Part shown: piece after piece, positions 1-64,000 of the stretch | How positions within the stretch are numbered: the stretch's first letter is position 1 | Layout of the letters: the number at the start of each line of letters is the position of its first letter | Assembly (NCBI GenBank): GCA_965116885.1 | Contig: OZ220741.1 | Coordinates: 384,001-448,000 of the forward strand | Direction of reading: 5' to 3' | DNA length: 64,000 nucleotides | DNA from: Candidatus Latescibacterota bacterium | Lineage (GTDB): Bacteria > Latescibacterota > UBA2968 | Program-made: the position numbers and the translations under genes | Notes under the pieces: generated by a model | The model's input: only the letters and a program-made list of their open reading frames with translations | Told to the model about the DNA's origin: nothing | Database searches by the model: none

Positions 1-113
1 GAACATGCTTAGCATGGTGGCACATTGCTCAAGGCAATGTGGGCGGTGGAGCGGTGTACAAGTGCGCCAGCACTTCATCGACCAAAATCATCCGTTCACT
101 GACTACATAAAAC

Positions 114-142
114 TTGCATAAATCACTGTTTTTATGTATATT
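114..142 (+). promoter_or_regulatory. sigma70-type promoter of tnpB
   Basis: TTGCAT (114-119), 17 bp spacer, TATATT (137-142); expected +1 falls about at the ATG at 149. Confidence 0.65.
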
Positions 143-148
143 TACATT

Positions 149-1255
149 ATGGAATACTTAACATACAAATACAAAATGTATAGTCTCTGTGACCGCAATA
201 AGTATCTGCACTATGAGATAGACGCTTTTGCTCAGGTGTATAATCATTTCATTGCTTTGCATAAGCGATACTATCGGCGTTTTGGCAAGTATCCGAGTAA
301 GTTCACAATGATTAACCATTTGGCAAAGCTGAAAAGAACAGGACGATTTGCTCATTGGCGTTTGTTGCCGAGCCAGGCATTGCAAAATGTGATTGAGCGT
401 ATAGACTTTGGCTATCAGAAATTCTTTGCCAGAGACAACAAGCGTCCGCCTACTTTCAGGTCTCGCTTTCGGTATCAGTCCTATACACTCAAGCAAGCAG
501 GATACAAATTCCTTGCGCGTAACAAGGTGCGTATCGGCAAGCGTATATTTCGCTATCACAAAAGCAGAAAATTCGATTTAGATAGTATCAAAACGGTCAC
601 AATCAAACGGGACCGTGTAGGCGATTTGTGGCTATGTGTTGTTGCAAAGGCTAAAGGTATCAAGTCATTCATGATCAAGAACGGTAAAACCGCAGGTTTT
701 GATTTTGGCTTGAAAACATATCTAACAGCCTCAGATAACACACGGATACAATCGCCTTTGTTCTTCAATCGTAATTCGAGGAAAGTCAAAAAGGCGAATC
801 GCAATCTTTCTCGCAAGAAGAAAGGGAGCCATAACCGTCATAGGGCCAGAGTAAATCATGCCAGAGTGCATAGGCGCGTTGCTAATCAGCGCAGAGACTA
901 TCATTGGCGACTTGCCCATCAACTGTGTAAAGACTATGACGTAATGTATTTTGAAACGCTGAATATCGACGCCATGAAAGCGTTGTGGGGCAGAAAGATT
1001 AGCGATTTGGGCTTCTCGGACTTTTTGAACATTCTCAAGTATGTTGCCAAAAAGACGGGCAAGGTTGTCAAACAAATCGACAAATGGCTGCCCACGTCAA
1101 AGACATGCTCTGCTTGTGGCACAGTCAAAGAGGACCTCGAATTGCGAGAGAGAACATTCCATTGTTGCGCGTGTGGTCTTGAGATAGACAGAGACCTCAA
1201 CGCGGCGATAAACATTCACAGGTGGAGGCGTCCACCTATGGCGGAGGTAGCGTAA
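149..1255 (+). CDS. tnpB: IS200/IS605 family RNA-guided endonuclease TnpB
   Basis: N-terminal TYKYKMY...FAQVYN, RuvC-I GFDFGLK, RuvC-II YFETLN, zinc finger CSACG...CCACG, RuvC-III DRDLNAAINI; start placed at ATG 149 (ORF track opens at 134). Confidence 0.95.
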   Translation: MEYLTYKYKMYSLCDRNKYLHYEIDAFAQVYNHFIALHKRYYRRFGKYPSKFTMINHLAKLKRTGRFAHWRLLPSQALQNVIERIDFGYQKFFARDNKRPPTFRSRFRYQSYTLKQAGYKFLARNKVRIGKRIFRYHKSRKFDLDSIKTVTIKRDRVGDLWLCVVAKAKGIKSFMIKNGKTAGFDFGLKTYLTASDNTRIQSPLFFNRNSRKVKKANRNLSRKKKGSHNRHRARVNHARVHRRVANQRRDYHWRLAHQLCKDYDVMYFETLNIDAMKALWGRKISDLGFSDFLNILKYVAKKTGKVVKQIDKWLPTSKTCSACGTVKEDLELRERTFHCCACGLEIDRDLNAAINIHRWRRPPMAEVA

Positions 1256-1381
1256 GACTTGCCGAACTTCGGGAACGCAAGCAACTACTGTTGATCCCAC
1301 AATCCCTGCTGAAGCAACAAGATTTTAGAATCCCAATGCTTTAGCTTTGGGAGTACGTCAACATGCCAACGACACGCGAGT
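1200..1381 (+). ncRNA. putative TnpB omega/reRNA (scaffold to 1361, guide about 1362-1381)
   Basis: Position overlapping the tnpB 3' end and IS right end follows established TnpB biology; 5' boundary approximate. Confidence 0.55.
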
Positions 1382-1415
1382 AGAAAGCACCAAACTTTAC
1401 CCGAGAAATAATAAA

Positions 1416-3248
1416 ATGACCTGTGCAACACTCACTGCAAAAACGCGCCAACAACCACCCGACTGGGCCGTGCGCCAGCGCCAACTAATAGCGGTAATGG
1501 ACCGCGCTGCCCACCCTTTTGTCGAACACAGCACCCGGCCGGACGGCACCCTGATCCAGCGCACGGTGTGGACGAGCATGGACGGCACAGACAACGGCTA
1601 TGAGGCCTTCCTCTCCTTCCCCCTCTTCTACCTGCTGGGCGGCGGCGAGCACATCCACCGGATCGCCCGCAAAGAGTGGGACGCCATCACCTATCAATAC
1701 GCCAACTACGGCACAGTGGATCGGGAATTCGTCACCGGCTTCGACTGGTTCCACCACTCCGAGAGCTACACCTACATCTACTATCTGGCCATGGCCGACC
1801 CCGAGAACCACATCGACCGCACCCGCGCCCTGCGCTACGCCGCCATGTACACTGGCGAGGATCCACTGGCACCCAACTGGGATGCCCAGCACTGCATGAT
1901 CCGCTCGCCCCTCAACGGCAGCCAGGGACCGCGCTTTGTAACCACCCGGACCGATTGGGACTACCACCGCCCCATTCTCTCCGGATACCTCGCTCCGTAT
2001 GAAGACATAGAAGGTGCTGACCGTTCTGACCCACTCTTCAAGGTCGATTGGACCGACGACCGGGTCTTCGCCCGGGTGCTCGACCAGATCAATCAACGCA
2101 TGACCCGCGGCGACGTACCCCTCAACCTGTGTGCCACCAGCCTGATCACCAACGCGTACCTCTACACAGGCGAAGACAAGTACCGGCAGTGGGTACTGGA
2201 TTATTTGCAAGCCTGGGAAGCGCGCTGCGCCACCAATGATGGCATCATGCCCGACAATATCGGTCCCAACGGCATCATCGGCGAGTTAATGGGCGGAAAG
2301 TGGTGGGGCGGGTACTACGGCTGGCGCTGGCCGCACGGGGCGCGCAATATCGTCGAGCCAGCCCTCGTCGCTGGCAGTTGCGCCCTGCTCATGACCGGCG
2401 ACATGTCGCATCTGGACCTGGCCCGCTCACAACTCGATATGCTCTGGGAAAACCGACGCGAGGAGAACAGCCAGATCCAGGTGCCAGCACGGCACGGCGA
2501 CCGCGGCTGGTTCGACTTCCGCCCACCCGATCCCCATTTGTACATCCACCTGTATTACCTGAGCCAGAGCGCCGAGGATCTGGCCCGTCTCGACGAGGTC
2601 TTCCCGGGACGCAAGGGCTTTGCGGGTCTGCCACCCGACTGGGGTGCTGCCAAGGCCGGCATCTGCCCCCCAAAAGCCTGGTTCGCCTTTACCGAAGGCA
2701 AAAATCCCGACTACCTCAACCAGGTCTTCGACTCGACCTATTCCAGCATCTGCCGCAGCCTGGAGCGTTTGGAAAGCGATGACAGCGACCCGGAAACGCG
2801 CGAATGCTACCACTTCCAGAAACTCAATCCAGTGCTGCCCGAAGCCCTCATTCAAATGGCCATGGGCACGCCCGCGGCCATATACAACGGCGGCATGCTG
2901 CAGGCCCACCTGCGCTATTTCGACCCGCAACACCACCGCCCGGGACTGCCCAAACACGTCGCGGCACTGGTTGATCGGGTCAGCGCCGACCAGGTCAGCG
3001 TATCGCTGGTAAATACCGATCCGGTGGAGAGCCGAGCCGTACTGCTCCAGGCCGGTTCCTTTGGCGAGCACTGCTTTACCCGTACCCACCTCGAAACCCG
3101 TGAGGGCGATGACCAATCCGTCGAGGTGAAAGGCAAATATCTTCGGATAAATCTGGGTCCAGGTGCTCAGGCACGCCTGCACATTGGACTGAAGCGCTTT
3201 GCCTTCCAGCCCTCCTACGCCCTCCCGCCTTTTGCAGACCTTTTCTGA
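1416..3248 (+). CDS. conserved hypothetical protein, about 610 aa, Trp/Tyr-rich, possible glycoside hydrolase/lyase-like fold
   Basis: Long ORF with strong GC3 bias; motifs GFDWFHHSE and KWWGGYYGWRWPHG; ATG at 1416. Confidence 0.75.
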   Translation: MTCATLTAKTRQQPPDWAVRQRQLIAVMDRAAHPFVEHSTRPDGTLIQRTVWTSMDGTDNGYEAFLSFPLFYLLGGGEHIHRIARKEWDAITYQYANYGTVDREFVTGFDWFHHSESYTYIYYLAMADPENHIDRTRALRYAAMYTGEDPLAPNWDAQHCMIRSPLNGSQGPRFVTTRTDWDYHRPILSGYLAPYEDIEGADRSDPLFKVDWTDDRVFARVLDQINQRMTRGDVPLNLCATSLITNAYLYTGEDKYRQWVLDYLQAWEARCATNDGIMPDNIGPNGIIGELMGGKWWGGYYGWRWPHGARNIVEPALVAGSCALLMTGDMSHLDLARSQLDMLWENRREENSQIQVPARHGDRGWFDFRPPDPHLYIHLYYLSQSAEDLARLDEVFPGRKGFAGLPPDWGAAKAGICPPKAWFAFTEGKNPDYLNQVFDSTYSSICRSLERLESDDSDPETRECYHFQKLNPVLPEALIQMAMGTPAAIYNGGMLQAHLRYFDPQHHRPGLPKHVAALVDRVSADQVSVSLVNTDPVESRAVLLQAGSFGEHCFTRTHLETREGDDQSVEVKGKYLRINLGPGAQARLHIGLKRFAFQPSYALPPFADLF

Positions 3249-3327
3249 GGAAAACAGCGAGATAGGGAAACGGGATTCGGAATGTTTCCCCATTTTGGAA
3301 ATAAGGACTATTTCAACACAGCACCTG

Positions 3328-4101
3328 TCAGGTAGAGTCCGGAGCAATCACATTGGGCCGACTGCCAACCGCCGGGGCACCCATAATCCGTCGTTGCTGT
3401 GGCGTAGGATCGAAATAGTTCGCCGGGTCGTAGGACGCCTGATGGTTGGCCATGTGTCCCGGATTGAATTTGTAGAGAAAGGCGCGCCGTTCGTGGGTAC
3501 CGCGCCAACCCTTCGTTCCGTGGGTCAAAGCCTCGGTAAAAATAACCGCATCGCCTGCATCCACCTCGGGCTGTACCACATAGGGCGGCACCCTCTTCAG
3601 CGAGCGCACATCCTCAGGCAGGTTCTCGGAGAAATTGCCCTTGTGGCTACCCGGAATACATACAAACCCACCATCTCCTGTCCCGGCTGGAGCCAGCATA
3701 AAAGTCACGACAGTTAGCCCCGTCCGCACCTGCCCATCCAGATAGTGAAAATATCGATGCGTCCCCAGTTCCGGCAGACCGTGTAGATTCCCGCTATCGC
3801 TACCAGCGTTCATAAACATGGCATAATCGTGGTCAATGCGAAATTTGGGACCGAGAAACTCCGCCAGAACCGGCACAATTCTCGGGTGATCGATCAACCG
3901 CTGGCAAGCTGTATCCCAACGGGAGACATAGCGGACATTGCGAATGCCGCGGCGCCCCTTGGAATCATTGCCATCCGAGTAATCCCTGGGATACACCCGA
4001 TCCGAGACCTCATTAAGCTCATCCACCTCCTCCTGTGTCAGCACGCCGCGGAGCACCAGATAGCCCTGCAGGTCGAACAGGTATCTCTCTTCGTCAGTCA
4101 T
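3328..4101 (-). CDS. phytanoyl-CoA dioxygenase (PhyH) family protein
   Basis: YLFDLQGYLVLRGVL, GGFVCIPGSHK, GDAVIFTEALTHG. Confidence 0.85.
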   Translation of the reverse strand: MTDEERYLFDLQGYLVLRGVLTQEEVDELNEVSDRVYPRDYSDGNDSKGRRGIRNVRYVSRWDTACQRLIDHPRIVPVLAEFLGPKFRIDHDYAMFMNAGSDSGNLHGLPELGTHRYFHYLDGQVRTGLTVVTFMLAPAGTGDGGFVCIPGSHKGNFSENLPEDVRSLKRVPPYVVQPEVDAGDAVIFTEALTHGTKGWRGTHERRAFLYKFNPGHMANHQASYDPANYFDPTPQQRRIMGAPAVGSRPNVIAPDST

Positions 4102-4111
4102 ACAATACCCC

Positions 4112-4873
4112 TCATTTATACTTCGCCCGGTATTCCGGCAGAGAACCATCGTCCTCCGGCTCGAACCCTATCAGCTCCCGCGCATTGGACAAATCCCACT
4201 TCTCCTCACCACCTTGAGACACCCCGTAGAAAATCTCAAACTTCAAATCCTCTGCCTCAATACACCGCCAGGTCATCTGAGCGATATCTCGAGGGCTAAA
4301 CCAGCGGGACTGCCCCGGCTCATAATCCCGCCCTGGTTCATCCAGCCCGTTGAAATTGGCGATCCGCAAACAGAACACCCGGATCCCGTACTGATCGGCG
4401 TAAAACCGACCCAGAGCCTCTCCAAACGCCTTGCCAGCCCCGTAAATCCCGTCCGGACGCACGGGTTTGTCCGGCACCGAACGAATGCCCTCCTTCTCAT
4501 TTATACCAGTCACATGATTCGTACTCGCATAGACCACCGTTGACACCCGATTAATCCGCGCTGCCTCGTAGATATTGTACGTCCCCTTCATATCCACATC
4601 AAACGTCACCTGTGCCCTCTGTGCATTCGGCATCCCCTGCCAGGTTCTAAAAAGAGCCAGATGGGCAATTGCATCCACCCCGGCGGCGGCCTCCACCATA
4701 GCCTCAAAATTGGAAATATCCGAAACCACCACCTCGTCCTTCTCATCCACATCGTCTGGAATCTGAGAGTGAAACATCAACCGAAAATCGTACCGGTTCC
4801 GCAAATGCTTTCGCAGCGCCGTCCCAATCTTGCCCGCTGCCCCCGTAATCAACAACTTCTTGCGTTCCGACAT
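4112..4873 (-). CDS. NAD-dependent epimerase/dehydratase (uronate dehydrogenase-like)
   Basis: ITGAAGKIG Rossmann motif, YASTNHV, YGAGK. Confidence 0.85.
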   Translation of the reverse strand: MSERKKLLITGAAGKIGTALRKHLRNRYDFRLMFHSQIPDDVDEKDEVVVSDISNFEAMVEAAAGVDAIAHLALFRTWQGMPNAQRAQVTFDVDMKGTYNIYEAARINRVSTVVYASTNHVTGINEKEGIRSVPDKPVRPDGIYGAGKAFGEALGRFYADQYGIRVFCLRIANFNGLDEPGRDYEPGQSRWFSPRDIAQMTWRCIEAEDLKFEIFYGVSQGGEEKWDLSNARELIGFEPEDDGSLPEYRAKYK

Positions 4874-5052
4874 ATCGAATAATCCTTCTCAAATTAGTAT
4901 TAAAAAATAGTAGCGGCCTCATCTCCTAAAGTCGCAATCCCAAAAAAATAAATCAAGCAGAAACCAAATCGGAAGCGATCATTTTTTGATTGCCCCCGGA
5001 TTCACATCCAATTTTCTTATTCTCAGAACTTCTTTCCCGAAAGGCGGACACC

Positions 5053-7044
5053 GTGAACACACAAAGACATCCCGACCACGCAAAAGTACAGGCTCAATAC
5101 GTGGCCTACCTGCGGGAAAAACTGGTACAACTCCCCGAAAAGCGGATCGGCGATACCTTCCCCCGCACTCGAGAAGAATGGGAAACCCACGCCGCCAAAC
5201 TGCGCCCCATCCTCCGCACAATTTTCGACTTTCCCGAAACCAGCGGACCCCTCTGTCCTCGCACAGTCGGGAAAATCGAAAGAGACGACTTCACCATCGA
5301 AAAAGTCATCTACGACGCCGAACCGGGATCCTCTGTACCCGCCCACCTCTTCCTGCCAAAAGGCGTAACCTTTCCGGTCCCTGCCCTCATCTTCCCCAGC
5401 GGACACGGCGGAAGCAAAAGCGCGTTCTACAACCACTACGCGGGCCAGATCTACGCCAAAGCGGGCATCATCTGCCTGATCCCCGACCCGGTGGGCGAAG
5501 AAGAACGGGACGAAGAAAACCGCCCGGGAATACGCGGTCACCGTCTGGACTTCAGAATTGACCGGTGCTTTGAAGTGGGCCGCTCGGTCATCGGCAAAAT
5601 GACCTACGACATCACCCGCGGCATCGACTACCTCTGTATCCGTCCCGAAGTAGATACCGATCGAATCGGCTGTGTGGGCCACTCTCTCGGCTGCACCATC
5701 ACCATGAACGTCCTATGCACGGACAACCGCCTGGCCCTCAGCCTACCCGCCTCCTGGGTAACCCATTTCGACTACATCATCGGCGACCTGAGTTGCGAAT
5801 GGCGTCCCTATCGCCTCAAGCACTATGTCGATATGCCGGAACAAATCGCGATGGGTGCCCCCCGGTGTGCCACGCTCATCCTCGCCGGAGAATGGGACTA
5901 TCCTCCCCATGCGTATCGTGGACTACTGGAAACCTGCCGACAAGTACAACGGGTCTATGACATTTGCGACGCTGCAGACCGGTTCGACATCGACATCACC
6001 CCAAAAGGCGGCCACCGGCCCTACTTCCTCAACAAACCCGCCTTCGCCTGGGTGGAAAAGCACCTGGACATGCCGAAATTCGACGCAGAAGCAATAAAGC
6101 AACTACCAGAAGTCTATCTGGGAGACTGGACAGATGCCCACGGAATCGACATCGAATCGGGCTATAAGAGCCACAAACACTACGCGGGAACCGCGGTCAT
6201 CGATCTAAATGTGGCACCAGTACCGACCGACGAACTCACCTGCTTGCCGCCGAAAGGCTATGAAGCACCGGAATTTGCGATGCGGGGATGGGTAGCATCC
6301 ATCTTGAAAGAATTACCACCCGAGTTGGACATACCCCAAAAACTGGAAAACTGGAAACGCGAGCGGATAGCCCTGCGGGAATCCGTGGCAAAAGTCCTCG
6401 CAGTACCCGAAAACAGACCGAATATCTCCCCCGAAACCATCCGAACATTCGAAGAAAATGAATTTACTGCAGAAGAAATTCGCTACGGCGTCCTCGGGCT
6501 CTCATCCTTTCTATTAACCCCAAAGAATGCATCGGGAAAAACAGCCCTCTATCTCCACCAGAGCCGTACCAAACAGGGCGCCCTGCAAACAGGCGAAGTA
6601 CAGCACCTGATAGCTTCTGGCACAACCGTCCTCGCCCTGGATTGTGTCGGCATGGACGACAGCGGCATGCTATTGGGAGAACCATCGACAACGGCCAACG
6701 TACAGCACGTAATCGAAGCACTGGACCTCCTGAAACAGAGGGATATTCATCAAGCAACCTGCTATGGATACATCGATGACATCGCCCTGTACGCGGCGAT
6801 CCTGGACAACCGAATATCCGAAATCATCCTCGGCGCCAGAGGGGGAACTGAGCCGCACCACCAGCAGCGCTACCGGCAGGAAGGCGTCGTACCCTACATC
6901 TCCCGACATATCGGACGACCGGGACTCCTCTCACTCCTTGCCCCCCGGCCACTCACCGTAAAAATTGTAGAAAGAGAATTGGATCAGGTACAGAAAGTCT
7001 ATAGCCTGTATGGCGCAGAAAACAGGCTCAGAATCGTAGAATGA
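5053..7044 (+). CDS. alpha/beta hydrolase, acetyl-xylan-esterase-like, two-domain
   Basis: VPAHLFLP, SGHGGSK, RIGCVGHSLG nucleophile elbow; GTG start at 5053 inferred. Confidence 0.8.
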   Translation: MNTQRHPDHAKVQAQYVAYLREKLVQLPEKRIGDTFPRTREEWETHAAKLRPILRTIFDFPETSGPLCPRTVGKIERDDFTIEKVIYDAEPGSSVPAHLFLPKGVTFPVPALIFPSGHGGSKSAFYNHYAGQIYAKAGIICLIPDPVGEEERDEENRPGIRGHRLDFRIDRCFEVGRSVIGKMTYDITRGIDYLCIRPEVDTDRIGCVGHSLGCTITMNVLCTDNRLALSLPASWVTHFDYIIGDLSCEWRPYRLKHYVDMPEQIAMGAPRCATLILAGEWDYPPHAYRGLLETCRQVQRVYDICDAADRFDIDITPKGGHRPYFLNKPAFAWVEKHLDMPKFDAEAIKQLPEVYLGDWTDAHGIDIESGYKSHKHYAGTAVIDLNVAPVPTDELTCLPPKGYEAPEFAMRGWVASILKELPPELDIPQKLENWKRERIALRESVAKVLAVPENRPNISPETIRTFEENEFTAEEIRYGVLGLSSFLLTPKNASGKTALYLHQSRTKQGALQTGEVQHLIASGTTVLALDCVGMDDSGMLLGEPSTTANVQHVIEALDLLKQRDIHQATCYGYIDDIALYAAILDNRISEIILGARGGTEPHHQQRYRQEGVVPYISRHIGRPGLLSLLAPRPLTVKIVERELDQVQKVYSLYGAENRLRIVE

Positions 7045-7060
7045 GAACGCACGCCCTCTA

Positions 7061-7897
7061 CTACGCGGAAAAACTGGCCCAATTTTCTTCAACACGCGAA
7101 ATATCCGTTCGGCCACAAAAAACAAACAACCGATACTCACTCGCGGTCGTCTCTCCCTGTGCCAGCGTCCAGGGACCAGCAATACAGCGGCTGGGCACAA
7201 TGCCGAGTTGCCCGTCAACCCGCCAGGGATTGGGGTGTTCGGGATTGGAGGGATGATCCATCATCGCAATGCCTGCCCAGTCGGCGCGCCCCTCGATGGG
7301 AATGGAGACAGAAACCCATTGTGCGCGTTGTCCTTCAGCGTCGCGATTGATCTGGCCCTCACTGTTAATGGCCTCGCCTCCAAGGTCTCTTTTATAGGGC
7401 ATACGAAGAAAGAGACCGCCATAGGCGTATTCTCCAAAGGTAAGATCAATTGATGCGGAGAGAGACCAGGTGATATCGATATCGTACGTATCGCCCTGAT
7501 CGTTGAAAGTCCATGCCTGTATTTCGGTGAGCATAGGCGCACCATTGGGATCTCGCCATTCGCTGGTAACAGTCCAGGTAGCAGTGTTATTATGCACACC
7601 TGCATTGCTAATCGGTTCGGGGTGAAAAGTCCCATCCTGATCTTTGCGCCGCTCCTGTAGTCCCTCTGTCCAGAACCCAACCCCGTTGACCTCGTTGAGA
7701 CCCACATAAAGACCGTGCTGCCAGGGATGGTGCGAGGGGGTGTCCTCGGTGAGAATACCATTGCCATCGGGCGCCACAATGGGGTGAATATAGGCGCGGG
7801 TATCGGCTTTGGCGCGCTGAACGAGAATGGGATCTTTTTGTCCGCTGCGGAATATTTCAACGCGATCTGGTGTCGCCTTTTGTTTGAGCTCAGTCAT
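7061..7897 (-). CDS. PmoA-like (PF14100/DUF6807-type) beta-sandwich protein; not a methane monooxygenase call
   Basis: YIHP..., HHPWQHGL, YGGLFLRM, DHPSNPEHPNPW motifs. Confidence 0.7.
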   Translation of the reverse strand: MTELKQKATPDRVEIFRSGQKDPILVQRAKADTRAYIHPIVAPDGNGILTEDTPSHHPWQHGLYVGLNEVNGVGFWTEGLQERRKDQDGTFHPEPISNAGVHNNTATWTVTSEWRDPNGAPMLTEIQAWTFNDQGDTYDIDITWSLSASIDLTFGEYAYGGLFLRMPYKRDLGGEAINSEGQINRDAEGQRAQWVSVSIPIEGRADWAGIAMMDHPSNPEHPNPWRVDGQLGIVPSRCIAGPWTLAQGETTASEYRLFVFCGRTDISRVEENWASFSA

Positions 7898-7940
7898 AGT
7901 TCTCCTCGGATTCAATTCAGATTTTGGAAAACGCGAACTT

Positions 7941-8543
7941 CTATGGCCTTTCGGGCAAATCAACACCCGCAAACCCCGCCAGTTGCGCGACCATGCGATA
8001 GGTCAGCCCCCACAGCACGGGGCGATTGGCACCGAGCAAATCAATAGCCGGCATATTGTGCCAACCTTCGAGATTGAGCGTTTGCCACCGCGCGGAATCG
8101 GCGAAATGTGCAAAAGGCGTCCAGAAAACATCGCGCACCTCGTCATTGGGCACAACCTCAACGCCTTCAAAAATCGCATAAACAAAACAGGCCACCTGGA
8201 TGGGCAGCGTCGCACCCGCGACATCGTCCAGACGACCGAGATACTCCGCGTTGCTCAAATCGAGACCGAGTTCCTCGCGCGTCTCGCGCTCAGCCGTGTA
8301 TTTGAGATCCGGATCATCGGATTCGGCTGTGCCACCGGGAAAAGCGATATGCCCCGACCAGGGGTCCCTGGGGTGTGCGGCACGCTCGATAAAAAGAAGA
8401 TAGAGACCATCCCGTCGCGGATGAAAAACCGCAGCAACAGCCGCCTGCGTCTTATTCGTCTCCGAACAAATACTGGGCTGATACGCCGACAGAGATGTCG
8501 CAATCCTTTGAAAGATATTCATAAGTTCCGCACCCGCCGTCAC
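7941..8543 (-). CDS. Nudix hydrolase, CoA pyrophosphatase family
   Basis: WSGHIAFPGG...TAERETREELG Nudix box, LWGLT. Confidence 0.9.
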   Translation of the reverse strand: MTAGAELMNIFQRIATSLSAYQPSICSETNKTQAAVAAVFHPRRDGLYLLFIERAAHPRDPWSGHIAFPGGTAESDDPDLKYTAERETREELGLDLSNAEYLGRLDDVAGATLPIQVACFVYAIFEGVEVVPNDEVRDVFWTPFAHFADSARWQTLNLEGWHNMPAIDLLGANRPVLWGLTYRMVAQLAGFAGVDLPERP

Positions 8544-9055
8544 GTCAACTCACTCATCCGAAACAGCGCGCGAAGTTCAATACCCTCTTTGGCGAGATTC
8601 TCTGTGCCACCGGACTCGCGGTCAATCACACATATCGCCTGTGAAACGCGCGCGCCCAGATTGCGAAGGTCCCGAGTGGAAAGAACAACTTGCCCGCCAG
8701 AAGTGACCACATCTTCAACAACCAGCAGATTCTTGCCAGATATATCAACACCCTCGGCGAGTTTACAAGTACCATAAGTCTTGGCCTCTTTTCGCACAAA
8801 ACACGTGGGCAGCCCGGACAACTGAGAAAGCATAGTCGCAAGAGGCACGCCACCGAGTTCGAGACCTGCGAGAACATCTGTATTGTCGGGAATCAGAGGC
8901 TGGAGATGCGCAGCGAGTTCGCATAGAAGTTCGGGACGAGTTTCAAACTGATACTTATCGAAATACTCTGTCGCAATCGCACCAGAGCGCAACGTAAACT
9001 GTCCGGTCAAATGAGAAGTCTGATAAATGCGATGCGCGAGTTCAGATCGGGTCAT
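8540..9055 (-). CDS. pyrE: orotate phosphoribosyltransferase
   Basis: GQFTLRSG, YFDKY, VRKEAKTYG, VVEDVVTSGG PRPP motif. Confidence 0.92.
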   Translation of the reverse strand: MTRSELAHRIYQTSHLTGQFTLRSGAIATEYFDKYQFETRPELLCELAAHLQPLIPDNTDVLAGLELGGVPLATMLSQLSGLPTCFVRKEAKTYGTCKLAEGVDISGKNLLVVEDVVTSGGQVVLSTRDLRNLGARVSQAICVIDRESGGTENLAKEGIELRALFRMSELT

Positions 9056-9084
9056 CGTGGTCCCTCCAGTGTTTCAGTAAAATA

Positions 9085-10626
9085 TTACGGCTCTATCAAT
9101 TTATAGAACTCTATCGCCCCATTGACAACGCGATTGATAACCGCGCTCTTGGTCGTATGTCGGTTTTCGTCATAGCCAGAGATAAACGTTGCCCCACTGT
9201 AGTCTTTAGTCGCCGCAATCTCATCGCGAATCGCCATTGGCGTCAACGCATCCGCCCGGCGCATCGCTTGAACCACCAGCCTCAGGGCATCGTACCCCAA
9301 TGCAGCCGATCCGTCGGGCGCGACGCCAAACATCGCCGTGTACGCATCAATAAAACGATGGGCGTCTTCACTCAAATCGCCCGGTGCGACTTGAGACGAA
9401 AAAAAACCGCTAAAAAAACTGCCCTCAATAAACGCGCCACTCGTGGCAAGCAAATCTGCGTTATGCCAAGAATCGCCACCGAGAAAAGTCGCTATCAGGC
9501 CAAAATTTTGTCTTGCCTGCTGAACCAGCAACGGAATATCGACAGTAGAACCGGGAATAAAGACCACATCTGGCATAGATGAGGTGACAGCGGCCAGTTG
9601 CGCGGCAAAATCGGTCTCTCCCGACATGTAGAATTGATGCGCCGCGACATGGCCCCCAAGTGCGCCAAAATTATCGACAAAGGTCTGCGATAAGCCCTCC
9701 GAATAAATACTTCCGCGCTCCGTGAGCACCGCAACGCGACCCGCACCCAACTCTTGAACGGCAAACTCCGCCATCACCTTGCCCTGAAAATCGTCCGTAA
9801 AAGCCGCCATAAACACAAAATCACCCGCAGAAGAGACGAGTGGATTGGTCGCATTGGTCGTCACCATTGGTATCCCATGGCGTTGTGCAATTTCCCCGAC
9901 AACGACTGCCTGGCTCGAACGATTAGGGCCAACAATTGCCAATACCCTTTCCTGAGTAATCAATTTCTCTGCCAGTGCTGCAACGTATTCGGTCTCACTT
10001 ATATTTTTTTCAGCGAGTTGTTCTATGGGTACACCGCCATCGACGAGTTCTATTGGCACACCGCGCACACCCCCCGCTTCGTTGAATTGGAGAGCCGCCA
10101 GAGTCGCGCCATCCAGACCGTTTTTTCGGTATGTGCCATATATAAAGCCGATTTTGATTGCATCCTCGGGTTGCGGTATCCGCATGGGTGAACCCATCAC
10201 ACGCACCCGACCACCAATGGGCAAATCGAGCACCACCTCATACCCGCCATTGATCGGAATACTCGACCATAAACCGATCTCTCGCCCATCTATCGACGCA
10301 CGCGCTTGATAATAACCCGTCACATCATCCGATGTAATCTCAACACGAGCCCGACCATTCTCATCTGTCACCCCCGACCACTGATAATCTGCCGCCTGCC
10401 CTGCAACAGAACGCGAAAATTCCACCTTCGCCCAAATCACAGGTGCGCTGTCTCGAAGCACAGTCGCCACCACCACGGCAGACGACGCACTCGTCTGCAC
10501 AGCCAACTTACTCAGCGGACGTCCAACCTGTTCTTCTCCCCCTGCCATCTGCGACGGCATCACCCGCTCGCCACCACAGCCCCACATCATTCCAATCGCA
10601 AACACACAAAAAAAACCTCGCAACAC
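9085..10626 (-). CDS. branched-chain amino acid ABC-type substrate-binding lipoprotein with extra N-terminal domain
   Basis: GTG start with AGGAGG RBS; lipobox-like WGC; C-terminal LivJ-type motifs (ATNPLVS..GDFVF, FTDDFQG, GETDFAAQL, ALGYDA). Confidence 0.85.
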   Translation of the reverse strand: MLRGFFCVFAIGMMWGCGGERVMPSQMAGGEEQVGRPLSKLAVQTSASSAVVVATVLRDSAPVIWAKVEFSRSVAGQAADYQWSGVTDENGRARVEITSDDVTGYYQARASIDGREIGLWSSIPINGGYEVVLDLPIGGRVRVMGSPMRIPQPEDAIKIGFIYGTYRKNGLDGATLAALQFNEAGGVRGVPIELVDGGVPIEQLAEKNISETEYVAALAEKLITQERVLAIVGPNRSSQAVVVGEIAQRHGIPMVTTNATNPLVSSAGDFVFMAAFTDDFQGKVMAEFAVQELGAGRVAVLTERGSIYSEGLSQTFVDNFGALGGHVAAHQFYMSGETDFAAQLAAVTSSMPDVVFIPGSTVDIPLLVQQARQNFGLIATFLGGDSWHNADLLATSGAFIEGSFFSGFFSSQVAPGDLSEDAHRFIDAYTAMFGVAPDGSAALGYDALRLVVQAMRRADALTPMAIRDEIAATKDYSGATFISGYDENRHTTKSAVINRVVNGAIEFYKLIEP

Positions 10627-10640
10627 AAAAACCTCCTGAC

Positions 10641-10681
10641 ATAAACGAATAGACGAATAGACGAATAGACGAATAGACGAA
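10641..10681. repeat. octamer tandem repeat (GAATAGAC)n
   Basis: acgaatagacgaatagacgaatagacgaatagacgaa; related units at 10766-10783, 53603-53624, 56768-56784, 63325-63370. Confidence 0.85.
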
Positions 10682-10700
10682 CCCCACCCTGCCACCCAAC

Positions 10701-10727
10701 GGGCGGGCACAGGGGCACCGCCCCTAC
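10701..10727 (-). repeat. GTAG-type REP palindrome
   Basis: Minus strand GTAGGGGCGGTGCCCCTGTGCCCGCCC. Confidence 0.8.
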
Positions 10728-10792
10728 ATTGATGAACTGTACCGAACCAGTTGTACACCGCTCCGTTGATTCGCTGATTCGTCGTACAACCC

Positions 10793-11629
10793 CTATGTCT
10801 CAAGCCGCGCCCACGCAGTCACATGCGGCGGCAAGAGAAGCGGGCGTTTCGACACCCTGGTCTCTTCCCGAATCCGATCTGATAGTGTATCCACATCGAC
10901 CTCTTCAGCAGTCGCAATTCCAAACTCCTCCATAAGCGGGACCAGACTGCGAAAGGCATTGGCAATAAAATCGTACCCAGCCCACGATTCTGCGCCCCCC
11001 AATGGCGCTACAAAATGCAAAACAGGCGCAGATAAACCGGCATCCAAAAACGTGCGATGGAGATCCATGCCCATTTCAGTATGCGCCCCTGAATGTTGAA
11101 ACACTGCAATTCCCCATTCAACCAGCTTGTTCATAAGCGGCGTATCTGAACGAGAAATCGATACATAAGGCGTAAAATCCACCTCCTGAAAGGCGACAAT
11201 CCCCCCCGGGCGCAAGTGCCTTGTGAGTTGTTTCAACGCCTCTGCGGGATCAGACATATACATAAGAACGAGACGCCCGACCACCGCATCGAAGTCTCCC
11301 CCCACATCCAGGGTTCGGGCATCTCCTGCTATGAACTGAATATTTTCAAAACCCAGTTCGCTCACCCTTGCCCGGGCCGTATCGAGAATCGCCGCATTGA
11401 CATCCACACCCACGACTTCCCCCTCTGCACCGACCAACTCGGCTGCTGCCATCGCAACATCTCCGGCACCGCTACCCACATCGAGAACCCGCATCCCGCC
11501 AACCAGACCCGCCTCCTGAAAAAAACGCAGCGTCACAGCCTCGTAGAGTTGTGACTGCTGAATCAAACGCTCCGTCTCCCCCTCACTGCGTCCCATCGTA
11601 TATCTCGGATCGCTCTTCGAATCGCTCAT
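10793..11629 (-). CDS. class I SAM-dependent methyltransferase
   Basis: VLDVGSGAGD, FDAVVGRLVLMY, LRPGG. Confidence 0.9.
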   Translation of the reverse strand: MSDSKSDPRYTMGRSEGETERLIQQSQLYEAVTLRFFQEAGLVGGMRVLDVGSGAGDVAMAAAELVGAEGEVVGVDVNAAILDTARARVSELGFENIQFIAGDARTLDVGGDFDAVVGRLVLMYMSDPAEALKQLTRHLRPGGIVAFQEVDFTPYVSISRSDTPLMNKLVEWGIAVFQHSGAHTEMGMDLHRTFLDAGLSAPVLHFVAPLGGAESWAGYDFIANAFRSLVPLMEEFGIATAEEVDVDTLSDRIREETRVSKRPLLLPPHVTAWARLET

Positions 11630-11720
11630 CTTACTTCACCCTCCTCAAAAAATTAAAAAAACACCATGACAGCCACTCAATAATCAACTACATTTGCATT
11701 AAATATAAGGAGAAATACAA

Positions 11721-14633
11721 ATGGCATCCCGAATATTTTTTGTCCTTTGTCTTATTCTCAGCATCCCCATTTCGGCCTTTGCCCAACTCACGATTAGAGG
11801 CACAGTCACCGACGAGCGAGGCGAGGGCCTACCCAATGCCAATATCATTGTCATTGGCACAACATCTGGCACCAGCACCGATGCACAGGGCAATTTTGCA
11901 TTATATTTGCCAGAGCCAGAAGCGGAAACCACCATCGAAGCGCGTTTTGTAGGCTATAAATCCGCCAGACAAACCATTCGCCAGAACAACGGACTTGCGG
12001 AAGTCTCTTTTCAACTCAGCGTAGATGCCTTACAATTTGACGAAATCGTCGTCACCGGCCTTTCCGTTGCAACCAGCAAAAAACAACTGGGAAATGCCCT
12101 ATCCACCCTGAACATTCGCCAATTGGAATCGACTGGCGCCACCTCCCTCGACAAAGCCTTAACCGGTAAATTAGCCGGTGCCCTCATTCAGCAAAATTCG
12201 GGTAACCCAGCTGGCGGCGTAACCATCCGTCTGCGCGGAACCGGTACCGTCCTGGGCGATGCCGACCCCCTCTATGTGGTAGATGGCGTCATTGTGAACA
12301 ACGATTCCCCCGAACTCATCCGCCTCGGTGGCGGGGCACAAAATCGCCTCATCGATCTCAACCCAAACGACGTAGAACGCATTGAAATCGTAAAAGGCGC
12401 GGCTGCCGCTGCCCTTTACGGATCGCGTGCAAACAACGGCGTCGTGCAAATATTTACAAAACGCGGCGCACAGGGCAAGCCTCGCATAACCTATACCTCT
12501 CGTATTTCAACATCTAAAATACGCAAAACACTGCCTGTAAATCGGGCAACCGTTGACAATAGGGGAAATAAAAATCCCGATGGCTCCGATGTGCAACGCT
12601 TTGACCATCAGGACTTCATCTTTAGACGCGCCGCAGGAATAGAGCACTATGCGTCGGTTTCGGGAGGATCTGGCAATACCCGTTATTTTGCCTCTGGATC
12701 CTATCTCGCCGATCAAGGCGTGGTTGAAAATACATTGTTTCGGCGGATCAGTGGCCGAACGCGCATCGACCAGAATTTGTCGGACTGGTTGGCCTTATCT
12801 GTGGGTGGAAATTTCGTATTTAGCAAAAGCAATGACATTCCCAACGGCGGGCTAAATTCAAACTACGGTGCGATGACAGGTTTTATTTTTGGCCCCAATA
12901 CCTATAATCTCACACCCGACCCCGCGACCGGTGCTTATCCGAGCGACGGCGTTCTCGCCAACCCCCTCGAAGTCATTGACCGATATGATTTTACACAAGA
13001 AATCACGCGCTATATTGGAAACGCACAGATAGATGCAACTCCGCTATCTGGATTGAGTATCGACTATACGCTGGGTGTCGATGCCTACGACCAGACAGCC
13101 ATCGCATTTATACCCGCTGGTACCTCTGCGCCGGGCCTGGCAAATGGCCTTTCTCGAAGAGCCGTATTCGATTTTCTGCAACTCAACAACGACATCAACC
13201 TCAGATACCAGCGGGACATATTTCCCAATGTACAATCGACCACGCGAATTGGCGGAACCCTGCAATACGAAAAAGGGGAAAACTTCAGCGCAGAAGCCAA
13301 AAATCTGAGTCCTGTTGCAGAAGTCGTATCGAGCGGTGCAAACGTCATCGCAGGCGAAATTAGGAGCAAAAGAGTCATTTATGGCGGATTTATCCAGCAA
13401 ACCTTTGGAATCGCCAATCGCCTTTTTGTCACGGCTGCTGCCCGCATCGACGCCTCCTCGGTCTATGACGCGGATAATCGCTGGCAATTTTATCCAAAAG
13501 CGAGTGCCTCCTATCTCATTTCAGATACGGGCTTCTGGCAAAATGGCGCACTTCAAAATATCTTTCCAGACTTCAAATTGCGAGCCTCCATAGGCACTTC
13601 AGGGGGTCAAACAGCTATTGGGCCTTATGACCGCCTGACCAATTACAATGCATCCTCTTATGACGGCAACCCCGGCCTGGTGCCCAGCACGCAACTCGGC
13701 GGGACGATCAAACCCGAAAGACAGCGGGAAATTGAAATAGGAACGGATTTTAGTCTCCTGTCCAATCGCCTGGGCATAGAACTGACCTATTACGATCAAC
13801 ACATCGACGACTTGTTGCTATTCCGCACATTATCCCCCTCCACAGGTCACTCGCGCGCCCTGCAAAATGTCGGTACCATGGACAATACCGGATTGGAACT
13901 CCTCGTGCGCGCGATTCCGCTTGCACGCCCCAATCTCCGCTGGGAATCGACCTTCACATATTCGACCAACAAAAACAAAGTCGATGGCATTGAGGGCGGA
14001 CGATTGATCATTCCAAATTCGTTTTCTCAGGTCTCTGCCATCAACGGCGAACCCCTCGGGGTTTTCTTCAGCACGGCTTTTGAACGCGATACCCAGGGCA
14101 ATATCGCACGCGATGAAAACAATCTCCCGATACAAGCGGCTGATCGCAAAATTATTGGAGATCCCAACCCGGACTTTACCGCTTCATGGATCAATCAGAT
14201 CGCCCTGGGACAAAACTGGTCATTTCGCATGCAATGGGACGCCATCATAGGTGGCGATGTGTTTAACTTCACCAGACGCCTGGCCGCATTGAGCGCATTC
14301 GGCGTTTTAACAGACTACGAACGAGAATTAAACGGCGAACTCCCTTCTGGATATAATTCGCGGGTCTTCCGAATTTTTGAGCAATGGATCGAAGATGGAT
14401 CCTTTGTGAAATTGCGCGAACTATCCGCATCTTATCGCTGGCAGCCCCAATTTTTGGGATTGAGCAGCATTCAATTGAGCCTGATTGGACGCAATTTGCT
14501 TTCCATAGACAACTACAGCGGTTACGATCCGGAAACCAACATCGCCGGACAGCGCACCGCAGTGCGCGGATTTGACTTCGTAGAAGTGCCCATCCCGCGC
14601 AGTATTGCATTTCGTATAAGCTTGAACTACTAA
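11721..14633 (+). CDS. susC: SusC/RagA family TonB-dependent outer membrane receptor
   Basis: Signal peptide, carboxypeptidase-regulatory-like domain, DPLYVVDG, IEIVKGAAAAALYGSRANNGVVQIFTKRG, YSGYDPE. Confidence 0.93.
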   Translation: MASRIFFVLCLILSIPISAFAQLTIRGTVTDERGEGLPNANIIVIGTTSGTSTDAQGNFALYLPEPEAETTIEARFVGYKSARQTIRQNNGLAEVSFQLSVDALQFDEIVVTGLSVATSKKQLGNALSTLNIRQLESTGATSLDKALTGKLAGALIQQNSGNPAGGVTIRLRGTGTVLGDADPLYVVDGVIVNNDSPELIRLGGGAQNRLIDLNPNDVERIEIVKGAAAAALYGSRANNGVVQIFTKRGAQGKPRITYTSRISTSKIRKTLPVNRATVDNRGNKNPDGSDVQRFDHQDFIFRRAAGIEHYASVSGGSGNTRYFASGSYLADQGVVENTLFRRISGRTRIDQNLSDWLALSVGGNFVFSKSNDIPNGGLNSNYGAMTGFIFGPNTYNLTPDPATGAYPSDGVLANPLEVIDRYDFTQEITRYIGNAQIDATPLSGLSIDYTLGVDAYDQTAIAFIPAGTSAPGLANGLSRRAVFDFLQLNNDINLRYQRDIFPNVQSTTRIGGTLQYEKGENFSAEAKNLSPVAEVVSSGANVIAGEIRSKRVIYGGFIQQTFGIANRLFVTAAARIDASSVYDADNRWQFYPKASASYLISDTGFWQNGALQNIFPDFKLRASIGTSGGQTAIGPYDRLTNYNASSYDGNPGLVPSTQLGGTIKPERQREIEIGTDFSLLSNRLGIELTYYDQHIDDLLLFRTLSPSTGHSRALQNVGTMDNTGLELLVRAIPLARPNLRWESTFTYSTNKNKVDGIEGGRLIIPNSFSQVSAINGEPLGVFFSTAFERDTQGNIARDENNLPIQAADRKIIGDPNPDFTASWINQIALGQNWSFRMQWDAIIGGDVFNFTRRLAALSAFGVLTDYERELNGELPSGYNSRVFRIFEQWIEDGSFVKLRELSASYRWQPQFLGLSSIQLSLIGRNLLSIDNYSGYDPETNIAGQRTAVRGFDFVEVPIPRSIAFRISLNY

Positions 14634-14649
14634 GCGGAGAAAAAAGAAC

Positions 14650-15954
14650 ATGAAATCGAGTCTCCTGTGTATTCTCCCGGCATTGCTGCTCTTTTTTATA
14701 CAAGGTTGCGATTTAAACATAACAAATCCAAACCAGGCAGTGGAAGAGCGCGTTTTAACCACCAGTGACGGCATTATCGCACTCGCCATTGGCATGCAAC
14801 GAGATTACGCGAGTCAGAATGTCGATTCATACATTCGTCATCCGGCAATTACAAGCCGCGAATTTGCGGCAAACACGACCTTTGCCAACCTCATACAATT
14901 AGAGGATGGTCTCAACGCTTTGTCTGGCGCGAACAGCGGTGTCAGCGCGATCTGGTTCGACTCATATCGCGTCATCGGAATAGCCAACGACCTGATCGAA
15001 AACGCCCCCAATGTGCAACTTTCAGAAGGTACGCGCAGCGGCATTATTGCACTGTCTCAACTTTACAAAGCGATGTGCCTGGGATTCGTCGCACAGGCTT
15101 TTGAGTTCGCGCCAACAGATGTACAGGCCGATGGACAAGCCCCTTTCGTGCCGCGACCCGAGGTACTTGTCGAAGCGATTCGCTTGCTGGACAACGCGCT
15201 CCAAACCATCGAGACCACGCCGCTATCTGCTCAATTCAACGCAGATATCCTGGGGCAGGGATTCGATCTTTTAAATACAATTCACGCTTATCGGGCGCGC
15301 TATAACCTGTTCACGGGAAATTATCCAGCCGCACTTGAAGCCGCCAATACCGTCGATCCCTCGTCAACTTCTGTCTATACTTATGACGCCGAAAATCAGA
15401 ACCCCATTTACACCCAGGTCTTTGCTTTGGATGATTATGCGCCAAGAGATAATTTCGGAACGCGGGTCACAGACAGCAACGATGCGAGACTTGCATTTTA
15501 TCTCATGCCAGATGACCGCCTGAGCAATCCCAACGCCTTGCCGATTGAAACGCTATCCGGATTTTGGAACACCGCCACGTCGTCCATCCCGGCATATTTG
15601 CCCGGCGAAATGGCTCTGACGAGGGCAGAGGCAAACGCAATGATGGGAAATATCACAGGAGCGATCGCCGAAATAGACGCCATCCGCACAAAAACACCCG
15701 ATCGCGATCCCTTTGGCATTGGGGCATCGCTACCACCCTACAGCGGTCCACAAACCGTCGAGGCCGTGACAGAAGAGATCTTTCGGCAGCGCAGAGCCGA
15801 ATTATTCCTCAGCGGTACTGGATTGGAAGACAGCCGACGCCTCGGTCAACCCGGCCCCTCATCCGACCCCTTTGAGCGAAATCGGAATTTCTATCCCTAT
15901 GCCGACCAGGAGCGATTAAACAACCCCAATACGCCTTCCCATCCCGCAAATTAG
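14650..15954 (+). CDS. susD: SusD/RagB family outer membrane lipoprotein
   Basis: Lipobox IQGC, directly after susC, LTRAEA and QRRAELFLSG..LEDSRR motifs. Confidence 0.9.
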   Translation: MKSSLLCILPALLLFFIQGCDLNITNPNQAVEERVLTTSDGIIALAIGMQRDYASQNVDSYIRHPAITSREFAANTTFANLIQLEDGLNALSGANSGVSAIWFDSYRVIGIANDLIENAPNVQLSEGTRSGIIALSQLYKAMCLGFVAQAFEFAPTDVQADGQAPFVPRPEVLVEAIRLLDNALQTIETTPLSAQFNADILGQGFDLLNTIHAYRARYNLFTGNYPAALEAANTVDPSSTSVYTYDAENQNPIYTQVFALDDYAPRDNFGTRVTDSNDARLAFYLMPDDRLSNPNALPIETLSGFWNTATSSIPAYLPGEMALTRAEANAMMGNITGAIAEIDAIRTKTPDRDPFGIGASLPPYSGPQTVEAVTEEIFRQRRAELFLSGTGLEDSRRLGQPGPSSDPFERNRNFYPYADQERLNNPNTPSHPAN

Positions 15955-16033
15955 CTCCATCAAAAACAAAAACAGAGAGCCGCGCAAATAGCACAGCCCT
16001 CTGTTTGGGAGAGAAGTGGTTCTATGATCCGTT

Positions 16034-19000
16034 TTAATCCGCCGCCTGCGCCGGGTCATCCCCCCACGGCTCAGACCTCTGGAAACTCACCGCGGCAATC
16101 CGCTTCAACAACCCGCGCAAATCATCCAACAAAACGTAAAACAGCGGAATCACAAACAGCGTCAACGCCGTTGACACAATCAGCCCGCCCATCATCGTAA
16201 TCCCCAGTGGCGCATAGGGCATCCCCATCATCGTACTGCTGCCAATCGCCATGGGAAATAACCCGAACACCGTCGTGCAGGTCGTCATCAAAATGGGACG
16301 AAAACGATTGTGACCCGCCGCCATAATTGCCGCCGCGCGATCCATACCCGTCTGGCGCAACCGATTGATCATATCGACCAGCACAATCGCATTGTTGACC
16401 ACCACCCCAATCAGCACAATTGCCCCCACATTCGACATAAAATCCATCGTCGTACCCGTCAACCACAACCCCCAGTACACTCCCAAAAAAGAAAACGGAA
16501 TCGAAAAAATCACAGCAAAGGGCAAAATAACCGACTCAAACAACACGCCCATCAGCAAAAACACAAAAACGACCGCCATAATCACCGCAAATGTCATCGC
16601 CTGACTTTCTCGGCTGTATTGCGAATACCGCTCGCCCTTGTTCCACTCATACCCCCTCGGCAGCGTGAACCCCTCCATCACCCGATCAATTTCCCGATAC
16701 AACCCTTCCACATCATCCTTGGTCGTATAAACGCGCACGCGCAACCGGTTGCGACCATTATGCCTAAAAATATAGCCTGGACCTTTGGTTATTTCAAAAG
16801 TTGCAAAACTCGATAACGGCAACTTTTCACCCGTATCGGTCACAAACATAAAATTCTTCAACTGCATCAGCGACTGCCGGTCGGATTCATCCAAAATCAG
16901 TTGCACATTCACCTCGTGATCATCCGTCTGAAACCGCGGCAACGTCGCACCGCGCAATTGATATGCCAATGTGCGGCTGATCCGCTCTGCCGGAATACCG
17001 TGCTTTTTTGCCTGAGCGCGATTCACGCGAATGCGAATCTCGTCTTTGCCAAACTCCAGGTCGCTTTGCAAACTCGTCACCGATGGAATCTGCTGCAACC
17101 GCCGCTCCACTTCCCCCAGCATATCTTCTAATTTTTCAAAATCAGGACCGTACAAATACACGCGCACATAGGGATCGCGCCCCCCCGAATTTCTGGATTC
17201 CACAGAGACCCGAAATCCAACATAGCGCGGCACCTCCTTATTCAACTCGTCAATGATCTCTTGTCGCGTCATCCACCGCTCAATGGGAAAACCGATCAAC
17301 ACACGCGCCCAGCGATACACAGCATACCACCACGCTTGATGGGGATCTTCCTCCAGATTCATTCGCAAATTGATGTACCCGCGCCGAAAATACGTCATAA
17401 CATTTTTGATCTTATACCTATCCCGCCGCTCATTCACATACACTTCCAGATCGCTCGCAATTTTATCCATCTCTTCCAGGGAAAAATTATTGGGACCATA
17501 CATGCGAATGGTCACGCGATTCGAAGAAAAACGCATCTGATCGGTCTTCTTCACATTCTGATATGGAAAATAAATCGTAGCAAACAAAACCAGCACCATG
17601 AGAAACGCATCTCGCCGATGGTGAATAACCCAGTTCAAACCGCGCCGATAAATGCGGCGGACAAAAGCGATGGACTTTGGATCTGACCGCACAACCGCAT
17701 CGCCAAAGCGCTGGGCAGCCAGGGGAATAAACAACAGTGCCACAAACAGAGACGCCACCAGCGCAAACACCACGGGCATCCCAATTTTCGACAGCAAAAA
17801 CTTCATATCAAAGCTGTCATTCATCAGCATCATCGGCAAAAACACCACCACAGTGGTCAGCGTCGCCATCGTAATCGCCAGCCCCACCTCGCTCGCCCCG
17901 TGGATAGATGCACCGCGCGGATCTTCACCCTCTGCCCGCAAGCGATAAATATTCTCCACAATCACAATCGCATTATCCACCACCATGCCCACCCCCACCA
18001 TCAACCCCATCATCGTCAACAAATTGAGCGACCAACCCATAAAATAGAGCACGGTAATCGTCATCATCACACACAGCGGAATGGACAGCGTAATCAGCGC
18101 CGTCATACGCAGAGCACGCAAAAAAAACAGCAACACCAGCGCCGCAAACAACCCGCCCCAAAGTCCCGTGACTTTCAAATTATCCATCGAATCTTCTATC
18201 AGCTTGCCCTCGCTGTAAAACAGGCGAAACTCCGCAGGCGTATTGGCCTCAATCTCCTCCATTTTGACCACGATACGCTTGCACAAATCGACAATATTCT
18301 CACCCGACTCCTTATACACATCCAGACCCAGATTGCGCTGCCCATCCACGCGCCACACCCGGTCTCTCGGCGGCGCAGCATACACCACATCTGCCACATC
18401 CTTGAGGCGCACCTGCACACTGCTATAACGGCTCTGAACAACAATATTCTCAATCTCCTTCAGGCTTTGATAATGCGCCAGAGATCGCACGTAAAACCGC
18501 TTACCTCCCTCCTGCACATGACCGCCAGACAAAGAAAAATTGTCCTGCTGCAACGACGCCACAAGCTCATGGGTTTCAATCCCATGCGTTCGCAACCGCT
18601 CTTGATCCACCAGAATCAAAACCTCCTTGTTCTCAAACCCCCACACACTGGTTTTCGCCACGCCATCAATCCGCTCAATTGGATCGAGAACATGGGTTTG
18701 AACCCATTGCTCCTTATTGACAATATCCTCCGGAATAGACAACCCCGTCCAGACCACCTCGGAATCGGTTTCTTGATTCCACGAATACACCTTGATCTGA
18801 TCGCGCACTTCTTCGGGCAAATCGAGCCTGGCGTGCTCAAGTCGATCTGCCACGCGAACATACGCCTCGCGCATATCTGTGCCCCGGTGAAATTTCAACT
18901 CAACGCCTGCCCACGGATCGCCGGCAAAAGCGTAAATATCGCTGAGTTCTCTCACCGTACGCATATGTCGTTCCATCGGCAACGCAATGGTATTAAATCG

Positions 19001-19204
19001 CTCTTGAACCGACGCATTTTCTGTGGCAACATCCACCCAAAACCGATTCCAGTCATTGCCCGACGCCCATGCCTGAATGGGAATGCGCCAATACGCCACC
19101 AGCCCAATCACCATCAACCCCACCAAACACATCGTCACCGTCACCGGCCGCGTCACCGAAATCCTGGGCAAAAGCGATGTTCTCTTCTCCTTCTTCTCAG
19201 CCAT
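16034..19204 (-). CDS. RND efflux transporter permease (AcrB family)
   Basis: 1056 aa; RPVTVTM, GMVVDNAIV, VVVNNAIVLVD, RFRPILMTT. Confidence 0.93.
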   Translation of the reverse strand: MAEKKEKRTSLLPRISVTRPVTVTMCLVGLMVIGLVAYWRIPIQAWASGNDWNRFWVDVATENASVQERFNTIALPMERHMRTVRELSDIYAFAGDPWAGVELKFHRGTDMREAYVRVADRLEHARLDLPEEVRDQIKVYSWNQETDSEVVWTGLSIPEDIVNKEQWVQTHVLDPIERIDGVAKTSVWGFENKEVLILVDQERLRTHGIETHELVASLQQDNFSLSGGHVQEGGKRFYVRSLAHYQSLKEIENIVVQSRYSSVQVRLKDVADVVYAAPPRDRVWRVDGQRNLGLDVYKESGENIVDLCKRIVVKMEEIEANTPAEFRLFYSEGKLIEDSMDNLKVTGLWGGLFAALVLLFFLRALRMTALITLSIPLCVMMTITVLYFMGWSLNLLTMMGLMVGVGMVVDNAIVIVENIYRLRAEGEDPRGASIHGASEVGLAITMATLTTVVVFLPMMLMNDSFDMKFLLSKIGMPVVFALVASLFVALLFIPLAAQRFGDAVVRSDPKSIAFVRRIYRRGLNWVIHHRRDAFLMVLVLFATIYFPYQNVKKTDQMRFSSNRVTIRMYGPNNFSLEEMDKIASDLEVYVNERRDRYKIKNVMTYFRRGYINLRMNLEEDPHQAWWYAVYRWARVLIGFPIERWMTRQEIIDELNKEVPRYVGFRVSVESRNSGGRDPYVRVYLYGPDFEKLEDMLGEVERRLQQIPSVTSLQSDLEFGKDEIRIRVNRAQAKKHGIPAERISRTLAYQLRGATLPRFQTDDHEVNVQLILDESDRQSLMQLKNFMFVTDTGEKLPLSSFATFEITKGPGYIFRHNGRNRLRVRVYTTKDDVEGLYREIDRVMEGFTLPRGYEWNKGERYSQYSRESQAMTFAVIMAVVFVFLLMGVLFESVILPFAVIFSIPFSFLGVYWGLWLTGTTMDFMSNVGAIVLIGVVVNNAIVLVDMINRLRQTGMDRAAAIMAAGHNRFRPILMTTCTTVFGLFPMAIGSSTMMGMPYAPLGITMMGGLIVSTALTLFVIPLFYVLLDDLRGLLKRIAAVSFQRSEPWGDDPAQAAD

Positions 19205-19247
19205 TTATATCCTCCGAATGGTATCCCATCTCTCCTCTCTCACCTAT

Positions 19248-19277
19248 ATAGACACACCCCAGAACCATCCGGTTTTC
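19248..19277 (-). promoter_or_regulatory. candidate ECF sigma promoter of the RND gene
   Basis: GAAAAC-N18-GTCTAT, same spacing as the GGAAC-N18-GTCTAA motif upstream of the ECF sigma gene. Confidence 0.45.
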
Positions 19278-19285
19278 TTTTGGGC

Positions 19286-19310
19286 AAAAAAAAATCCGCA
19301 AAGCGGATTT
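19286..19310 (-). terminator. intrinsic terminator after small paralogous genes
   Basis: Minus strand AAATCCGC-TTT-GCGGATTTTTTTT. Confidence 0.7.
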
Positions 19311-19384
19311 ATAAAAGTCACAGCGGGATTGGCGATATCAATGTCCAGAAATACGAGTCTCCTGCTTTCAAGAAATGTCAAGTA

Positions 19385-19681
19385 TTATTTGATCAGCAAC
19401 CCGGCGACGGCACAGATCGCAATAACGGCAGCAATGACACAAGAAATTTGCCAATTGCGCGTATTGCCAAACTCTTGCTTTGCCGATTGTATTTCTTGTT
19501 TTAGTTCATCCCGTAAGCCCCGAAAGCCCGCATCCATTTTATCGGACAAGCGATTTATAGCTTGTGTCAATTCGCTTTTGGTATTGTCAACATCGGTTTG
19601 CATACGTTCAACTCGCTTGTCGAATTGGTCAAATTGCCCCTTCAGTTCAGCTTGTTCCTTTTCAACTGCTTCAATCGCCAT
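19385..19681 (-). CDS. small coiled-coil protein with C-terminal membrane anchor (paralog 2)
   Basis: Heptad-rich helix then WQISCVIAAVIAICAVAGLLIK; paralog of 19740-20003. Confidence 0.8.
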   Translation of the reverse strand: MAIEAVEKEQAELKGQFDQFDKRVERMQTDVDNTKSELTQAINRLSDKMDAGFRGLRDELKQEIQSAKQEFGNTRNWQISCVIAAVIAICAVAGLLIK

Positions 19682-19739
19682 TGGTTTTCCTTACGGTTTG
19701 AGTCACAAATTGAGTTATTGAGAGAGACAGTGAGAGGCG

Positions 19740-20003
19740 TTACTTAATTATCAGCCCAGCGACAGCACAGACCGCAATAACGGCAGCAATGACGAAGGAC
19801 AATTGCCATTTTTGTGTATTGCCCAGATCCCGTCGAAGGTCGGCAAAGCCCGCGTCCATCCTGTCAAACAAGCGATTGATCGAGTCGGTTAATTCTCGTT
19901 TGGTATTATCAGACTCGGTTTGCATCCTGTCAACTCGCTTATCGAACTGGTCAAATTGTCCCTTGAGTTCAGCCTGTTCCTTTTCAACTGCTTCAATCGC
20001 CAT
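19740..20003 (-). CDS. small coiled-coil protein with C-terminal membrane anchor (paralog 1)
   Basis: First 24 aa identical to the neighbour; GAGG RBS before ATG 20003. Confidence 0.8.
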   Translation of the reverse strand: MAIEAVEKEQAELKGQFDQFDKRVDRMQTESDNTKRELTDSINRLFDRMDAGFADLRRDLGNTQKWQLSFVIAAVIAVCAVAGLIIK

Positions 20004-20136
20004 TTTTGCCCTCTTCATCGAGTTTAAATTTAAGCACTTATAAGGCGTGACCTCTTCGACTATCTGATCGCCTCTTCGCAAAAACTACCCGATAAAGGTT
20101 ACATTGTCCAGCGATATTTTGTTTACTGCACTCGCT

Positions 20137-20162
20137 CTTCACACTTCCTACTTCACACTTCC
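20137..20162. repeat. heptamer short tandem repeat
   Basis: cttcaca-cttccta-cttcaca-cttcc directly after the SDR stop codon. Confidence 0.6.
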
Positions 20163-20951
20163 CTACGGCATTCCTCTCCGCCCACCCCCATCCATATAAA
20201 TCGAACTCCCAAACACATAGGAACACGCCTCAGACGCCAAAAAAGTAACGACACTGGCGATTTCTTCAGGCTCGGCCATGCGACCGGCGGGCAACTCCGC
20301 GCCCAGATCTTTGAGCACCGCCTCGACATCTCGCCCCTCGCGGTCTGCCCGCGCCTTCTGCTGCGAACGCGCGCGGGGCGTATTGGTCAACCCCGGACAA
20401 ACCGCATTCACCAGAACACCATCGCCAGACACCGCATCGGACAGCGCGCGCGTCATATTCAAAATAATCGCATTTGCCGATCCCGTCGGAATATTGCCCC
20501 GCGTGGGACTCGTACCCGCACCACCCGCGACATTGACAATGCGCCCCCATCCACTTTCCCGCATCAGCGGAATCACCAGTTGCGCCATCCGCAAATAGCT
20601 ATAACTCTTCAACGCCAACGCCTCGCTAATCTGCGCCACATCCAAATCTAAAATATCGGCATTGCGCGCCGCCCCCACATTATTGACCAGCACATCCACC
20701 CCTCCAAACGCGCCTATAGCCTCATTGACCACCACCTCACAATTCTCCTCCCGCGTCAAATCGACCGCAACTGCATGCCCTTCCCCGCCCGCTGCATCGA
20801 TCTCGGCAACCACCGCATCCAACGTCTCCCGCGTGCGTGCCGCAATACACACACGCGCCCCCTCCTGCGCCAACGCCAGAGCACAACAACGCCCAATCCC
20901 CTGACTGCCACCCGTAACAATCGCCCGTTTTCCTCTCAATCCCAGATCCAT
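20163..20951 (-). CDS. SDR family oxidoreductase
   Basis: TGGSQGIG, VLVNNVG, VNAVCPG, YMDGG. Confidence 0.92.
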   Translation of the reverse strand: MDLGLRGKRAIVTGGSQGIGRCCALALAQEGARVCIAARTRETLDAVVAEIDAAGGEGHAVAVDLTREENCEVVVNEAIGAFGGVDVLVNNVGAARNADILDLDVAQISEALALKSYSYLRMAQLVIPLMRESGWGRIVNVAGGAGTSPTRGNIPTGSANAIILNMTRALSDAVSGDGVLVNAVCPGLTNTPRARSQQKARADREGRDVEAVLKDLGAELPAGRMAEPEEIASVVTFLASEACSYVFGSSIYMDGGGRRGMP

Positions 20952-20963
20952 CTCACACTCCGT

Positions 20964-21740
20964 TTACTCAATCTCCGCTCTGATCCCATCCCACTCCCGC
21001 CAGATATCCGTAAACACATCCATGCCATTCTCCCCGATATCGACATGCCTCGCCCTGAAAATCACGGCATATCGAATATCTGGACACGCATTAATCGCCG
21101 CCGTGTGAATAATCTGATGATGCGCCAGAATGAGATCGCCAGGCTCGCCGGTCAACTGCACCGCACCTTCCGGCACCGTCACATCGGGCATATAATTCAA
21201 CAAAATCTCATGCCCTCTTTCCCGAAACACATCCTCCATCACATGATGTGACTTTGGCCAAACCGTAAAATTGCCGCAATACGACGCGGGCACATCGTCC
21301 AGATACACCACAGCAAAAGCCGTAAAATCCCGGCTGTACCCACTCTCTTCAACCGTCCCCCTCAAAAAATCACGCGCCTTTGCAATCCCATCCAGATGTC
21401 CACCCGTTCGCAATGGCGGACCCGCAGTCGCGAGTTGGGGATCTCTTTGCGGCGTCCCAACCGGCGCGGGAAAATTCAGCTTCACAGCACCGTGGCCCTG
21501 GCGCTGCAAATTCCCTTCACCCAATGCCGATTCGAGCAATGGAAACACCGGCGTCTCGTTAAACAGATCCGTAATCACCGGCATCGCGCGAATATCCCCA
21601 AAAGAACGCCTGTCGCCCTTCCCAATCTCCGCATTAATCGCCTGTCGCGCCGCCTCCACCATCACGCCCGGCACAGCACCCTCAATTTTCAAAAACCCTT
21701 CTCTGTAAAATTCCAACTTCTGCAATTTTGTCAATTCCAT
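20964..21740 (-). CDS. PhyH-like Fe(II)/2OG dioxygenase
   Basis: FYREGFL, GHLDG, GNFTVWPKSH, GEPGD...IIHTA. Confidence 0.8.
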   Translation of the reverse strand: MELTKLQKLEFYREGFLKIEGAVPGVMVEAARQAINAEIGKGDRRSFGDIRAMPVITDLFNETPVFPLLESALGEGNLQRQGHGAVKLNFPAPVGTPQRDPQLATAGPPLRTGGHLDGIAKARDFLRGTVEESGYSRDFTAFAVVYLDDVPASYCGNFTVWPKSHHVMEDVFRERGHEILLNYMPDVTVPEGAVQLTGEPGDLILAHHQIIHTAAINACPDIRYAVIFRARHVDIGENGMDVFTDIWREWDGIRAEIE

Positions 21741-21750
21741 CACACGCTCC

Positions 21751-22512
21751 TCACGGTGACCACAGACCCCAATCTTCCGTCTTCTTCCAGCGGGTCTGAC
21801 ATCCCTGGCAAGAGCAAAAATACCGCATCATCCAGCGCGGACGCCCACCCACATTTGCCGTGCCATTGTGTCCAAATAAATACGTAAAAAACAACACATC
21901 CCCGCGTTTTGGTGTCAACTCAATCGGATCGCCTAAATCCAGCCTGGGAATATCCCGATTCAGGTGAAACAGGTATTTGTACTTTTCTCGATCCGACTCT
22001 GCAAGCGCGAGAATTTTGCGATGCGATCCCGGAAAAACCGCCGTCCCACCCCCTTTGTGTTTCACATCGCTCAAAAATACCAGACTCGCAATGCGATAAG
22101 GACCGGGAAACGTCTCGTGCATGTGTTCTTTGGGAATGCCATCAACATGCGCCCTGGGCAAAGACCATTCCCCATTGATGGGAACTTTATTCTGCGAGTG
22201 AACCGCTTCAGGTGGATGCACCTCCTCTTCGCCGACCAACTCAGCCGTCGCCTTCAAATAGTGCGGCGTTACACACGCCATCAAATCCCGGTCGCGAAGA
22301 CCGTTAAACACAGACAATCCCCGCGCAGCCTGAAAACCAGCAACACCTTCGGGTTTTCGATGCCATGTCTCTGGATCACCTGGCGCCATACCCATAATCC
22401 GCCACATCGCATCTTCTGCTCGTTCTGCCACATCCTCTGGAATCAAACCCGACGCCAGAAGATACCCATCTCTTTCGTATTCCGCGCGTTGCGCCTCCGT
22501 CAAAACACCCAT
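21751..22512 (-). CDS. PhyH family dioxygenase
   Basis: YERDGYL, AHVDG, GGTAVFPGSH, RGDVLFF...GHNG. Confidence 0.85.
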   Translation of the reverse strand: MGVLTEAQRAEYERDGYLLASGLIPEDVAERAEDAMWRIMGMAPGDPETWHRKPEGVAGFQAARGLSVFNGLRDRDLMACVTPHYLKATAELVGEEEVHPPEAVHSQNKVPINGEWSLPRAHVDGIPKEHMHETFPGPYRIASLVFLSDVKHKGGGTAVFPGSHRKILALAESDREKYKYLFHLNRDIPRLDLGDPIELTPKRGDVLFFTYLFGHNGTANVGGRPRWMMRYFCSCQGCQTRWKKTEDWGLWSP

Positions 22513-22532
22513 GGGATTCCTCCATCAGTTCT

Positions 22533-23393
22533 TCAATTCCACGACGTCAAACCCAACAACTTCTCCCCCAATTCCGTCAACTTCGCCGGCTTCTGCGTTT
22601 TGTGTTCCCAATCCCTCGGATCACCCGGCCAGCGGGGCGTGGGCCTGCACGCTCGCCATGCCTGAATGCGCTCATCCCGCTCTGCCTCTCCGCGACCCTC
22701 TGCAGGCGACATCGTAATATACTGCGCCAAACGGGGCCTATCCGATTGATTGTGCCCATTACCGTGTGCCAGCAACCGATGCCAGATCAAAAGATCGCCC
22801 GCCTTGCCCGGAATCGACTTCACCTCCAGATCATCCAGATTGGGCCGCCGGGGATCGCGATCCTCTGGCTGCGTCTTGACCCACTCCTCAAAAATATTAT
22901 TAAACCCAGGCACACACTGAAACCCACCCTGATCCTCCGAAGTATCCGTCAAATACAACACCCCCTGCACCCCAAAAGGCACTTTGGGCACAGACGTATC
23001 CGTATCCCAGTGAATCATACCCTCATTTTGCCAATCGGGCTTATCCGCCCGCGAAGGCGGCTTCATATTCGCGCGATCCAGCGACACCCACAACTTCTCC
23101 GTACCCCAAATCTCCGAAAACGCCTGATGCAAGCGTGGATACTGCCGGTTATCCCACAACGCCTGATGCTGATAAATCTCCACCATCCCCGACGCCGCAA
23201 TCATCGAACACGGATTCCCGCGCGTATAGGGTTTGTACTTATACCAATCCTCTGGATTATCGCGATCCATCTCCAAAAATGTCCAGACCGCATCCACCAT
23301 CGCATCCAAATTTTCCTGCGGCACCGCATTGTGTACCACTACATACCCATTCTCCCGCCAAAAATCCCAATCCTTCTCGCTCAAAACTGGCAT
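22533..23393 (-). CDS. PhyH family dioxygenase
   Basis: WRENGYVV, IHWDT, GGFQCVPG, AGDLLIWHRLLAHG. Confidence 0.88.
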   Translation of the reverse strand: MPVLSEKDWDFWRENGYVVVHNAVPQENLDAMVDAVWTFLEMDRDNPEDWYKYKPYTRGNPCSMIAASGMVEIYQHQALWDNRQYPRLHQAFSEIWGTEKLWVSLDRANMKPPSRADKPDWQNEGMIHWDTDTSVPKVPFGVQGVLYLTDTSEDQGGFQCVPGFNNIFEEWVKTQPEDRDPRRPNLDDLEVKSIPGKAGDLLIWHRLLAHGNGHNQSDRPRLAQYITMSPAEGRGEAERDERIQAWRACRPTPRWPGDPRDWEHKTQKPAKLTELGEKLLGLTSWN

Positions 23394-23409
23394 CTTCGTT
23401 CTCCTTCCT

Positions 23410-24311
23410 TTATGGCTCAACCTTCACTTCTACCCCCGCAGTCTTCTCCGCCACCTTAATCGACGCTGTCTGATCTTCATCGCCCAACCCCATCCCCATC
23501 GCTATGGTCTGAATTTGATACGCCGCCGCGCCCATCAAATTTGTCGCACCCAGTGAAGCGGCCATCTGCGCAGCCAACCCGAGATCCTTGTGCGACAACT
23601 GCAACTTGAAATAGGGTTCAAAATTTCGCACCAGTGCGCGGCGCTTAAAACTCCCTTGCAAATGCGAAGAATTTGCAGCCGTATTCGACATCACATCCCA
23701 CAACACACCCACATCCAATCCCGCGGCAGCACCCATCGCAAAAGCCTCACCCAACAGCGTAGCAACCGAACACGACACCAGATTATTGACCAGCTTAGTC
23801 GTCACACCCATGCCCAACTCACCACAATAAAACTGCTCGTCGCCCAATGTATCCAGCACATCTTGTACAGACGCCACCACATCGGCATCGCCGCCAATCA
23901 TCAGCGTCAATCCCCCCGTGCCGCGTCTGCTGGCCCCTTACCCACGGGCACATCCAGCATGTGCCCGCCCTTTTCCGCTATAACCCTGCCAACCCTGCGC
24001 GTCGTATCCGGATCAATCGAACTCATATCGATATAAACCTGCCCCGCCGACAACCCGGAAACAATACCATCCGGTCCCAAAGCGACTTGCTCAACAGCCT
24101 GCGGCGTCGGCAGCGAAGAAATAACAACCTCCGACTGCTCGGCAACAGCCCGGGGCGTATTCACACCCGTTGCCCCCTTCTCCTGCAAAACCTGCACCGC
24201 TTCATCGCGCAAATCGTGAACCGCAACATCATAACCACTCGCAACCAGATGACTCGCCATCCCACCGCCCATCATCCCCAGCCCCACATATCCCAATTTT
24301 CGTTTCACCAT
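23410..24311 (-). pseudogene. 3-hydroxyisobutyrate/tartronate-semialdehyde reductase family oxidoreductase, split by a 1-nt frameshift (or sequencing error)
   Basis: N-half GYVGLGMMG...DVPV (23907-24311) and C-half LTLMIGG...KLVNN...KDL (23410-23910) lie in different frames at a G6 run. Confidence 0.8.
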
Positions 24312-24319
24312 CTCACCTC

Positions 24320-26023
24320 TCAAATGTTAAATGATATCTGCCATATACCCGCAGCCTGTCTTGCCATCCATTCCTGCCGAGAGTGAATCTTATCCACGGT
24401 CCACGTATCATATTCTTGCGACAACTTGTGGGTTATGGAGAACTCGCTCGCACCATAAACAGGGTGTTTTTCAGTGAATTTTACGTTTCCGATATCGCGA
24501 TTGTGGGCCGCTTCCAGAAGCGTCATATTACCCAAACGATAGGTAGATGCTTCCCGTTGCCGATCATCAAATGCTTCCCATCCATCATCGGGATTCTCCG
24601 GCAATACGTGCTCAATACTGTACTTCGCACTCTCAAAATCAAACCGTTTTCCGGATAGGTGCTCTTCCAAACGGAATAAGATAAAACGCGCTATCTTCTT
24701 GTTGCGACTGCTGGAAGTCCGCAGTGCTTTATTGGAAAAAGCCGTTCTGAACTCTCCATTCCCGGGATAAACCGGACGCAGTGCCGCAATCGCGGCAGCA
24801 ATACTATCAATGCGACCGTCTGAAATTCCGCAAGCGATCTGGTTATACACCACTTCCTGCTCATTGCTTTGGCGACCACATATCACATTGTAGCGAAAGG
24901 ACACCACTGCGATAGCTCGCAAAAAGCGCCCAAATCCAGCCCTATCGTCTTCCGCAAAACGATCATACACCGTCATCAACACCGCCAGGGGTTGGCGCAC
25001 ACTGAACATCTGCAACTGCGCCAGGTTATCGCGTTCCTTCTCTGCCCATAAACTATCCTCTGGGCTACGCAACGCCGTATAAACCCGTGCGTACCTATCC
25101 ATATCGCGAATTAACGCAAACGCCTTTCCCCTGTCATTGATCGCGTCGCGGATGGTCTTGAACAAGTAGGTCCTGCGTACCAACCTGTTGCGACTATTCC
25201 AGAACACGCGCAAAAACTCTGGAAAACTTTCGCTGCCCAGCAACCCGACGATATCCTCCCAGCGATTTTCCAGTGTCTTGAGTTCAGATTCATGCATGCC
25301 GCCTCGAGATATGACCGAAAATAAGTAATTCTTCAGCAAATCCGTTGCAGACAAGCGCACACCGCGAGCATTCAACGTCTCGAAGACTTTGAAGGCGTTT
25401 AACTCATCCGTAACTGTGATAACCGTAAAGAATAGCTTATCCACTGCAACATCAACAAAGCGCGCCACCGCCTCGCCGTTATTATGTGAGTGCTCCCTGA
25501 CACGATCCTTAAAGAAAGTAAACGCCCGGCGCAGTAAATGCTCCGAGGCATTCAGACCTCGTTGCGGCAGGCGCTCTAAAGGAACGAGATAGTTCTGGTA
25601 AAATCCATTGTCGTGGCGATTCAAAGTCAGCTTGGAACGCGCCACCAGGCTCACCGGATCCAGATAGCCGATGTAGTTATGACGCAACTGCTGCGCACGC
25701 CGGTATTGAGGGTCGTTCGGATCGTCTGGCACCGCCAGATCCGTTAAATGAGACACCGCCGCCAGCATCAACAGACTAAGTGTCGTCATGCGTTGCTGCC
25801 CGTCAATAATGTCGAACTCCCTGTTGTCAGAGGATTGCAGCACCAAATAGCCCATATAATGCGCTGGCTCCGGATCCTCGCCAAACAGCCCGACAATGTC
25901 TTGCCACAGGTCATCCCATTCATCGCCCCCCCACGAGTAGTCGCGCTGAAACGTCGGCACGCGATAACTCAGCCCATTGCCCATGAGTTGGCGAAAGGTA
26001 TTGTTGGTGGTGTTAAAATTCAT
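24320..26023 (-). CDS. GmrSD-family (DUF262 + DUF1524 HNH) modification-dependent restriction endonuclease
   Basis: VPTFQRDYSW, IIDGQQRMTT, FETLNARG, SIEHVLP, RLGNMTLL. Confidence 0.88.
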   Translation of the reverse strand: MNFNTTNNTFRQLMGNGLSYRVPTFQRDYSWGGDEWDDLWQDIVGLFGEDPEPAHYMGYLVLQSSDNREFDIIDGQQRMTTLSLLMLAAVSHLTDLAVPDDPNDPQYRRAQQLRHNYIGYLDPVSLVARSKLTLNRHDNGFYQNYLVPLERLPQRGLNASEHLLRRAFTFFKDRVREHSHNNGEAVARFVDVAVDKLFFTVITVTDELNAFKVFETLNARGVRLSATDLLKNYLFSVISRGGMHESELKTLENRWEDIVGLLGSESFPEFLRVFWNSRNRLVRRTYLFKTIRDAINDRGKAFALIRDMDRYARVYTALRSPEDSLWAEKERDNLAQLQMFSVRQPLAVLMTVYDRFAEDDRAGFGRFLRAIAVVSFRYNVICGRQSNEQEVVYNQIACGISDGRIDSIAAAIAALRPVYPGNGEFRTAFSNKALRTSSSRNKKIARFILFRLEEHLSGKRFDFESAKYSIEHVLPENPDDGWEAFDDRQREASTYRLGNMTLLEAAHNRDIGNVKFTEKHPVYGASEFSITHKLSQEYDTWTVDKIHSRQEWMARQAAGIWQISFNI

Positions 26024-26133
26024 GTGTCGTCAACCAGAACAGTTGGTAGGAATGAATTGTTTTCACATATAGCCTATTTCGCTTGTTTTTGCAACGCACC
26101 CTTTCTTCGTGGAATCCTCATAAAACGGCCTCG

Positions 26134-26607
26134 TTAATCAGCATTTGGATCCGGATGGATCGGATCGACCCAATACACGGCTTCAGGCTCTTCAACAACT
26201 GGAATATCCAGATTCACAACCACAGGCTCCTGATCGCTGCGCACCAGCACGCACGCCAGAGGCTCTTCTTCACTGGCATTGATCTCCTGATGCGGCACAT
26301 AGGGCGGCACATAGATAAAATCACCCGGACCCGCCTCTGCCACATACTCTAACTGATCGCCCCATCGCATACGCGCCTTCCCGCTCACCACATAAATCAC
26401 ACTCTCCAGCGCCCCGTGATGGTGCGCCCCGGTCTTTGCATTCGGATGAATCTCAACCGTACCTGCCCACAACTTCTCGGCACCCGCACTCGCCCGATTA
26501 ATCGCCGCCGCCCGCGTCATCCCCGGCGTCTGCGGCGTATTAAAATCCAACTGGTCACCTGTCACCACCCGCACCCCATGATTTCGCCAATCTTTATTTT
26601 CTAACAT
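26134..26607 (-). CDS. cupin domain protein
   Basis: GAHHHGALESVIYVVSG and GPGDFIYVPPYVPHQEIN cupin motifs. Confidence 0.9.
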   Translation of the reverse strand: MLENKDWRNHGVRVVTGDQLDFNTPQTPGMTRAAAINRASAGAEKLWAGTVEIHPNAKTGAHHHGALESVIYVVSGKARMRWGDQLEYVAEAGPGDFIYVPPYVPHQEINASEEEPLACVLVRSDQEPVVVNLDIPVVEEPEAVYWVDPIHPDPNAD

Positions 26608-26630
26608 AACACCTCCATCGCATTATCCAC

Positions 26631-26834
26631 TCACGTTTGACGGAGTTCTAAATAGTGGCGATAATCGTTCGCCCACTCTACAAATACAATGTCATCTGAT
26701 AGCTGTCCCCGGCTATACTGGTCAAAGAACTCCTCCGAATCCATCTGCTGCCGACTCTCATACGTACTCAACCGCTTTGTCACTGCAACCAGCGCATCAA
26801 TGGGCGAAGTATATTGAATAATTTGTTTTCGCAT
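26631..26834 (-). CDS. tumA: TumA-like antitoxin, orphan, possibly C-terminally shortened
   Basis: MRKQ..YTSPIDAL...MDSEEFF...EWANDYRHY resembles the TumA family (recalled, not searched); AGGAG RBS; promoter TTGATT-N17-TATATT at 26890-26862. Confidence 0.6.
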   Translation of the reverse strand: MRKQIIQYTSPIDALVAVTKRLSTYESRQQMDSEEFFDQYSRGQLSDDIVFVEWANDYRHYLELRQT

Positions 26835-26896
26835 GGGAATCTCTCCTATGTCCAATACCACAATATAGACAGATAGTGGATGAGAATCAAAAGCCC

Positions 26897-28363
26897 TTAT
26901 CCAATCGCCTCGCGCTCGCGCCAGCGATACATCCGCAAAGCTGGATCACTGGTCTCCACCATCCACTGCTGCAACCGCGCCTTCAATCGCGCCAGATCAT
27001 CGGCATAATCGGGATCATCAATCACATTATTCATCTCATGGGGATCGTTCTTCAGATCGTACAACTCATCCTGCCCCGTCAAATTGCACCCGTATTTCAA
27101 ATCCCCCATACGCAGCATCTTCATCGACGTAGCCACATTGCCCAACCCCAAAAACTCCGTCACCACAGCATCGCGCCAACCCGTCGCCTCACCGCGAACA
27201 AGCGGCAACAGCGACGCACCGTGAATCGCATCCCCATCGTAATCTCCACCCGCCAGGTCCAAAATCGTGGGATACATATCCGCCAGCGAAGCAAACTCCG
27301 CAACGCGCGCTCCCGCATGCGAACCATCCGGCAGCCGGATAATCATCGGAACATGATGCGTCTCTTCAAAATGATGCCATCCCTTATCCAGCAACCCCCC
27401 GTGACTGCCCAACGTCTCGCCGTGATCCGCCGTAAAAATCAGCACCGTATTGTCCAATTCCCCGCTCGCCTTCAAATAATCGTACAGCCGACCAATCTGA
27501 CTGTCAATCATCGACACCCGCGCATAATAATAGCGCACCGCCATCGCCCAATCTTCCCACGTCAAATTTTCCTTATCCCAGTGAATCTTCAAATGATGCG
27601 GTCCGGGAATCTCCCGCGAGGGCCACTCGTAATTTCCCCACGGCGGAATCTCCACATCCCGATACCAGTCCAGAAACTCACCTGTCGCGTGATAAGGTCC
27701 ATGCGGACCCCAAAAATTCAAACTAATAAAATACGGCAAATCCCGTTCCCGAAACGACCTGCTCATCTCAATCACATTATCCACCAGATAAGCCGGCACC
27801 GTCGCCTCCGTTGGCACAGTCAACTCACCGACCCCGTTGCGGACCATCGTAGTCGCCTCAGCCCAGGGCTTCACGCCCGGCTCATAACCCTTTGCCTGTG
27901 CCCAGGCCCGATAATCCGAATAACTCGAACCAGCCCCGCCGTGCCCGGCAAAATCCTGCCCTTCATACCCGATACGCGAAGGCGAAGATGGCCTATTCGA
28001 CCCCTGAAATGTCTGTGCCTTCTCAGAACCGAGATGCCACTTTCCCGTATATCCCGTCCCATACCCCGCCGCTTGCAGACGCCGCGACAACAGTTCGGGG
28101 CGATCCTCCAGTTCGTGAACACTACACCCCACCTCGTGGATATTTGACGTAATGCCATGGGTATGCGGATACACACCCGTTTGCAGCGTCCCCCGCGCCG
28201 GACTACACACCGGATAAACCGTATAGGCATTCTCAAACAAGATGCCCTCTGCCGCGAGGCGATCAATATTCGGCGTGCGACAAGGCGTCTCGCCATAAGC
28301 ACTCACACCCGACAGCCGATGCTGGTCAGTCAAAATAAAAATGATATTAGGAGAATCTCTCAT
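26897..28363 (-). CDS. formylglycine-dependent sulfatase
   Basis: PNIIFILTDQ, CSPAR, GKWH, TADHGE. Confidence 0.93.
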   Translation of the reverse strand: MRDSPNIIFILTDQHRLSGVSAYGETPCRTPNIDRLAAEGILFENAYTVYPVCSPARGTLQTGVYPHTHGITSNIHEVGCSVHELEDRPELLSRRLQAAGYGTGYTGKWHLGSEKAQTFQGSNRPSSPSRIGYEGQDFAGHGGAGSSYSDYRAWAQAKGYEPGVKPWAEATTMVRNGVGELTVPTEATVPAYLVDNVIEMSRSFRERDLPYFISLNFWGPHGPYHATGEFLDWYRDVEIPPWGNYEWPSREIPGPHHLKIHWDKENLTWEDWAMAVRYYYARVSMIDSQIGRLYDYLKASGELDNTVLIFTADHGETLGSHGGLLDKGWHHFEETHHVPMIIRLPDGSHAGARVAEFASLADMYPTILDLAGGDYDGDAIHGASLLPLVRGEATGWRDAVVTEFLGLGNVATSMKMLRMGDLKYGCNLTGQDELYDLKNDPHEMNNVIDDPDYADDLARLKARLQQWMVETSDPALRMYRWREREAIG

Positions 28364-28410
28364 AAAATTGCTCCACTTGACCTATAATCATTGAATGGTT
28401 ATCGTTTAAT

Positions 28411-28683
28411 ATGAAAAATTGCTCAGAAATAGGAGGTCATAAGACCGTGAACATTTTTGAAACCAACTGGTATCGAGATATAAAGTCTAAAATCATCCCT
28501 GGTGACAACCTCAGAATCTATCGCCAAAATCACAATATGACTCAGGTCGAATTGGGCCGAAAATTGGGCAATATACCCCGTCAGCATATTTCCAATATGG
28601 AACGAGGTATCCGAACAATCAGTTTAAAAAACGCCCGCAAATTAGCCGTCATCTTCGGCGTATCTCCTGAGAAATTCATCTGA
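28411..28683 (+). CDS. XRE-family helix-turn-helix protein
   Basis: LRIYRQNHNMTQVELG...HISNMERG..TISLKNARKLA. Confidence 0.85.
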   Translation: MKNCSEIGGHKTVNIFETNWYRDIKSKIIPGDNLRIYRQNHNMTQVELGRKLGNIPRQHISNMERGIRTISLKNARKLAVIFGVSPEKFI

Positions 28684-28703
28684 ACTTTGACCCAATACAC
28701 CCA

Positions 28704-29465
28704 TTACATCCCCTCCCAATACTCCCACATATCATCTGGCGTCTCAAACTGCAACTCATTCCAATTCTTCCACTTAAACCTCGTAAACAGCCCCATGCGG
28801 ATATTGCGACTGCAATTCTTACTCGCGCTGTGAACCATCAAACCGTGCCAGAAAATCACCGTACCTGCGGGACCCGTAATCTCCATGGGATCGGGCAAAT
28901 CAATAATCGTCCCCATGTGAATCTGACTGGGCGGCGCATTGGGATCTAAAAACTGGCGATTCACACTCAGCAAAGAATGCGACCTGAAATAATCCGCCAT
29001 CTTTACATGCGTGCCCGGCCACACACAAAACCCGCCCGAGCGGGACTTGATATCATTGAGATACACGGTAGCGGCAATCGTAAAACCAGCCACTGTCAAA
29101 TCCGTTTGCCCGTAGCCATCCACATGCCCACCCGAAGGCTCTGACCATTGATCCTTACCCGTGGGATAGCGAAACAACGGTGCTGGCTCAGCCCACTCGG
29201 TCAACCGCCCCTTCCCCGTCATCTCCTCGACCATATCAAACACGCCGTAATCATACACAATAGACCGGTGCAACGTCGGGTCACTACTCTCGGGCTTCTT
29301 CGGCTCGGCATTCACCCACGTCTGAGGATCGCTACGATCTGCCCAAACACCGTGCCAGAGACCATCCACAGCGCGTTCCATCAAATCTTCGGGCAAAACA
29401 TCCCGCTTAACCAGATACCCATTATCTTTAAAAAACTGCTTCTCATCATGAGTAAGCAATCCCAT
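28704..29465 (-). CDS. PhyH family dioxygenase
   Basis: FKDNGYL, GHVDG, GGFCVWPGTH, AGTVIFWHGLMVHS. Confidence 0.85.
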   Translation of the reverse strand: MGLLTHDEKQFFKDNGYLVKRDVLPEDLMERAVDGLWHGVWADRSDPQTWVNAEPKKPESSDPTLHRSIVYDYGVFDMVEEMTGKGRLTEWAEPAPLFRYPTGKDQWSEPSGGHVDGYGQTDLTVAGFTIAATVYLNDIKSRSGGFCVWPGTHVKMADYFRSHSLLSVNRQFLDPNAPPSQIHMGTIIDLPDPMEITGPAGTVIFWHGLMVHSASKNCSRNIRMGLFTRFKWKNWNELQFETPDDMWEYWEGM

Positions 29466-29487
29466 GATACACTCCTTCTGTTCACCA

Positions 29488-30342
29488 CTACGCCGCCACG
29501 GCTTTCTCACCCAAATGCGCCTCAATCCACGCCTTCAAAGGCACATCTTCGGGCTTGGGTGACGTATATCCAAAACCGCCCGAAGGGCTTGCCCCCAGCA
29601 ACTGTCTGCGAATGGGATCGCTGCGCTCCATAAAATGATCCACCGTCATATTATCGCGGGGCCGCAACCAGCGGTAGCTATAGCCGTAAAACAGCGTACG
29701 CCTGGGCGAATTCCAATAATTGGTACTGCTCGAATGCCAGATACGCCGATCAAAAATAACCGCACTACCTTTCGGCACACACACCTGCATACCGCCCTCG
29801 GGCATCTCCGAGCGATTTTCGCCCGGAAACACATTGCCCAGATGCGAACCGGGAACCACAACAAAATTCCCGCGACCAGGCTCTGATGCATCCGTCAAAA
29901 AGAACGCCACCTTCAGCGAAATCCTCGGACGTGGATTCGTCTCAATATCGAGATTGAGGCGACCGCTATCCTGGTGAAACCCAAGCCCTGGGCCATCCTT
30001 CTCGAGCGACTTTCCAGAACCAACAGGCGGCGTCACAATCATGTGAGAATGATAGAGCTGAATATTCCAATTCAGCAACCCCCATACCTTCGGAAAAGTC
30101 TTATACCAATCGAGCAACTCCAAAAACAAATCATCCTGCCCGATAAAATCCAGCATATTGGACCGCTTATCTGGCCCAATACCCTCTCGCTCTCGATGCG
30201 CGCCATCCACGCGATCTACAACCGGCACCAACTCATCTACCAGATCCTCTGGCAACACGCTCTCGAGAACAAAAAACCCATCGCGCTCAAACTTCAACCG
30301 CTCCTCTTCAGTCACGCAATAATCCAGACATCTCGCATCCAT
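29488..30342 (-). CDS. PhyH family dioxygenase
   Basis: FERDGFF, FHQDS, VVPGSH, FDRRIWHS. Confidence 0.88.
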   Translation of the reverse strand: MDARCLDYCVTEEERLKFERDGFFVLESVLPEDLVDELVPVVDRVDGAHREREGIGPDKRSNMLDFIGQDDLFLELLDWYKTFPKVWGLLNWNIQLYHSHMIVTPPVGSGKSLEKDGPGLGFHQDSGRLNLDIETNPRPRISLKVAFFLTDASEPGRGNFVVVPGSHLGNVFPGENRSEMPEGGMQVCVPKGSAVIFDRRIWHSSSTNYWNSPRRTLFYGYSYRWLRPRDNMTVDHFMERSDPIRRQLLGASPSGGFGYTSPKPEDVPLKAWIEAHLGEKAVAA

Positions 30343-30423
30343 AACAACACGCCTCCTTAACTCCGTGTGAGTGGAAAACCCTCTCCCGATTCCATCACCA
30401 GAATCCTACACCTGCACATCAAC

Positions 30424-31314
30424 TCATACAACCTCCTCTTCAAGCTCTGCCAAACGCGCCTTTTGCTCCACCAGCATGCGCTCTCGCTCTCGCCGAAACT
30501 CCGTATAATACCGCTCTCGCTTGCCCGTAATGCGGTAATCCAATCGCTCGACACCCAGTGCCCGCAACACCACCCTCTCCACCAGTGAAAAATCATCGGA
30601 ATCCTCGCGATTGAAATTCATAGGCTCTTTAAACGCAACCGGCGGATTCGTAATAAAACGCGGACGCCCCGAAGGATTTGGCGCGGCAGAATGCAACATA
30701 TACGGATGAATCAGATACACATCGCCCGCATTACCCGTCGCCTCGACAAACGTCTCACATCCCTCAATCATCTTCCCAAACGAACCCGGTTCCAGCCCCT
30801 CGGGATGATCGTGCAAAAACCTCGCAACTCTTGGAACCGAATCCGACGCGAGATACGTACCACCGCTATTGGGCAACACATCATCCCAAACCACCACCGT
30901 CAACAAACCCTGCTCTGGACTATCCAGAAAATGCCGGAAAAAATTCCCATCCTTGTGCCATCCCCCGCGCTTTGCCGACGGAACCCATGGATCATCGGCA
31001 TCTTTGTGAAAATTAATAATAAACCCATCTCCCCACGAAGGCTCACCCTCGATGCGCTCTGCCCCGCCCATCACATCGCATATCCCATCCCATGCTTTTG
31101 GCGCGAGATCGGCAACTGCCCGTCGGTTCATCGACGGCATGTGAATGCGATCCTCTACCCAGGTCGTGGGATCATCCCTGTCATACCCCAAACGCAGATA
31201 CGCCAGATCGAGCCAATCCTGAATCTCCGCCTTCTCAAAACACCCCTCTAACTTCACATATCCCTTCTCCACAAAATGCGCTGCCTGCGCGTCTGTCAAT
31301 ACCTTGAACGCCAC
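30424..31314 (-). CDS. PhyH family dioxygenase
   Basis: FVEKGYV, WHKDG, AGDVYLIHPYMLHS. Confidence 0.85.
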   Translation of the reverse strand: MAFKVLTDAQAAHFVEKGYVKLEGCFEKAEIQDWLDLAYLRLGYDRDDPTTWVEDRIHMPSMNRRAVADLAPKAWDGICDVMGGAERIEGEPSWGDGFIINFHKDADDPWVPSAKRGGWHKDGNFFRHFLDSPEQGLLTVVVWDDVLPNSGGTYLASDSVPRVARFLHDHPEGLEPGSFGKMIEGCETFVEATGNAGDVYLIHPYMLHSAAPNPSGRPRFITNPPVAFKEPMNFNREDSDDFSLVERVVLRALGVERLDYRITGKRERYYTEFRRERERMLVEQKARLAELEEEVV

Positions 31315-31333
31315 AACAACCTCCTGTGCAAAT

Positions 31334-31359
31334 GGGCGGGTTGGGAAACCCGCCCCTAC
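31334..31359 (-). repeat. GTAG-type REP palindrome
   Basis: Minus strand GTAGGGGCGGGTTTCCCAACCCGCCC. Confidence 0.75.
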
Positions 31360-32276
31360 TGAACCTTCAAATGCTTCAAAAAGAACGCCAGCATCGCCTG
31401 ATTCACATTCCCCGGCGGTGGCGACCCCATCTTCGGCAAATACATCTCCACCTCAACACCCGCTTCATCGCACCGTTCTTTGATCGCAATTGCATGTTTG
31501 GGATGATGAACATAATGACCGCGATTTTGGGGCACCCCACCCCTTTGACTACAAAACAAAAACACAGGAGGGTCGTCTTTTGTAATCAACCCGCGCATAT
31601 CCACATCCGCCCGAATCTGTTTGCCCTTTTCGGTCTCCGCTTCATCAAATGTAGCCAGGCCGTAAAACGACACATTCCTGGAATAAAATTTCTCAGCAGG
31701 CAAACCGAGCACAGACTCCCATTGTAAAAAATCATAGGAAAACTGACCATTGAGAAACCCCGCCGCCACAATGCGCGAAGATTGTCGAAGCACGGGATCT
31801 TCACTATCGGGATCGGCCAGATCATCGTGAAAAGCCAGCCAAATCGAAGTCCCTGCACCGGCAGAGCCACCATAAGAAGCGATGCGTTTGGGATCGACAT
31901 GCCACGCCTCGGCATTGTATCTGATAAACTGCACCGCACGCGCCGCATCGCGCAAAATATCCTGTATGGGCGCAGTATTTTTAAACCTGTAATTAATCGC
32001 CGCAAATGAAACGCCCTTTTCCAAACAAGTCTCAACAACCACATTGCCGCGAACACGCCTTTTATTACCACTGGCAAACCCACCCCCGTGAATAAAAATC
32101 AAAACAGGTGCTGGCGCATCCGACTCTGCCCTCCAAAAATCCAGCACATTGCGCTCATAAGGTCCATACGCCACATTCTCCAGCGTGGGCGGCGTCCCTT
32201 TTCTCTCAGCCTCCTGAGCACATACACCTGTTGTCCCGATTAAAATGAAGCATAAAAACCATCTCCCAACGCGCAT
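31356..32276 (-). CDS. exported alpha/beta hydrolase (HSL-type esterase)
   Basis: Signal peptide, IHGGGF oxyanion motif, GGSAG nucleophile. Confidence 0.9.
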   Translation of the reverse strand: MRVGRWFLCFILIGTTGVCAQEAERKGTPPTLENVAYGPYERNVLDFWRAESDAPAPVLIFIHGGGFASGNKRRVRGNVVVETCLEKGVSFAAINYRFKNTAPIQDILRDAARAVQFIRYNAEAWHVDPKRIASYGGSAGAGTSIWLAFHDDLADPDSEDPVLRQSSRIVAAGFLNGQFSYDFLQWESVLGLPAEKFYSRNVSFYGLATFDEAETEKGKQIRADVDMRGLITKDDPPVFLFCSQRGGVPQNRGHYVHHPKHAIAIKERCDEAGVEVEMYLPKMGSPPPGNVNQAMLAFFLKHLKVQ

Positions 32277-32311
32277 TGCTTCCTCCTCTTTCTATATTCT
32301 GACCCCTCCCC

Positions 32312-32338
32312 CGACCCCTCCCCGACACGGGGAGGGGA
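32312..32338. repeat. C/G-rich intergenic palindrome
   Basis: CCCCTCCCCG-aca-CGGGGAGGGG; related CCCCCTTCCT-caa-AGGAAGGGGG at about 49269-49292. Confidence 0.6.
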
Positions 32339-32373
32339 GACATAACCCCACCTTCGCATAATCCGGTCTATTC

Positions 32374-33210
32374 CTAAACTTCAACCGTCCATGGAACCTG
32401 CTCCGGCGTCACCCCGTGCTCCTCTGCCCAATCAGCGAGCGGATACGTATTTGGCCTCGCGCTCAAGTTGGGATTATCGCTTAACTGCACATCCAGAAGT
32501 TGCTTTTCAATATCGCTCAAATCTGCGATCACGTCATCATCTAAATTCTCCAGATAAAAACCATTCCGAATCCACTTATAACTGTACCCAAAAATAACCA
32601 CCCTGGACGTGCGACCGCTCAAATTTGGCGACTTGGTGTGAAAAATGCGATTCTCAAAAAACAGCGCATCCCCCGCCTTACACACCGGTTGCACCACCTC
32701 GGGTGGATCCACTTCACCTCTCGGAATACCCAGCGGCTCATTGAGTACATGACTCCTCCTCGCAAACCGCGTAATCCCCGAATCCGGTCCTGGAAAATCC
32801 GTCAAACAATAACACACCTTAATCCCAACACGCGGCTGATACGCATGCCCGATCTCCTGCGTAATCCCGATATCCCGATGCCAGGAACGCATCGGCTCCG
32901 TCGTCTCGGCATCTTCTGGATCCTTGTAAATAACCGCCGTATTCTGCAAATGAATATCCGGACTCAAAAGCTGAACCACCAGAGGCACTGTCCCCGAATG
33001 GGCAATCAAAGAGCGAAAAACAGGCGCCTCCACAATCCCGTCTCGAAACTGCTTATACGCCCTTCCCCGATCATCATACGACGCCATCATCGCATCACAC
33101 ACCTCTGTCAACCGCGCAATTTCCTCAGCCCCCAGAACATCCTCCACCACCAGATACCCCTCCGCATCAAAAAACGCCCGCTGCTCATCGCTCAACTTTA
33201 CAAAATCCAT
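32374..33210 (-). CDS. PhyH family dioxygenase
   Basis: FDAEGYL, WHRDI, AGDALFFENRIFH. Confidence 0.85.
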   Translation of the reverse strand: MDFVKLSDEQRAFFDAEGYLVVEDVLGAEEIARLTEVCDAMMASYDDRGRAYKQFRDGIVEAPVFRSLIAHSGTVPLVVQLLSPDIHLQNTAVIYKDPEDAETTEPMRSWHRDIGITQEIGHAYQPRVGIKVCYCLTDFPGPDSGITRFARRSHVLNEPLGIPRGEVDPPEVVQPVCKAGDALFFENRIFHTKSPNLSGRTSRVVIFGYSYKWIRNGFYLENLDDDVIADLSDIEKQLLDVQLSDNPNLSARPNTYPLADWAEEHGVTPEQVPWTVEV

Positions 33211-33224
33211 TGTCTTTCGCCTTT

Positions 33225-33252
33225 CATCTGCGTCCATCTGCGTCCATCTGCG
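33225..33252. repeat. decamer tandem repeat (CATCTGCGTC)n
   Basis: Reverse-complement relative of the (CACAGATGAA)n repeats at 35386 and 38829. Confidence 0.7.
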
Positions 33253-33288
33253 AAAAACGCTCAAATTACTCGCGTTTTTTTCTGCGGA

Positions 33289-34029
33289 TCACACTTCCCA
33301 ATACTCCCACATATTATCCGGCGTCTCAAACTGCAACAGATTCCAATTTTTTGTGCTCATGCGACTCACCAGCGCCATCCGTATCTGATCGCTGCAATTC
33401 GACGTACCGCTATGAACCATATACCCGTGCCAGATACACGCAGTACCCGCCTGCCCAATCAACTCAACAGGTTCATTCAGATCAAAAATGCGGGTCATAT
33501 CGCGCTCGACAATACCGCCGGGATGATGCATATTGAGACCCAGCAGGGAATGCGACTTGAAAAATTCTGCCACCGTCTTATGACTACCGGGCCACAGTGT
33601 AAAACCCCCGCCACGCGGAGCCACATCACTCAAATAAACCGTCACCCCAATCGTGAACCCCACGGTAGCACGCTCGCTCTTGTTATATCCATCCAGATGT
33701 GGCAACTTAATCGCCCACTCATCGCTGCCACTCGGATACACCAGAATCGTCGAAGGATCGGCATCATCGCTCAAATCGCCAGCCAATTCCCTGCACATCG
33801 CAAACAAATCCGTTTCGTAAAGCGTTGCGCGAATCGCCGGATGATCCCCACAATCTGGACTCCGCGGCCCGGCATCTACCCAGGTCTGCGGATCATCGCG
33901 ATCTGCTTCAATATAACGCCAAAGTGTATCGACCGCCTCTTGAATTTGACCCTCACGCAACATATTGTGTCGAATGAGATAGCCATTTTCCACAAAAAAA
34001 GCTTTATCCTCAACCGTCAAAAGTGACAT
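33289..34029 (-). CDS. PhyH family dioxygenase (paralog of 28704-29465)
   Basis: FVENGYL, PHLDG, GGFTLWPGSH, WHGYMVHS; shared C-terminus KNWNxLQFETPDxMWEYWE. Confidence 0.85.
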   Translation of the reverse strand: MSLLTVEDKAFFVENGYLIRHNMLREGQIQEAVDTLWRYIEADRDDPQTWVDAGPRSPDCGDHPAIRATLYETDLFAMCRELAGDLSDDADPSTILVYPSGSDEWAIKLPHLDGYNKSERATVGFTIGVTVYLSDVAPRGGGFTLWPGSHKTVAEFFKSHSLLGLNMHHPGGIVERDMTRIFDLNEPVELIGQAGTACIWHGYMVHSGTSNCSDQIRMALVSRMSTKNWNLLQFETPDNMWEYWEV

Positions 34030-34053
34030 ACCAACCCCTTCCGGAGACTCACA

Positions 34054-35373
34054 ATGACCAAACAACCCAACATCCTCTTTTCCATGTGCGACGACCAGCG
34101 ACACGACTGCATGGGATGTGCGGGACATCCCTTCATCGACACACCTGCTATGGACCGCCTCGCCCGTGAAGGCATCCGCTTTGCCAATGGCTTCACCGCC
34201 ATACCCCTTTGCGCGCCCAGCCGAGCCAGCCATCTTTCCGGTGTTTATCCTCACACCCATCAGGCAGCGCACAACCGCGCGCCGATACGCTCCGACCTCG
34301 CAACCTGGCCCGAACAATTACAAAAATCGGGCTATCGCACGGGCTTCTTTGGAAAAATACACTACGGAACCGAAGGCATTGACCTGCCCGGTGGCGACCC
34401 CAAACCCGGCTTTGAACGCTGGGTCAGCTTTCGCGGCCAGGGCGACTACGAAGACCCCATCTTTATCATCGACGGTGAAGAAGTCAAACACCAGGGATAC
34501 AACACCGACCTCCTCGCCGATTACGTCGAACAATTTCTCGACCAAGACGACGACCGCCCCTGGGCAATCTGCCTGTGGTACAAAGCCCCTCATGGCCCCT
34601 TCACCCCACCGCCGCGTCATGCCCATGCCTATTCCGACGACGAACTGCCCAAACCCAATGCCCTGGGCGCGTCTCGCGACGGCAAAGCCAGAACTCTCCG
34701 CGAACGCCCTCACAGCTTCGAAGACAACGAACGCTACGACACCTTTATGCGCAACTACGTACGCACCGTACGCGGCGTCGATGATGCCCTGGGCCGGGTA
34801 CTCGACAAAATCGACGCCATTGGACAAACCAACAACACACTCGTCGTACACACCAGCGACCACGGCTACTTCCACGGCGAATTTGGCCTCGGCGACAAAC
34901 GCTGGATGTATGACCCATCCATCCGCGTCCCCTATCTCATGCGCTATCCCGACCTCATCGCCAACCCCGGGCGCGTAGAACACACCGACGCAATCAGCCT
35001 CGACATCCCGGCAACCATCATGGACGTATCCGGTCTCGGCGTACCCGATCACTACCACGGCCACTCCCTGCGACCACTTCTAACCAACACAGGCGAAATA
35101 CCTCGAGAAGACCTCTTCTTCGAATACTTCGAAGACCCGCCCTATCCCTATTTCCCAACAATGGTCTGCCTGAGAACCCAAACCGAAAAACTCATCCACT
35201 ACATCCGCGAAGGCGAAGGCGACGAATATTACGACCTCGTCAACGACCCCCACGAATACACCAACGCCATCGCCGACCCCGCTTATGCCCATCGCGTGGC
35301 CGACATGCAAAAACGGCTTTCAGACGCCCGGGAACGCTTTGCATTCACCGTTCCAGACCTGTCGGGCTACTAA
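34054..35373 (+). CDS. formylglycine-dependent sulfatase
   Basis: PNILFSMCDDQR, CAPSR, GKIH, TSDHG. Confidence 0.93.
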   Translation: MTKQPNILFSMCDDQRHDCMGCAGHPFIDTPAMDRLAREGIRFANGFTAIPLCAPSRASHLSGVYPHTHQAAHNRAPIRSDLATWPEQLQKSGYRTGFFGKIHYGTEGIDLPGGDPKPGFERWVSFRGQGDYEDPIFIIDGEEVKHQGYNTDLLADYVEQFLDQDDDRPWAICLWYKAPHGPFTPPPRHAHAYSDDELPKPNALGASRDGKARTLRERPHSFEDNERYDTFMRNYVRTVRGVDDALGRVLDKIDAIGQTNNTLVVHTSDHGYFHGEFGLGDKRWMYDPSIRVPYLMRYPDLIANPGRVEHTDAISLDIPATIMDVSGLGVPDHYHGHSLRPLLTNTGEIPREDLFFEYFEDPPYPYFPTMVCLRTQTEKLIHYIREGEGDEYYDLVNDPHEYTNAIADPAYAHRVADMQKRLSDARERFAFTVPDLSGY

Positions 35374-35385
35374 GCGAATTAAGTT

Positions 35386-35420
35386 AAAAGCAACCACAGA
35401 TGAACACAGATGAACACAGA
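35386..35420. repeat. decamer repeat element, 32 bp identical to 38829-38860
   Basis: AAAAGCAACCACAGATGAACACAGATGAACAC at both sites. Confidence 0.8.
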
Positions 35421-35443
35421 GTAAAAAACTAAAAGGAATACCC

Positions 35444-36943
35444 ATGATCGAACACCCCAACCTCCTGCTCATCACAACAGACACCCAGCGCTGGGACACC
35501 CTCAACTGCATGGGCAGTCCCTTTGCACATTCACCTCATGCAGATCGCCTCGCGGCCGAAGGCGTCATGTTCACACAGGGACACACGCCCTCACCGGTAT
35601 GCAACCCCTCGCGCAGCAGCCTCATCACCGGCCTGCACACCCCCATACACGGCGTATGGGAAAACGGCATGACCCGCCTCACCCACTTCCCAACCCTACC
35701 CGACCTCCTCAAAGAACAGGGCTACACCAACATCATGGTCGGCAAACAACACTTTGGACAAACCCCCGACACTTTTGACATCATCATCGGCCAGGACGAT
35801 TACAGAAAATACATCCCAAAACATGGATTCACACCCCGGGACTGCCACAAACAACCCACACCCGTACCCGAAGAACACTTCCTCGACACCTTTTTCGCCA
35901 AACAAACCATCGAACAAATTGACCAGGTCGTCAAGCGCGATTCGGGTCCCTTTTTCGCCTTCTGCTCATTCCCCGCGCCACACCCACCCGAATGTCCACC
36001 GGGAGACTGGCTCACCTTTTACGACAACTGCGACAACCTGCCCGACCTCAATTACACCCACCGCGAAGAACAAAACCAGCCCGCACACACCAAACGCCTC
36101 CTCGGCATCAAACCCGAAAACGAATGCCATCCAGGCGAAGACCCAAACACCATCACATACTGGCGAGAAGCCATTGGCCGCATCTACGACCCGCAATACC
36201 GCGACACCATCATGGAACTCCGCAAAATCTATTATGCCTATGCCGCGTACTGCGACGCTCTCCTCGGCCGCATCCTGAACTACCTCGACCAGAATAACCT
36301 TAGGGAAAACACCCTGATCGTCTTCACATCCGATCACGGACAACAATTCTTCGACCACGGCTTTAATGACAAACACAACTTCTACGATGAATCCTGGCGC
36401 GTCCCCTTTATCATGAGCATGCCAGGCACCCTTCCGCAAGGAGAAACGCGCGACTTCGCCATCTGGAACGACATCACCACCACCCTCCTCGCGGCTGCCG
36501 GCACCGAATGCCCCTCCATGCAGGGCTTCGACCTCTTCACCCCACTCGCCAGAGGCGAACAATCCCCCCGCCGCTGCGCCGTTGCCACCCTCTACAAATC
36601 CTGCGCCGTCGCCACAAAACGCTGGAAACTCGATTACTTTTTTGAAGAAGACGAAGGCCGTCTCTTTGACCGCATCAACGACCCCCAGGAACAAAACGAC
36701 CTCTACCACCATCCAGACCATCTCGAAATCCGCAACGAACTGCGCCACGCCCTCTTATCCTGGCGCGGCGACATCGCCGACCTCAAAACCGCACTGGAAG
36801 GCACAACCAAAAACAGGGGACCAAACGCCCGGGGATACACCACCGTAGCCCCTCGCATTGCCCCACACACCCATCAAATGCGCGGCACCGACGCCGAACA
36901 GCGCCTGAATGAAAAATGTGAACGGATAGACGAGATGGGGTAA
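35444..36943 (+). CDS. formylglycine-dependent sulfatase
   Basis: PNLLLITTD, CNPSR, GKQH, TSDHG. Confidence 0.92.
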   Translation: MIEHPNLLLITTDTQRWDTLNCMGSPFAHSPHADRLAAEGVMFTQGHTPSPVCNPSRSSLITGLHTPIHGVWENGMTRLTHFPTLPDLLKEQGYTNIMVGKQHFGQTPDTFDIIIGQDDYRKYIPKHGFTPRDCHKQPTPVPEEHFLDTFFAKQTIEQIDQVVKRDSGPFFAFCSFPAPHPPECPPGDWLTFYDNCDNLPDLNYTHREEQNQPAHTKRLLGIKPENECHPGEDPNTITYWREAIGRIYDPQYRDTIMELRKIYYAYAAYCDALLGRILNYLDQNNLRENTLIVFTSDHGQQFFDHGFNDKHNFYDESWRVPFIMSMPGTLPQGETRDFAIWNDITTTLLAAAGTECPSMQGFDLFTPLARGEQSPRRCAVATLYKSCAVATKRWKLDYFFEEDEGRLFDRINDPQEQNDLYHHPDHLEIRNELRHALLSWRGDIADLKTALEGTTKNRGPNARGYTTVAPRIAPHTHQMRGTDAEQRLNEKCERIDEMG

Positions 36944-36952
36944 ACCAAACGC

Positions 36953-36988
36953 AAAAGACTCGAGTACCCTTCGGCACCCGAGTCTTTT
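36953..36988. terminator. bidirectional intrinsic terminator between convergent genes
   Basis: AAAAGACTCGAGTACC-cttc-GGCACCCGAGTCTTTT. Confidence 0.7.
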
Positions 36989-37010
36989 CACTTGAAACCA
37001 GCGCATCTAT

Positions 37011-38813
37011 CTACCGGTATTGGAACTCCGGCGACCCGATCAACATACTCACCACCTGTATATCTTTGCGCTGAGCATCTGCGGGAACCATCTCTTTGAC
37101 CTCTGATGCAATAGCACTGGTATCCTGTGCTGGCAACAGCAACTTGCTATACATCGCCAATGCCTCTTCAGTCGTTGGCGTATGCTCGCTCTGCCTGGGC
37201 AACTGCTTCAGTACAACCCCCCCAATCCTGCCCATCGCCAGACGCACGCCAAAATTCAATCGCGCAATCAGCGTACCCGAATTTGCCCACGACTCGGCAT
37301 AATCCGGAAAACCCGTAGGCGGCTCATAACCATACAGCGGCTCGCCCATGCGGTAAAACCAGCCCATCAGCGGCTGTGGATTCCGTACATCGGCTTCCAA
37401 TGCACGAAGAGAACTCACCACCAGTTCTAACGGCGACTTCATCTTGCTCCGATTCTTAGCCTCTGCCCAAAACTCACGCGACTGCGCCAGCGTAGCCATC
37501 ACAGCAGCGATATCCCCATCCGTCTTGCTAAATGTCTTCGCCATCCGCACAACCAGCGCCTCGGGAGGACTGTCGTTCACAAACCGACGCGCCAACTTCG
37601 TAGAAATAAAACGCGCAGTTGAAGGGTGTTTGGTCAGCATATCCAGAACGCGCTCGCCCTCTTCTATACCACCCCCTGCCGGGAACTGCTCACCCAACAC
37701 CACCTTGGCCTTTTTATCGTGCCAGGCATTGCGGAACAGAAATTCACCCTGGCGAACGAGATTCTTATTGCCATTGGCGATTGCCTTATCGGTATTCTTG
37801 CGCCCATTGCCATAAGGCATCGCAGTCCACCCCGTCAACACACGCGCAACCTCGGTAACATCCCGCTGCGTGTATCCACCATCCACACCCAGCGTGTGCA
37901 ACTCCATCAACTCGCGGGCATAATTCTCATTCAAACCATACTTGCGTCTTGGAGGCGTCTTCGGCTTCGCAACAGCCTTCGGCGGAGCCTTCGCCATCTC
38001 GCCACCCATCATCTCACCACCCATCATACCGCCATCCATACCGCCATCCATACCCATCTCGCCCATTGCCACTTCCTTCTTTGGCTCAGGCTTTGCCTGA
38101 TTCTGCTGTGGCGTAGCCATACGCGACTGTGCATTATCCAGATAATGCAACATCGCCGGATGCTTTGCCGTCGCGCCCAAAATCACGCGGAACTTACCCA
38201 GCACATTGGGACGAATGGCATCGCGCTCATAGGTAAGCACGCGACTGCGCGCCCCACCATCGCGCGTGGTCACATTGAAGTGATTAAACCAGAAATCCGT
38301 CAACACCTCGGCGAGTTGGTTCTCGCTATACACAGCCCGCATCACCTTCTGACTCCGAAGCTCCTGATTAAAAAGCGCGTAATAAGGACGCAACCCGTGC
38401 TCCTCGCGATACGCTTTCATCTTTTCCCGCATCTCTTTGAGAGGCGTCGTCGCCGGATCCATCACCCCTTCTCTTTTCATCTGATTGCGAAGTTGACCAT
38501 CTGGCATATAGATTTCGGCTATTTGTAACTGCGTCATTTTCAACGCCGGAAACGCTTCCAATCGCTTGTCCAGCTCAGCATCTGGCAAATTGCCCTTCAA
38601 CTGCTGAGCCAGCCACTTCTCGGGACCCATCTGCGCCACTCTTTCCACTTCACCTGGCCGCGCACCAAAGGCAAAACGCTCTAAGAGATACGCCGTAGCC
38701 TGCTCCTTGCTCAGCCCTTCTTTTTTATAGGGCAATTTCAACCCGGCATCCGCCGTAGCCCCAGAAAGCAACGCACCACAGCACAAAACAATAAGTGAAA
38801 AACGAAATATCAT
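37011..38813 (-). CDS. DUF1800 family exported protein (paralog C)
   Basis: RFAFGARPGE, DFWFNHFNV, HPAMLHYLDN, NENYARELMELHTLGV, GSPEFQYR. Confidence 0.92.
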   Translation of the reverse strand: MIFRFSLIVLCCGALLSGATADAGLKLPYKKEGLSKEQATAYLLERFAFGARPGEVERVAQMGPEKWLAQQLKGNLPDAELDKRLEAFPALKMTQLQIAEIYMPDGQLRNQMKREGVMDPATTPLKEMREKMKAYREEHGLRPYYALFNQELRSQKVMRAVYSENQLAEVLTDFWFNHFNVTTRDGGARSRVLTYERDAIRPNVLGKFRVILGATAKHPAMLHYLDNAQSRMATPQQNQAKPEPKKEVAMGEMGMDGGMDGGMMGGEMMGGEMAKAPPKAVAKPKTPPRRKYGLNENYARELMELHTLGVDGGYTQRDVTEVARVLTGWTAMPYGNGRKNTDKAIANGNKNLVRQGEFLFRNAWHDKKAKVVLGEQFPAGGGIEEGERVLDMLTKHPSTARFISTKLARRFVNDSPPEALVVRMAKTFSKTDGDIAAVMATLAQSREFWAEAKNRSKMKSPLELVVSSLRALEADVRNPQPLMGWFYRMGEPLYGYEPPTGFPDYAESWANSGTLIARLNFGVRLAMGRIGGVVLKQLPRQSEHTPTTEEALAMYSKLLLPAQDTSAIASEVKEMVPADAQRKDIQVVSMLIGSPEFQYR

Positions 38814-38995
38814 TGCAAACCTCCTTGAAAAAGCAACCACAGATGAACACAGATGAACACGGATAAAAGGCAACTGCATGCAGCTATCATAAAAGTTAAA
38901 AACCCCCATTCTGGCTGGACGCCTGCTTAAAGCATATAGGCGTGACAAGATTACTGACGTTGTACCTTGCTTCACATAGGTACCCATCCACCAGT

Positions 38996-40735
38996 TTATC
39001 GGTATTGAAACTCCGGCGACCCCAGCAGCATGCTGACCACCTGAACCTCTTTGCGTTTGGCATCATCTGGAATCGTCTCTTTCACCTCTGACGCAATAGC
39101 ACTCGTATCCTGAGCTGGCAACAGCAACTTGCCATAAACCGCCAGTGCCTCATCCGTTGTCAGACCGCTATCCCGGGACAAGCGCTTCAATTCAATCCCT
39201 CTAATTTTGCCCGCAGCCAGATGAACGCCAAAATTCATTCGCGCAATCAGCGTACCCGCATTCGCCCACGACTCGGCATAATCCGGATAACCCGTAGGCG
39301 GCACATAACCATACAGCGGCTCACCCATGCGGTTAAACCAGCCCATCATAGGCTGTGGATTCTTCACATCGGCTTCCAATGCGCGAAGAGAACTCACCAC
39401 CAGTTCTAACGGCGACTTCATCTTGCTGCGCTTCTTCGCCTCTGCCCAAAATTCCCTGGACTGTGCCAACGTAGCCACCACAGCAGCGATATCTCCATCG
39501 GTTTTGGTAAATATCTTCGCCATCCGCTCGACCAGCGCCTCGGGAGGACTATCGTTTATAAACCGACGCGCCAACTTTGTAGAAATAAAACGCGCGGTCG
39601 AAGGGTGTTCGGACAGCATATCCAGAACGCGCTCGCCCTCTTCCATGCCACCACCTGCCGGGAACTTCTCACCCAACACCACCTTGGCTTTTCTGTCGTG
39701 CCAGTCTCTGCGGAACACAAATTCGCCCTCGCGAACGAGTTTATTACTTCCTTTTGCGATTTGCTTCTCGAGATTTTTCCGCGCATTTTTATACGGCATC
39801 GCAGCCCAACCCGTCAACACGCGCGCGACCTCGGTAACATCCTCCTGCGTATATCCACCATCCACGCCCAGCGTGTGCAACTCCATCAACTCCCGGGCGT
39901 AATTCTCATTCAAACCATACTTGCGTCTGTTTTTTGGAGGGGGCTGCGCCATAGCCTCACCGCCCATCATACCACCATCCATACCCATCTCGTCCGATGC
40001 CACCTTCTGCCCGGGTTGATTCCGCTCTGAGGGCGGTGCCATACGCGACTGTGTATTGTCCAGATAATACAACATCGCCGGATGCTTCGCCGTCGCACCC
40101 AAAATCACGCGGAACTTGCCCAACACATTGGGACGAATGGCATCGCGCTCATAAGAGAGCACATAACCGCGCGCCCCACCATCGCGCGTGGTCACATTGA
40201 AATGATTAAACCAGAAATCCGTCATCACCTCAGTGAGCTGATTCTCGCTATACACAGCCCGCATCACTTTCTGGCTCTGAATTTCATGATTAAAAAGCGC
40301 GTTGTAAGAACGCAACCCGTGCTCCTTGCGATACGCCCTTATCTTCTGAAACATCTCTTTGCGATCCATCTTTGCGGCATCAACCACGCCCTGTCTCTCC
40401 AGTATTCGGCGAATCCGCCCACTCTGCACATAAGTTTCAGACATTTCAAACTGCGTCATTTTCAACGCGGGAAACGCTTCCAAGCGTTTGTCCAACTCGG
40501 CATCTGGCAAATTGCCAGCCAACTGTTGAGCCAGCCACTTCTCGGGCCCCATCTGCGCCACCTTTTCCACCTCACCTGGGCGCGCACCAAAAGCAAAACG
40601 CTCTAAGAGATACGCTGCAGCCTGCTCCTTACTCAACCCCTCTGCCTTGTAGGGCAGTTGCAACTCAGCATCCGCCGTAGCCCCAGAACGCAAAGCACCA
40701 CAGCACAAAACAACGAGTGAAAAACGCAATATCAT
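38996..40735 (-). CDS. DUF1800 family exported protein (paralog B)
   Basis: Same DUF1800 motifs; GGAGG RBS. Confidence 0.92.
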   Translation of the reverse strand: MILRFSLVVLCCGALRSGATADAELQLPYKAEGLSKEQAAAYLLERFAFGARPGEVEKVAQMGPEKWLAQQLAGNLPDAELDKRLEAFPALKMTQFEMSETYVQSGRIRRILERQGVVDAAKMDRKEMFQKIRAYRKEHGLRSYNALFNHEIQSQKVMRAVYSENQLTEVMTDFWFNHFNVTTRDGGARGYVLSYERDAIRPNVLGKFRVILGATAKHPAMLYYLDNTQSRMAPPSERNQPGQKVASDEMGMDGGMMGGEAMAQPPPKNRRKYGLNENYARELMELHTLGVDGGYTQEDVTEVARVLTGWAAMPYKNARKNLEKQIAKGSNKLVREGEFVFRRDWHDRKAKVVLGEKFPAGGGMEEGERVLDMLSEHPSTARFISTKLARRFINDSPPEALVERMAKIFTKTDGDIAAVVATLAQSREFWAEAKKRSKMKSPLELVVSSLRALEADVKNPQPMMGWFNRMGEPLYGYVPPTGYPDYAESWANAGTLIARMNFGVHLAAGKIRGIELKRLSRDSGLTTDEALAVYGKLLLPAQDTSAIASEVKETIPDDAKRKEVQVVSMLLGSPEFQYR

Positions 40736-40750
40736 TGGCAAACCTCCACA

Positions 40751-40789
40751 AAAAAACTCGAGTGCCATACTTCGACACTCGAGTTTTTT
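40751..40789 (-). terminator. intrinsic terminator after DUF1501, abutting the RBS of DUF1800 paralog B
   Basis: AAAAAACTCGAGTG-ccatacttcga-CACTCGAGTTTTTT. Confidence 0.7.
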
Positions 40790-40863
40790 CTTGCAGCGGT
40801 GTAAACTGCACACGCGCAACACAACGTGTCAGTACAGCATCAAATGAGTGGTTAAAAATGACT

Positions 40864-42132
40864 TTACGTCATCACCTTAAACCGCTCACCTTCCCAACCC
40901 GGGAACATCGCGATATCGTGGGAACGATCGATATTCAGATGCTTACCAGCCACATCGGCAAACACAGAACGGAAATCCGTCGTCACGGGCAAATCGCGCC
41001 GATCTTCGAGCGCATCTTTCACCAGCTTCTCTGGCACATTCCCGTGGATCTTTCCACCATTCACGTTATTCCCCAGCACAAACAGACACGATCCGCGGCC
41101 GTGATCCGTACCCAGAGAACCGTTCTGATGCACCGTGCGACCAAATTCCGTCATCGTCATCAGCACAACATCGTCCTGATACGTACCCAGATCCGTCCAG
41201 AATGCCGCGATAGACTTAGACATCTCATCTGCTCTGCGCTGGAAAGAACCCGTCGTTGTGCCCTGCTGCACATGCGTATCCCAACCGCCAGTCTCGGTAA
41301 ACGCCACTTCAAGCCCCACATCCGACTTGATCAGCAACGCGATCTGTTGCAGCCTGCGACCCAATGCCGTATTGGGATAGTTCGCGCCTTCAACGGGTTT
41401 GTAATCTCGTACACCGATCTTTTCCAACAACTCAATCGCATCAAAACTCTCCCGGCTCACCCTCTGAACCAGGCGTTTGGCACTCCGCGCATACATCGCC
41501 TCAAACCCTTCCTCCACCTGTTCGGCCCCCTGCGGATTATTCGGCATCTGAATGCCAAAGGAACGCAAATCATCCACTGCAATCGAAGGCTCCTTCCCGT
41601 AAAATGCACGCGGCAAGGCTCTCGTCAATGCCACAGACCGGAAGGGCGTACCCTCGTGACCGAGCAAACCCACAGCCCGATTGAGCCAACCCGTCCGCGT
41701 ACCCTTCACACCGGGCGTCCCATTCTCCATATAATCCTGGGCGTCAAAGTGCGAACGCGTCTTATTCGGCGAACCTACGCCGTGTACAATAGCCAGACGG
41801 CCATCCTTGTACAGCGGTGCCAGATCCGCAAAAGAGGGATGCAATGCAAAGCGACCATCCAGATCTGTCAGTTCGTTTTTCGGATCAGTCAGATGCATAA
41901 ACAAATTGGGGCGTGCCTCGGCAAGGGCGGCATCGTTAAATGGCGTCACCGCCATCAAACCATCCATAGCCCCGCGCTGGAAAATCGTCACCAGCACTTT
42001 GCGACGGCTATGTGCCAGCGGATTATTCGCAGCATCAGCCGCGCGGCTCAAGAACAGCGGCGTCCCCCCAAACGAGGCAGAAAACAATGCCAAACCACTG
42101 CCCTTCATAAATGCTCTTCGAGTCCATTCCAT
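40864..42132 (-). CDS. DUF1501 family Tat-exported protein
   Basis: TRRAFMK Tat motif, RGAMDGL, RSHFDAQ, GGWDTH, TEFGRT, GTDHG. Confidence 0.92.
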   Translation of the reverse strand: MEWTRRAFMKGSGLALFSASFGGTPLFLSRAADAANNPLAHSRRKVLVTIFQRGAMDGLMAVTPFNDAALAEARPNLFMHLTDPKNELTDLDGRFALHPSFADLAPLYKDGRLAIVHGVGSPNKTRSHFDAQDYMENGTPGVKGTRTGWLNRAVGLLGHEGTPFRSVALTRALPRAFYGKEPSIAVDDLRSFGIQMPNNPQGAEQVEEGFEAMYARSAKRLVQRVSRESFDAIELLEKIGVRDYKPVEGANYPNTALGRRLQQIALLIKSDVGLEVAFTETGGWDTHVQQGTTTGSFQRRADEMSKSIAAFWTDLGTYQDDVVLMTMTEFGRTVHQNGSLGTDHGRGSCLFVLGNNVNGGKIHGNVPEKLVKDALEDRRDLPVTTDFRSVFADVAGKHLNIDRSHDIAMFPGWEGERFKVMT

Positions 42133-42152
42133 AACGCTATCTCCTTTCCGAT

Positions 42153-43943
42153 TTATCGGTATTGAAATTCCGGCGACCCCAGCAACATACTGATCACCTG
42201 AACCTCTTTGCGTTCGGCATCAGCGGGAATCGTCTGTTTAACCTCTGACGCAATAGCACTGGTATCCTGTGCTGGCAACAGCAACTTGCTATACATCGCC
42301 AATGCCTCTTCCGTTGTCAGACCAGCGCTCTCCTCGGGCAATTGCTTCAATTCAATCCCTCTAATTCTGCCCGCAGCCAGATGGATACCAAAATTCATTC
42401 GCGCAATCAGCGTACCCGAATTTGCCCACGACTCGGCATAATCCGGAAAACCCGTAGGCGGCAAATAACCATACAGCGGCTCGCCCATGCGGTCAAACCA
42501 GCGCATTATCGGCTGCGGATTCTTCACATCGGCTTCCAGCGCGCGAAGAGAACTCACCACCACTTCTAACGGCGACTTCATCTTACTCCGCTTCTTCGCC
42601 TCTGCCCAAAACACGCGGGACTGCGCCAGCGTAGCCATCACAGCAGCGATATCCCCATCGGTTTTGGTAAAGGTCGCCGCCATCGCATCAATCACATCAT
42701 CTGACGGTGCATCGTTGACAAACCGACGCGCCAGTTTCGTAGAAATAAAACGCGCGGTTGAAGGATGACTGGTCAGCATATCCAGAACGCGCTCGCCCTC
42801 TTCTATGCCACCACCTGCCGGGAACTTCTCACCCAACACCACCTTGGCCTTGTCGTCGTGCCACGATTTGCGGAACACAAATTCGCCCTGAAGAATGTTA
42901 TTTTGATTCCCATTGGCCATTTGTTTTTTGATATTTTCGCGTCCCCTTCCATAAGGTGCCGCAGCCCATCCGGTCAACACACGCGCAACCTCGGTAACAT
43001 CCTGCTGCGTGTATCCACCATCCACACCCAGGGTATGCAACTCCATCAATTCGCGGGCGTAATTCTCATTCAAACCATACTTGCGCTTGCGTCTTGGCGG
43101 AGTCTGCGCCTTTGCGGGAGCCTTCTCTGGAGCTTTTGCCATCTCACCACCCATATCGCCATCCATCCCACCATCCATACCCATCTCACCCGATGCCATC
43201 TCCTTCACAGGCTCGGGCTTTGCCTGCTCTCTCTCCGATGGCGGCGCCATACGCGACTGTGCATTATCCAGATAATACAACATCGCAGGATGCTTCGCCG
43301 TCGCGCCCAAAATCACGCGGAACTTGCCCAACACATTGGGGCGAATTGCATCGCGCTCATAGGAAAGTGTGCGACTGCGCGCCCCACCATCGCGCGTGGT
43401 CACATTGAAGTGATTGAACCAGAAATCCGTCATCACCTCAGTGAGCTGATTCTCGCTATACACCGCCCGCATCAGCTTCTGTCCCTTCAGTTCCTGATTG
43501 GACAGCATGCCATAGGGACGCAACCCGTGCTCTTTGCGATACGCGTTTATCTTTTCATTCATCTCCTTGCGAGGCGTCTTCGCGGGATCAATCAACCCCG
43601 CTTTCGCCACCATTCTGCGAATCCGCCCATTATTCACATAAACTTTAGACATCTCTTCCTGGGTCATTTTCAGGGCGGGAAACGCCTCCAGCCGTTTCTC
43701 CAACTCGGCATCCGGCAAATTGCCCTTCAACTGCTGAGCCAGCCACTTCTCTGGACCCATCTTTGCCACTTTTTCCACTTCACCTGGACGCGCACCAAAG
43801 GCAAAACGCTCCAGAAGATACGCTGCAGCCTGCTCCTTACTCAGCCCCTCTGCCTTGTAGGGCAGTTGTAAATCGGCATTTGCCGGAGCTACCGCAAGCA
43901 GCGCACCGCAGCACAAAACAGCAAGTGCAACGCGCAATATCAT
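42153..43943 (-). CDS. DUF1800 family exported protein (paralog A)
   Basis: Same DUF1800 motifs; canonical position upstream of DUF1501. Confidence 0.92.
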   Translation of the reverse strand: MILRVALAVLCCGALLAVAPANADLQLPYKAEGLSKEQAAAYLLERFAFGARPGEVEKVAKMGPEKWLAQQLKGNLPDAELEKRLEAFPALKMTQEEMSKVYVNNGRIRRMVAKAGLIDPAKTPRKEMNEKINAYRKEHGLRPYGMLSNQELKGQKLMRAVYSENQLTEVMTDFWFNHFNVTTRDGGARSRTLSYERDAIRPNVLGKFRVILGATAKHPAMLYYLDNAQSRMAPPSEREQAKPEPVKEMASGEMGMDGGMDGDMGGEMAKAPEKAPAKAQTPPRRKRKYGLNENYARELMELHTLGVDGGYTQQDVTEVARVLTGWAAAPYGRGRENIKKQMANGNQNNILQGEFVFRKSWHDDKAKVVLGEKFPAGGGIEEGERVLDMLTSHPSTARFISTKLARRFVNDAPSDDVIDAMAATFTKTDGDIAAVMATLAQSRVFWAEAKKRSKMKSPLEVVVSSLRALEADVKNPQPIMRWFDRMGEPLYGYLPPTGFPDYAESWANSGTLIARMNFGIHLAAGRIRGIELKQLPEESAGLTTEEALAMYSKLLLPAQDTSAIASEVKQTIPADAERKEVQVISMLLGSPEFQYR

Positions 43944-43976
43944 AGCAACCCTCCTTGAAAATTCCCCAAAGGGAAT

Positions 43977-44070
43977 GGCATTGTGAATATTTAATATAAA
44001 ATATATCACAATGCCTAATGGTGCAATGCAATTATACAATTATATACAACACTATACAATTTTATACAAT
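43977..44070. promoter_or_regulatory. AT-rich control region with an inverted repeat and four phased direct repeats
   Basis: GGCATTGTGA-N19-TCACAATGCC (43977-44015); TATACAA at 44033, 44043, 44053, 44063. Confidence 0.6.
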
Positions 44071-44079
44071 TCTATTTTC

Positions 44080-45402
44080 TCAGAACAAATCTGCCGGAAC
44101 GGGCCTGACAACAATCGAGTCAACCCCAAAGCCTTCCAACTGCTGGGGATTCAGCGGGGCTTGCCTGTACTGCAGGACATAAGACGAGCCGCCCTGTGTC
44201 AGATTCACCGTCAAAATATCGCCCTCTTTGCTGAAATCCACATCGGACGCCGTCACCTGAGTCACGCTCGTGCCATCTTGTGAACCACCTCCCAATGTGC
44301 CCCTGATCACGGGTACGCCATTTTGAATCACATATCCCGTACGCCTGTTGAAAAACCGGTCTTCATCGGCATGTGTGGAAAACTCGATCGGCCTGGCAAA
44401 CGTGATTTCCACCAGACCGTGTTCTATGACCGGGCCATTCTCTATGAGGGGATCCTCCACACCAGCGGCTGGCACATGACCAGATGGCGCGCGGTGGCGA
44501 GGACTGCGCCGCTCCAGAATAGGTATCCAATTGATGTCCAGTGAAGCCGGAATACTCGGAAATGGGTCTTCGGGATCCATCCATGTACCATTGAGGTGAG
44601 AATCTTGCAAATACCATGTGCCGGAATACGGCATGTCATGGGTATCCAATTCTGCAACCACCTCTGCCGGGGGGGCATAAATGGAATAGCGTATGCCCTG
44701 ACCGTCCTCCACCCACATAACCATCTGATGAGGACGAGGGTCTTCATAGGGCCAGGGGCTATTAAAATAAACAGCCGTTCGGAGATTGCGGTTTTCAAAC
44801 GAGCGGTTATCTGGGCTTTGAGCATTTGGAATACTAATGCGAACGCGCCCATTACCCAGCACTGTCACGCGGCTATCCTCCTCGGCGCCGGGCAGCACGC
44901 GTACCAGAGTATTGGGCTGGTTCAATGCCTGAGTCGCACTCGGCGGTGCCGGGCTTGTATAATTGCCCAAACGATTGGACAATTCACCGAACATCGGCAA
45001 CCTGGGACCGATCAGCCAAATATAAAACGCACCGAGTGACAGTCTGTTACGCTCGTGATTATTGTGATTATATTCAATGCGAAGTTGATCGCGCGAGGCA
45101 TTTACTGAACGCATATAATGCCGCACGGTTTTTTCATACGTCACAGACGCCATCGGCGGTGCTGCAAGGGGAGGATTGTACACAAATACCACCGTGCCAT
45201 AATCCGATGCCGCCGCCGTAAAAATGATATGCCGGGGCGTGCCCTGAGGCGGGTCGGCAACATCTATGGCACTGCCCCCACTCGTCCCGGAAATCAGCCG
45301 ATAGCTGCCGCGCCACTCCTCGGCAGGCTCAGTCGGGATATCTCGGGTACATCCCGCTGTACCCACCATACCAATCAGACAAAGCAATAAAAATTTACGC
45401 AT
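44080..45402 (-). CDS. hypothetical lipoprotein
   Basis: MRKFLLLCLIGMVGTAGC lipobox, AGGAGG RBS, 440 aa. Confidence 0.75.
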   Translation of the reverse strand: MRKFLLLCLIGMVGTAGCTRDIPTEPAEEWRGSYRLISGTSGGSAIDVADPPQGTPRHIIFTAAASDYGTVVFVYNPPLAAPPMASVTYEKTVRHYMRSVNASRDQLRIEYNHNNHERNRLSLGAFYIWLIGPRLPMFGELSNRLGNYTSPAPPSATQALNQPNTLVRVLPGAEEDSRVTVLGNGRVRISIPNAQSPDNRSFENRNLRTAVYFNSPWPYEDPRPHQMVMWVEDGQGIRYSIYAPPAEVVAELDTHDMPYSGTWYLQDSHLNGTWMDPEDPFPSIPASLDINWIPILERRSPRHRAPSGHVPAAGVEDPLIENGPVIEHGLVEITFARPIEFSTHADEDRFFNRRTGYVIQNGVPVIRGTLGGGSQDGTSVTQVTASDVDFSKEGDILTVNLTQGGSSYVLQYRQAPLNPQQLEGFGVDSIVVRPVPADLF

Positions 45403-45431
45403 CTTGTGATTCCTCCTGTCGGAAGGTAGTT

Positions 45432-45457
45432 GGGACGGCACAGGGGCCGTCCCCTAC
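45432..45457 (-). repeat. GTAG-type REP palindrome
   Basis: Minus strand GTAGGGGACGGCCCCTGTGCCGTCCC; near-identical at 54054-54079 and 61018-61043. Confidence 0.85.
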
Positions 45458-45460
45458 GCC

Positions 45461-46468
45461 TTAGAACGTTCCCGAAAGTGTCAAACGCAGCGGGCGCTCT
45501 TTAATCACACCGCCGATATCGCTATACGAAACATCCACACTTATCTTGCGCTCTTCGCTCACATTGAGATTCAAACCCGCGCCCACGCTCCAACTCTCCA
45601 CATCGTACCTGAACTTATAACCGGCGCGGAGTGCCAGCAGATTTTGTATCCACAACTCGCCACCAATGTGATCGCGCTCTCCATAATCGCGGAAGAACAC
45701 ATGCTCATAAGCACCCGTCAAATAAAGCGGATCGCCCTGCTTGCCCAGCAATTCCATCGCGACGGCCAGATTGTAGAAAAATGGCAGGCGATAATCCTCG
45801 GTCAGCACTTCCTTATTGCCGCCCAGGTTGCTGATGGTCATGCCCACGCGCAGGCTCTTGAAACCCGTGTAAAAAATCGTGCCGATATCAAATGTCGTGG
45901 AACTCACATTGATGATATGAAGCTGGGACCGCACATAGCGCAGGCGAAAACCCATCGAAAACTTATCGGTCAACTGCTTGGCAAAAGACGCCGCAACCGA
46001 AAAATCCCCGAGTTTGATGTTGCGCCCCGTGCCATCGGGTTGCATGGGCGTGGTCTCTTCCACATCGGGATAGGTAAACGTGCGAAAAGAGACACCCACA
46101 ACGCCTATGGGAATGCGATAGGCAAAACCCCCAGCCCCCATCTTGGTGCCCACCAGCCACTCGTTATAAGATGCCAGATATGCCATATTGTCGATATGCA
46201 CCAATCCGGCTGCATTCTGGAATATTGCGTGAATGTCGCGCGACGTACCCACATTGGCATCGGCCATGCCTGCCAGGCGCGCAGATGCCGAAATCTTCAA
46301 AAGCGCGAAGCCACTGCGCGCGATGCGGTTGCCCTTATCGCCTTCCGAGCGAAAATGCCCTTCCGCAGCTATGGGTTCCAGATCATCAAAGCCTGCCACA
46401 TCCTGAGCCATGGCACTTTGAGGGCTGAGAAAAAGCGCGATAGCCGCTATCCAAATCAAGTATTTCAT
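45461..46468 (-). CDS. PorV/PorQ family outer membrane beta-barrel
   Basis: FALLKISASARLAGMA, AIFQNAAGL, EETTPMQPDGTG, LALRAGY, terminal Phe. Confidence 0.85.
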   Translation of the reverse strand: MKYLIWIAAIALFLSPQSAMAQDVAGFDDLEPIAAEGHFRSEGDKGNRIARSGFALLKISASARLAGMADANVGTSRDIHAIFQNAAGLVHIDNMAYLASYNEWLVGTKMGAGGFAYRIPIGVVGVSFRTFTYPDVEETTPMQPDGTGRNIKLGDFSVAASFAKQLTDKFSMGFRLRYVRSQLHIINVSSTTFDIGTIFYTGFKSLRVGMTISNLGGNKEVLTEDYRLPFFYNLAVAMELLGKQGDPLYLTGAYEHVFFRDYGERDHIGGELWIQNLLALRAGYKFRYDVESWSVGAGLNLNVSEERKISVDVSYSDIGGVIKERPLRLTLSGTF

Positions 46469-46495
46469 AATTTGCTCCTCAATAATGACCAATGA

Positions 46496-49240
46496 TCAAT
46501 TGACAATCACAAACAGACCCTTCTGGATCTGACCCTCACTCGAGGGATGGTGCGACTCAATCGCCCAGATATACGTACCCGCATTCAGACGACCGCGCGT
46601 ATTGGCATTCAAACCCACCGTATGCGTATCCCACTCGATCTCACCGCGCGCCACCGGGTTGCCCCGCTGCGGGTCGAGCGTATCAAAGGTCTGGCGCCAG
46701 GCCAGATCGCCCGTCAGCGTGTAGATATACAGCGTACACCTGCTCGGCACATTGACCCACCGGATGCGAGGCGCACCATAGCTGTGCTCATCCCTGCCCT
46801 GTACCCAGGGATTGGGCACCACCTTGATCGGCAGCGACATGGTTTCGTTTTCATTGTTCAACAAAGCAGAAGTCAGCCGAGGCACAAGGCCATTGGCGGG
46901 GAATAAGTACTGATTGCGCTCATCGGAATGCCCGGTTTCCAATCCCTGCTCATCAAAAGCGCGTATCGAATAGTGATAGATAAAACCGATATCGGGTTCT
47001 GGATCGATAAACCTGTAGGTACCCCAGCGGAAGGGACCATCGACCTCAGCTTCGGCAGGATCTTCCTGACCTTCTGCCCAGGGTTGATTGTCAAAAGAAG
47101 CCCCTGCAGGCGCATCTGAGGGCAACTGGCGTTCTCCCTCGGGTCCCACGGCTTTGGGGATTGTCGCCAGCAATTTCCACGGACCAGCCCGCATAAAATC
47201 AGAGCGATAGATCCGATAACCCAGCACATCGGGACGCCCCAGGTCCGGATCGATCGCCGTATCGGCAATGCCAGACCAGTCCAGTTCGAGATTGCCTTGC
47301 AGGTTTGTAGCCCCATTCACCTTCACATCGGGCGGCTGGTTAAGCCCGTCAAAGCCCAGGTCATATAGCTTTTGCGCCTCATTGCCGTGTGCATAAATCG
47401 CTTCCAGACCCAATTCCAATTCGGGAACCAGACTCTGCTGCTGCCAGTTCCACTCGTAGGGACGCGCGTACCCGCTGGTATCCATGCGATATTTTGCAGA
47501 ATTGGACCCCATACCCCCTACATAGGCGATCACCACTTTGGCTTTGTCGCCGGGACCCAGGATATAAGGACCATAAACCTGTGCATCGATCCACGCACCC
47601 AATTCGTCATTGTCGTGGTACTGCACCATGCGGTCTGTATCATTTTCTCCGAGCACACCAGCGGCATCGCTATAGATGTCGAACAAGTGATTCTCGCCGT
47701 GCGTACCCCCATGCGGATCATCGCCCAGTGCCGAAGAATACATACGCCATCTGAACACAGCGTGAGGCTGTGGACCTTGCGGTGTCACATAACCGCCCCT
47801 TCTATCCAGCGCATTGAAGGGATGATCGGATGTACCCGTCGCAATCGGCATCATCCCGATATACTGCGGAGAAAGCAACGTGCCATCCTTAAAATTGGAT
47901 GTTGACACGTACTGATGCTGTGCGCGGGACCGGGTATAAGGCTCCCCGTAGTCATCCCACAATCGGGCAACCGCATCGCCATCATAGATATAAGTCAGAT
48001 GCATCGGCGAGCCCTTGTAGTTGTAGGCATATTCCGGATGATCGTAATTCTCCGCCTGTGTATAGCGCCAGTAATCGTCTTGCGTGGAGGGCTGCACAAA
48101 ATTCCAGGCATTCGAGTTCGATCCCCCGGCAGGCACCCAGTCAGCACCTGTCTTGCTGGCGATAAACCCATTCTTAACAACGATATAAACTTCGTCGAGT
48201 TGTTTGGGATACCCGGGATCAGTGACGCCATCGCCATCTGTATCGCCATTATTCCAGAATTCCATCTCTGTGATCAAGAAGTCGTCATAATCACCCGTGG
48301 TCATAATCGAAGACTGCTTGCCATCTGGCGTTGGCACCGGGATCATCACGTCATTATCCGTACCCGGCGTGGAATACGCATGCACCATCCGCTTCACCGA
48401 AATGCCCGAAGCCTGCGACCAGCCCGTCACCAGCAGATTTTCGCCGAACAACTCGGGCGACAAACGCGGATCATTGTGACTGACGCCATTTGAACGCATC
48501 TGATTCAACCCGGCGCGCACCCTGTTGTAGGACGACTCCAGCATCTGCTTGAATCCCTCTTTGCTCAGCGGATAAAACCCGTAACCCCAGTTATAATAAT
48601 CTATTGGCTCCACTTTGTCCGGACCAGGCGGAAAACCGCGTTGTCCCAGACCGCCATAGGTGCCGACAGCATACTGGTATTCCACAGGCTCGCCATTCAC
48701 AAAATTGTGCGTGATCCTCATATTTCTCATGCGGGGCCAGTAAAGCGCGGCATTCTGTCCATAATTGAACAGATTAAAAGGACGACCACCAGACCGCCAC
48801 ACAGACCGCCAGATCGCTGCAATGCTCTCGACATTGTTGCGCGGATTGTGCTGGATCGGGAAAATATCTGCGGATGGCTGGCGGGGACCTCCCTGAGACA
48901 CATATTTATGTCCATCGTCTGTGCGCGCCATCACCCACACGCCATTGCCACGCGAACAATCCTGTCGATTAAACCGGTTCACAATACCCGACCGATAAGT
49001 CGAAGTCCACCGTCCGGGATAAGCCATGCCCACTTCGGGACCAAAGATGTTGCCACCATCCAGCGAATGCCCCAGGGTGCCATTATTACGCATCGACAAC
49101 CAGAGCTTCGAGCGATTGGTCGTGCGGCGGCGCGTGCGCTGTTGCGCCTCGGCATCGATTATTGTCCACAATTCCGATGCCCCCCACAGCACCACAAAGG
49201 CGAGCAACACCCGCGTAAATCTCTTAAATATCCGTTGCAT
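46496..49240 (-). CDS. large exported hypothetical protein with FnIII-like region and T9SS-CTD-like C-terminus
   Basis: Signal peptide; GYRIYRS and YHYSIRAFD; IKVVPNPW...IYTLTGDL...GTYIW...KGLFVIVN. Confidence 0.75.
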   Translation of the reverse strand: MQRIFKRFTRVLLAFVVLWGASELWTIIDAEAQQRTRRRTTNRSKLWLSMRNNGTLGHSLDGGNIFGPEVGMAYPGRWTSTYRSGIVNRFNRQDCSRGNGVWVMARTDDGHKYVSQGGPRQPSADIFPIQHNPRNNVESIAAIWRSVWRSGGRPFNLFNYGQNAALYWPRMRNMRITHNFVNGEPVEYQYAVGTYGGLGQRGFPPGPDKVEPIDYYNWGYGFYPLSKEGFKQMLESSYNRVRAGLNQMRSNGVSHNDPRLSPELFGENLLVTGWSQASGISVKRMVHAYSTPGTDNDVMIPVPTPDGKQSSIMTTGDYDDFLITEMEFWNNGDTDGDGVTDPGYPKQLDEVYIVVKNGFIASKTGADWVPAGGSNSNAWNFVQPSTQDDYWRYTQAENYDHPEYAYNYKGSPMHLTYIYDGDAVARLWDDYGEPYTRSRAQHQYVSTSNFKDGTLLSPQYIGMMPIATGTSDHPFNALDRRGGYVTPQGPQPHAVFRWRMYSSALGDDPHGGTHGENHLFDIYSDAAGVLGENDTDRMVQYHDNDELGAWIDAQVYGPYILGPGDKAKVVIAYVGGMGSNSAKYRMDTSGYARPYEWNWQQQSLVPELELGLEAIYAHGNEAQKLYDLGFDGLNQPPDVKVNGATNLQGNLELDWSGIADTAIDPDLGRPDVLGYRIYRSDFMRAGPWKLLATIPKAVGPEGERQLPSDAPAGASFDNQPWAEGQEDPAEAEVDGPFRWGTYRFIDPEPDIGFIYHYSIRAFDEQGLETGHSDERNQYLFPANGLVPRLTSALLNNENETMSLPIKVVPNPWVQGRDEHSYGAPRIRWVNVPSRCTLYIYTLTGDLAWRQTFDTLDPQRGNPVARGEIEWDTHTVGLNANTRGRLNAGTYIWAIESHHPSSEGQIQKGLFVIVN

Positions 49241-49321
49241 AAGCTAACTCCTTATTACCTACCCCCCGGCCCCCTTCCTCAAAGGAAGGGGGAGCGGGAT
49301 CTATTGAAGGGTTGGGTTAGA

Positions 49322-52300
49322 TTAGAATCTCATCCTCAAACCAAAGTGAAACTCGCGAGGGGAATCCTGGTGGCGCAGATAATCACCCACATCGCCGTAT
49401 TCGATATATTCGGGGTTGTCCGGCAGTGGCGTGTAAATCACACCCCATTCCACGTATTCAGACCCCACTTCCACCAGCTGATTATCCACGCGATAACTGA
49501 TATGCGGGTCTTTCTGGTTGAAGAGATTAAAGGCTTCGAAGAAAGCTGTCACACTCGCGCGCCTGTTGAACTTAAATGTCTTCTCAAAGTTGAGATCTGT
49601 GCGCGTGTGAATCGGACCATTGTAGAAACCTTCGCCGCCTCTTTCCGGCGGAGAATAGAAGAACCTGCGCCCCGTAAACAGGCGATACACCACATTCAGG
49701 CGCAGATTTTCAAACGGGTTGAAGCCCACAAAGCGCGGACCAAACTTGCTGGGCGACGTAAACATAAATGTCACCGTGCCAAAGTTGGTTCGGTTCAGAT
49801 TGGCGGGCCGGAACTCCTGAGACTGGTTATTGCGCTGCAACCAGGTCGAGGCACCTTTGCCATCCCAGTTGAGCAGGCTGTTTTCCGGATCCAGCGACCA
49901 GTTGTTGCGCCCAACAGCATCTTCGATCAGTTCGAGTTGATTGCGCGTGTTGTTGCCAAAGGCATTTCCCCGTTGCCAGCGCGTAAGACCATCCATGGGC
50001 CGCGGGAACTCTTCGCCCGTATCACTGCCATCGACAATACCGGGACCATAAACACCTTCTTCGGTAAGAAAATCACCGTCGCCATTGGAATCGTGTGTCC
50101 ACTCATACCAGTAATGCGACAGGTAATTGCCCTCGTTGTCGATATAGCCGGCATAATTGCCGAAGTTCGACGGATTCTTGGTCGCCAACCTGTCTGGATT
50201 GACATAGTGATGGCCGCGAACACCCGAGTTGCCATTTTCAACCCACTGCACATTGTAGGCAATCGTGAACGCCGTCATATAGTTGAATTTCTTTTTCACT
50301 GACAACTCAAAACCGCGCGTGTCGCGGTTATTCGTCTGACCCGATCCATTCACCGACCTTTGATGCTGCAAACCCTGAGATTGGTGGCGATAGCTACCAC
50401 CACTGCGGCGGTTGATTTGCTGCTTGTAATACGCAGTCAAACCCGCCGTGTAATCCGTGATGAAATTCCAGTCTGCACCCACTTCAAAACTCGTGGTCAC
50501 CAGCGGCACAATTTTGGGCCATCCCCACTGCCCCGCATCCACGACATCCAGTGTGTTGTTTATCTCAGACTCGTCAATCTGACCATTCTTGTTTACATCC
50601 AGAAATTCCTCTTCGGTGCGGTAGCTGTGTGAGAAAATCCACCAGAACTGCTCAATCTGTTCAAACTTGCCAAAAGTGAAGTGCATCGCGCTGCTCTCCG
50701 TAATCGGATGCGACACACCCACGCGAGGCGACAGCACCTGGATTGCTCCCGGACGATAGGTCGGGATATTCTCTATCTTTGTCGGATCGTGATACTTGTA
50801 CAGAGAAAGAAAATATTCCGATTGCGGCATCTCGGTATTCGGGCTCCAGCGCAAGCCGCGCAAGCCCACATTCACCACAATCCCTTCAAACTCCATCTTG
50901 TCCTGGAAATACACGGCGTATTGACGCGGCACCACGCCGACATTGGGATTGTTGAACTGGCTGTAGTACCGCTCAATCAAACCCCTGAAGTCGTTTTTGT
51001 TGCGAGAGAAACCCCAGTTGTCGTAGAACAAAAAGTCAATACCCGTTTTAATGAAGTGCCCCTTGGTTACCTGGCTGGAATAATCGACTTTGAGCTGATA
51101 GCGGTCGCGCTCCGAATTTGTCCAGTTCACCACCGGGCGGCCAATGTAAAACCAGCCAGAGTCATTGCCAATACCCGGCTCGACATAGGGCTGACCTGTA
51201 TTGAACGGCAGTTCCGTATTCACTTCAGTTGTGCGGGAATACGAGAATCGAATTTCGTAAAAGGTGCGCGCCGACAGCGTGTGCGTCAAAGACGCGTAAT
51301 TCATAAAATCGCGCGTGCGCAACTTGCCCGCCCCCGAGTATTCGGCAGGCACGAAGAGATTGCGACCAGAAGAGTTCATATTCTTGCGCGAACCCTGTTC
51401 AATGCGCCGAATAACGCCCGCATTGTACCGAGAACGCTGATTGAACAGAGAACCGTAGTTAAATCTGATGTTGTTACTCGGTCGATACGTCAGCTTCAAA
51501 TTCGTGCGGTTGTTGAACAATGATACCGCCGTGGGCGCGGGAAAAGAAGACGGATTGCGATTCATCGAAGACGTCACCGTGAAGCCCAGCTTTCTCATAA
51601 TCGGACCACCCAGCATGGCTTCGCCACGACCACCCCACACACCCGTGTAATCCTGGCGCTCGTGAACCTTGCGCTGGACATCGTCGGTGGCAAACTGAGA
51701 ATCGGTTATTTCTCCCGTCTGATTGTCGTGCCCCAGAATACCGTCGGTACCCGGGAACCACGCTTGCAAGTTTTCCCACTCGGGATTGCCCCACTGCATC
51801 CTGCCGCGATGCACGGGCGACTCATACACATTGTTGCCCCAGTGCTTCTGCCCGGGAGGCGTAATGCGATATTCACCCCTGCCCGTGTACCTTTGACCCC
51901 CTTCTTTGGTCACCACCGAAACCACAGAACCCGCATTGCCGTACTCCGCATTCATTCCACCACTCAACACCGTCAGTTCTTGCACGGCACTCGTGTTCAC
52001 ACCCTGAAACCGCGTAAATCCGGCACGCGCATCGTTATTCACCACGCGCACCCCATCGACCATATACGCCGTCTCCCAGAAGTTACCACCGCGAACACTC
52101 TCCTCTTCATCCGGGGTCACGCCCGCCTGCAACTCCACAAAGTCCGACATCTCGCGAACGATCGGCAACGACTCAATCTCTTCTGCCGTAATAACGGATT
52201 TACTCTCCGTCTTGTCGTGCTCCACTGCCGGACGCTCGGCAACGACGATCATCTCGCCCAATTGGAGCGCTTCTTCCTGCATCTCAAAGTTCACCGTCGT

Positions 52301-52600
52301 GGTATGGTCAACATTGACCACCACACCCGTGCGAACAGACTTTGAATACCCCATCATAACGACTTCAACATCATAGGTCCCCGGAGGTATATTGATGATA
52401 AAGTATTCACCCTCTTCATCGGTGATCCCGGCGCGTTTCACGCCATCGATATCGATCACCACATTGGCACCGGGCAGCGGATCACCTGTAATCTCAGTGA
52501 CCTGTCCACTGATTTTACCCCTTGTGGACGCTTCTGTCAATCCGGTGCTGATCACCAGAGCGACCAACAGCCCCAGACAACAAAATAATCGCTTGCTCAT
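49322..52600 (-). CDS. TonB-dependent receptor (non-SusC type)
   Basis: GKISGQV..GDPLPGANV, VRGG, YMVDGV, SGGMNAEYGNA, SPRVGVSHPIT, terminal Phe. Confidence 0.9.
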   Translation of the reverse strand: MSKRLFCCLGLLVALVISTGLTEASTRGKISGQVTEITGDPLPGANVVIDIDGVKRAGITDEEGEYFIINIPPGTYDVEVVMMGYSKSVRTGVVVNVDHTTTVNFEMQEEALQLGEMIVVAERPAVEHDKTESKSVITAEEIESLPIVREMSDFVELQAGVTPDEEESVRGGNFWETAYMVDGVRVVNNDARAGFTRFQGVNTSAVQELTVLSGGMNAEYGNAGSVVSVVTKEGGQRYTGRGEYRITPPGQKHWGNNVYESPVHRGRMQWGNPEWENLQAWFPGTDGILGHDNQTGEITDSQFATDDVQRKVHERQDYTGVWGGRGEAMLGGPIMRKLGFTVTSSMNRNPSSFPAPTAVSLFNNRTNLKLTYRPSNNIRFNYGSLFNQRSRYNAGVIRRIEQGSRKNMNSSGRNLFVPAEYSGAGKLRTRDFMNYASLTHTLSARTFYEIRFSYSRTTEVNTELPFNTGQPYVEPGIGNDSGWFYIGRPVVNWTNSERDRYQLKVDYSSQVTKGHFIKTGIDFLFYDNWGFSRNKNDFRGLIERYYSQFNNPNVGVVPRQYAVYFQDKMEFEGIVVNVGLRGLRWSPNTEMPQSEYFLSLYKYHDPTKIENIPTYRPGAIQVLSPRVGVSHPITESSAMHFTFGKFEQIEQFWWIFSHSYRTEEEFLDVNKNGQIDESEINNTLDVVDAGQWGWPKIVPLVTTSFEVGADWNFITDYTAGLTAYYKQQINRRSGGSYRHQSQGLQHQRSVNGSGQTNNRDTRGFELSVKKKFNYMTAFTIAYNVQWVENGNSGVRGHHYVNPDRLATKNPSNFGNYAGYIDNEGNYLSHYWYEWTHDSNGDGDFLTEEGVYGPGIVDGSDTGEEFPRPMDGLTRWQRGNAFGNNTRNQLELIEDAVGRNNWSLDPENSLLNWDGKGASTWLQRNNQSQEFRPANLNRTNFGTVTFMFTSPSKFGPRFVGFNPFENLRLNVVYRLFTGRRFFYSPPERGGEGFYNGPIHTRTDLNFEKTFKFNRRASVTAFFEAFNLFNQKDPHISYRVDNQLVEVGSEYVEWGVIYTPLPDNPEYIEYGDVGDYLRHQDSPREFHFGLRMRF

Positions 52601-52677
52601 TTACGACCCTCCATAAAAAATGGTGAGTGGAGATGGTCCAGTTCCCCATACTGGAGAACTGAATCTCTATTTACTCA

Positions 52678-53496
52678 TTACTCAAAATAATATTTAAAAC
52701 TCACACCAGCGTCCGCGGTCCCTATCGGAAACGCCTTGTTCATTCCCCAGGCGGTCAATGGATTGATCTCGCCAAAAATGAGATTGTAGCGCACGCGAAA
52801 ATCAAGCCCATACGAAGAACCCAGCGATCCCTCAAAACCCGCACTTATGGGAATTGTCCACGCTGTCCGCGTATCCTCTGTGGGCACCAACCCGTGCAAC
52901 AACACCTGACCATTGTCAATTATGCCGATGTTATCCCTCTGAGCTTCTGTCAGATTCTTGGTATCCAGGGAGGAATTCGGGTTGCCCGGATACACCAGCG
53001 ATATCTGCACGCCGCCGCGATCTACCTCTACTGGAATATCGCGATTGATCGGGGCAATCAGGCCCTGCACCTTGTGGCTATAATCGTAAAAACCGAGGCC
53101 CAAACCCAGATAAGGCGACCACTTGCGATCGGACATGGTCTCGGCATTTTCCCTGAAAAACCACAGCCAGTTCGAAGCCACGCTATTCCAGGTCATCTCC
53201 GAATCCGCCTCGGGACTCGGGACCTGACGACCTCTATATTCGAACGTGCGCCCGGGAAGATTTGAGTTGCGGAACTTCGAGTAGTGATACTCCACCTCTG
53301 TGGTCAAACGCGGAGAAATCACATAACTCACATTCAAGCCGAACTTCAAATCACCAGCATACCAGCCGCTCAAAGGACCCGTTGGCTGGTGATAGTTCAC
53401 CAATCCGCCAATAGCCCACAGATCTGCATCGCGGGCATCTGCGGAAGATACAGCAAATAAGAAAACCCCGGCGTACAAACTCAGAAATCTTTTCAA
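52678..53496 (-). CDS. outer membrane beta-barrel protein
   Basis: TTG start with GGAGG RBS; signal peptide; SPYLGLGLG; GVSFKYYF. Confidence 0.75.
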   Translation of the reverse strand: MKRFLSLYAGVFLFAVSSADARDADLWAIGGLVNYHQPTGPLSGWYAGDLKFGLNVSYVISPRLTTEVEYHYSKFRNSNLPGRTFEYRGRQVPSPEADSEMTWNSVASNWLWFFRENAETMSDRKWSPYLGLGLGFYDYSHKVQGLIAPINRDIPVEVDRGGVQISLVYPGNPNSSLDTKNLTEAQRDNIGIIDNGQVLLHGLVPTEDTRTAWTIPISAGFEGSLGSSYGLDFRVRYNLIFGEINPLTAWGMNKAFPIGTADAGVSFKYYFE

Positions 53497-53557
53497 AAGT
53501 GCCTCCTTGGGTTTGGGGTGAGCAAAAAAATGCCTCTTTTTTTATTTCTATTTCTAT

Positions 53558-53596
53558 GGAACACGAGTGCTGACCTCGTGGTCTAATCCTGCGAAA
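53558..53596 (+). promoter_or_regulatory. copy of the ECF-type promoter motif, antisense to the outer-membrane operon
   Basis: GGAAC-N18-GTCTAA; 34/39 identical to the reverse complement of 63374-63412. Confidence 0.55.
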
Positions 53597-53660
53597 TAGA
53601 GCATAGACAAATCAGCGCATAAACAGTACAACTGGTTTCGGGTAAACAAAAAGAGGGGAC

Positions 53661-53689
53661 AGTATAATGCCGAATAATCGGCAAGACAA
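53661..53689 (-). promoter_or_regulatory. sigma70-type promoter of the outer-membrane operon with palindromic spacer
   Basis: TTGTCT-N17-TATACT; spacer contains TGCCGA-N4-TCGGCA. Confidence 0.6.
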
Positions 53690-54053
53690 GCGTTTTCTAC
53701 AGCATGTACCAAGACAAATTATTCTTCCAAGAAAGCATTCAAGACCGGGTTGAAAATTGAGATTATCTTGCGTTGTTGCATGCAAAAAATAAGCTCAGCA
53801 GATACAGTTTTGCATATATCTCATTAAAAAACAATATTTTATGAAAAATATATATTCAAAAAACTTATTGAATAAAACGTTCAAAATAAGAACTTCTAAA
53901 TTGCTATATTAAAGCGTAAGCAAATAGAAATAAAAGAGTTAAAATAACCTTGTCAACGAAAAGTTTGTTAAAATTTGTAACAGGGCAATTATTCTGATTT
54001 TATAGGACTTACCGATCTTTAAAAAATGACAAGCAAAACCTTCTGGATCGCGC

Positions 54054-54128
54054 AGGACGGCACAGGGGCCGTCCCCTACAACACCTTGCCGCGATGACGG
54101 ACACGGGCGAGGCAGGCCTCGCCCCTAC
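54054..54128 (-). repeat. two GTAG-type REP palindromes
   Basis: 54054-54079 and 54105-54128, both ending CCCCTAC on the plus strand. Confidence 0.8.
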
Positions 54129-54142
54129 ATTGATGTGTAAGG

Positions 54143-55138
54143 TCAACGCATTTTTAACATCCGATTGATCTCTGCCCCATTCAATTTTCTTTCAAAACGC
54201 GGACCGTATTTGGCGACAACGCGCGAGGAAACATAAGTCGCGAGCCTCGCGGCCTGAGCCGCGTCATACCCCCGGGTCACGGCAAACAAATACGCCCCGG
54301 CAAAAGAATCCCCCGCGCCATTGGTATCCACAGCATTGACCACAAAACCCGGCGCGTGAAATACATCACCACCATCGCAGACCCGGGCACCGTCCGCACC
54401 ATACGTCAGAGCCAAACCTCGTACGCGATCGCGCAACGCACCAAAAGCCTCTTCCGTTGTCTCGGCACCTGTAAATATCCTGCCCTCATCCTCATTGCAA
54501 AACAGCATATCCACGCCCGCATCGACCAATGCGGTCATTCTATCCTTAAAAGCAGCCACAATAGACGGATCGCTCAGGGTAAGCGCGACCTTTGTACCGT
54601 GCGCCTGCGCCACCTTTTGCGCCGCCTGTGCCGCTTCAAAGCCATCATCTGCCGCAATTAGATAACCCTCAATATAAATATACTGGCTGTCGGCAATCAC
54701 AGCATCCTCAACCTGCGCCACACCAAACGTACTCGTAATCCCCAAAAATGTATTCATCGTGCGATCTGCATCCTCCGTAATCATCACCAGACACTTACCC
54801 GTAACTCCCTGCTCGCGATGTGACGGATTGCACGCCACCCCCGCGGCGCTGAGATCGCGAAGATAAAACTCGCCATCCGTATCCTCAGCCACCTTGCATC
54901 CGTAATAGCCTCTCCCACCACAATTGGCCAACGCGATCATCGTATTGGCTGCCGAACCACCCGACGAGCGCGCCATCTCCTTCCCGCCCAAAGCATCGAT
55001 CAACGCACGCTGGCGATCTCCGTCAATCAGCGTCATCACACCCTTGTCAATCTCCATCGCCTCAAAAAACGACGGGGCAACCCGAAACTGAATATCCACC
55101 AGCGCATTGCCCAGTCCATATACATCGTATTGACGCAT
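54143..55138 (-). CDS. adenosine kinase / PfkB family kinase
   Basis: GLGNALVD, GGSAANT, LFCNEDE, DTNGAGDSFAG. Confidence 0.9.
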   Translation of the reverse strand: MRQYDVYGLGNALVDIQFRVAPSFFEAMEIDKGVMTLIDGDRQRALIDALGGKEMARSSGGSAANTMIALANCGGRGYYGCKVAEDTDGEFYLRDLSAAGVACNPSHREQGVTGKCLVMITEDADRTMNTFLGITSTFGVAQVEDAVIADSQYIYIEGYLIAADDGFEAAQAAQKVAQAHGTKVALTLSDPSIVAAFKDRMTALVDAGVDMLFCNEDEGRIFTGAETTEEAFGALRDRVRGLALTYGADGARVCDGGDVFHAPGFVVNAVDTNGAGDSFAGAYLFAVTRGYDAAQAARLATYVSSRVVAKYGPRFERKLNGAEINRMLKMR

Positions 55139-55229
55139 AATCTCTCCTATCTCATGTAATACCCATCTCAATCAAAAATTAAAATTAAAAATTGATATTA
55201 CGCAATACTCAAGTACAGAGCGACACAAT

Positions 55230-56537
55230 TCATGGATGCAACCTGTTGGGGGTGCGAGACAAAAAAGTCGTCTCTCGCACAGAGGACAAGCCGAGCATAA
55301 CCATGAGCAGGCGCGACAGGCCAAAACCAAATCCTCCGTGCGGAGGACATCCGTACTTAAAAAAATCGAGATAAAACTGGATAACCTCTAAATCCAGCCC
55401 CTTCTCTCTCGCCTGCGCCCTCAGGACATCGGGACGGTGTTCGCGTTGCGCGCCTGTAGTAATCTCCACACCGCGATAGAGAAGGTCAAAACTCCTGGTC
55501 AACTCAGGATATTCTGAATGACGCATGTGGTAAAATGGTCGCACAGAAACCGGGTAGTCTATCACAAAGACATAATCGCATCCCCTGGTTTTACGGATAT
55601 ATTCACCTATCAGACGCTCACCCTTTGGATCGAGATCGCCTTCCCGATCTGGCATGTGGCCCTGTTCGGACAACACCGCCAATGCCTCGGCCATCGCGAT
55701 CCGCGGAAAAGGCAGCACTGGCACCGCGAGTTCAACACCGTAATTTTCGGCAATAGCGTCACCATATTTTTCTCGCACTGTATAAATGACATGTTGCAGC
55801 CATTGTTCTTCAAATGCCATCACATCCTCGTGACCATCAATCCAGGCGATCTCGACATCCACACTCGTAAACTCCGTCGTATGACGCGAAGTAAATGAGG
55901 GATCGGCGCGAAAAACGGGCGCAATTTCAAACACGCGATCAAAACCAGACGCCATTGCCATCTGCTTGTAAAACTGGGGTGATTGCGCCAGATAGGCCGT
56001 AGAATTAAAATACGGCAACGCGAACAACTCAGCCCCCGATTCACTGGCTGTACCCATCAGTTTGGGAGAGTGGATCTCGATAAAATGATTTTGCATCCAG
56101 TACTCGCGCATCGCCATTTCAACAGCAGTCTGTATCTCAAAAATCAACCGATTGCTCGGAACGCGAAGATCGAGATGCCGCCAATCCAGCCGATGGTCAA
56201 TACCCGATGCATTTTCGGAAAATGGATCCAGAGGCAACGGCGCTTCAGCTACATTGACAACACTCAGTTCCGCAAGCTGAATCTCAACACCCCCCAGACG
56301 AACACCTGGATTTTCGACAACGTGTCCGCTTATGGATATCGCCGATTCTCGCGTAAGAGCAGAAACCCGCTCTGCCAACGCCCCTGTCTTTTCGTGAACA
56401 ACCTGTACACTTCCCGTGCGATTTCTCAAAATGAGAAACTGGACATGTTTTTGGTCGCGCAGGGCATGCACCCATCCGTGAAGCGTAACGGTTTGGCCGA
56501 TATATTTGGACAGTTCAGATATTGCAATGTATTTCAT
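55230..56537 (-). CDS. aspS: aspartate--tRNA(Asp/Asn) ligase, short archaeal-type, likely non-discriminating
   Basis: 435 aa; GWVHALRD OB fold, RLDWRHLDLR, LAQSPQFYKQ, FRAD, GAQREH, PPHGGFGFG; no bacterial GAD insert. Confidence 0.92.
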   Translation of the reverse strand: MKYIAISELSKYIGQTVTLHGWVHALRDQKHVQFLILRNRTGSVQVVHEKTGALAERVSALTRESAISISGHVVENPGVRLGGVEIQLAELSVVNVAEAPLPLDPFSENASGIDHRLDWRHLDLRVPSNRLIFEIQTAVEMAMREYWMQNHFIEIHSPKLMGTASESGAELFALPYFNSTAYLAQSPQFYKQMAMASGFDRVFEIAPVFRADPSFTSRHTTEFTSVDVEIAWIDGHEDVMAFEEQWLQHVIYTVREKYGDAIAENYGVELAVPVLPFPRIAMAEALAVLSEQGHMPDREGDLDPKGERLIGEYIRKTRGCDYVFVIDYPVSVRPFYHMRHSEYPELTRSFDLLYRGVEITTGAQREHRPDVLRAQAREKGLDLEVIQFYLDFFKYGCPPHGGFGFGLSRLLMVMLGLSSVRETTFLSRTPNRLHP

Positions 56538-56565
56538 GACAGACTCCTTTTTGAATTCCAGAAAT

Positions 56566-56601
56566 AAAAAAAGCCCGTTGTCGAAAAATACGACAACGGG
56601 C
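56566..56601 (-). terminator. attenuator terminator upstream of aspS
   Basis: Minus strand GCCCGTTGTCG-tattttt-CGACAACGGGC-TTTTTTT, ending about 30 nt before the aspS start. Confidence 0.88.
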
Positions 56602-56631
56602 ACTTTACTCTACATACTGGCACAAGACGAC

Positions 56632-56730
56632 CTATGCCGGTCCAGCCCGTCGCCGGATCGGATTATTATCGTCATTATTATTGCCAGTGAACTGAGCGAT
56701 TTGGAAATAGCGTATATGCATAGTATTCAT
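56632..56730 (-). CDS. Asn/Asp-rich leader peptide of aspS (32 aa)
   Basis: MNTMHIRYFQIAQFTGNNNDDNNPIRRRAGPA*; seven consecutive Asn/Asp codons; overlaps the antiterminator strand. Confidence 0.82.
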   Translation of the reverse strand: MNTMHIRYFQIAQFTGNNNDDNNPIRRRAGPA

Positions 56731-56837
56731 CCAAAAAATTATTAGATATTGGGGTGGCTTGGTGGGGTTCGTCTATTCGTCTATGAACTGGCCTGAGAGG
56801 CGGCCAGTTGTACCCCGTTCCGTCTATTCGTGATTTT

Positions 56838-57572
56838 TTAAACTTTTCTCCCGCCAAAAACAGCCAGTTCAAACAGCTTGAAATAACAATCTACATCTGA
56901 AAACCCAATGGCTCTGAGCCATTCGCATTGGTCTTCAACAGACGCGAGAATATTCGCCTGCTTATCATCGCGATAATAATAAGCCCGCGCGATTTCATCG
57001 CGAGAAGCATTTGGATCTCGCCGGGTAACAGAATTGTAAAGCGCGTCAATAAAACGATCTGCAAAACGCGACTCAACCCACTTTGTCGGAGAGCGAACAT
57101 GCTCGACATTGACAAACACACCATTGGGAGAAAGCAGATCAAAAATCTCGCCATAAACCTCGCGCTTGCGTTCATCGCTCTGGTGATGAATTGAAAAACC
57201 CGACACAATCGCATCATAAGGCGCATCATCTGCAACCAGACTGAGCCAATCGGACGTCGCATAATCCCCAATAACAAAACGATGCTGTGAAACCGTTTCC
57301 CCAAACCGTTTCCGCGCAGCCTCGATCATAGCCTCAGAAAAATCCACAAAAACGCCGCGTGCATCCGGGTGGTATTCAATAACCGCAGCACCGAGGATGC
57401 CATCGCCACACCCCAGATCCAGCACAGTATTGACCCTGTGATCATCCGCATTGATCACCCGGCACATAACGGCAATCTGCTCATCGGACAGCGGAATTGC
57501 CTGCCGAATATTTTTCAAATATTTCTGCGCCAGATCCCGCGCCTGCCAGGCAGTGTCTTTGCGTTTGCTCAT
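56838..57572 (-). CDS. class I SAM-dependent methyltransferase (CmoA-like)
   Basis: VLDLGCGDG, YDAIVSGFSIHH, LSPNGVF. Confidence 0.88.
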   Translation of the reverse strand: MSKRKDTAWQARDLAQKYLKNIRQAIPLSDEQIAVMCRVINADDHRVNTVLDLGCGDGILGAAVIEYHPDARGVFVDFSEAMIEAARKRFGETVSQHRFVIGDYATSDWLSLVADDAPYDAIVSGFSIHHQSDERKREVYGEIFDLLSPNGVFVNVEHVRSPTKWVESRFADRFIDALYNSVTRRDPNASRDEIARAYYYRDDKQANILASVEDQCEWLRAIGFSDVDCYFKLFELAVFGGRKV

Positions 57573-57576
57573 GATT

Positions 57577-59157
57577 TCAATACCCCACTGCCAGACCATC
57601 CTTGCGAGGATCAGAAGCCGCGCAATAACCGTCATCCAATTTATAAATAAGCTGCCCCCCGCCATATCCAATAGTCGGCGGAATTTGGATATCGTGCCCG
57701 CGGGCGCGAAGATCGTCCAGCACGCCGGCATCCACGCCGGGTTCAATCCCCACACTCAAACCCCCAAAAACCTGCCATCGGGGCGCATCGCACGCAGCCT
57801 GCGGATTTTGACCATAAGCAAAAATCCGGATCATCATCTGCGCGTGACCTTGCGGCTGCATATGCCCTCCCATAACGCCGAAAGACATCACCGGTTGGCC
57901 CTCTCGGGTCGCAAACGCCGGAATAATCGTATGATACGGTCGCTTGCCCCCATCCACGCGATTGGGATGGCCCTCCGCCAGAACAAAGCCCGCGCCCCGG
58001 TTCTGCATGCTAATACCCGTATCCGGAATCACAATCCCAGATCCAAAACCCATATAATTCGACTGAATAAACGAAACCATCATCCCATCTTCATCCGCAG
58101 CCGTGAGATAAACCGTATCCCCACGCGGCATGCCAAAAGTGGGTATCCCCGCCCTTTTCAGATCAATCAACCTCGCGCGTTGAGTTAGATAATCCGGATC
58201 GAGCAAATGCGCGAACTCAACATCCCGCGTATTCGGATCAGACACATACCTGTGCGTATCCGCATACGCCAACTTCATCGCCTCAATCTGAAGATGCATA
58301 CTATCCGCCGAATCAACAGCATACCCGGACAAATCCCAATTCTCCAATATCCCCAGTGCAATCAGCGCCGCAATACCCTGACCATTTGGCGGAATCTCGT
58401 GCAGCGTATAATCCCCAAAATCCACCGTCATCGTATCCACCCAATCTGCCCGATGCTCCGCCAGGTCTTCTTCTGTCATCGCACCGCCAGCGCGTCTGGC
58501 ATGCACAGCGATCTTCTCTGCCAGATCACCCGAATAGAACGCCTCTCCTCTCGTCTCCGCAATGCGTTCAAGAGTACACGCCTGCGCTTCACACACAAAT
58601 TTCTCCCCAATTTTCGGCGCGCGACCCTCCGGTGCAAAAGTCGCCATCCAATCGGGCATATCGCCGTAATTATACACAGCCTGCGCCCAGCTATGCCCCG
58701 TAATAGGCGAAACCACAAAACCATCGCGGGCATAGTGAATCGCGGGTTCAAACAACGCCTCGAACGGCAACACGCCAAACCGCTCTGAAACCTCGGCCCA
58801 CGCCGAAACACAACCGGGCACAGTCACGGCATCCCAACCGCTCTGGGGCATCACCGCGTGCTCGGCAAATAATTCGGGCGACCACGCCTTTGGGGAACGC
58901 CCCGATGCATTGAGACCATGTATTTGCTCACCATCCCACAAAATGCAAAACGCATCGCTACCTATACCATTCATATTGGGTTCAACAACCGTAAGCGCCA
59001 TCGCTGTCGCCAGAGCCGCATCTGCTGCATTGCCACCTTTGAGCAACATCCGCAACCCCGCCTGAGCGGCCAGCGGTTGAGACGTCGCAACCACATTGCG
59101 CGCCATAACCGGCATGCGTTGTGAAGCATACGGAAAAGACCAGGACAATTCGGGCAT
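57577..59157 (-). CDS. ggt: gamma-glutamyltransferase family protein (YwrD-like)
   Basis: GGNAADAA, VTVPG, GDTVYL catalytic Thr, KRPYHTIIP, FGVMGG, SDPRKDG. Confidence 0.92.
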   Translation of the reverse strand: MPELSWSFPYASQRMPVMARNVVATSQPLAAQAGLRMLLKGGNAADAALATAMALTVVEPNMNGIGSDAFCILWDGEQIHGLNASGRSPKAWSPELFAEHAVMPQSGWDAVTVPGCVSAWAEVSERFGVLPFEALFEPAIHYARDGFVVSPITGHSWAQAVYNYGDMPDWMATFAPEGRAPKIGEKFVCEAQACTLERIAETRGEAFYSGDLAEKIAVHARRAGGAMTEEDLAEHRADWVDTMTVDFGDYTLHEIPPNGQGIAALIALGILENWDLSGYAVDSADSMHLQIEAMKLAYADTHRYVSDPNTRDVEFAHLLDPDYLTQRARLIDLKRAGIPTFGMPRGDTVYLTAADEDGMMVSFIQSNYMGFGSGIVIPDTGISMQNRGAGFVLAEGHPNRVDGGKRPYHTIIPAFATREGQPVMSFGVMGGHMQPQGHAQMMIRIFAYGQNPQAACDAPRWQVFGGLSVGIEPGVDAGVLDDLRARGHDIQIPPTIGYGGGQLIYKLDDGYCAASDPRKDGLAVGY

Positions 59158-59175
59158 GGATCTGCATCTCCTATA

Positions 59176-59637
59176 TCAGTTCAAAGTAATTTCCTTTTTA
59201 ATCCCATCCATCACATCATCGTCATCAACAGGTGCGCGCAGAGGCTCTGTAAAATTCAACCGATACCCATTGGGATCCATCACAATAACCTCGCGCGCAT
59301 TCCACGGGCGGTCGTGCGGACCGGAAATCTGGACATTGCCGTCGCGCCGCACCCGTTCGGCAATCGCATCAACCGACTCGCGCAACACCGTAAAATTGAG
59401 CGTAACACCCGCACCCCGGGTGCTTGCAATCAAAACATTTGGTCCCTCCTCCATCAGAATCAAATCCGCATGGGGTGCCCACCGCAAATGCGACATAATC
59501 GGATCGCCATTCGCACCCGGCATCTGTGAAATTAGAGAAAAACCGAGCGTATCGCAATACCACCGCGTAGATATATTGAGATCATGAACCATCAGAGTTG
59601 TATAGGACGGCATCTGGTAGTCGAAATCGGATTCCAC
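59176..59637 (-). CDS. VOC/glyoxalase family protein
   Basis: LMVHDL..S.RWY...LGF, RPWNARE...DPNGYRL. Confidence 0.85.
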   Translation of the reverse strand: MESDFDYQMPSYTTLMVHDLNISTRWYCDTLGFSLISQMPGANGDPIMSHLRWAPHADLILMEEGPNVLIASTRGAGVTLNFTVLRESVDAIAERVRRDGNVQISGPHDRPWNAREVIVMDPNGYRLNFTEPLRAPVDDDDVMDGIKKEITLN

Positions 59638-59679
59638 CTCGCATGTCCTTTCTCCCCAAAGGGGTAGATAGCCACCAAC

Positions 59680-59712
59680 AAAAAAACCCGCCGAAGATGC
59701 TTCGGCGGGTTC
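59680..59712 (-). terminator. terminator upstream of the VOC gene (candidate attenuator)
   Basis: Minus strand AACCCGCCGAAG-cat-CTTCGGCGGGTT-TTTTT. Confidence 0.85.
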
Positions 59713-59742
59713 GTTTTTGCAAGACTATTATGTACTGTAAGT

Positions 59743-59925
59743 CTATCGTCTCATTTTGAACCCGCCAATAATATTTTTGTCATTACCCGTGAAAACCGCG
59801 AGATTCAGTCCACTTTCCGGGCACACATGGCCAGTAGCACGGACAAATGACATCTGCACGGATGCACTGATAGCGCAGTCATCCATTATCTGTTGGGTAT
59901 TATACTGGTGGGTTACAAAAATCAT
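59743..59925 (-). CDS. putative 60-aa leader peptide
   Basis: MIFVTHQ...NIIGGFKMRR*; lies between a promoter and the terminator; its 3' end is complementary to the terminator 5' arm. Confidence 0.5.
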   Translation of the reverse strand: MIFVTHQYNTQQIMDDCAISASVQMSFVRATGHVCPESGLNLAVFTGNDKNIIGGFKMRR

Positions 59926-59970
59926 ACTTATACTCTCAACTATATCTGCGAACAAAACTGAACGGTGCAG

Positions 59971-59999
59971 AAGATATATCGGGGACACAGTAAAGTCAA
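59971..59999 (-). promoter_or_regulatory. sigma70-type promoter
   Basis: TTGACT-N17-TATCTT. Confidence 0.65.
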
Positions 60000-60013
60000 G
60001 CGGGTTTTTCGCG

Positions 60014-60802
60014 CTAAGGTCGCTTTCGGTGAAAAACGAGATCTGCAAACGCGCCTGTCACCTTACTCCCCGTATTATCTGAATCGGACATAAGATACAC
60101 GCGCACAATTTCTGCGGGTTCTTCATCGGGATAAAAGCGCTTGAAATCCCTGTAAAAATTGCGCGACTCTCCAACCCATTGATTCACATTTTGATCCCCA
60201 CTCTCGGCAACAATGCGATACCACTTAAATTTGAAAAATCCCAGAACAGACGTCACCTGCGTCAGCGAAGTCTCCTCGGGAATGGTCCGCGTCCAGAGAT
60301 AGGCAACCTCCCGCAGCTTCCCTCTGGTACTGAGAACCGAAATACCGATCTTAGCTGCAAAATCATCGCCCGACTTTTGAATCTTGCCTTTGTGATCCGC
60401 CGTATCGCTATCATCAATCGTATTGCTGACCCGCCACCGCCATGAAACATAGGGATACTCAGTTGCCGATATGAGATCATATTGCCCCTGCGCCTGTTCG
60501 CGGACATCCTTCCCAAAGCTCCTGGGTGGTCGGTCACAGCGCCTGATCCAATCCTGACTGCGATCAACAGCCAACGCCGCGCCACTCTTCGTCGGCACCT
60601 GCCAGAAAAGTGCCGCCGCATGATCGCTGCGAATCGCAAACACCCCATCTCGGTGTTGCCCCGTAACATTTTCTCCGCAATCGTCCCAATCGCGCCGCAG
60701 CCAATCGCCTCCCATATCCACGGCAACGCGATCCTGCGCTTGCACAATACATGGAAAAATGACAAAAATAAATAAGCCTATACTAAAAATAATGCGAATC
60801 AT
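60014..60802 (-). CDS. DUF3047 family exported protein
   Basis: Signal peptide; YPYVSWRWRV, KSGDDFAAK, WVGESRNFYRDF, MSDSDNTG. Confidence 0.8.
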   Translation of the reverse strand: MIRIIFSIGLFIFVIFPCIVQAQDRVAVDMGGDWLRRDWDDCGENVTGQHRDGVFAIRSDHAAALFWQVPTKSGAALAVDRSQDWIRRCDRPPRSFGKDVREQAQGQYDLISATEYPYVSWRWRVSNTIDDSDTADHKGKIQKSGDDFAAKIGISVLSTRGKLREVAYLWTRTIPEETSLTQVTSVLGFFKFKWYRIVAESGDQNVNQWVGESRNFYRDFKRFYPDEEPAEIVRVYLMSDSDNTGSKVTGAFADLVFHRKRP

Positions 60803-60951
60803 ATCTACCTTTTGTTGAAATGTTGAAAGCCGATTAGAACCACGCTTCGCATGTGAATCAAATTCACACCTGTAGCGAAAACGCCACATGCAAGCGCGGT
60901 TTTAGCAGGGATTTTATTCATTATACGCACAAATGCAATTTTCATACCAAC

Positions 60952-60987
60952 AAAAAAAGCGCGACGGGAAAAAACCCGTCGCGCTTA
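60952..60987 (-). terminator. intrinsic terminator of the ECF/Spy operon
   Basis: Minus strand AAGCGCGACGGG-tttttt-CCCGTCGCGC-TTTTTTT. Confidence 0.85.
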
Positions 60988-61017
60988 TGCGATCAAATGA
61001 TAAACTGGATTGAAAAC

Positions 61018-61043
61018 GGGACGGCACGGGGGCCGTCCCCTAC
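61018..61043 (-). repeat. GTAG-type REP palindrome
   Basis: gggacggcacgggggccgtcccctac on the plus strand. Confidence 0.8.
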
Positions 61044-61062
61044 AACATCAGACCGCGCTGCA

Positions 61063-61668
61063 CTACATCTCCGATGACTCTTCGCTTTGCTCGGACTTCT
61101 CCTGCGTCTCAGATTCCTTTTTCATCTGATCGCGATCTCCCCCACGGCGACCGCGAAACCAGCCGCGACCTCTGAACCGGGGACCATCGCCATCTCTGAA
61201 ACCCGGACCACGGCCTCTAAACCCAGGACCACCGCGACCGCGAAACCCCATGCGACCGCCTCGTTTGCCGCGCATCTCACCGAGCTTCTCCTTTTGTTCA
61301 GCAGTCAGCAAATTTTTAACATCAATATTGTGCTGAATCTCGCGCGCCATAATTTTTCCTTGCGCCGCCGTCACCGCATCGACCTTAGCCTGAATATCCG
61401 AAGCCGATGGATTGTCCTGCTTCCGAACCTCACCCAAATCGATCCGCGCCTTCTGGTGTGCCGCACGCAAATCGACCATCGCCTTTTGATAGGCAGAACG
61501 CAGATCAGACATCTTTTCCTTCTGCTCATCCGTCAGTTCCAGCGCCGCCATACCGCGCATACCGCGGCGTTTGGACCTCTGGGCATCTGCATGTTTCACA
61601 AAAGCGACACTGCCAATCACGCCAATAATGAAAACACCGATAACTGCGTAGATAATTTTGCGTTTCAT
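61063..61668 (-). CDS. Spy/CpxP family periplasmic protein
   Basis: Signal peptide; two LTxxQ motifs (LTDEQ, LTAEQ); Gly/Arg-rich tail. Confidence 0.85.
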   Translation of the reverse strand: MKRKIIYAVIGVFIIGVIGSVAFVKHADAQRSKRRGMRGMAALELTDEQKEKMSDLRSAYQKAMVDLRAAHQKARIDLGEVRKQDNPSASDIQAKVDAVTAAQGKIMAREIQHNIDVKNLLTAEQKEKLGEMRGKRGGRMGFRGRGGPGFRGRGPGFRDGDGPRFRGRGWFRGRRGGDRDQMKKESETQEKSEQSEESSEM

Positions 61669-61817
61669 TGCATGACTCCTTTGTTTAAACAGTCGGGGAA
61701 AAATTTCCCTCCTACGGTTGGAGCGGCATCCTTGCCGCGATTACCTGAATATTTACAAATCGAACAACCCTCGGTTGTGTTCAGGCCGGCATCTGCTCAC
61801 AACGCGAAAGTCACGAC

Positions 61818-62267
61818 TTATGGTGGTCCTCGGCGGGAACCGGGTGGGCGGTCTCCCGGGGGACCTCGGCGGCCGCCACCTCGGCCGCGGAATCCTTGAC
61901 GTCTATTTTTTTCCTCAAATTTTGCAAACTGCTCAGGCGTGAGAATCGTCTTCAGTTCCTCGCGCAATTTTTGCACCTGCGACCGCATATCTTCGCCAAT
62001 TTTTCGGCGCATCGTATCGATCTCGCGCCGATATTCCTGAAATGCAGCCCGCACAGCACTCTCTTGCTCATCCGACAAATCGAGATCGCGACCCATTCGA
62101 TCAATCATGCGATTGTAGTCATAAGAACGCCCGCGCGCCCCAGGTGGACCGGGGGGGCCGGGTGAGCGCAAAAACTTGCGCTCGACAATAGTACCACACA
62201 CCAGCCCCAGAGCAAAAATGCCCATAAATAGAAGAACGGCCTGTGTGCGAGGAGAAAAAGAAAACAT
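61818..62267 (-). CDS. membrane-anchored LTxxQ-motif periplasmic protein
   Basis: N-terminal TM helix; LDLSDEQ and ILTPEQ. Confidence 0.75.
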   Translation of the reverse strand: MFSFSPRTQAVLLFMGIFALGLVCGTIVERKFLRSPGPPGPPGARGRSYDYNRMIDRMGRDLDLSDEQESAVRAAFQEYRREIDTMRRKIGEDMRSQVQKLREELKTILTPEQFAKFEEKNRRQGFRGRGGGRRGPPGDRPPGSRRGPP

Positions 62268-62287
62268 GATAGTCCCTTTGCAGTCGT

Positions 62288-62686
62288 TTACTCGGGATAG
62301 ATAATCAGGCTATCGGCTTGCACCTCCGACAGCACCATCTCGGTTTGCGAATCTAAATAATCCGACACCGTATTTGCCTCGGTATCTCCATTATCTATTA
62401 ACACCATAAAAATAACAGCAGCGGCAGCGGCCAATGGCACGAGGCGTTTACCCGCCCATACCAGGCTATTCCATAAACTCTCTTCCCGAATCTGTGCCTG
62501 AACGCCATCCCACAACCCCGGCGAAGACGCCATCGGACGCTGGCGCAGGCGTCTCTGCACATGGCGAAGCAAATCGTATTCCGCGCGAAACTCTGCATCC
62601 TCTGCTATTCGCGCCTCAATTTCGCACACATGCTCCGCAGACAAATTACCGTCAACATAGAGCAACAATTTATCGCGATCAGTCAT
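62288..62686 (-). CDS. putative anti-sigma factor
   Basis: LLLYVDGNLS...IEARI N-domain, single TM helix, overlaps the sigma stop codon. Confidence 0.75.
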   Translation of the reverse strand: MTDRDKLLLYVDGNLSAEHVCEIEARIAEDAEFRAEYDLLRHVQRRLRQRPMASSPGLWDGVQAQIREESLWNSLVWAGKRLVPLAAAAAVIFMVLIDNGDTEANTVSDYLDSQTEMVLSEVQADSLIIYPE

Positions 62687-63276
62687 ATCTCCTCCCCTTG
62701 CCATTCGCGGTACAGCGGCAAAAGCAAATCGCGTAAACGCGCCCGCGCCCGCGAAAGCCTCGACTTAACAGTACCGACCGATACATCCAAAACATCGGCA
62801 ATTTCTTCTTGAGAAAAACCCTCTATATCCTTGAGAACCACCACCGCGCGATGCTCGGGCGAAAGGTAATCGAGCACCTTCTGAATCTCCTCGCGCAAAC
62901 CAATGCGCTCAATATCATTTTGCGGTTCATCCGTACCCAAAAACCGATCCAGCGTCATATCGCTCGCCTCCTGCATCCCCTCGATAGAAACACGATCGGG
63001 CCGTCGTTGCTCGCGCTGGGCAAACGTGAGACAAACATTGGTGGTAATGCGATACAAATACGTGTAAAAACTCGACCGACCCTCAAAATTTCCCAGTGCT
63101 CTATACACTCTAATAAACGCCTCTTGCGCCGCATCCTTTGCCACCTCGCTATCGCCGAGAATCGAACACGCCAGACCGTAAATTCGGTCTTCATAACGTT
63201 CAACCAACTGGCGGAAAGCCTGCACATCGCCCTTTTGGCATTGACGAATCAGATCTCGTTCATCAAAATCAGCCAT
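62683..63276 (-). CDS. ECF (sigma-70 family) RNA polymerase sigma factor, RpoE/SigW-like
   Basis: GDVQAFRQLV, DAAQEAF, SSFYTYLYRITTN, EIADVL...GTVKSRLSRAR. Confidence 0.93.
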   Translation of the reverse strand: MADFDERDLIRQCQKGDVQAFRQLVERYEDRIYGLACSILGDSEVAKDAAQEAFIRVYRALGNFEGRSSFYTYLYRITTNVCLTFAQREQRRPDRVSIEGMQEASDMTLDRFLGTDEPQNDIERIGLREEIQKVLDYLSPEHRAVVVLKDIEGFSQEEIADVLDVSVGTVKSRLSRARARLRDLLLPLYREWQGEEI

Positions 63277-63324
63277 TTATTTTTATTCCTATGAGTATGA
63301 ATAGACATCCGATCTTATCTTTTT

Positions 63325-63370
63325 GTCTATTCGCTGATTCGTCTATTCGTCTATTCGCTGATTCGTCTAT
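63325..63370. repeat. octamer tandem repeat in the ECF 5' UTR
   Basis: gtctattc/gctgattc units in tandem. Confidence 0.8.
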
Positions 63371-63383
63371 CCGTTTCGCAGGA

Positions 63384-63412
63384 TTAGACCATCATATCAG
63401 CACTCGCGTTCC
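63384..63412 (-). promoter_or_regulatory. candidate autoregulated ECF promoter
   Basis: GGAAC-N18-GTCTAA about 110 nt upstream of the ECF sigma start. Confidence 0.65.
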
Positions 63413-63472
63413 CTATAAAACAAAAAAATGGACATCGCATTCAGAGATGTCCAGGGTTGGCGGGATCGAGAT

Positions 63473-63550
63473 GGGCGACCACGAGGATCGCCCCTACATT
63501 ATGATTTTCCATCTGCACATACATCGGGCAACCACGAGGGTTGCCCCTAC
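63473..63550 (-). repeat. two GTAG-type REP palindromes
   Basis: 63473-63497 and 63526-63550; the TAG of the second GTAG is the ilvB stop codon. Confidence 0.8.
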
Positions 63551-64000
63551 TCCGTAATAATATCGGCAAACGTCATACCCGAGGGAATCATGGGCAACAC
63601 ATGCTCTTGATACGGCACAACCACATCGAGCAAATAGGGACCATTGGAAGAAATCATGCGGTCAATAGCCGGCACGAGATCCTCCTTGCGTTCCGCCCGT
63701 TCGGCGGGCACGCGAAAACCCTTTGCTATCGTCACATAATCGGGAAAAATCGCGTGACTCGGCGGAATATTCATATCTTCATGCGCCTGTGCCGCTTCCG
63801 GATCACCAATAAACGTATGCCCGCGATTGCTCTTGTAAAAACGATCCTCCCACTGCACCACCATACCCAGATGCTGATTGTTGAGAATCATAGTCTTAAC
63901 GGGAATCTTCTCCGCATACAGCGTCGCCAACTCCTGTACATTCATCGCAAAACTGCCATCGCCATCAATATCAACAACCAGCGCATCGGGAAACGCCAAT
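63547..64000 (-). CDS. ilvB: acetolactate synthase large subunit, C-terminal part (truncated by window edge)
   Basis: [14 protein letters not shown]...[16 protein letters not shown] motif; [10 protein letters not shown]. Confidence 0.92.

What the first reader, a model, noticed from the sequence alone, without database searches (positions are those of the whole stretch)
56566..56730. Asn/Asp-codon leader-peptide attenuator in front of an archaeal-type (likely non-discriminating) AspRS
Seen in sequence: the minus strand 56730-56632 encodes MNTMHIRYFQIAQFTG-NNNDDNN-PIRRRAGPA*, too short for the ORF track. After the control codons comes CGGCGACGGGC, which can form 11 pairs (two G-U) with the terminator 5' arm GCCCGUUGUCG. 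The same stretch can alternatively fold into a protector hairpin (CCGAUCCGG...CUGGACCGG). A perfect 11-bp terminator with U7 ends about 30 nt before the aspS start. Established: this is the geometry of trp/his/pheST attenuation, and short archaeal-type bacterial AspRS enzymes typically charge both tRNA-Asp and tRNA-Asn. Inference: stalling at either codon type antiterminates, so one leader reads both Asp-tRNA(Asp) and Asn-tRNA(Asn) supply, including the GatCAB transamidation step. I know of no experimentally described case of this type, but could not search.
Basis: partly seen in the sequence, partly recalled or inferred. Interest (0 to 1): 0.88.

Follow-up and report, generated by a model that had tools for sequence, protein, structure and literature searches.

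The report
Asn/Asp leader attenuator with arrest-like tail
A short upstream reading frame rich in asparagine and aspartate codons, ending in a conserved SecM-like RAGP motif and followed by alternative RNA hairpins, most likely switches transcription of an aspartyl-tRNA synthetase gene on when charged Asn/Asp tRNA runs low.

Summary
The gene downstream is an archaeal-type aspartate--tRNA(Asn) ligase in a Latescibacterota genome. The leader ORF, terminator and antiterminator are conserved in all 4 Latescibacterota sequences with DNA, including one with only 63% AspRS identity. They are absent from the other 77 loci. Three RNA strands co-vary. Ribosome-masking folds place the N/D codons at the 3' edge of the zone where a stalled ribosome permits the antiterminator.

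New here: the peptide tail PI[R/Q]RRAGP is invariant in 10 of 12 family peptides. It evolves with a codon-periodic pattern (third positions 6/8 changed, first and second 1/16, p=0.0013), so the ORF is translated and the peptide is selected. RAGP is the SecM ribosome-arrest core. A ribosome held there would sit exactly on the antiterminator strand.

No Rfam family matches, and none of five literature searches found an Asn/Asp leader for aspS. Leader attenuators for other tRNA synthetases are known, so this is a new variant of a known kind. All evidence is computational. Arrest, the starvation response and the genome's Asn pathway are untested.

The parts
56632..56730 (-). Leader ORF including the stop codon. 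The conserved start is the second ATG at 56721 (29 aa: MHIRYFQIAQFTGNNNDDNNPIRRRAGPA).
   Evidence: Conservation among window, L001 and L002 begins exactly at 56721. Twelve family peptides.
56662..56682 (-). Control-codon run AAT AAT AAT GAC GAT AAT AAT (NNNDDNN)
   Evidence: Only 7/7 N/D heptamer of 104,858. In the 10 peptides that keep the tail, 7-10 of the 12 residues before it are N/D, in variable order. A ribosome with its A site on these codons gives the antiterminator at P 0.7-1.0.
56638..56661 (-). Codons for the invariant tail PIRRRAGP, a SecM-like RAGP arrest core
   Evidence: Invariant PI[RQ]RRAGP in 10 of 12 peptides. Window vs L003: third positions changed 6/8, first and second 1/16, Fisher p=0.0013. 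RAGP arrest literature: PMC12992588, PMC10987492, PMC10951299.
56645..56655 (-). Segment 2, the antiterminator strand CGGCGACGGGC (codons R-R-R-A)
   Evidence: 11 pairs with segment 3, duplex -20.6 kcal/mol. 0 of 2000 shuffles as strong. Co-varies with segments 3 and 4.
56617..56687 (-). Protector (anti-antiterminator) long hairpin that sequesters segment 2 when no ribosome is stalled
   Evidence: MFE and centroid folds. Present in window and L001, weaker in L002, not dominant in L003.
56566..56601 (-). Intrinsic terminator: segment 3 at 56601-56591, loop, segment 4 at 56583-56573, U7 at 56572-56566
   Evidence: 11 pairs, 8 G-C; -20.2 kcal/mol. Compensatory changes in L003 at three pairs.
55230..56537 (-). 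aspS, archaeal-type aspartate--tRNA(Asn) ligase (435 aa), the regulated gene
   Evidence: NCBIfam NF003483 and TIGR00458 above their cut-offs. Homologues at 93% identity in Latescibacterota MAGs.

Best explanation
This is a ribosome-mediated (leader-peptide) transcription attenuator controlling an archaeal-type, probably non-discriminating AspRS in Latescibacterota.

Shown from sequence and computation:
- A translated 29-aa leader ORF carries 5 Asn and 2 Asp codons in a row.
- The next codons (R-R-R-A) are a copy of the terminator's 3' arm, so they can pair with its 5' arm as an antiterminator.
- A strong intrinsic terminator lies 28 nt before aspS.

Inferred mechanism:
- When Asn-tRNA(Asn) or Asp-tRNA(Asp) is scarce, the ribosome stalls in the N/D run. 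That opens the protector hairpin and leaves the antiterminator strand free. It captures the terminator's 5' arm as that arm emerges, and RNA polymerase reads into aspS.
- When charged tRNA is plentiful, the ribosome runs on over the R-R-R-A codons, the antiterminator cannot form, and transcription terminates.

[quoted passage not shown] This parks the ribosome exactly on the antiterminator strand long enough for the terminator to be made. That would matter most in the L003 lineage, which has no stable protector.

Asn codons dominate (4-8 N against 1-3 D in the 10 peptides that keep the tail). This fits an enzyme whose special job is making Asp-tRNA(Asn) for GatCAB.
For: - Gene identity.
- Conservation: all 4 Latescibacterota sequences (window, L001, L002, L003) have an upstream ORF with 6-7 N/D in 8 residues. 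No upstream ORF in the other 77 loci exceeds 3 of 8.
- Boundaries: conservation starts at the leader ATG and ends at the U-tract, and the DNA further upstream is unrelated.
- Synteny: the upstream neighbour is a methyltransferase in the window and L001 but a class-I aaRS in L003.
- Covariation: at helix positions 6 and 7, segments 2/3/4 are A,G / U,U / A,A in the window lineage and G,G / C,C / G,G in L003. The terminator base pair changes from G-C to A-U. Antiterminator and terminator duplex energies stay matched in all four, -18.7 to -21.1 against -19.6 to -21.7 kcal/mol.
- Chance control: 0 of 2000 shuffles for the window and 16 of 2000 for L003 reach the observed duplex energy.
- Kinetic folding of the transcript ending after the terminator 5' arm: with no ribosome or an early one in the window, segment 3 is free (P paired 0.09-0.17). 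With the A site on leader codons 9-19, the antiterminator forms at 0.81-1.0. At codon 20 it is 0.72, at Pro-21 0.45, and beyond that it is masked.
- Robustness: the result holds for footprint edges from P+11 to P+17 in all four sequences.
- Translation and peptide selection: the codon-periodic substitutions have p=0.0013. The variable third positions are first positions of the antisense ORF 56506..56745, which rules out that frame (coordinates).
- Family: the exhaustive HMM search of 1.84 billion representatives found 6 proteins at E<=0.001, all short peptides with the same tail. 10 of 12 peptides have PI[RQ]RRAGP followed by 1-4 residues and a stop.
- RAGP position: RAGP lies within 1-3 codons of a stop only in the 3 Latescibacterota loci. 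In the 13 other loci with a chance R[AG][GP]P match the nearest stop is at least 13 codons away.
- Literature passages seen: SecM stalls with Gly165 in the P site and Pro166 in the A site, and Arg163 and Pro166 are critical (PMC10951299). RAGP supports arrest in other contexts and is depleted from proteomes (PMC12992588). B. subtilis YwcI with RAGP stalls with Gly in the P site (PMC10987492).
Against: - With the full terminator present, the terminator wins at equilibrium for every ribosome position (P 0.96-1.0 in the window lineage, 0.64-0.79 in L003). The switch must therefore be kinetic, and that is unverified.
- Only two independent DNA lineages are available, so the covariation rests on few events.
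- By run length alone, the L003 antiterminator is not significant (325 of 2000).
- No consistent Shine-Dalgarno precedes the conserved ATG. There is GGAG in L003, GGATGA in the window and nothing evident in L002. No promoter was identified.
- Basal states differ. L002 shows 0.7 antiterminator probability with an early ribosome, and L003 favours the antiterminator by default.
- The last one or two N codons fall in the transition zone.
- Two of 12 family peptides lack RAGP: P0123, which looks like a 1-nt indel of the window type, and P0127.
- Most proteins containing a RAPP-like motif did not stall ribosomes when tested, because the upstream context matters (PMC10987492).
- AAT is the preferred Asn codon in the window's genes (381 against 217), so there is no rare-codon enhancement.
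- Whether the genome lacks asnS or has gatCAB is unknown.
Confidence: 0.7

Rival explanations
1. The N/D-rich stretch is not a set of hunger codons. It is the tunnel-contacting part of an arrest peptide ending in RAGP. The arrest is either intrinsic or triggered by a small molecule such as free asparagine or aspartate, as TnaC and SpeFL do with their ligands (recalled). The arrested ribosome covers segment 2 and enforces termination, and relief of arrest gives readthrough.
For: The tail is positionally invariant and under peptide-level selection. The N/D residues lie 7-13 residues behind the P-site Gly, within the range covered by SecM's arrest motif F150xxxxWIxxxxGIRAGP166. L003 favours the antiterminator by default, so arrest could be the deciding event there.
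Against: The N/D region is conserved in composition but not in order: NNNDDNN, NDNNNHN, NNNNNNHN, NPNPNHNDGN, NVDANPNDDGN. That is typical of control codons and atypical of a ligand pocket. In the window lineage, release of the ribosome lets the protector reform, so termination would follow with or without arrest. The match between the codon identity and the enzyme's two tRNA substrates would then be a coincidence.
Confidence: 0.12
2. The hairpin is simply the terminator of the upstream gene, the small ORF is fortuitous, and aspS has its own promoter after the terminator.
For: The upstream methyltransferase gene is on the same strand and ends at 56838, about 235 nt before the hairpin. The terminator would work for any transcript entering from upstream.
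Against: The element stays with aspS when the upstream gene differs (L003: class-I aaRS). Conservation begins at the leader ATG, not at the upstream gene's end. Only 28 nt, including the Shine-Dalgarno, separate the U-tract from the aspS start in the window. There are also the codon-periodic substitutions, the 12-member peptide family and the segment 2:3 complementarity.
Confidence: 0.04
3. The AAT-rich run is a promoter -10 element (TTCACT-18-AATAAT at 56691..56662) and transcription starts inside the supposed leader, so the ORF is not on the mRNA.
For: The promoter scan reports this site.
Against: The scan found 2 sites in 3 kb against 3.7 expected from shuffles. The tail downstream is translated in frame with an upstream ATG, and there is no in-frame start between the run and the tail. 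Family members such as NPNPNHNDGN need not encode an AAT run.
Confidence: 0.03
4. The small ORF encodes a free-standing functional peptide, for example a secreted or modified peptide, with its own terminator and unrelated to aspS control.
For: The peptide sequence is conserved and it is followed by a terminator.
Against: It is found upstream of aspS in 4 of 4 cases with DNA. Its most conserved codons double as the antiterminator strand and co-vary with the terminator. The N-terminal two thirds are unrelated between lineages.
Confidence: 0.03

Closest known systems
Classical leader-peptide attenuators (E. coli trp, his, pheST; recalled) and the predicted aaRS leaders alaL-alaS, thrL-thrS, trpL2-trpS and leuL2-leuS in Streptomyces lividans (PMC8079986, passages), plus the cysS uORF motif in Rhodobacterales (PMC8632094, passages)
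   Same: A short ORF with cognate control codons, alternative antiterminator and terminator hairpins, and control codons placed so that a stalled ribosome favours readthrough. The target is an aminoacyl-tRNA synthetase gene.
   Different: The amino-acid specificity is Asn plus Asp for one enzyme that serves two tRNAs. The phylum is Latescibacterota. The peptide tail is invariant and arrest-like, and its codons are themselves the antiterminator strand. No Rfam model matches.
SecM and RAPP-like ribosome arrest peptides: SecM, ApdA/ApdP, ApcA, YwcI (PMC10951299, PMC10987492, PMC12992588; passages seen)
   Same: A C-terminal R-A-G-P core a few residues before the stop. Arg and Pro are invariant across homologues. 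It sits in a short upstream ORF that regulates the gene downstream.
   Different: It is not upstream of sec or yidC. The peptide is 29-46 aa in most members, too short to carry a signal sequence or to be pulled, so any arrest cannot be force-released. The output would be transcription termination, not exposure of a ribosome-binding site. Arrest has not been shown. The residues before RAGP differ from SecM's GI.
T-box control of tRNA-dependent asparagine formation in Clostridium acetobutylicum (Saad et al. 2012 and 2013). Only the titles were seen, in the reference list of PMC4206432. The papers are not held, so details are recalled.
   Same: A 5' leader with a terminator/antiterminator switch that couples expression of ND-AspRS/GatCAB-pathway genes to tRNA(Asn) charging.
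   Different: The T-box binds uncharged tRNA directly and needs no translation. Here no T-box is detected and sensing would be through a translating ribosome.
Second, archaeal-type ND-AspRS of Deinococcus radiodurans and Thermus thermophilus (PMC4206432, abstract and passages)
   Same: A short archaeal-type AspRS in a bacterium. In those species it makes Asp-tRNA(Asn) for GatCAB-dependent Asn synthesis.
   Different: Substrate range and the presence of a second, bacterial-type AspRS are unknown for this genome. No regulation of this kind is mentioned in the passages of that paper that I saw.

Membership tests
Ribosome-mediated leader-peptide transcription attenuator | A short ORF in the 5' leader with a cluster of codons cognate to the regulated function | tested here: met
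   NNNDDNN in a 29-aa ORF upstream of AspRS. It is unique among 104,858 heptamers. Conserved N/D enrichment of 7-10 in 12 residues in the 10 peptides that keep the tail.
Ribosome-mediated leader-peptide transcription attenuator | An intrinsic terminator between the leader ORF and the structural gene | tested here: met
   11-bp stem plus U7, -20.2 kcal/mol. Present in L001, L002 and L003.
Ribosome-mediated leader-peptide transcription attenuator | A mutually exclusive antiterminator that uses the terminator's 5' arm, maintained by covariation | tested here: met
   Segment 2:3 duplex of -18.7 to -21.1 kcal/mol in all four sequences. Three-way covariation at two positions. 0 of 2000 shuffles for the window and 16 of 2000 for L003 reach the observed energy. 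Only two independent lineages are available.
Ribosome-mediated leader-peptide transcription attenuator | Control codons positioned so that a stalled ribosome frees the antiterminator and a ribosome at the ORF end blocks it | tested here: met
   Masking model. The permissive zone ends within about two codons of the end of the N/D run in 4 of 4 sequences, for footprint edges P+11 to P+17. This is in silico only.
Ribosome-mediated leader-peptide transcription attenuator | The leader ORF is translated | tested here: inconclusive
   Indirect support from codon-periodic substitutions, p=0.0013, and from the conserved ORF family. However, there is no consistent Shine-Dalgarno and there are no expression data.
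Ribosome-mediated leader-peptide transcription attenuator | Readthrough rises when the cognate charged tRNA is limiting | not testable with these tools
   Needs reporter, Term-seq or in vitro coupled assays.
SecM / RAPP-like ribosome arrest peptides | A conserved R-A-(G/P)-P core near the C-terminus with invariant Arg and Pro | tested here: met
   RAGP in 10 of 12 family peptides, 1-4 residues before the stop. Motif definition from PMC12992588 and PMC10951299.
SecM / RAPP-like ribosome arrest peptides | [quoted passage not shown] | not testable with these tools
   Most motif-bearing proteins do not stall (PMC10987492), so the motif alone is not sufficient.
SecM / RAPP-like ribosome arrest peptides | For the Sec/YidC-monitoring class: encoded upstream of sec or yidC, with an N-terminal localisation signal allowing force-dependent release | tested here: not met
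   The downstream gene is aspS. Peptides are 29-48 aa in 10 of 12 members, and their N-terminal parts are unrelated between lineages.
T-box riboswitch | A match to the T-box covariance model | tested here: not met
   No Rfam match at gathering score in the window. No T-box match at E<=10 in 56400-56950. None in L001-L003 or 17 other loci.
Archaeal-type non-discriminating AspRS | Scores above the curated cut-off of the aspartate--tRNA(Asn) ligase equivalog models | tested here: met
   NF003483 500.6 bits against 353 and TIGR00458 403 against 368.4. Bacterial-type models score below their cut-offs and match in two stretches only.
Archaeal-type non-discriminating AspRS | Charges both tRNA(Asp) and tRNA(Asn), in a genome that uses GatCAB for Asn-tRNA(Asn) | not testable with these tools
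   No asnS, gatCAB, asnA/B or second aspS in the 64-kb window. The whole genome is not available here.

The most novel reading that the evidence does not exclude
The leader joins two different ribosome-stalling devices in one 29-aa peptide. Hunger codons for Asn and Asp give the 'read through' signal. A SecM-type RAGP elongation arrest gives the 'terminate' signal by parking the ribosome on the antiterminator strand, whose codons (R-R-A) are at the same time the arrest motif and the RNA switch. That would be the first programmed peptide arrest serving as the off-arm of an amino-acid attenuator. It would also be the first arrest peptide tied to tRNA-dependent asparagine synthesis.
Probability: 0.4. 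Interest if true: 0.8.

Novelty: new variant of a known kind. Interest (0 to 1): 0.66.

Why it matters
It would extend leader-peptide attenuation to a new amino-acid pair, a new enzyme and a candidate phylum known here only from metagenome-assembled genomes. It would also show how a cell can meter the indirect pathway to Asn-tRNA(Asn) through ND-AspRS and then GatCAB, using a single translational sensor.

The conserved RAGP tail raises a testable idea: arrest peptides, so far tied mainly to protein export and a few other functions, may also serve as timing devices inside attenuators. The same nine nucleotides are constrained at once as codons for an arrest motif and as one strand of an RNA switch, which is a compact example of overlapping codes.

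Practically, the peptide motif N/D-run + PI[RQ]RRAGP is a simple search key for finding more such leaders.

Tried and rejected
- Rfam at gathering score on the window, at E<=10 on the region and on 20 loci. No relevant family; the weak hits are all far below gathering scores.
- Equilibrium folding with the complete terminator. The terminator always wins, so this cannot discriminate between states, and I replaced it with truncated-transcript folds.
- The first terminator regex caught the T-run in the loop and was corrected.
- The MAFFT alignment of the four leaders shifted L003's terminator arm by two columns.
- A search for the same leader in other phyla found 0 of 77 loci and no RAGP close to a stop codon there.
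- Promoter and Shine-Dalgarno for the leader: nothing consistent found.
Their genomic context stays unchecked. The only hint is that P0124 and the AspRS P0074 come from contigs of the same length, 5,656,476 bases.
- A microcin-C-like precursor, which would target AspRS, was considered after and dropped. As I recall, those precursors end in Asn and need MccB. These peptides end in A, S, T or M, and the Pfam scans of the neighbouring ORFs in the window and in L001 and L003 turned up no MccB-like hit; L002's neighbours were not scanned.
- The Saad et al. papers are not held.
- Supplementary tables of PMC12992588 and PMC10987492 were not opened. They could list RAGP-type small ORFs that I did not see.

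Full report
**Observation.**
- The ORF 56730..56632 reads MNTMHIRYFQIAQFTGNNNDDNNPIRRRAGPA*.
- The terminator is a perfect 11-bp G+C-rich hairpin (56601-56573) followed by seven T (56572-56566), with a stability of -20.2 kcal/mol.
- The aspS start is at 56537, behind an AGGAG Shine-Dalgarno.
- CGGCGACGGGC (56655-56645, codons R-R-R-A) pairs with the terminator's 5' arm over 11 pairs, two of them G-U.
- The protector hairpin is real and larger than reported, spanning 56687-56617.
- The run NNNDDNN is the only all-N/D heptamer among 104,858 stop-free seven-residue windows in six frames of the 64-kb window.

**What the gene is and whose genome this is.** The 435-aa product scores above the curated cut-offs of both NCBIfam equivalogs for aspartate--tRNA(Asn) ligase: 500.6 bits against 353, and 403 against 368.4. 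It scores below the cut-offs for bacterial-type AspRS and for AsnRS. The closest genomic relatives are Latescibacterota MAGs, L001 and L002 at 93% protein identity and L003 at 63%. In the window, Pfam domain scans of 45 other ORFs and NCBIfam scans of the three genes flanking aspS found no AsnRS, GatCAB-subunit or second AspRS, so the genome's Asn pathway could not be assessed.

**Conservation.**
- All four Latescibacterota sequences carry the leader upstream of aspS. L001 and L002 have almost the same peptide. L003 encodes MTTRCSIYHINTSLKSPGTAVCLDVNPYNDNNNHNPIQRRAGPNGS.
- In the other 77 loci (Solirubrobacterales, Anaerolineae, other Actinomycetota and others), no upstream ORF has more than 3 N/D in any 8 residues.
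- Among the window, L001 and L002, identity starts exactly at the second ATG (56721) and runs to the U-tract. The DNA upstream of it is unrelated.
- The upstream neighbour is a methyltransferase in the window and L001 but a class-I tRNA synthetase in L003. The element therefore belongs to aspS and not to the preceding gene.

**RNA switch.** I anchored the helices on their conserved cores and compared the two lineages.
- At helix positions 6 and 7 the antiterminator strand, the terminator 5' arm and the terminator 3' arm are A,G / U,U / A,A in the window lineage and G,G / C,C / G,G in L003.
- The terminator base pair changes from G-C to A-U.
- The two duplexes stay energetically matched in all four sequences.
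- No dinucleotide shuffle out of 2000 of the window's upstream leader pairs with the terminator arm as strongly as observed. For L003 the figure is 16 of 2000. By uninterrupted run length the figures are weaker: 22 of 2000 for the window and 325 of 2000 for L003.
- With the whole terminator present, the terminator always wins at equilibrium. As I recall, this is also true of the trp leader, so the decision must be kinetic.
- I therefore folded the transcript up to just past the terminator's 5' arm with a ribosome footprint masked. In the window:
  - with no ribosome or an early one, the protector forms and the 5' arm stays free (0.09-0.17 paired);
  - with the A site on leader codons 9-19, which includes six of the seven N/D codons, the antiterminator forms at 0.81-1.0;
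  - at the last N codon the figure is 0.72, and at the next Pro codon 0.45;
  - beyond that the ribosome masks the strand.
- The boundary stays within about two codons of the end of the N/D run for footprint edges from P+11 to P+17 in all four sequences.
- L003 has no dominant protector, so its default state is the antiterminator, and termination there needs a ribosome on the R-R-A-G-P codons.

**The unexpected part: the tail.**
- Between the window and L003, the eight codons for PI(R/Q)RRAGP differ at 6 of 8 third positions but at only 1 of 16 first and second positions (Fisher p=0.0013). Seven of the eight residues are identical.
- RNA pairing does not produce a three-base periodicity. In addition, the variable positions are first codon positions of the antisense ORF 56506..56745. 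This is therefore evidence that the leader frame is translated and that the peptide itself is selected.
- A word-indexed search with the four-peptide profile and an exhaustive HMM search of 1.84 billion representatives (6 proteins at E<=0.001) recovered independent members. The tails are:
  - P0122: ...NPNNNNNNHNPIQRRAGPNGS
  - P0124: ...NLNPNPNDDNNPIQRRAGPWFGS
  - P0125 and P0126: ...NANNN(N)DDNNPIRRRAGPAYA
  - P0128: ...GNPNPNHNDGNPIQRRAGPMYT
  - P0129: ...NVDANPNDDGNPIQRRAGPM

- Of 12 distinct peptides, 10 have PI[RQ]RRAGP followed by 1-4 residues and a stop. In those 10, the 12 residues before the tail hold 7-10 N/D (4-8 N and 1-3 D), in variable order.
- P0123 looks like a one-base indel of the window type, and P0127 lacks RAGP.
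- N-terminal parts are unrelated between lineages.

**What RAGP is known to do (passages seen).**
- SecM's arrest sequence is F150xxxxWIxxxxGIRAGP166. [quoted passage not shown]
- RAGP supports arrest when placed in ApdP and ApcA, the Arg is irreplaceable, and RAGP is strongly depleted from bacterial proteomes (PMC12992588).
- B. subtilis YwcI stalls at RAGP with Gly in the P site. [quoted passage not shown]
- In the leader, a ribosome with Gly-30 in the P site would cover the R-R-R-A codons, which are the antiterminator strand. This follows from the geometry.
- My inference is that the tail parks the ribosome there until the terminator has been transcribed. That would be most needed in the L003 type, whose stop codon lies further downstream and which has no protector.

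**Rivals.**
- An arrest peptide in which the N/D residues act in the exit tunnel, perhaps sensing free Asn or Asp, is not excluded. It fits poorly with the variable order of the N/D residues and with the window lineage's protector.
- The hairpin as the upstream gene's terminator, an internal promoter (TTCACT-18-AATAAT; 2 sites found against 3.7 expected), and a free-standing peptide gene are each contradicted by synteny, the boundaries of conservation, the periodic substitutions and the covariation.

**Comparison with what is known.**
- No Rfam family matches.
- Leader-peptide attenuators are reported or predicted for alaS, thrS, trpS and leuS in Streptomyces lividans (PMC8079986) and for cysS in Rhodobacterales (PMC8632094). 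pheST is the classic case (recalled).
- A Shewanella study lists an aspS 5' motif labelled only 'tRNA synthetase leader', for a bacterial-type gene, with no leader peptide described in the passages I saw (PMC2659441).
- Five full-text searches combining leader peptide or attenuation with aspS, asparagine codons, tRNA synthetase or arrest peptide found no Asn/Asp leader and no attenuator with an arrest motif.
- The main text of the RAPP survey has no occurrence of 'tRNA synthetase', 'tRNA ligase', 'aspS', 'attenuat' or 'terminator'. Its supplements were not opened.
- The nearest functional analogue is T-box control of tRNA-dependent Asn synthesis in Clostridium acetobutylicum. I saw only the titles, because the papers are not held.
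- Archaeal-type second AspRS enzymes serve GatCAB-dependent Asn synthesis in Deinococcus and Thermus (PMC4206432).

**Verdict.** It is a new variant of a known kind, with an added and possibly important twist in the arrest-like tail. Everything rests on computation and on two independent DNA lineages plus about four further peptide lineages whose DNA I could not fetch.

Noticed in passing
window 10645-10679 (+), 56770-56831 (-), 63340-63374 (-), 36922-36932 (+): A dispersed short element built from the octamer ACGAATAG in tandem, followed at two sites by ACGAACCCCACC..GCCACCC. The 11-mer ACGAATAGACG occurs 10 times (up to 1 mismatch) against 0.82 expected, and 0 of 100 shuffles reach 10. One copy pair flanks an 8-bp hairpin (56809-56786) just upstream of the aspS leader. 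Another lies upstream of an ECF sigma factor gene (62686-63276). It replaces the sequence that L001 and L002 have upstream of the leader. It may be a mobile repeat or a regulator-binding array.
   Followed up: partly
L002 about 2895-2985: An insertion of about 80 nt between the leader terminator and the aspS Shine-Dalgarno, absent from the window and L001. It contains a palindromic GTCATGCTGAGCGGAGTGAAACGGAGTCGAAGCATC-like repeat. So the spacing between terminator and gene is not constrained.
   Followed up: no
window 55230-56603 (-): The longest ORF call for aspS starts at a GTG at 56603 (457 aa) and runs through the terminator and U-tract. A database homologue of 478 aa (P0005) may carry a similar spurious N-terminal extension. 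The true start is the ATG at 56537 behind AGGAG.
   Followed up: partly
L003 214-2658 (+): In the distant Latescibacterota relative, a class-I aminoacyl-tRNA synthetase gene (814 aa; Pfam tRNA-synt_1 plus Anticodon_1) lies directly upstream of the aspS leader on the same strand.
   Followed up: no
window 134-1252 (+): A TnpB/Cas12f1-like protein of the IS605 OrfB family (Pfam PF07282 and PF01385) at the window's start.
   Followed up: no
window 23413-24323 (-): Two abutting ORFs carry the N-terminal (NAD_binding_2, 23910-24323) and C-terminal (NAD_binding_11, 23413-23910) halves of a 3-hydroxyisobutyrate/6-phosphogluconate dehydrogenase-type enzyme. This is either a split gene or a frameshift.
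   Followed up: no
window 20166-46492: A dense block of paralogues: six PhyH-family dioxygenases, three sulfatases, three DUF1800 and one DUF1501 proteins, a GmrSD-type restriction enzyme (24323-26023), TonB-dependent receptors and a PorV-like protein. This suggests a polysaccharide or sulfated-substrate utilisation region.
   Followed up: no
protein P0123 (34 aa): A leader variant, MIYYFQIAQFTGNNNDDNNPIPATGWTGIGRLVP, whose tail is what the window-type DNA would encode after a one-base insertion in the C-run after ATC (inferred from the peptide). It is either an assembly error or a natural disrupted leader.
   Followed up: partly
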